From: an uncultured Nitrososphaeraceae archaeon
GTDB lineage: Archaea > Thermoproteota > Nitrososphaeria > Nitrososphaerales > Nitrososphaeraceae
Length of the DNA stretch: 23,690 nucleotides
Assembly: GCA_963729045.1 (NCBI GenBank)
Contig: CAVSMN010000022.1
Location: 1-23,690, forward strand
Reading direction: 5' to 3'
Shown here: positions 1-23,690 of the stretch, piece by piece
Numbering within the stretch: position 1 is the first letter of the stretch
Layout of the letters: each line of letters begins with the position of its first letter
The notes under the pieces: generated by a model
What the model was told of the DNA's origin: nothing
The model's input: the letters and a program-made list of their open reading frames with translations, nothing else
Database searches by the model: none
Program-made: the position numbers and the translations under genes

Positions 1-151
1 TGATTCATACCTTCTCTGATATAGATTTCGTGTCAAACCTTTCACTAAAAGATAACTTTGTAGTTGAACACCTGTTGAAATAAGATTATATAGATATCAA
101 CTCAGTTTGATTACCTTTATGAAACTAAATGGATTCAGTTACACAATGTTG

Positions 152-1381
152 TTATTCCCATATATTTTCCTTGAAAGTCCATTTTTTATTAAATAAGAAA
201 TTGCTAACTGATGCTATTGTGACTCCTATTAAGAGTGAAACATCATATGGAACACCTGATTCTCTAAGCATATAAATTGACAAAAACTGTATTAGGATGC
301 CTAATGAACTACATCCAACGAACATTCCGTATTGTCTAATAAATCGGGTCAAATTGACATTTTTGTCTTCAAAAGTCCAGAATTTGTTTAATAAGAAATT
401 AGTGGTTACTGAAACTGCTATCCCGACTGCAGTGGCTTGTAAATATCCAAAGCTTCCCAAGATTCCATTTGATAAAAGAATTGATACCAAATAATTCAAA
501 ACAAAGCCGCTAGCTCCTACCGTATAGAACCTGGCCGCCTTTGAAATAAATCGAACCGATTTTCTCTTTTCTAATTGAGTGTTTTGTTTCTTAGATTTCC
601 TTCCATATCGATAGAGTTTCCAAACTGCCTTAACATAATCTAAAATTATTGGAAAGCTAAGTTTACTCTGTCCGTATTTTCGATCCTTAAAGGTATAGGG
701 TATCTCTTTTACCTTGATAGTGTTTTTCTTCTTTATTAAAATTTCTAACAGTATCTTAAACCCGTCAGTATTAAATTCTATGTCGTGAAGTGTATGCTTT
801 GGAAAGGCAAAAAAGCCTGACATCGGATCATAAATGTTTTTTAAACACAATCCATGTCTAGCAATAAAATTTGCTCCAGCACTAAGCAAGAATCTCTTAA
901 AGGGCATCCCCTTGATAGCCCCACCTGTAATATATCTAGAACCAATGATGATGCAATTAGGTTCCTTCTTTAGCTCTGATATCATTCTATTTATTACCTC
1001 TGGAGGATGTGAAAAATCTGCGTCCATAATTAGGACATTTTGTCCCTCACTTGTACTGATTCCGTTCACAAGGGCCGAGATCAAGCCCGTCTTTTCTTTT
1101 CTATGAACTACCTTAATTGAGATGTCTTGTACCGATTTGTCTCTAGGTAAAGTGCTCATGTTAGATTCAATATATTTTTCGACTATTAGACCAGTCCCGT
1201 CAGGAGAGTTATCGTCTACTATTATGATTTCTACATTAGTTCCTGAAGGTATATTTGATTGAATTTGATTAAGTAATTCCTTAATATTCCTAGATTCGTT
1301 ATAAGTAGGTATGATGATAGATACAAATTTTTTAAATTCTGTGGTTTTTGGTATGGTATCATTTACATTTAGCATCGTCAT
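152..1381 (-). CDS. GT2 polyprenol/dolichol-phosphate mannosyltransferase-like protein fused to a C-terminal GtrA-like membrane domain
   Basis: SIIIPTYNE, IIIVDDNSPDGT, MDADFSHPPE, GSRY, DPMSGFF and GFKILLE motifs of DPM1-like GT2. The C-terminal ~130 aa has four hydrophobic segments and twin NFLLNKFWTF/NFLFNKKWTF motifs typical of GtrA. Confidence 0.9.
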   Translation of the reverse strand: MTMLNVNDTIPKTTEFKKFVSIIIPTYNESRNIKELLNQIQSNIPSGTNVEIIIVDDNSPDGTGLIVEKYIESNMSTLPRDKSVQDISIKVVHRKEKTGLISALVNGISTSEGQNVLIMDADFSHPPEVINRMISELKKEPNCIIIGSRYITGGAIKGMPFKRFLLSAGANFIARHGLCLKNIYDPMSGFFAFPKHTLHDIEFNTDGFKILLEILIKKKNTIKVKEIPYTFKDRKYGQSKLSFPIILDYVKAVWKLYRYGRKSKKQNTQLEKRKSVRFISKAARFYTVGASGFVLNYLVSILLSNGILGSFGYLQATAVGIAVSVTTNFLLNKFWTFEDKNVNLTRFIRQYGMFVGCSSLGILIQFLSIYMLRESGVPYDVSLLIGVTIASVSNFLFNKKWTFKENIWE

Positions 1382-1813
1382 TGGTAATCCCTCATCTCAC
1401 ACCTTTAGTTTATTAAAATACTATATAATATATGCCATTGTTTTCTAATATAAGGATGGGTTTGTTAGATTCAAAATTTGGTTTCCAATTAAATTTTGAT
1501 TGTAATCTTTCACTTTTATTTTGTATGTTTTCACTAATGGATTCCTAATTACTATTAAATGATCTTTATATTTTCATCGACAAATTATATGAATCTAATT
1601 ATCTTATTTACAAGACAGCAGATAATTTAAATGACAATATGTAGTTTGGGTCATCTTTTTTTGATGATATTCTTTTTGTGATTGATTGGCCTTTCATGAT
1701 CGATAAAGTCTTGACTAATTTTGCTAAATTGTTATTTTAATTGATGATTTCTATGATATATTGTTATTTCCTATTAAAGTTAGGACTGAATTACATAATA
1801 TGATTAGACCATG

Positions 1814-3031
1814 TTATTTTTCATCAATGTTGAATTGTTGTAATAACCTCGGACTATCTACAACAAGATCATGAAATTTATCTATCTCAATAGTCTTAAT
1901 CGGATCCATCAAGATAATTTGATTATTCGATTTGACATTACTAAGACTATCTTTTTGCTGCAACATGAGTAAATGATTTTTTATATCTGTAGTAATATCA
2001 GTATTGCAAATTTTACTATTATTAATTACATTAAGGGACTCTTGAAGCATTCCTTGAATATGTTCATTTCCTTTATTTTCATGGAAGTGAGGGTTTCTTG
2101 TTTCAACCTGAAATATTTCTACACCATGCTGTCCGATATCAAATGATTTATTGGAAATAATGCCTCCATATTTTTCTAAAATATTAATTAGTTCATATGG
2201 TTCTACTGAATATCCACTAGAGAATTCTAAGTTTTCTGCAAGCGACATAGAAAGTGAGTGTTCTCCAGCATTTCCTGTAGTAATGATATCTCTCTCATAT
2301 CCGGTAATATAGGAGATCAAGTCATTTAGGTATTTGTTACTGTGTTCAGATATTCTTCCCCATTTCGGAAAATATACTTTGTTGTTTGCTATTTTTGGTT
2401 TAGAGTGCCAGCATATTCTTACATTACACAAAGGAGAATTCGACATAGCAAAACCCGCTGCAAAAATCTTGATGTACTCATTCACTGCTCCAGGAAAATA
2501 ATTGTCACTGTCTACAAACCCTACATACTCTTTCTTAAGCAATTTGGATAACAAGATCCCTATTATCATTCCTTCTGCTTTGCCTTGACGAACTTGATTG
2601 TTGAGATCCAAAATTGAAGGGTAATTAATCTTGTGGAAAATTCTACTAAGGTTGGGATCCGTTTGATGTATTGTAACAATCCTTTTGTTTGAAAACAGAG
2701 AATACTGCTTAACCATTTCTACTTCCATAGCATATTTGTCAACGGGATGTCTTTGGCTGTTTGATACTATGATTATTAGACATTCGTTAGGAATACCACT
2801 TAAAACACCTTCCAATAGACTCAATTTTTCATCCTTAACTGGAATCACTACTGCCATGGCTTGAAATATCTTTGATAATGTGTTACTGTCAAATGCAATG
2901 GTCGAACTGTTAAGCTCCTGCGAAGTGGTACTAAAATCATGTCCCGAATCTATTTCATATATTTTTTGAAGTGAGTGAATCTTTACAGCACCTATAGTTT
3001 CAGTATATTTAGGTGGAAAATCTAACCTCAT
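1814..3031 (-). CDS. mpgS: Mannosyl-3-phosphoglycerate synthase (GT55)
   Basis: MRLDFPPKYTETIGAVKIH N-terminus, LLEGVLSGIP, GKAEGMIIG, YVGFVDSDNYFPGAVNEY, WGRISE, TGNAGEH and ETRNPHFHE match MpgS/MngA. Confidence 0.92.
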   Translation of the reverse strand: MRLDFPPKYTETIGAVKIHSLQKIYEIDSGHDFSTTSQELNSSTIAFDSNTLSKIFQAMAVVIPVKDEKLSLLEGVLSGIPNECLIIIVSNSQRHPVDKYAMEVEMVKQYSLFSNKRIVTIHQTDPNLSRIFHKINYPSILDLNNQVRQGKAEGMIIGILLSKLLKKEYVGFVDSDNYFPGAVNEYIKIFAAGFAMSNSPLCNVRICWHSKPKIANNKVYFPKWGRISEHSNKYLNDLISYITGYERDIITTGNAGEHSLSMSLAENLEFSSGYSVEPYELINILEKYGGIISNKSFDIGQHGVEIFQVETRNPHFHENKGNEHIQGMLQESLNVINNSKICNTDITTDIKNHLLMLQQKDSLSNVKSNNQIILMDPIKTIEIDKFHDLVVDSPRLLQQFNIDEK

Positions 3032-3635
3032 TATCCTAAGGCGTATGTATATAAATGTTTAATAATATGATATATTCTAAAAATTCATTCTACGTTTCCC
3101 TGGGGTCAAATATTTAACTTTTACTATTGGGACTAGTCCTTCAAAATGATTTAGATTTTCTTTGGACTTTAAGATCAATCCTAATCCAAATAGGTCGAAA
3201 TTCTAATTTAATCATTGTCACCATATTTAGTTCACTTACCTTGGTCAATTTTAATATCCTTTATTTAATTATCTGTTACTTTATCCAATATTTTATCCCT
3301 GTGATTAGGGTAATTGCAAAGAGTGGTACTAAATACTTGACTGCTTTATAACAAAGATTAAATGATGTACTCTGGAGCACTGAGATCTTTGTTAGTAAAT
3401 TCACAATTCAGTGCCAATAATGTATCACTATGTATTATCTCTTAGTATCCGTCATTAGGGAAATGATTGAACAAATTGAGACGAATTGCTTAATTGTTGT
3501 CATAGTTGACGAAGTACTGTTGAATTGGTTCGTTGATTTCTATATTTCTACAAACTATTAATTGTCATCAATCAAAATGTTATCATATTTGAGGATTGCC
3601 GTCAATCTTATATTTATTATGGATAAACTACGAAT

Positions 3636-4625
3636 ATGAAGCTTTTTCTTACACCCCTTATATGTTCTGTTTATATCTTGTCGATCTTTTTTATCACAGT
3701 TTTTTTGGTTTATATATTCAATCCGTCTTTCGCAGCACCGACTCTCTCCGGTGAATCCATTTGGATGGGGAGTGAAACTTTACCAAATGCAAGAACCGAA
3801 GTAACAGCATCCAATTTGGATGAGGCAGTTTATGTGATAGGTGGTTTTACTTTTGACGGTAAAATTACAGATATTGTCGAAATGTACAATTCAACTGACA
3901 ATACCTAGTTTCAAAATATAACGTCGTTACCTTTACCTATTCACCATGCTTCATCAGGCATCTATGGGGGCAAGATCTATGTGGTTGGAGGATATACAGG
4001 GAATTGGCTCCCTAGTAACAATTTGTTCATTTACGATCCAGCTACCAATAATTGGACTTTGGGTAATCCTATGCCTACACCACGAGGTTCGCCAAATGCA
4101 AATTTCGTTAATGGAATATTGTATGTAATTGGAGGAGATAGTTACGATCATTCTCATGTAGTTGTTGAAGGATATAATCCGATTACCAACGAATGGGTGA
4201 CACTATCTTCGATGCCTACAGCAAGGCATCATGCTGCATCTGCAGTAGTTGATGGAAATATTTATGTGATGGGCGGTAGACTCACTGGTTCTTTGGTAAA
4301 CGTAGATGTAAATGAGAAATATAATCCTGTTTTAGACGAATGGACTACTGATCTGCAACCCATGCCGTCAAAAAGGAGTGGTGTTGCGGCCACATCGGTA
4401 AATGGGTCAATTTATGTATTGGGAGGTGAGCAAAATCAAGGAACGTTTGATAATAACAAACGTTATGACGTAGCTACTGATACTTGGAGCGAAGAATTGC
4501 CAATGCCCACTGCTCGACATGGATTGGGTATCGCTTCATATGACGATAAAATATATGCAATAGGTGGTGGTCCACATACTGGATTGACTGTTTCGAATAA
4601 GAATGAGATTTATTATTTGAATTAA
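3636..4625 (+). CDS. Secreted six-blade Kelch-repeat beta-propeller protein, interrupted by an in-frame TAG at 3906-3908 (about 329 aa if read through)
   Basis: ORFs 3636-3908 and 3981-4625 share a frame. The gap translates as FQNITSLPLPIHHASSGIYGGKIY, an intact Kelch blade. There are six 'P..R......IYV.GG'-type repeats and an N-terminal signal ending SFA. Confidence 0.85.
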
Positions 4626-4969
4626 TACTGAATCTAGTTATTGACCCTTCTCTGATCCTTGTTAAAATTTTCACTAGTACCAATTTTGGGGGTAGGATTT
4701 AAGGTTATTAGAGAAAAAAAGGAATATCATTGTAGGGAGGGGACTACGATACTTTTACTCATTGTTATGTGTTAGATGGACCCTAATTCTATTGGATAAA
4801 TCCTATGAATTTCACTACTATTTCAATATATTCTTGAGAATCCAACATTGTTATGATATTAATGTTTTGCATAATTATTCTTGAAATAACTATGCAGGCA
4901 TGAACATTGACGGATTATTACGAAACCTTAATTAAATTATGATATTTCTCTATATTATTAGACTTACCT

Positions 4970-6748
4970 ATGTTTCATAGATCAAAACTATTGATTTCTT
5001 TTTTCGCTATATCTTTGATTTTACTTTCTACTATAACTTCTTCATATGTTCAGGTTTCTTATGGGGCTTATGCTAAAGCCCCTTTATCCCCAACTGGACC
5101 GACAGTTAACGATGATACCCTTACGGTTGAAAAAATAGCTGATGGTTTGGATTTTCCTACCAGTATGGCGTTTCTGGGTCCTAATGATATTCTAGTCACT
5201 GAGAAAACTACGGGTAAAGTGATGCGAGTTACAAACGGTTTTGTATTGCCTCAACCTGTACTTGATGTACCAGTAGCAAATGCAATAGAACGCGGCTTAC
5301 TAGGAATAGCCGTTTCAAAGCAACCTGACGGCAAAACTTATGTATTTCTATCTTATACTGAATCAGGCGATGGTGTAGATGGCAGTGATGTTGATGCTCT
5401 TGTAGATCCATTAGGAAATCGATTATATCGTTATGAATTTGTTGATGGTAAATTGATAAATCCAGTATTATTATTGGATTTAACCGCAATTCCTATAAAT
5501 GGTAGAGGTGAGCACAATGGTGGTAAAATTCGAATTGGCCCTGATAATAATGTCTACTATTTTATAGGGGAAGTCGGAGGTCACAGAACCCAGGCCCAAA
5601 ATATAATAGCTGGGCCTGCCCCGAATGGTCTAGGAGGCGTACTTCGAATCACTCAAGACGGTGGTATAGTAGATCCCGGTGATCCAATATTTGGTGAAGG
5701 GTTGCCTCTTAATGTATATTATGCAATGGGCATTCGAAACAGTTTTGGCATGGATTTCGATCCATCTAACAGGCAATCTTTGGGATACAGAAAATGGACC
5801 AGTACACCGGCGATGAAATAAATCTTGTTTTTCCTGGATTTAATAGTGGTTGGTTTCAAATCCAGGGCTATGTGGACAAGGATTTATTAGAACATGGTAC
5901 CACAGAAGCAGATTTGGTATATTTTGGAAAAAGTCAATATGCTGATCCAAAGTTTGTGTGGGATACGACAATAGGTGTGACAGCCCTTAAATTCTTAAAT
6001 TCACATAGACTTGGAAATCAATTTGCAAACAATATGTTTGTAGGTGATATCAATAATGGCTTGTTGTATAGATTTACACTGAACGAAGACCGGGACGCTA
6101 TTTTTGTAAATGATACTTATGTTGGTAATACAGGATTATTAGAAGATAATGAAGTAGATGAACCTAAAGAAAATCAGCCTCTGATCTTTGGACAAGGTTT
6201 CGGGGGAATAACCGATATTCAGGTAGGTCCAGATGGTTACTTGTATATTTTAAGTTACACTGGATCAATTTATAGAATATTGCCTATATCTGATAGCATT
6301 GAACCAAAGTCTCAGCCAAGCTCACCTCCAAGCTCCCCTCCACAAAATGGTACTTTCAACTTCCAAGTCCGTTTCGGCAGTCATTTTGGGAATAGACGGT
6401 GATAATTCCTATTCACCAGAACCTATCGAGATTGAATCTGGACAAACAGTAACGTGGATTAATGGAGATACCATATCTCATACGGTAACCTCTGGACAAG
6501 ATGGTGACTTGGATGAGGGCACTCTATTTGATTCTGATGCTATAATTCCAAATCAGTCATATAGTCTGACATTTGATAGTCCTGGAGAATTCGACTATTA
6601 TTGTATATATCACCCCACTATGGTTGGCGAAGTAATAGTGAATGGACCAGATACATCTTCACCTACATCAGAAGATTCCCCAGATGAAGAGTCAGATGAG
6701 GAAGATAGGATGATTGAAAATATGGATCCATTTGGATTTCTCAAGTAA
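4970..6748 (+). CDS. Secreted PQQ-dependent sugar dehydrogenase (sGDH/Asd-like) fused to a C-terminal type-1 cupredoxin domain; three apparent +1 frameshifts (~5765, ~5802, ~6355); about 591 aa rebuilt
   Basis: GLDFPTSMAF, ERGLLGIA, GEHNGG and GIRNSFGMDFDP motifs. Removing bases near 5765 and 5802 restores FDPLTGNLWDTENGPYTGDEIN. GGITDIQVGPDGYLY follows. After a Pro/Ser linker come TVTWINGD.ISHTVT and YYCIYHPTMVG (His/Cys/His/Met copper ligands). Confidence 0.8.
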
Positions 6749-6931
6749 CTCTTACCAAAATAACTAACTATACTTTCACTCCCATACCCATTTTTATAAC
6801 ATATAGAGCATATTAACCTATGAAGCAATTGATCCATGATCAAAAACTACAACTACTACTACCTGACTTTTTTTTGAACTTATGTTTTTATAGAAATGTT
6901 GACTTGTCAAATTCACAGCGGGGGATTTATT

Positions 6932-7309
6932 ATGTTAAGTAGCAAGAGTGCACTAGCAAATATAGCTGTTAAGAATCTGGAAATTTCTAGAAAGTTTTAT
7001 GAGAATACTTTGGGACTGGAGAAAATAGACTCTGTTGGAAATGAAGTAGTAGTTTATAGATGTGGTAACTCTGCCATTATAGTATATCAATCACAATACG
7101 CTGGAACTAATAAAGCTACTAGCGCGACTTGGATAGTGGGAGAGGATATCGATGTCTTGGTAAAGGAACTTAAATCTAAAGGTGTACAGTTTGAACATTA
7201 TGACATGCCTAATACAACATTAAAAGATGATATTCATGTTGATGGTAACATGAAAGTAGCATGGTTTAAAGATCCCGATGGTAATATCCTAAATATTATT
7301 AACAAATGA
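6932..7309 (+). CDS. VOC (glyoxalase/bleomycin-resistance) family protein
   Basis: IAVKNLEISRKFYENTLGL and VAWFKDPDGNILNI motifs. The ATG at 6932 is preceded by GGGGA. Confidence 0.88.
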   Translation: MLSSKSALANIAVKNLEISRKFYENTLGLEKIDSVGNEVVVYRCGNSAIIVYQSQYAGTNKATSATWIVGEDIDVLVKELKSKGVQFEHYDMPNTTLKDDIHVDGNMKVAWFKDPDGNILNIINK

Positions 7310-7656
7310 CCACATACAACTATTCTTCAAGCAAGCGACAATAGTTGTTCATTTTTATCTTCTCAACCACAGAGAATTCTATATTTATAACCATAAAGCA
7401 AAAGAAAACAATGTGATTCATCGTGAAATTAATCATATTCTCGCGATGCTATTATTTCTTTAACGTCGACATACTGCTATATTATAATCGATGAGAATGA
7501 TACAAATTAGTTTCTTTTCTGATTTCTATAATGTTCTAAATAAAAATACCTTGCCATTCATTCGGGTAGTAAGTGAATGACAAGGTAACGTCTTCTTTAT
7601 CTTGTTTATGGCTTATGGATAAGGCGTGTATTCGTAGCCCAGCATTCAACGTTGTA

Positions 7657-8048
7657 CTAATTATTTGTATCGCTATTTGAGTTGGGGGCAATGTTGTCGC
7701 TACTGTCGCTACTGTCGCTACTGTCGCTACTGTCGCTACTGTCGCTACTGTCGCTACTGTCGCTACTGTCGCTACTGTCGCCAGCATTATCACTGGATGT
7801 TGTGCCAGTATCTGCCTCTGGATCATAAATTGGTCTAAAACAATCTCTTATTTCGCTTTCAGATGCAAATCCCTTTACTCCTTCTGATTGAGTCAGACAA
7901 TTAGACAAATTCTTCATAATTATTTTTTCCTGTTTAACATTTTCGCCATTAGGTTGAGCAAATACAGAATACTTGTTATGCTTGATGCGGCAAACAATGA
8001 TGCTATTGCAATTACCATGGTGACAGTTATTTTCTTAGTCATGTTCAT
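7657..8048 (-). CDS. Secreted protein with a (Asp-Ser-Ser)9 tail; frameshift near 7966-7970 joins ORFs 7920-8108 and 7657-7917
   Basis: Signal peptide MNMTKKITVTMVIAIASLFAASSITS, then a shifted frame reading VFAQPNGENVKQEKIIMKNLSNC...RDC... that is continuous with the 7917 ORF. VFAQ is the same cleavage motif as in 8772-8993. Confidence 0.7.
7695..7781. repeat. Perfect 9-bp tandem repeat (TGTCGCTAC) x9 plus 6 bp
   Basis: Read directly. It encodes DSS repeats on the minus strand. Confidence 0.97.
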
Positions 8049-8060
8049 TAAATTTATCTG

Positions 8061-8097
8061 ATTAACATCGTATAAAAACATTAACATCGTATAAAAA
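8061..8097 (-). repeat. 19-bp tandem duplication containing a TATA-like TTTTTATA on the minus strand
   Basis: ATTAACATCGTATAAAAA at 8061-8078 and again at 8080-8097, just upstream of the 8048 start. Confidence 0.85.
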
Positions 8098-8771
8098 TAG
8101 GGACTCATCTTTCTACTAATAGGGATTTACCACTTATTTTTCTATACTCTATGAGTTTGTTGTCATACATTGTGAATAGTTAGACACAAAATGGATTTCA
8201 TTTTTAGGTTTTAGGGTTATTATAAGTTACCAAGGTTTTCTACCTCTATCGTCAGCAAATAGACAAGCAAGATTGCAAAAACAAGCAAAATATCATCTAA
8301 ATAAAAAGCGAAGAGTTGACGATATTCAATTATATTTTGTTTTTCTTAGTACAAATATTCATCAAATCTTTATAAAGATATTTTACTATATATAGAATAT
8401 ATTTGGGTAATTATAGATAGTTTTGTGTCTAAAGAGACACACATATTTTTTCTAAAAAAGGTCAAACATCTAAAGCACCGATGTTAATTCATTGCTACCT
8501 AGTATATGTCAATTTAAGTTTAAAAGGCAGAGATCTAAACGGAATTGGATGAATAACAATTGAGTATCGATTTCAGATTCTATATTACAATTTGTCATCA
8601 TTATAGCCCTCCGGATTCAGACCCTAGAATGAATCGCTAGAGAGGAGCTTAACAATAGATTATAAAATTCAGACTAACAACTTTCAAAATCAAATATCTA
8701 AGGATAACTTTTTAGATACATAAAAAAAAGAAATTTGGTTGTATAAGGATGATGTTATTTTGATTTGCTAT

Positions 8772-8993
8772 TTATTGTGTAGTTGTGCTATTGTCTGATG
8801 TGCTATTGCCCATCATGGTATTAGCGTCCATTCCCATCCCTGTATCTGATAATTCTGTTGTATTATCAACCGGCGTAGAAGAAGAAGTATTCATTGTCAT
8901 GTTTTCTTGGGCGAATACTGGCGTGCTTGCTCCTATTAATAAAATTGATGCGGCTAATACGCCAATGACTGCAACTGTAAGAATATTGTTCAT
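8772..8993 (-). CDS. Small secreted Met/Asn/Thr/Ser-rich protein
   Basis: Clear signal peptide ending PVFAQ. The low-complexity mature part has several N-x-S/T sequons. Confidence 0.75.
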   Translation of the reverse strand: MNNILTVAVIGVLAASILLIGASTPVFAQENMTMNTSSSTPVDNTTELSDTGMGMDANTMMGNSTSDNSTTTQ

Positions 8994-9235
8994 TATCAGA
9001 TCCTTTGCAACAATGTTTATAACATTCCACCATTCTTAAAACATGATATAAATTAGTATCGATGAACCAGAATATCGTAGTTTACTTTTATAATTGCCAT
9101 TGACTAGAATTCTATAAATTAACGTTTTATTCAAAAGTGTAAGATCCTTTGAATTATTTGTATATCTATATGTATTTATTTGATACAATAATCGTAATTT
9201 TCTTTAAATATAACCTATATAGTATTTAAATTGAA

Positions 9236-9673
9236 ATGAAGAACATTATCTTCCTGAAATCAGCAATCATATCCATGCTTTTTGTAACATTTGGTATAAC
9301 TTTTGGAGGGTGGACATCAAACAATGAAGTTTCCGCTCAATCTAATAATCAAGAAAATAGCCAGGTACTTGCTGAATTGATCGCAAATTTAACCCAAGCA
9401 CAAAATACTGTATCAACTAGTAATTCAACAGTATCAACCGCTCAACTAACTGCAATAATAGGGGAACTTTCTGATATTCTCGGTAAAATTACAACAGATA
9501 ACGATGGTCAATATTTAGATGAACATACTCACTTCTTTACTCACAACGGTCATACTCATACCGTGACCCATACTCATCCTCATCATGCAGATCATCATAG
9601 TCATCATCAGAGCTGGACTGAAAAACATCATATATTTGATCCCAGTAATTGCAAACCAGGTAGAATGTGTTAA
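9236..9673 (+). CDS. Secreted protein with a His-rich C-terminus, putative metal-binding
   Basis: Signal peptide ending VSAQ, a helical middle, 15 His between EH and KHH, and terminal CKPGRMC. A T8 tract follows at 9702-9709. Confidence 0.8.
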   Translation: MKNIIFLKSAIISMLFVTFGITFGGWTSNNEVSAQSNNQENSQVLAELIANLTQAQNTVSTSNSTVSTAQLTAIIGELSDILGKITTDNDGQYLDEHTHFFTHNGHTHTVTHTHPHHADHHSHHQSWTEKHHIFDPSNCKPGRMC

Positions 9674-9701
9674 ATATTCTACCCATCAAATTTACTATTA
9701 A

Positions 9702-9709
9702 TTTTTTTT
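9702..9709 (+). terminator. Oligo-T archaeal terminator candidate
   Basis: T8 run about 30 nt after the 9673 stop. Confidence 0.4.
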
Positions 9710-10003
9710 CCTGTTGTGAAATATTTATCATTTAATGGTTTTCGTTAGATGTCGTAGCAGTATATTGATATTTTATTTAATAACCTTAACCTCATTGCGT
9801 TCCTTAGTCCATCATCAGGAGATATTTATTTGTTCGATAGACGAGTAGGACCGATTAATAGCTGGATTAGGGTTAATGGCTTTAGAAAACATTTGTTGAT
9901 AAGCTCTAATGATGCCCTCTTAGGTATCTGATATGTGATATACATTAAATTCAATCATACAGTTCTTGTCAGTAAGTCTTGATAACAAAATAAAGTCAAA
10001 CTG

Positions 10004-10029
10004 TGACCAATTTAAACCGAACTTGGTCA
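10004..10029 (+). promoter_or_regulatory. Inverted repeat TGACCAA-N12-TTGGTCA enclosing a TATA-like TTTAAA upstream of the proteasome operon
   Basis: TGACCAA 10004-10010, TTTAAA 10011-10016, TTGGTCA 10023-10029. The beta ATG is at 10065. Confidence 0.55.
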
Positions 10030-10064
10030 ATAAATTCGACCATTCTCTATAATACTATAACAAA

Positions 10065-10648
10065 ATGACTACCATAATAGGAATTAAAACAACTGAGGGA
10101 GTAGGTACTTGCATCTGATAAACGAGCCAGTAAGGGTTTCTTTATAGGATCCAGAGATCGTACAAAAGATTTCTAAAATAGATGATACTCTTGCAATTGC
10201 TATTGCAGGACAGTTATCTGATGCAGAACATTTAATCAAAATTACTGCAGCGGAGAGAAAATTGATAGAACTACGGAGGGGATTTCCATTGAGTGTAAAA
10301 GAATCTTCAAGACTAATCGCAAATCTCGCCTACTCGGGGCTAAAGAATTATCAACCATATTACGTCGAGTTACTAGTAGCAGGCGTAGATACCAGCGGAT
10401 CACATGTAAATGTTGCAGATATGAGTGGTGCGATTACAAATGAAGATTATGCTGCATCAGGTTCGGGAGCCCCCATAGCTTATGGAGTTCTTGAAAGCCT
10501 TTACCATTTTGATATTACAAACGACGAAGCAAAGGAAATTGCTAAAAAGGCTGTTGCAGCGGCTATGGAACGAGACCCCGGCTCTGGCAACGGGATAGAT
10601 GTTTTAGTCATACCAAAATTGGTAGCAGCCGAACGGGTTGTATTATAA
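10065..10648 (+). CDS. psmB: 20S proteasome beta subunit without a propeptide; two apparent +1 frameshifts (~10104, ~10153-10156); about 193 aa rebuilt
   Basis: Rebuilt N-terminus MTTIIGIKTTEGVVLASDKRASKGFFIGSxIVQKISKIDDTLAIAIAG places Thr1, Asp17, Lys33 and Gly47 at canonical spacing. It then joins the 10262 ORF with ELLVAGVD, ASGSG and ERDPGSG. Confidence 0.88.
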
Positions 10649-10669
10649 GGAGTAGGAAGATAACAGAAA

Positions 10670-11362
10670 ATGTCTGAAGATAATAATTCTGCAGGTTCTC
10701 CTTATAGTTTTGGGAATAACAGTAGATATCCATACTACTATGGACAAGGTGGTCGCCTGGTACTAGTAGATAATGCTCTAGAGGCGGTAAATAAGGGTTC
10801 AACAACTATTGGGTTAAAAACTCCAGAATTCGCCCTCATTTCAAGTCATATCAAACCCACTTTGCCCTTAGTGGATCCTAATGAAAAAATATTTGTAATT
10901 GATAAGCACATAGGAGCGACTGGAGCAGGCTATATTGCAGATATAGAACATTTAATAGAAGAAATAAGGTTACAAGGACAGAAACATCGCATTTCATATG
11001 ATAGCTCTATCGACATAAGATCTATCACAAAACATCTAAGTACTTATTTACACAATTACACAATTTATGCTGTAAGACCACAAGCGGCTTCAATAATCAT
11101 TGCTGGCGTAGATGAAAATGGGATACATTTGTACCGAGTTGACCCCAGTGGAACTTATTTGAAAGGAGGTGGGTTTGCAATAGGTCACTCTTCCGATGTG
11201 GCACTAGATGTGATTCAAAAAGGCTATGACACAAATATGAATATTGAACAGGCATTGAAATTGTCAAATGAAGCTATAGAAAAAGCAATCGGAGAAAAAC
11301 CGGTAGTTGAGTCGGGGATAGTTACGTCAAAAGGATTTACAAAATTAAGAAAGGAACTCTAA
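10670..11362 (+). CDS. psmA: 20S proteasome alpha subunit, divergent N-terminal gate
   Basis: GRL...ALEAVNKGSTTIGLK, EKIFVIDKHIG, GYIAD, VRP, IIAGVD, LYRVDPSG and AIG motifs. It starts 21 nt after the beta stop, with GGAG at 10649-10652. Confidence 0.9.
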   Translation: MSEDNNSAGSPYSFGNNSRYPYYYGQGGRLVLVDNALEAVNKGSTTIGLKTPEFALISSHIKPTLPLVDPNEKIFVIDKHIGATGAGYIADIEHLIEEIRLQGQKHRISYDSSIDIRSITKHLSTYLHNYTIYAVRPQAASIIIAGVDENGIHLYRVDPSGTYLKGGGFAIGHSSDVALDVIQKGYDTNMNIEQALKLSNEAIEKAIGEKPVVESGIVTSKGFTKLRKEL

Positions 11363-11429
11363 CATAATGTGATGTTGATACCTTGATATCAATCAATTCA
11401 TTATACGTGGTAATGATTCCTAAACACAA

Positions 11430-11436
11430 TTTTTTT
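11430..11436 (+). terminator. Oligo-T terminator candidate for the proteasome operon
   Basis: T7 run downstream of the alpha stop. Confidence 0.3.
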
Positions 11437-11570
11437 GTTATTTTATTCAAAACCTGCAGGTCCAAAACGCACAAAAAAATAGATTGATTATTTGAAATCT
11501 TGTACCTTATAATATCTTAATTCCCAGTTTAGGTGCAAGTCCTAACAAAATGAGTTTGATATTTCGTCAA

Positions 11571-12426
11571 TTATTTCCTATTATGCGAAAATTTAATGTC
11601 ATTAGTGTAAACAGGAGTGTATTCCTTTTCTGGTATAACTTCTTCAAGTAAGTTCTCTTGCAGAATTTTTATTATTTCCTCAATTATCCTGTTTGAGTAA
11701 TACATAGCTTCCACTTTCTCACTATCAGATAACGGCATCGGATTCTACAATAATATATTCTGACAAAATATTAACATTAATCTGAAATATTTTATTGTTG
11801 CTGTTTTTGTCTACTACTATCCATTGAAGTCTAAAACCTGTTTCTTTTTTTATCATGCCGAACCATCTTAATTTGCCAAACCATTTCCCGGTTAAATGAT
11901 CCACTATGGGTTCGATGTTACCCTTTACAGGCATATATATCTGGATTAATTGCTTATATTTTCTAAGTTTTTTTGATTTATCTATTTCTAGCTCTTCATT
12001 TAAAAGATTATCTTCTAATATTTGATTGAAGTTATACACACTACCTTCAACCAACTTGTACCCTGATGATGTTTTCTCAATTAGGTTCAAGTCCAAAAGT
12101 CTCTTTAAAGCCCTTGATAGACTTTGTTGGTGAATATCAAGTTTTCTCTCGAGAGCCTTAAATGAATATGTTGACCACATTTCTTTTCGTAGCAAAGATA
12201 GAATTTTCTTGTCGTTATTACGAACATCATTGATAGCTATTGTAAGCTCCTCATCATCAATATGAGGGTCCGTTTTCTGTTTTGAATTTAATGAAAAGTA
12301 ATTATAACCTATTTTTAAATTAGTTGTCTGATTTGGAATTATGTGATCAGCGTGAAGAAGTTCCGCATAGTTTTGAAAATTATCACGATTACTAGATTCA
12401 GGCAGTGGTAACAATAACTTTGTCAT
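11571..12426 (-). CDS. Winged helix-turn-helix domain protein; apparent +1 frameshift near 11730 hides a ~52-aa C-terminus
   Basis: wHTH-like YSFKALERKLDIHQQSLSRALKRLLDLNLIEKT. After ESDAV a shifted frame continues SDSEKVEAMYYSNRIIEEIIKILQENLLEE...HNRK to a stop at 11571. Confidence 0.7.
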
Positions 12427-13043
12427 TTGCAATTTTAGTTCAACCTCTTGCCTAGAGACGGAGATAATTTTACAAGAGTTGATGTCGAAATTTTCCCAGA
12501 AATAAATTTTATTTTATTAATAGATAATTCTTTCCTCAATTCCATGAGTTATATATCGATTAATCCGCTTAAATACTTATTTCAAAGACCATTTTATCTA
12601 GGAGTCATGATCAAGTTTTATGGCTCATTTTCATAGTACTGAAAATATAGACAAAAATGATTAAGGTACAAAAAGTAGTACAAATTAAACAATAGAGCGT
12701 TGTTTGGTTTCCACTGAAATTTTATTGATCCCTTTGTATTTACTAACGAGATTCGCAGAACCCATCTAAACAAATAAATGAATGGAATTAACCTGGTATT
12801 TCAATTTAATCACTGACCTAAAATTATTCATGAGTTTCATCAAGTCATAATGTTTTTCAATATATTCACATACGGTAAACCTTGTTACTGAGCTAAAACA
12901 TTTCGTAACTTTATATCTCTATTTGTTGATCTATCTGGTAGAAAATTTCTGTGCTTACAACGATTATTATTAAAAAAATCTAAATTTGGTAACGAGAAAT
13001 ACTAGTATATAGTAACTAGGTGAGCAAACAAATTGGTAAGGAA

Positions 13044-13069
13044 TTTATATTAGTATGTACTAATATAAA
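13044..13069. promoter_or_regulatory. Perfect 12-bp inverted repeat TTTATATTAGTA-TG-TACTAATATAAA overlapping the TATA box of 13072-13584
   Basis: Arms at 13044-13055 and 13058-13069 are exact reverse complements. TTTATA lies about 25 nt before the ATG. Confidence 0.65.
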
Positions 13070-13071
13070 AA

Positions 13072-13584
13072 ATGGATTTTCATCAGAATTTTACCACAAC
13101 AAAACTTAGAAGGAGAATTATCTTTTCGTTTAGTTTATCTATTTTTTTAATAGCTGGAATGGTTATTTTGACTAGTACTGCTTCTGTTGCAGATGGACAG
13201 GTAGGGGATACTAAAGCCGGCGTATTCAATCACACTCAGACTGATTCTTCAGGAAACACAACCTGGATAAATTCTGGTAACTGGTCAATGACTGGAATAA
13301 ATTCATCATCTCCCAGCTTGACTGCCATTATAGAAATGGCCAAACCAAATGGGAGTGCGGGACACGAACATGAGATAAATGATTTCAAATTAATAGGGTC
13401 ACCAGTTATTGAAAACCAAACGATCCACCTTAATGGTAATTCAACTATAACCATGAGGGATGGTCCAGTTACAAATGAACCCACAGTAATTGCTTTATCA
13501 CAGGAAAAAATTGACATTTACTTTGATCCTGAGGATATAAAAAATCATTTTGAGAATCAGTCAATCTCAGGAATAGCGAATTGA
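13072..13584 (+). CDS. Secreted or membrane-anchored beta-rich hypothetical protein with HEH and HF motifs
   Basis: Basic plus hydrophobic N-terminus. WINSGNW, MAKPNGSAGHEHEINDF and KNHFENQSISG resemble a recurrent Nitrososphaeraceae exported family (from recall). Confidence 0.75.
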   Translation: MDFHQNFTTTKLRRRIIFSFSLSIFLIAGMVILTSTASVADGQVGDTKAGVFNHTQTDSSGNTTWINSGNWSMTGINSSSPSLTAIIEMAKPNGSAGHEHEINDFKLIGSPVIENQTIHLNGNSTITMRDGPVTNEPTVIALSQEKIDIYFDPEDIKNHFENQSISGIAN

Positions 13585-14047
13585 GTACATCAAACTTTCA
13601 ATAAGTAATAAATATATCTTCTTTTATTTGATAATTCCATATCTTAATAACTTCTATAACTGGTAATTATTCTAGCGACTAAAATTCATTCCTTGAATCC
13701 TTCTATATCTCAGATCTTTTTTTACTTTTGAAGTTGTGCATATAACTCTAACAAGTTAGTGTTAAATGGTAGACATCATATAGACTCTTATTAACGCAGT
13801 CGACAATTACGTTACCTGTTCTTAATATGCATACCACTGAAGTTAGGATTCTACTCTGATTTATAAAATGAATCAATTATTTTATGGAGATAGTTACATT
13901 TGTACAAGTTAAATATTGATAAGTTCACATCTTACTAATCCCCAAATTAAGAGTGTTCTATTTTATATCACTTGCAATTTTTTGTCTTTAGATCAATTAT
14001 AAAAATATGAAAACAGGATCCTACTTTGCTTGGAAACTCGGTAAATA

Positions 14048-14491
14048 TCAATAAAAGAACTCCCTTAAATTCTTATTGTATTCCAAATATACCTTTAAGC
14101 AACAAACCATTTGAGTCCAACCTTGGCAGTTACTATATGATTCATCTAATGATGGCTGGTCTTCATTTATCCAACCTGCCTCTGAAATTGTTACTAGCGT
14201 CGTGTCATCTCCAAGTCGTTCAAAGTCCATCTCTACTGTCAAGCGATTAGATTCTACTGCACTAGCCCATTCAAAAACGATTTTCTGGTTCTTAATTGTC
14301 TGTTTTACATATACTGAAAAAGCACCAGGATAATCATGAAAATCCCACATGACCTCCATTCCTTCATCGAGTGGGCCACTTGCTCCACCTGTAGTAAAAT
14401 ATTTGCTTAATTTCTTTGGATCGTAGACTGCGTCATATACTTCCTCGACAGGCTTTTTTATTTTGGCTTGCACTCTAAATTTCAAATTCAT
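14048..14491 (-). CDS. SRPBCC (Aha1/CalC-like, START fold) domain protein
   Basis: IKKPVEEVYDAVYDPKKLSKYF, KIVFEW, TLVTISEAGW and GWTQMVCCLKVYLE. Confidence 0.88.
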   Translation of the reverse strand: MNLKFRVQAKIKKPVEEVYDAVYDPKKLSKYFTTGGASGPLDEGMEVMWDFHDYPGAFSVYVKQTIKNQKIVFEWASAVESNRLTVEMDFERLGDDTTLVTISEAGWINEDQPSLDESYSNCQGWTQMVCCLKVYLEYNKNLREFFY

Positions 14492-14525
14492 ACATATACG
14501 CCGTTATAAGGTTTATTAGTAGTAT

Positions 14526-14545
14526 ATGTTATATAAATGTAACAT
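14526..14545. promoter_or_regulatory. Palindromic operator candidate ATGTTA-N8-TAACAT between the divergent SRPBCC and ArsR genes
   Basis: ATGTTA 14526-14531 and TAACAT 14540-14545. It overlaps a minus-strand TTTATATA (14530-14537) and the ArsR start. Confidence 0.6.
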
Positions 14546-14864
14546 GTATTCAGAGAGCCAGTATGACCACGTTCTTAAGGCACTGGGTCATTCTGGCAGA
14601 CGTGAAATCCTTGATTTGATTAAGGATAAACCACATACAACCTCAGAATTGTGTCTTATCTTAAAAAAAATGGATAGATGTACGGTAATGCAACATTTGA
14701 ACGTCTTAGAAAAGGCTGGTTTGATTATAGTTAAACATAGTGGAAAATATCGCTGGAATTACATTAATCTTCTTCCTATTCGAGAATTACATGATCGCTG
14801 GATAACCAAATTTTCTGTGGATGCCATAGACTTGCTTGCAAAGTTGAAACATGATGTAGAATGA
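14544..14864 (+). CDS. ArsR/SmtB family transcriptional regulator
   Basis: LKALGHSGRREILDLI, TVMQHLNVLEKAGLI and RWNYIN..PIRELHDRWI. An alternative start lies at 14526. Confidence 0.9.
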   Translation: MYSESQYDHVLKALGHSGRREILDLIKDKPHTTSELCLILKKMDRCTVMQHLNVLEKAGLIIVKHSGKYRWNYINLLPIRELHDRWITKFSVDAIDLLAKLKHDVE

Positions 14865-15301
14865 GATCACTGAATACGGGAATCTGAATTTTAGTTCAAT
14901 AGATGTATTGAATTATCCAAGTGTTATTTGGATATTGCAATTGCTTTTGGGTAGCATTTAGGTTTATTGATGTCGCGGATCAGATAGAAATCTAGTTTCT
15001 GAAGAGGAACAGCATGATTATCCATTTGTTACTAATGGGATTAAAAATTAAGTATGATTAATAAAATTTCACTTTGAGTACTAAGAACAGCCATTGATTA
15101 AAAAATTAATATGGTGTTTCAAAAGAATTAAATCTGTTTCTTAACCGCTGATTTAGTATGAAGTTTACATCAATTGATACATTCGTGCTACTTCAGATGG
15201 CAACGTATAATCTAACTGATTGTAAGGTACAATCCCAAGTTTCCTAATTGCTAAGAATATCGTTCCATAAACTTTATCTATTTTATTCATAAAGTAGTCA
15301 T

Positions 15302-15568
15302 ATGGGGTATCAAAAATACTTTTTATTCTTATCATTTCTTATTGTCATGTCATTAATATCGCCATTCAATGTACCTATAGAAGAATCATTAACTCAAAAT
15401 TTTACCTCGGATATCGATGCTTCCTTTCTCAGTGAAGAAGATAATAAGTTATATCTTTTAAAAGGCGACCAGTACGTTCGCCTTACATTTTACGTGGGCC
15501 AGGGTGCAACGATGGATAGTGGTTATCCACAACCAATCAGTAATTGGGTTGATCCGCAAGATTCTTAG
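15302..15568 (+). CDS. Small secreted protein with a single hemopexin-like repeat
   Basis: Signal-like N-terminus, then DIDASF...KLYLLKGDQYVR...DSGYPQPISNW, matching the hemopexin blade consensus IDAAF..GK.YFFKG.QYWR..DPGYPK.I. Confidence 0.7.
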   Translation: MGYQKYFLFLSFLIVMSLISPFNVPIEESLTQNFTSDIDASFLSEEDNKLYLLKGDQYVRLTFYVGQGATMDSGYPQPISNWVDPQDS

Positions 15569-16163
15569 GCTCATAGGTAGGATTACGTATATATCCCTAC
15601 AAAAACTTTTATTTTTTCCCTCTTCTCATATTACTTTAGATATTTTTGGTATCAGTGAATCCAATTATTTATACAAAAGGTTCATTAATAGAATTAAGTC
15701 TATTTTTTTCATTTGTGAACGTTCCTTTTTTTGTTGTGATAGGGTGTTATCCTGATTAAGTGCGTGGTGATTTCCAGGAAAGTATTTTGAATGAAAAAAA
15801 TAAAAATCACCAAATAGACCATCTAGTTATTTACCAATATTGAATATTATCTACCATTTCTGATATCGTATAAGTACATATATGCTTGGTTAGTTGTTGG
15901 TTGGTGCGTCCTATATACACACCTTAAAAAGTTAAGCTATCAAATGCTAATTATCATGATACGATATGCAAAATACTACTGTGAACAGCAATTTGAAATC
16001 CTACTTACATGTCTACTTGAGATATCTACTAAACACCAAATTCTATACATCTCGTTATAACCATTGATAGATACCCACATGGCTGATTATAGGTCAAACA
16101 AATCGACTGCGAATGATTTAATGACCTATTCTAAGTCAAATAAAAATAAAAATTTTCCTCTGA

Positions 16164-17303
16164 TTATTGCGTATTTGAAAGAATCTGCAGGTCAAAAGCT
16201 TTTATCAAATTAGGATGAATCTGTGTGTGAACAATCATCATTATATCCGTTGGTGAGACTTTGGAATCTATCGAATTTACAAGCTGCATGATACCACTTT
16301 CCAGATTAGTACCATAGGTGGAGGTCCCATTTTGGGATATAATGGGTTTAAGTTCTTTATTAAAGATATCCAATAGTTTTTCAGCCATCCCTTTTGCACT
16401 TTGATAATTTGCCATATTTACTATGGGTTTATTTGTATTCATTTTGGTATCCGAATCCTTCATTGTTGGTGACATATCAATCATCTTGTTCATATCCATG
16501 TTGTTATTGTTACTAGAATTATAACTATTACTATTTTCAACCATAGACCCGTTGTTCATATTTCCCATATTTCCCATATCGGTCATATCAAAGTCAACAC
16601 TATAAGCATCACCATAATTCCTTAATACCTCGTCTACCCCATCAGCAAATCTCATAGGATGGATTGAGCCACTGTTGTTATCCTTTTTCGGACTAAATAT
16701 ATTTGATATGAACGTGGTAACTTGATTTAGAAAGTTAGAATCTTCCGCTTGCTTTTTAGTTTCCGTTAGGGTTATGACTTTGTCTACATTCGTATTGATA
16801 CTTGCAACTAATTGATTTGATTGTTCTAGTTTTTGTTTTTCGCCTTGAACTGATGTAGGGGTATTTGAAAATGAAGATGTCAGGTTGCGCAAATCTTCTA
16901 CAGCTAATTTGAGATCATCTCCAATTTTTTTATCCTGTTTAACTATTTCTACCAACAAGTCCCAGTAAAAAATACTAACAGCTTCATCTGCATGTTTTTG
17001 AGCCAAAGTTATATTATTATTTAGAAGATTTGACTGAACAAGATTCGATTCTGTCTGAAATTGATCTAGAGATGCTACAAATGAAGCATAATTATTTGGA
17101 GGAAAATTGTGACCATACGCATTTTGGAAAAAAGTAGAATCAGAACTAATACTTGTATTATTATGTATGATTAAGCTAAATAAAATACCTAACACAAATA
17201 GAACATACAGGGTATTTTTCTGCTTCACAATAGTAAAATTAGGTTTAAATGTTATAATAATACTTCGCTTGATTACGATTAACAATCTATTGCTTAATCG
17301 CAC
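16164..17303 (-). CDS. Large secreted helical protein with a Met/Asn-rich insert; start uncertain (GTG 17303 or 17228)
   Basis: Hydrophobic leader, AYG-H cleavage-like site, LAQKHA, YGDAY, a Met-rich stretch, YQSA and MMIVHTQIHPNL. These motifs recall thaumarchaeal exported proteins. Confidence 0.8.
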   Translation of the reverse strand: MRLSNRLLIVIKRSIIITFKPNFTIVKQKNTLYVLFVLGILFSLIIHNNTSISSDSTFFQNAYGHNFPPNNYASFVASLDQFQTESNLVQSNLLNNNITLAQKHADEAVSIFYWDLLVEIVKQDKKIGDDLKLAVEDLRNLTSSFSNTPTSVQGEKQKLEQSNQLVASINTNVDKVITLTETKKQAEDSNFLNQVTTFISNIFSPKKDNNSGSIHPMRFADGVDEVLRNYGDAYSVDFDMTDMGNMGNMNNGSMVENSNSYNSSNNNNMDMNKMIDMSPTMKDSDTKMNTNKPIVNMANYQSAKGMAEKLLDIFNKELKPIISQNGTSTYGTNLESGIMQLVNSIDSKVSPTDIMMIVHTQIHPNLIKAFDLQILSNTQ

Positions 17304-17814
17304 ATCATCTATCGATATAATGAGTGCTTTAATTTACCTATATTAATCCAAAATACAAAAAAGATCAATTGTTTTTTATTCTAACAGTAACTCCAACAAG
17401 TTGTTCTCATTCATCGATTAATTTATGGCGATATCGTAACAATCATTATTAAGGAAAATATAATGTCGTTCTTCCTATAATTCGAGTATCAGGCATAGAA
17501 TAATATAAGAAACTTCATCCGTCTATTTCTTCGCGGCACAATATTAAATGTTTGACTGAAAACAGATCACCGGATATTGCATACGATAGATATAGTGGAG
17601 AGACGCGAGAGACTGGCATAAGTAATATTATAGAAACTTCTCCCATAGGATTAGTCCTCGCTATTACCAAAAACTTGTTCGAAACGCTGTCATCATCATT
17701 ACTTTCTTATCCACCTTCACATCACGCATATTACGGAATTTCTATTCTGTTATTGGATGTGTTATTGCCAGATCTCCTTGAATATTTCTTTGATCCAGAA
17801 TACAGAAAAATAAA

Positions 17815-18438
17815 TCAGTTGACTTCTAGGTTCCACATCGTATAATTGTAAGTATTTAGTTTATTGTCTATATCCCAATCTGCTATGCCGATAACTTTAT
17901 TGAGAAATGTAAGCGAACCGTTATCATTTAACTGTGTATCGTATAGTTGTGCAGTAGGATAAAACATGATATTCCCATTTGAATCTGTAAACCCACGACC
18001 GTATCCTTTCATTTTGACAGAATCGTGCTTTGAATTGGTGTTATTATTCTCAATGTAAACTAGTTTGCCGTTTCCTTCTCCTTGAATTACACCATCGGAT
18101 CTATGGTTGTTTATATAAATCCAGTATTCAGTAACCTTGGGTCCTCCGTCAGTAAATTGCCCAATACCTTCGTAAGAAACCTGAACCTTTGTCCCATTTA
18201 TTCCGCTCTCAATTATTGTTTGATCTGTGATATTGCCATGACTAAAATAGATCTGTTTTGCATTCACTGTATTTGTATTTGAATTATTTGATTCTTGCCA
18301 TAATAAATTATCTTTGTTATTAGGTTCTGAATCTAGACCATTTGAGTCCGGATTTGAAAAAGTACTGGAAAAAATTCCAATAGCCATAATCCCTGCAATT
18401 GCAATAAATAATTTGGTTGATACATGGTTTTTTTGCAT
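17815..18438 (-). CDS. Secreted or membrane-anchored beta-strand-rich hypothetical protein
   Basis: About 207-aa ORF with an N-terminal hydrophobic segment and G.G motifs (GVIQGEGNG, GYGRG, SLTFLNKVIGI). Confidence 0.75.
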   Translation of the reverse strand: MQKNHVSTKLFIAIAGIMAIGIFSSTFSNPDSNGLDSEPNNKDNLLWQESNNSNTNTVNAKQIYFSHGNITDQTIIESGINGTKVQVSYEGIGQFTDGGPKVTEYWIYINNHRSDGVIQGEGNGKLVYIENNNTNSKHDSVKMKGYGRGFTDSNGNIMFYPTAQLYDTQLNDNGSLTFLNKVIGIADWDIDNKLNTYNYTMWNLEVN

Positions 18439-18534
18439 CTGAAATGTTAACAATGCTTATATTAAAGCGATATGTCCATTTTCACATAAGGATACTACCA
18501 ATGATATCAAAATACACTTAATTTTCATGATATG

Positions 18535-18696
18535 TTAGGAGACAAGGAACATGGATATCCTCTTGTTAAAAGCATTTACAAATTCTTCAATTATTCGTAC
18601 CTGTTCTTTCGTTAACCTGCCCGATTGTATTGAATTGGAATCCATTTTTATCTTATTGTCCATTATTTTTGCCACCTCTTTAATTGTTTTATTCAT
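18535..18696 (-). CDS. Small hypothetical protein (53 aa), not in the ORF track
   Basis: MNKTIKEVAKIMDNKIKMDSNSIQSGRLTKEQVRIIEEFVNAFNKRISMFLVS, with amphipathic helical composition and GAGGG upstream. Confidence 0.45.
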   Translation of the reverse strand: MNKTIKEVAKIMDNKIKMDSNSIQSGRLTKEQVRIIEEFVNAFNKRISMFLVS

Positions 18697-19035
18697 AGAG
18701 TGTCTATGTCCCTCAGATATTTATGTATATTGGTATATATTGGCAATGACCAACAATAATATTATTTCAGGACTATTCGAGCAGCATAAAATATTTTAAC
18801 CTTTTCAAGCTATCCACGAGTAAAACAAGGATTCTTGCGAACTTATAATATTGAAAAAACAGGATTTTGAATATTTTAACCTCAGATTCGGTTTGTTTGG
18901 GATAATGAGATTATATCCAAAGGGTCAATCGATTTTCATCATCAGATCACAATAAGATCCTGTTAAAATTGGTCCTGCCCTTTAGTTCAAATCAATTCTG
19001 TACACTTCGCGAATTTCCAAGATGAAGAGTGAAAG

Positions 19036-19348
19036 TTATCCCCGTAAAAAAGAAATATCATAATCTGATTCTTTTGTAGATGTGGATTTTAACTCAGGAC
19101 AATTGCTAAGTCACCATATCTAATTTTTGTAATTCCACATGAGATCGATTTGATATAGTCCCTTTTTCATAAGATGCAAGAAAATTTTCCTTATTTCCTT
19201 CCAGTGAATATAAATTATTTAGTATTTTACTGGCATTTTGTTTACATTGTTCTTCAAAAGCGAATGGGGCAAACAATCCTACTACTACTGTGGTTACGAT
19301 GATTATTGATATAGATAAAACTATGATGATTTTTTGGTTTTTTTCCAT
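19036..19348 (-). CDS. Small single-pass membrane protein; probable +1 frameshift near 19111 extends it to 19036
   Basis: N-terminal TM helix. A shifted frame after LDMV gives LSNCPELKSTSTKESDYDISFLRG, supplying a possible partner for the Cys in EEQCKQ. Confidence 0.55.
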
Positions 19349-19760
19349 AGTATATTGAATTAGTCAAATCGTATTATAATAAAGATATCTTGTATCTTGT
19401 TTATTGAGATGATTTCGTGTCCTCTTATAAACTTGGTATCTACTGATCTATTTATTCTCTTTTTACATCGTTCCCTTCAATCAGATAATTTCGTATTTCC
19501 TTGTCAGAAATACGACATTGTTAATTTCTATCTTAGGAAACTATAGATTTGTATGGACCAGCAACGACAATATCCGTGGTGGGCTACTAATGAAAATAAT
19601 TTGATGTACATTGCTATCATGATGTGTAGCAAAAAGATCTGCATTCTTAAATAATGATAATCAAAATTAGTTTTATTATCATGGATAGGTGCGAGAAGTA
19701 AGATGGGAGTAACAAATTAATCTAATGTGTTGGGAATTGGTATTGCCCAAGCCAAAAATA

Positions 19761-20408
19761 TTACGGATTGTCGTAGCATATAGCATATGCCTGTACAGTT
19801 AATGCTGAATCCATATTTGAACTCGTAGTAATTGTGGTGGTAAATGTGCTAAGAGAATCTGGAATTGCAGAATAAGAAATTACATTTCCATCAGTAATAT
19901 CATATAGGGATCCTCCTCCCAAGATCAAGTCACCGTTGTGACATGATGCAGTAGAGGAATAAGGGTTACCACCAGTTTTATCGGTCGGTCCATGAATTAT
20001 GTATATTTTTCCATCTAATGACGATGAACCAGTTGAAGATGATGAACCAGTTGAAGATGATGAACCAGAAACCACTACATTATTTGTGGTATCTGTGGAA
20101 CTGCTTACATGATTAGCATCAGTTGAACAACCTACACTAGATGTGCCTTTGGGACCAGTTGGACAACCTACACCTCCAATACTTTTCGCATTACCTTGAC
20201 CTATTTGACCTCCAGCATTACCTTGACCTATTTGACCTCCAGCATTACCTTGACCTATTTGACCTCCAGCATTCTCCATGCCTTGATTACCAAAATGAAA
20301 ATTACCTCTTTGCGCTAATGAAAAATTTAACAGATCGGGACAATAAGGAATAGTTAAAACTATAAAAACTAATCCACACATTAATAATGTACTATTTAAA
20401 AAAGTCAT
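19761..20408 (-). CDS. Secreted Gly/Ser-rich repeat protein with a C-terminal disulfide-capped beta domain
   Basis: Signal-like N-terminus, (NAGGQIGQG)x3, SSSTGS repeats, and C-terminal STASCHNGDLILGGG...VQAYAIC. Confidence 0.75.
   Translation of the reverse strand: MTFLNSTLLMCGLVFIVLTIPYCPDLLNFSLAQRGNFHFGNQGMENAGGQIGQGNAGGQIGQGNAGGQIGQGNAKSIGGVGCPTGPKGTSSVGCSTDANHVSSSTDTTNNVVVSGSSSSTGSSSSTGSSSLDGKIYIIHGPTDKTGGNPYSSTASCHNGDLILGGGSLYDITDGNVISYSAIPDSLSTFTTTITTSSNMDSALTVQAYAICYDNP
20023..20068. repeat. 18-bp tandem repeat (GATGAACCAGTTGAAGAT) x2.5
   Basis: Read directly. It lies in frame within 19761-20408. Confidence 0.9.
20188..20273. repeat. Perfect 27-bp tandem repeat (GCATTACCTTGACCTATTTGACCTCCA) x3 plus 5 bp
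   Basis: Read directly. It encodes NAGGQIGQG on the minus strand. Confidence 0.95.
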
Positions 20409-20757
20409 AATTTAGACATCAGAGAATGGTAATATAGATTTTATTCATCATACTTTATCTTGATGTTGCTGTCATAATAAAGATAGATAATCCATGGTAT
20501 TTTCCTTCCAAGTGTTTGGTCTCTATGTATATGTGGTTTGAGCTTATCTGAATGAATTTGCTAGCCGCAGAATGACATTTAACGAAGTTTAAACAGAATA
20601 TTCCTCTTTTTTGATGTGATACATCAATGCACGTATAAATGATGATGCTATCAAAAGACGTCTAATAATGTGTCTAATAGTGGTTAACATTTATGAGCAT
20701 TGTTATTAGAGATCCGTTAATTCTTTAAGAGAATGTCAGCCAAAAAGCAAACCATTG

Positions 20758-21705
20758 TTAATTATTTTTCAATCCTTGAGCAACTAGTATTGAATAACAT
20801 CCCAGTCCACATTTTTCACATATTGGCTTCATTGCTTTACTGTCGGAGCTTCCAATACAACAAGGCTGTTTTGACATTCCTTTATGATCCAACGATAATA
20901 TTGCCCACGAAGGACAGTCCACCGGAGTAGTTTTAATCCCTCCCCAGTTCCCTTTCATTAGTTCTAGTTGTTTTTCAGTGTTCATGATAAAATCTGGATA
21001 TTTAGTTCTTAATCTTTGAATATTATTAATTATATCAGTTCTTGTATCACCGAATGGTAACCAAAGCGGATCATTATCTGCGAAGGGTGTATGAAACTGA
21101 AACCCTATTTTATTTATCGTATCTTTCCATTCATCAATTAGATCTTCTATGGTGGTATAATTCAGAGAATTTATAGTCATTGTGATCCAAATGTCCTTCC
21201 AAGCTGGTTTTCCATTGCGATCGGGCCCGGAGATATAGTCTAAAATATTCTTTTTGGTTTTCGAATAAGCGCCTTTTCCTCTAATGCTATCATGAACTTT
21301 TTCTGTACCATCAAGAGATACCCAGTAAAAGTAAAGCTTGTCAAATCTTACTAAAGGATAAGTACCGTTAGTTACTACACATATTCTTCTAGGCATCTCA
21401 TCACAAAAAACCTTTATGATATCTTGACGCATCATTGGCTCGCCTCCAACGAGTGTAACTACATAGACATGATGTTTTTTAAAGGTCTGTTTTATTATTT
21501 CTTTCCAGTCCCCGGGACTCAACTCGTCTAGTTCATTTCTTCTAGTTTTCCACCAGTAACAATGGGAACAATGCAAATTGCAGACGTTGATAATATCTGC
21601 AGAACCATAGAGAAATGGTTTAGATTTAAAAAACTTTATAGACATATATTTACTTAGGATACTAAAAATTGTAGGAGCGTCTTTTATTATATCGGTTATA
21701 CCCAT
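20758..21705 (-). CDS. Radical SAM enzyme with a C-terminal Cys-rich (SPASM/twitch-like) extension; start uncertain (21726 TTG or 21705 ATG)
   Basis: CNLHCSHC (CxxxCxxC), GGEP, VTNG and VSLDG..VHDSIRG motifs. C-terminal DCP, PCC and CEKCGLGC. Confidence 0.88.
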   Translation of the reverse strand: MGITDIIKDAPTIFSILSKYMSIKFFKSKPFLYGSADIINVCNLHCSHCYWWKTRRNELDELSPGDWKEIIKQTFKKHHVYVVTLVGGEPMMRQDIIKVFCDEMPRRICVVTNGTYPLVRFDKLYFYWVSLDGTEKVHDSIRGKGAYSKTKKNILDYISGPDRNGKPAWKDIWITMTINSLNYTTIEDLIDEWKDTINKIGFQFHTPFADNDPLWLPFGDTRTDIINNIQRLRTKYPDFIMNTEKQLELMKGNWGGIKTTPVDCPSWAILSLDHKGMSKQPCCIGSSDSKAMKPICEKCGLGCYSILVAQGLKNN

Positions 21706-22500
21706 ACCGTATACAAGATCTACCAATAGTAATCATAGATAATATAGATTCCAAAGTATATTAATAATACGCGCATTTAGACATATTCTTTAGTGGATCT
21801 GCACTTTTTTGGATAGGGTTAAACTTTCCATATTTCTCTTCTATGATTAATGTCCAATTCAATTAGAATGTCGTAAAAAAAGTATTTGGACAAATTGATC
21901 ATAAATGACATACAAGTATTTTTATGTTCAAGATTTATCATTTCTCCTCATTACTTCCACTTGTATTAGTAGGGTTAGTTCAAATTCAGGTTTTCATCCA
22001 ATGTACTGGTCATCGATAACATAAAATATCTATATTATTTCCGTATTCTATTTCTACAATATCCTATGGAGTAATTTGGATTTAAATAAGTTGTTCTATA
22101 ATTGCAAGAAACTATGACCTGCTACAATACTGTTTGTTTCTCTCTCTGAAGTTTTATCATGGTATTTTTCTAAAGCATTCCCCAAACAAATCCAATCTAT
22201 TTTCCATCAATTGAGCAATGTCCATAAAAAATGGAATTTCTTTTATGTACTCTTAATAGTGCTATGTATGTTATCAGGTGCGGTAAACTGAGATATTGCC
22301 TTGAAAAGATAACACAAAAATGGTCAATTATGACCTAATTATTCTATCCGTTATTCTAGTTCCAGATCATGCTGTTTGCTATTGAATTAATGGTTCATGT
22401 GAAGGAATCATTTTTAATAGATATTGAAATGATGATTAACATGAACTGAAAACGATATCCATCATAATATACTTAAGAGACATGGTATGTATATAGTAAT

Positions 22501-22860
22501 ATGGTAATAGAAAAAAGTTATAATAATAATCACCTTCCCTTCCTGTCATTAGATTCTCTTCATAAAAGCACTGTGATAAATCAGACAAAAAATGAAAGTA
22601 TTGTTGTCATAGCTGAAGAACAATCAAATGAAAATGTGGAAACATCTTTTCGCCAAAGATATTCTCAAGAATTAAGAACTAAGAAACAGCAAATATATGA
22701 TATAGAAAGAGGATTTAATGAGTTAGACGACGAAAGAAGAAGTGTTAGACAGCAAATGATGCGAACTCCTGGACGAAGAGGAGAGATTATAAAAGAAGAA
22801 GAAATCTCAAAGGAATTTAGCAGGAGATTTTATGAAACTCCAGAGATACGTACAAATTAG
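22501..22860 (+). CDS. Hypothetical protein with a charged, helical C-terminal half
   Basis: 119-aa ATG ORF rich in R/E/K/Q, purine-rich coding-like composition and a T-tract downstream. Confidence 0.65.
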   Translation: MVIEKSYNNNHLPFLSLDSLHKSTVINQTKNESIVVIAEEQSNENVETSFRQRYSQELRTKKQQIYDIERGFNELDDERRSVRQQMMRTPGRRGEIIKEEEISKEFSRRFYETPEIRTN

Positions 22861-23432
22861 ATTTCCTTCACTACCTCACATAATATCATAATTTTTATAT
22901 CGTTTTATCTCCAAAAAATAAAGTTTTTACCAGTTTATAGAATTGTACTTCATGTTAGGGGCGTTTATTCGTATTTTGGTCATCATATCAACATGATCTA
23001 GCCTTGCTTATAGCAAAGATACGTTAGTGGGTGTTTCTAAACATGTTTTGAAACTCTCTTCAACCCTGATGGCATCACTTTTTATTTGATCTTGTGATTC
23101 ATACATCGTTATAAAAATAATGACTATCAAAATTTGAATTGGTAAAATATGTTCTAATAATATTTATTCGAAATAAAGGCTAAATTAAATCTAAATATAC
23201 CCAAAAGTCAAAAAGAAATGATCTTCCTTTGATTAACCTCTACTTGTAATATATTACCATTAGCAGCGATCACCAAATCTTCAGAATTGTTGGATGAGAT
23301 GATGGTTAGATAATGAAAGAAAGCTTTGTTGGGTTCTATTGCAATTACTTTATGTCTGGTTTTTATCTTATTATATATGCTATTTAGTATTATTTTGATA
23401 ATCCTTAATATGTATCATGTATATCTTAAGTT

Positions 23433-23570
23433 ATGAGTAACATGGATAACATTCAATTGTTAATGTGTAAGAATTGTACCCATTCAAAGGATGAGCATAG
23501 ACAACAACCCAGTGGCCCAAGATTTTATGATCATCGCTGTTTATTTTGTAAGTGCCAGCAATTCACATAA
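23433..23570 (+). CDS. 45-aa Cys/His zinc-finger-like microprotein, not in the ORF track
   Basis: MSNMDNIQLLMCKNCTHSKDEHRQQPSGPRFYDHRCLFCKCQQFT, pattern CxxCxHx4H...HxCxxCxCxxF. A T-rich tract follows the stop. Confidence 0.7.
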   Translation: MSNMDNIQLLMCKNCTHSKDEHRQQPSGPRFYDHRCLFCKCQQFT

Positions 23571-23690
23571 AGTTATTTTTTTGTCTCATTTCTATTATTC
23601 TCATTAATGACGTGAGTGCCTGATTCTAGTTGTACAAGTAATATTCCTCTGATAATTCATACCACTCATCATTATTGCCATTTCTTTATA

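Follow-up and report, generated by a model that had tools for sequence, protein, structure and literature searches.

The 23.7-kb window analysed here, which is the entire contig C22 of its assembly, carries what is likely to be a copy of a three-gene module that is conserved in ammonia-oxidising archaea of terrestrial habitats. The module consists of a regulator gene, F1, and a pair of proteasome genes, beta2 and alpha2, that would encode a second 20S-type barrel with F1 as its switch. The pair comprises beta2 (10065..10648, + strand) and alpha2 (10670..11362, + strand), both of which match PF00227, and F1 (11567..12432, - strand) is convergent with them. What is new here is the F1 gene that accompanies the operon and an invariant palindrome at the beta2 promoter. 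In public annotations the genes are called “proteasome alpha subunit”, “hypothetical protein” and “MarR family regulator”, and literature searches found no paper describing the module.

The locus and its two contig copies

A preliminary description of this DNA placed a beta and an alpha gene 21 nt apart with a GGAG site between them. Both genes are real and adjacent, and the 21-nt spacer (10649..10669, + strand) can be read from the sequence with GGAG at 10649-10652 and AGGAAG at 10654-10659. The start given for the operon, 10004, is not a gene start and falls within a conserved promoter palindrome (10003-10030). Other genera have beta2 and alpha2 closer together, either overlapping or separated by no more than about 0-3 nt (L023-L029, L031 and L032), and in most genera the two genes are translationally coupled. 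The surroundings had also been described as an accessory-looking region of secreted proteins. The operon is indeed flanked by small proteins whose N-termini resemble signal peptides, but the gene order around it is shared by a second contig of the assembly, C20, and by three other fetched loci of the genus (L021, L022 and L030), and the “accessory” part of that description is therefore not borne out.

C22 is a redundant variant of C20:102952-126617, with about 92% identity overall and 87-99% per block. In the window, beta2 runs from an ATG at 10065 to a stop at 10646-10648 through three frames, with extra single bases near 10103/10104 and 10154, and its longest ORF is just 128 aa (10262-10648). 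C20 holds an intact beta2 of 193 aa, and its alignment to the window copy reveals two 1-nt insertions in the latter. F1 is also split in the window, by extra bases near 11730 and 11574, into ORFs at 11725-12432 and 11571-11738, and C20 holds an intact F1 of 287 aa.

Both of the extra beta2 bases (10104 and 10154) are absent from the contigs of four out of four independent public runs, made up of three DNA runs from three studies and one RNA run. None of the runs compared holds the window whole, the best of them containing 0.75 of its words. Identity to the window among the run contigs reaches 99.5%, and over 1889 nt the contig from run X1 differs from it by nine mismatches and exactly the two gaps in beta2. 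The contigs of the RNA run, which may include DNA and were not taken as a sign of expression, cover beta2 at 10087-10485 and alpha2 and F1 at 10735-12498. As for F1, runs X1 and X15 do not have the extra base at 11730, and run X4 lacks a base at 11728.

The most likely source of the frameshifts in beta2 and F1 is not biology but consensus error in this redundant contig, which represents a strain variant. It is improbable that the window copy is instead a true second paralogue within one genome, decaying through real frameshifts in beta2 and the regulator. Two collinear copies do exist within one assembly, as they do in one other genome of the class (G322), both beta2 and F1 are affected, and the extra beta2 bases lie outside homopolymers, making a private mutation in the sampled strain possible. 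However, the codon differences between C22 and C20 are dominated by synonymous changes, the ratio of synonymous to non-synonymous being 18 to 2 for beta2 and 10 to 2 for alpha2, and the near-identical contigs of all four runs have intact frames. C22 sits wholly within the span of C20 and identity is higher at its ends, as in a strain bubble; that run X4 showed the C22-like form alone is a weak hint in the same direction. Each of the two contigs holds single-base indels that break further genes relative to the other, and C20 has its own broken genes (GT2, 335 aa against 409 in C22; MPGS, 373 aa against 405), which points to consensus errors scattered over both. All eight single-contig genomes in the class search have one operon copy each. 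The preliminary description had left room for real frameshifts in a decaying locus, and the intact frames of the sister copy and of the four runs speak against this.

The two shifts in beta2 are both +1 and lie about 50 nt apart, which could be taken for programmed ribosomal frameshifting. That reading is effectively refuted, since beta2 is in one frame in the C20 copy, in 12 of 12 fetched orthologues and in 71 of the 73 named loci that hold the 5' end, and since near-identical contigs lack the extra bases in all four runs, RNA included.

Two deviant subunits beside the housekeeping set

The beta2 protein scores 161.3 bits against PF00227 in its intact C20 copy and 126.4 bits in the window copy read through one stop. 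Its residue 2 aligns with Thr1 of the mature A. fulgidus beta subunit (1j2q_H), and Thr1, Asp17, Lys33, Gly47, Ser129, Asp166 and Ser169 are kept in beta2 and in 13 of 13 aligned orthologues. Across named loci, Thr1, Asp17 and Lys33 are found in 67 out of 67. The protein has no propeptide: in all 73 loci that hold the 5' end, the start codon is immediately 5' of Thr-Thr. These start codons are 69 ATG (two of them heading genes that are broken further downstream), two TTG and two GTG. Both housekeeping betas encoded elsewhere in this genome have propeptides that end in Gly or Ala, and the autolytic Gly-1/Thr1 propeptide of archaeal PsmB was not found in beta2. By analogy with Anbu, beta2 may be activated by methionine aminopeptidase and not by propeptide autolysis. 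On the archaeal beta model (TIGR03634), beta2 scores 204.6 bits against a cut-off of 224, with the frame offset by 10 residues, but the score does not discriminate, as the housekeeping betas also fall under the cut-off (218.5 and 217.6 bits). Among solved structures, its best relatives are canonical archaeal proteasome chains (E 3e-36).

The alpha2 gene is intact in the window and encodes 230 aa, with a PF00227 score of 136.7 bits. Against the two archaeal alpha models tested, NF003075 and TIGR03633, alpha2 reaches 154.2 and 147.7 bits, compared to cut-offs of 219 and 287.35 and to 317.3 and 290.2 bits for the genome's canonical alpha. Alignment with solved alphas starts only at residue 24 (best E about 1e-28). 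The alpha-type N-terminal helix is present, and GRLVLVDNALEAV of alpha2 aligns with a 13-residue stretch of canonical alphas. The YDR gate motif occurs in none of 72 alpha2 sequences, with Arg10 alone kept in 68 of them, and all 72 have S or N in place of Tyr26; the numbering of Tyr8-Asp9-Arg10 and Tyr26 is that of T. acidophilum. Gly19 is kept, RPQAA stands where canonical alphas have RPFG, with a one-residue deletion, and the C-terminus is shorter by about 20 residues. The deviation claimed for both subunits is thus upheld in features of maturation and gating, beta2 lacking its propeptide and alpha2 lacking Tyr8/Asp9 and Tyr26.

One element of the activator interface is retained. All 14 aligned sequences have the lysine of the EKIF motif (K73 in the window alpha2), which lines up with the QKIF/EKIF lysine of canonical alphas. 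We take K73 to be the equivalent of Lys66, the pocket lysine that receives activator C-termini. The retention of this docking lysine argues against simple ATPase independence, which had been one of the suggestions for the pair.

A search of the genome for PF00227 matches shows that the pair is not the only proteasome gene set. A canonical alpha with GYDR is found on contig C12 and two canonical, propeptide-bearing betas on C1 and C14. The other matches belong to the C20 and C22 copies of the pair and to a divergent beta-like gene on C10. The archaeal psmA gene had been said to lie often in the exosome superoperon; the canonical alpha of this genome is not in an exosome operon.

Among 301 genomes of the class Nitrososphaeria, alpha2 was found in 55 and beta2 in 54. 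All of the genomes with beta2 have alpha2, beta2 was found in none of the alpha2-negative ones, and in the one alpha2-positive genome without beta2 the locus is cut off by the end of a contig. In all 12 loci that were fetched, beta2 is the gene immediately 5' of alpha2, and it is upstream of alpha2 in 79 of the 80 best named loci, the remaining one being without upstream DNA. These best 80 loci, from a search of 185,579 species genomes, are all from Nitrososphaerales. Named carriers are Nitrosocosmicus, Nitrososphaera, Nitrosotalea and Nitrosopolaris; the record titles include Nitrosotalea devanaterra and Nitrosocosmicus agrestis, and some carriers are apparently in culture. Two large genera of Nitrosopumilaceae, sampled with 67 and 20 genomes, yielded no alpha2 at all. 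Soil and marine ammonia oxidisers may thus differ in physiology, with the module as a marker of the difference.

Phylogenetic analysis placed beta2 in one clade (SH-aLRT 100) and alpha2 together with P0121 in another (99), both of them apart from the canonical clades and with the same internal groupings. In the joint tree alpha2 groups with alphas and not with betas, and beta2 groups with archaeal betas. A topology joining alpha2 to the canonical alphas of the class was rejected (p-AU 0.010), in an AU test on a 51-row subset of the 124-row set for a group named after the tree had been seen. Both clades are long-stemmed, with a beta2 stem of 1.05, and given these long stems their deep placement is unsure. 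As had been anticipated, then, the pair forms separate, always syntenic clades in a defined subset of Nitrososphaeria and does not nest in the housekeeping ones. Both genes are under strong purifying selection.

Linkage and co-occurrence suggest that the module probably builds a second, differently gated 20S-type barrel. The preliminary description had proposed a specialised pair beside the housekeeping core, and the parts of this proposal that stand are the canonical set elsewhere in the genome, the conserved synteny of the pair and the deviation of both subunits, the suggested stress induction being conjectural. A different possibility is that alpha2 and beta2 serve as alternative building blocks of the housekeeping 20S, entering it to give hybrid rings, with no separate particle. 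Co-assembly of paralogous subunits is known from archaea, alpha1/alpha2 proteasomes in Haloferax offering a likeness, and beta2 comes near the housekeeping betas in its score on the archaeal beta model. Mixing nevertheless seems rather unlikely in the face of the strict co-occurrence of the two genes, with beta2 in 54 of 55 alpha2-positive genomes and in none without alpha2. It also sits poorly with the translational coupling in most genera, the promoter element that the operon has of its own, and the long stems of both clades, which would be expected if the contact surfaces had changed together.

A linked regulator and a promoter palindrome

Upstream of beta2 is an operator-like palindrome, GTGAC-N18-GTCAA (10003..10030, + strand), directly next to a TATA-like box, rich in A/T, 35 nt before the beta2 ATG. 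All 13 upstream regions of beta2 that were aligned, which come from at least five genera, have both blocks unchanged and the same 18-nt spacing. Of 67 named loci, 60 have the exact palindrome no more than 120 nt upstream of beta2, and five more have a form with one mismatch. In the genome as a whole there are three exact matches, two at the operon copies and one in a coding region, compared to 1-5 in shuffled genomes. The third match, at C12:358707, lies inside a patatin-like coding region and was taken as chance. A loose version (TGACY-N15-18-RGTCA) occurs 26 times in the genome and 16-29 times in shuffles, no rarer than chance, and only the strict form is specific. No TGAC-N16-22-GTCA was found within 300 nt upstream of hsp70 or the five cdc48 genes, although the hsp70 promoter may lie farther away in what is apparently an operon. 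One-mismatch sites precede an ORF in 13 cases, and in none of these does the ORF look like an hsp70 or cdc48 gene.

F1 is a winged-helix, MarR-like protein with an alpha+beta C-terminal domain. The window copy matches MarR_2 with 27.8 bits (cut-off 27), and in a structural model residues ~60-140 match MarR-family structures with Z scores of 10.1-11.2 and an rmsd of 1.8-3.3 over 66-76 residues. The N-terminal 65 residues of the model are of low confidence. The C-terminal domain is modelled as a separate beta-alpha-beta4-alpha unit of about 105 aa (pLDDT 83.8), whereas the MarR type has an all-helical dimerisation domain. VIA-align related it to TBP-like, KA1, COR and START-like folds with middling Z scores of 7.8-8.8; a Foldseek search found nothing at E up to 0.001, and the ESM Atlas gave no usable hit.

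The gene for F1 was found in all 55 alpha2-positive genomes. It is on the same contig as alpha2 for 51 of 57 alpha2 copies, within 2 kb in 36 of these, and is the sole neighbour family conserved across genera. Homologues are also present in 14 genomes of the class in which alpha2 was not found. F1 is connected to the palindrome through guilt by association, and its binding there is a prediction. The palindrome was not seen in the upstream regions of F1, and autoregulation through the same site is therefore not supported; these regions share a different A/T-rich box.

The current thinking is that an F1 dimer would bind the palindrome, with its half-sites two helical turns apart. The palindrome would reach the place where TFB and TBP bind, and the operon could then be switched by a signal read by the C-terminal domain of F1. 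Rings of alpha2 and beta2 would assemble into a second 20S-type barrel, with an alpha2 gate that may work differently and could still dock the C-termini of Cdc48-type unfoldases, among which are Cdc48 paralogues with a terminal YYR or FYG. A more far-reaching version, which is possible but doubtful, is that of a distinct proteasome class. In this version F1, with its winged helix and TBP-like/KA1-like domain, would release the operator, beta2 would mature without alpha-templated autolysis, and the barrel would have novel gating or be held open, all on demand for proteotoxic soil conditions.

Archaeal proteasomes are a simple reference for 20S gate opening and beta maturation. The pair drops the YDR/Tyr26 gate cluster and the propeptide, yet purifying selection on it is strong, and it could show which parts are dispensable.

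Comparison with known proteasome systems

The closest solved chains of alpha2 and beta2 are those of canonical archaeal PsmA and PsmB (1pma from T. acidophilum, 1j2q from A. fulgidus and 3h4p from M. jannaschii), which belong to the same PF00227 family. Like the canonical 20S, beta2 has a complete catalytic set and alpha2 has the alpha-type helix and the Lys66 equivalent. The arrangement of the genes differs, as alpha2 and beta2 are joined in one operon with a regulator, while the canonical genes are on three contigs.

Extra paralogues beside the main set are found in other archaea, such as alpha1/alpha2 in Haloferax volcanii and beta1/beta2 in Pyrococcus and Thermococcus, and may serve to adjust the proteasome to heat or to the phase of growth. 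These are single extra genes with canonical gate and propeptide features whose products mix with the main subunits. In contrast, the alpha2 and beta2 described here are co-encoded, both deviant, and equipped with their own promoter element and regulator.

Beta-then-alpha order is that of the actinobacterial prcBA operon, and Rhodococcus has two such operons, showing that two core-particle gene sets are possible in one genome. The resemblance drawn in the preliminary description holds for gene order and fails for sequence. Gene order and the patchy distribution within Nitrososphaeria could be explained if the pair had been acquired from bacteria as an actinobacterial-type prcBA operon, but this is very improbable. 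beta2 scores only 72.4 bits on the bacterial PrcB model TIGR03690 (cut-off 191.9) against its 204.6 on the archaeal beta model, and alpha2 matched only archaeal alpha and beta models among the matches listed at E up to 0.001, with none to PrcA (TIGR03691). Among solved structures, archaeal and eukaryotic subunits come closest, the best 80 loci are confined to Nitrososphaerales, and the neighbours that are conserved across genera include no Pup-, Mpa- or PafA-like family. Actinobacterial betas also differ from beta2 in having long propeptides.

The absence of a propeptide has a counterpart in Anbu. Anbu is like beta2 in having the catalytic Thr straight after the start Met, and removal of that Met by methionine aminopeptidase was deduced from crystal structures and mass spectra (PMC5666114). 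Anbu assembles from a single subunit and has no alpha ring, unlike the pair. To HslV, a single-subunit protease related to Anbu, beta2 shows little resemblance (23.8 and 21.2 bits against cut-offs of 137 for NF003964 and 157.75 for TIGR03692).

The nearest parallel for the regulator is CCTF1, an ArsR-type regulator of the pan promoter in Sulfolobales (PMC13736083). CCTF1 is a winged-helix factor that binds a palindrome in the promoter of a proteasome-system gene, as F1 is predicted to do, and it controls the gene for the ATPase and not those for the core subunits (PMC13736083). F1 belongs to a different family, with a MarR-like winged helix-turn-helix and an alpha+beta C-terminal domain of about 105 aa, and is genomically linked to its presumed target.

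The operon, its sister copy and the broken beta gene

The preliminary description placed a self-contained beta-alpha operon for a second 20S proteasome at 10004-11362. Its coordinates and 21-nt spacer stand, except that 10004 falls within a promoter element, outside the gene; the beta gene is broken in the window. The beta-type gene, beta2, runs from an ATG at 10065 to a stop codon at 10646-10648 (+), and the divergent alpha-type gene, alpha2, is intact at 10670-11362 (+, 230 aa), with a GGAG at 10649-10652 in the spacer. In the window, beta2 is spread over three frames: MTTIIGIKTTEGV ends at a stop, VLASDKRASKGFFIGSRD follows in the +1 frame, and after a second +1 shift IVQKISKIDD... reads through to the gene end.

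The assembly (22 contigs, 2.85 Mb, 87% complete) holds a sister copy. The window, which is the entire 23,690-base contig C22, is collinear throughout with 102952-126617 of another contig, C20, at 87-99% identity per block, the intergenic DNA being less alike than the coding stretches. On C20, beta2 is intact (193 aa), and alpha2 differs from that of the window at 2 residues. Aligned with C20, the window beta2 has one extra base at each of two places (GTGGTA to GTAGGTA and AAG to AGAG). With these columns set aside, 18 synonymous and 2 non-synonymous codon differences separate the beta2 copies, and 10 and 2 the alpha2 copies, a predominance of synonymous changes which indicates that purifying selection has acted on both copy lineages.

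Compared with one another, both contigs have genes broken by single-base indels: on C22, beta2, a GSDH-cupredoxin gene and F1, a winged-helix regulator gene (11567-12432, -) that is split in the window and encodes 287 aa on C20; on C20, a GT2 glycosyltransferase gene, the mannosyl-3-phosphoglycerate (MPG) synthase gene and a Kelch gene. Consensus errors therefore seem to be present in both contigs. The affected genes other than beta2 and F1 lie at 152-3031 and 3636-6748. The GSDH-cupredoxin gene forms three ORFs in the window (4970-5821, 5794-6402 and 6299-6748), against 455 aa on C20; the GT2 protein is 409 aa in the window and 335 aa on C20, the MPG synthase 405 and 373 aa, and neither contig has the Kelch gene in one piece. 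The MPG synthase gene (1814-3031, -; PF09488, 493 bits), a gene for the compatible solute mannosylglycerate in a soil ammonia oxidiser, adjoins the GT2/GtrA glycosyltransferase gene (152-1381, -).

In public sequencing runs, the best share of the window found is 0.75, and no run contains all of it. Run contigs lack the bases at 10104 and 10154 in four cases out of four, three of DNA from three studies and one of RNA; one such contig, of 1889 nt, shows 9 mismatches to the window and exactly two gaps, at those positions. The extra F1 base at 11730 is absent in two runs, and a third run lacks the base at 11728. In the class search, each of eight single-contig genomes has one copy; two are found only in this assembly and in one other genome (G322). 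C22 quite probably comes from a co-binned strain variant and carries consensus errors. True decay of the window copy, with the three frames taken as real, is improbable in view of the intact C20 copy, the runs without the extra bases and the mostly synonymous differences. Programmed frameshifting would also yield a gene in several frames, but it is scarcely conceivable when beta2 on C20 is in one frame and even the RNA run lacks the extra bases. The extra bases could still be a private, real mutation of the sampled strain.

Broken beta2 genes recur in some metagenome-assembled genomes: two of the best 80 named loci (L091 and L144) have beta2 in two or three frame pieces. A patatin-like gene on contig C12 (357893-359382, -) consists of two overlapping ORFs of 330 and 196 aa, possibly another frameshift, outside the duplicated region.

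Housekeeping genes and the spread of the pair

Proteasome genes were sought by PF00227. Besides the pairs on C20 and C22, the genome encodes one canonical alpha, on C12, which has GYDR; two propeptide-bearing betas, on C1 and C14; and, on C10, a beta-like protein that has diverged very far. The pair does thus stand beside other alpha and beta copies, as had been proposed, and each of four related single-contig genomes has a single alpha and two betas besides one pair. The exosome-operon setting that the same description gives as frequent for archaeal psmA does not apply here, the neighbours of the canonical alpha being SAICAR synthetase, DUF371, a peroxiredoxin-like gene and an RNA methyltransferase.

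The C10 gene (130933-131706, 258 aa; 1498-2271 of locus L008) encodes a protein that begins Met-Thr-Thr (MTTVISIK), is interrupted by several insertions and ends in a long tail. It scores 63.9 bits with PF00227, sits on a very long tree branch (2.43) and has no comparable match in the complete same-genus genome G205 (best 21.4 bits). It is a fourth kind of proteasome-family gene in this genome. An order member without the operon (G036) has two canonical-type alphas (L077, C1:491050-492250; L078, C1:917600-918800), which the tree joins as sisters (SH-aLRT 97): a different, lineage-specific alpha duplication.

Orthologues of alpha2 occur in 16 of the 24 genus members sampled besides this one, and 3 of the 16 further families sampled within the order also have them. 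Among 301 genomes sampled from the class, three flagged unpublished ones (G169, G261 and G313) included, 55 have alpha2 and 54 have beta2, all of the latter alpha2-positive; in the single genome with alpha2 only, the gene lies at a contig end. Four genera carry alpha2 in 7/8, 14/14, 25/26 and 2/3 genomes, and two large genera of one family (f13) in 0/67 and 0/20 of those sampled. Of the 173 relatives that a scan of 185,579 species genomes yielded, the 80 best all belong to Nitrososphaerales, including Ca. Nitrosocosmicus (N. agrestis among them), Nitrososphaera, Ca. Nitrosotalea devanaterra and Ca. Nitrosopolaris. A bacterial origin of the pair is highly improbable. Matches to alpha2 at E below 1e-30 number 16 among 1.84 billion sequence representatives, and most are fragments.

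beta2 lies directly 5' of alpha2 in all 12 fetched loci and upstream of it in 79 of the best 80 named loci, the other having no upstream DNA; outside Nitrosocosmicus, the two genes abut or overlap. In a joint tree of 124 rows, built like the others by a quick method, beta2 is one clade (SH-aLRT 100, stem 1.05) with no resolved position relative to the two canonical beta clades, and alpha2 with a database representative (P0121) is another (SH-aLRT 99), apart from the canonical alphas of the class. Forcing alpha2 together with those alphas is rejected (p-AU 0.010; 51 rows, with long branches and a group named after the tree was seen). With both clades apart, their internal groupings matching and the genes always adjacent, the trees and gene order bear out the suggestion that the pair forms a separate clade, conserved and syntenic.

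Features of the two subunits

alpha2 can be aligned to solved alphas only from residue 24. Its gate region, R(Y/F)P(Y)(F/Y)YG(P/Q)xGRLVLVD(S/N)A, replaces a 21-residue canonical stretch; YDR occurs in none of 72 alpha2 sequences, and the Tyr26 position is Ser or Asn in all 72. Arg10, Gly19 and the Lys of EKIF (K73, invariant) are retained. Alpha residue numbers are here taken to follow T. acidophilum, in which K73 is presumably Lys66. RPQAA stands where canonical alphas have RPFG, with a one-residue deletion, and the C-terminus is about 20 residues shorter. The archaeal alpha model gives alpha2 154 bits and the housekeeping alpha 317 (cut-off 219).

The genome has five Cdc48-type ATPase paralogues (C1:74421, C10:22879, C11:62566, C14:31360 and C15:97197), whose C-termini end in YYR, QYR, FYG, VEL and IMR. 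Three (YYR, FYG and QYR) have a Tyr-X ending, with the penultimate Tyr of HbYX-like docking motifs. Cdc48-type unfoldases may still dock on alpha2, and this speaks against calling the core simply “ATPase-independent”.

The alignment of beta2 with mature A. fulgidus beta starts at its second residue, and Thr1, Asp17, Lys33, Gly47, Ser129, Asp166 and Ser169 of the catalytic set are kept. Since the start codon immediately precedes Thr-Thr in all 73 beta2 loci holding the 5' end, beta2 has no propeptide. Methionine aminopeptidase would likely remove the Met to free Thr1, as has been inferred for Anbu (PMC5666114).

The balance tips slightly towards alpha2 and beta2 forming a particle of their own; mixing with the housekeeping subunits encoded in the same genome is unlikely, if still worth considering.

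The regulator and its presumed operator

F1 is the only neighbour family, among those that are real genes, common to several genera. In 5 of 12 fetched loci (L023, L024, L027, L028 and L029), F1 directly precedes the pair on its strand; in Nitrosocosmicus and Nitrosotalea-type loci, it lies downstream of the pair and is convergent with it. Every one of the 55 alpha2-positive genomes contains F1, which shares a contig with 51 of 57 alpha2 copies (within 2 kb in 36 of these and within 5 kb in 46). Homologues without alpha2 were found in 14 further genomes, 12 of them weak (E 1e-30 to 1e-54) and two strong, in genomes 95-96% complete. The F1 model gives the variable N-terminus no confident structure and shows a MarR-like winged helix (Z 10-11) together with a well-predicted beta-alpha-beta4-alpha C-domain with middling fold matches (KA1, COR, TBP-like and START-like, Z 7.8-8.8).

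Directly upstream of the operon in Nitrosocosmicus loci is a conserved 145-aa protein (family F9; 9236-9673, + in the window) with a signal-peptide-like N-terminus, a His-rich C-terminus (HTHFFTHNGHTHTVTHTHPHHADHHSHH) and no Pfam match. It may be secreted and bind metal.

All 13 aligned promoters upstream of beta2, drawn from at least five genera, show invariant GTGAC and GTCAA blocks with exactly 18 nt between them. The palindrome often continues into the inner arms (TGACCAA...TTGGTCA or TGACTAG...CTAGTCA), and an A/T-rich box directly follows it. Of 67 named loci, 60 have the exact palindrome at most 120 nt from the start, and 5 others have a version with one mismatch. The genome has three exact occurrences, at both operon copies and inside one coding region; shuffled genomes have 1-5. 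A sharing of the palindrome with Cdc48 and Hsp70 genes was looked for, in the 300 nt before hsp70 and the five cdc48 genes, and not found.

The module is probably a regulon for a second 20S-type core. Full-text searches of the openly accessible literature yielded no account of a second proteasome in ammonia-oxidising archaea, and public records annotate the genes only generically.

An F1 dimer would bind the palindrome upstream of beta2 and so gate the access of TBP/TFB. The Sulfolobales pan promoter, where a winged-helix factor is reported to bind a palindrome (PMC13736083), offers a precedent for this presumed pairing.
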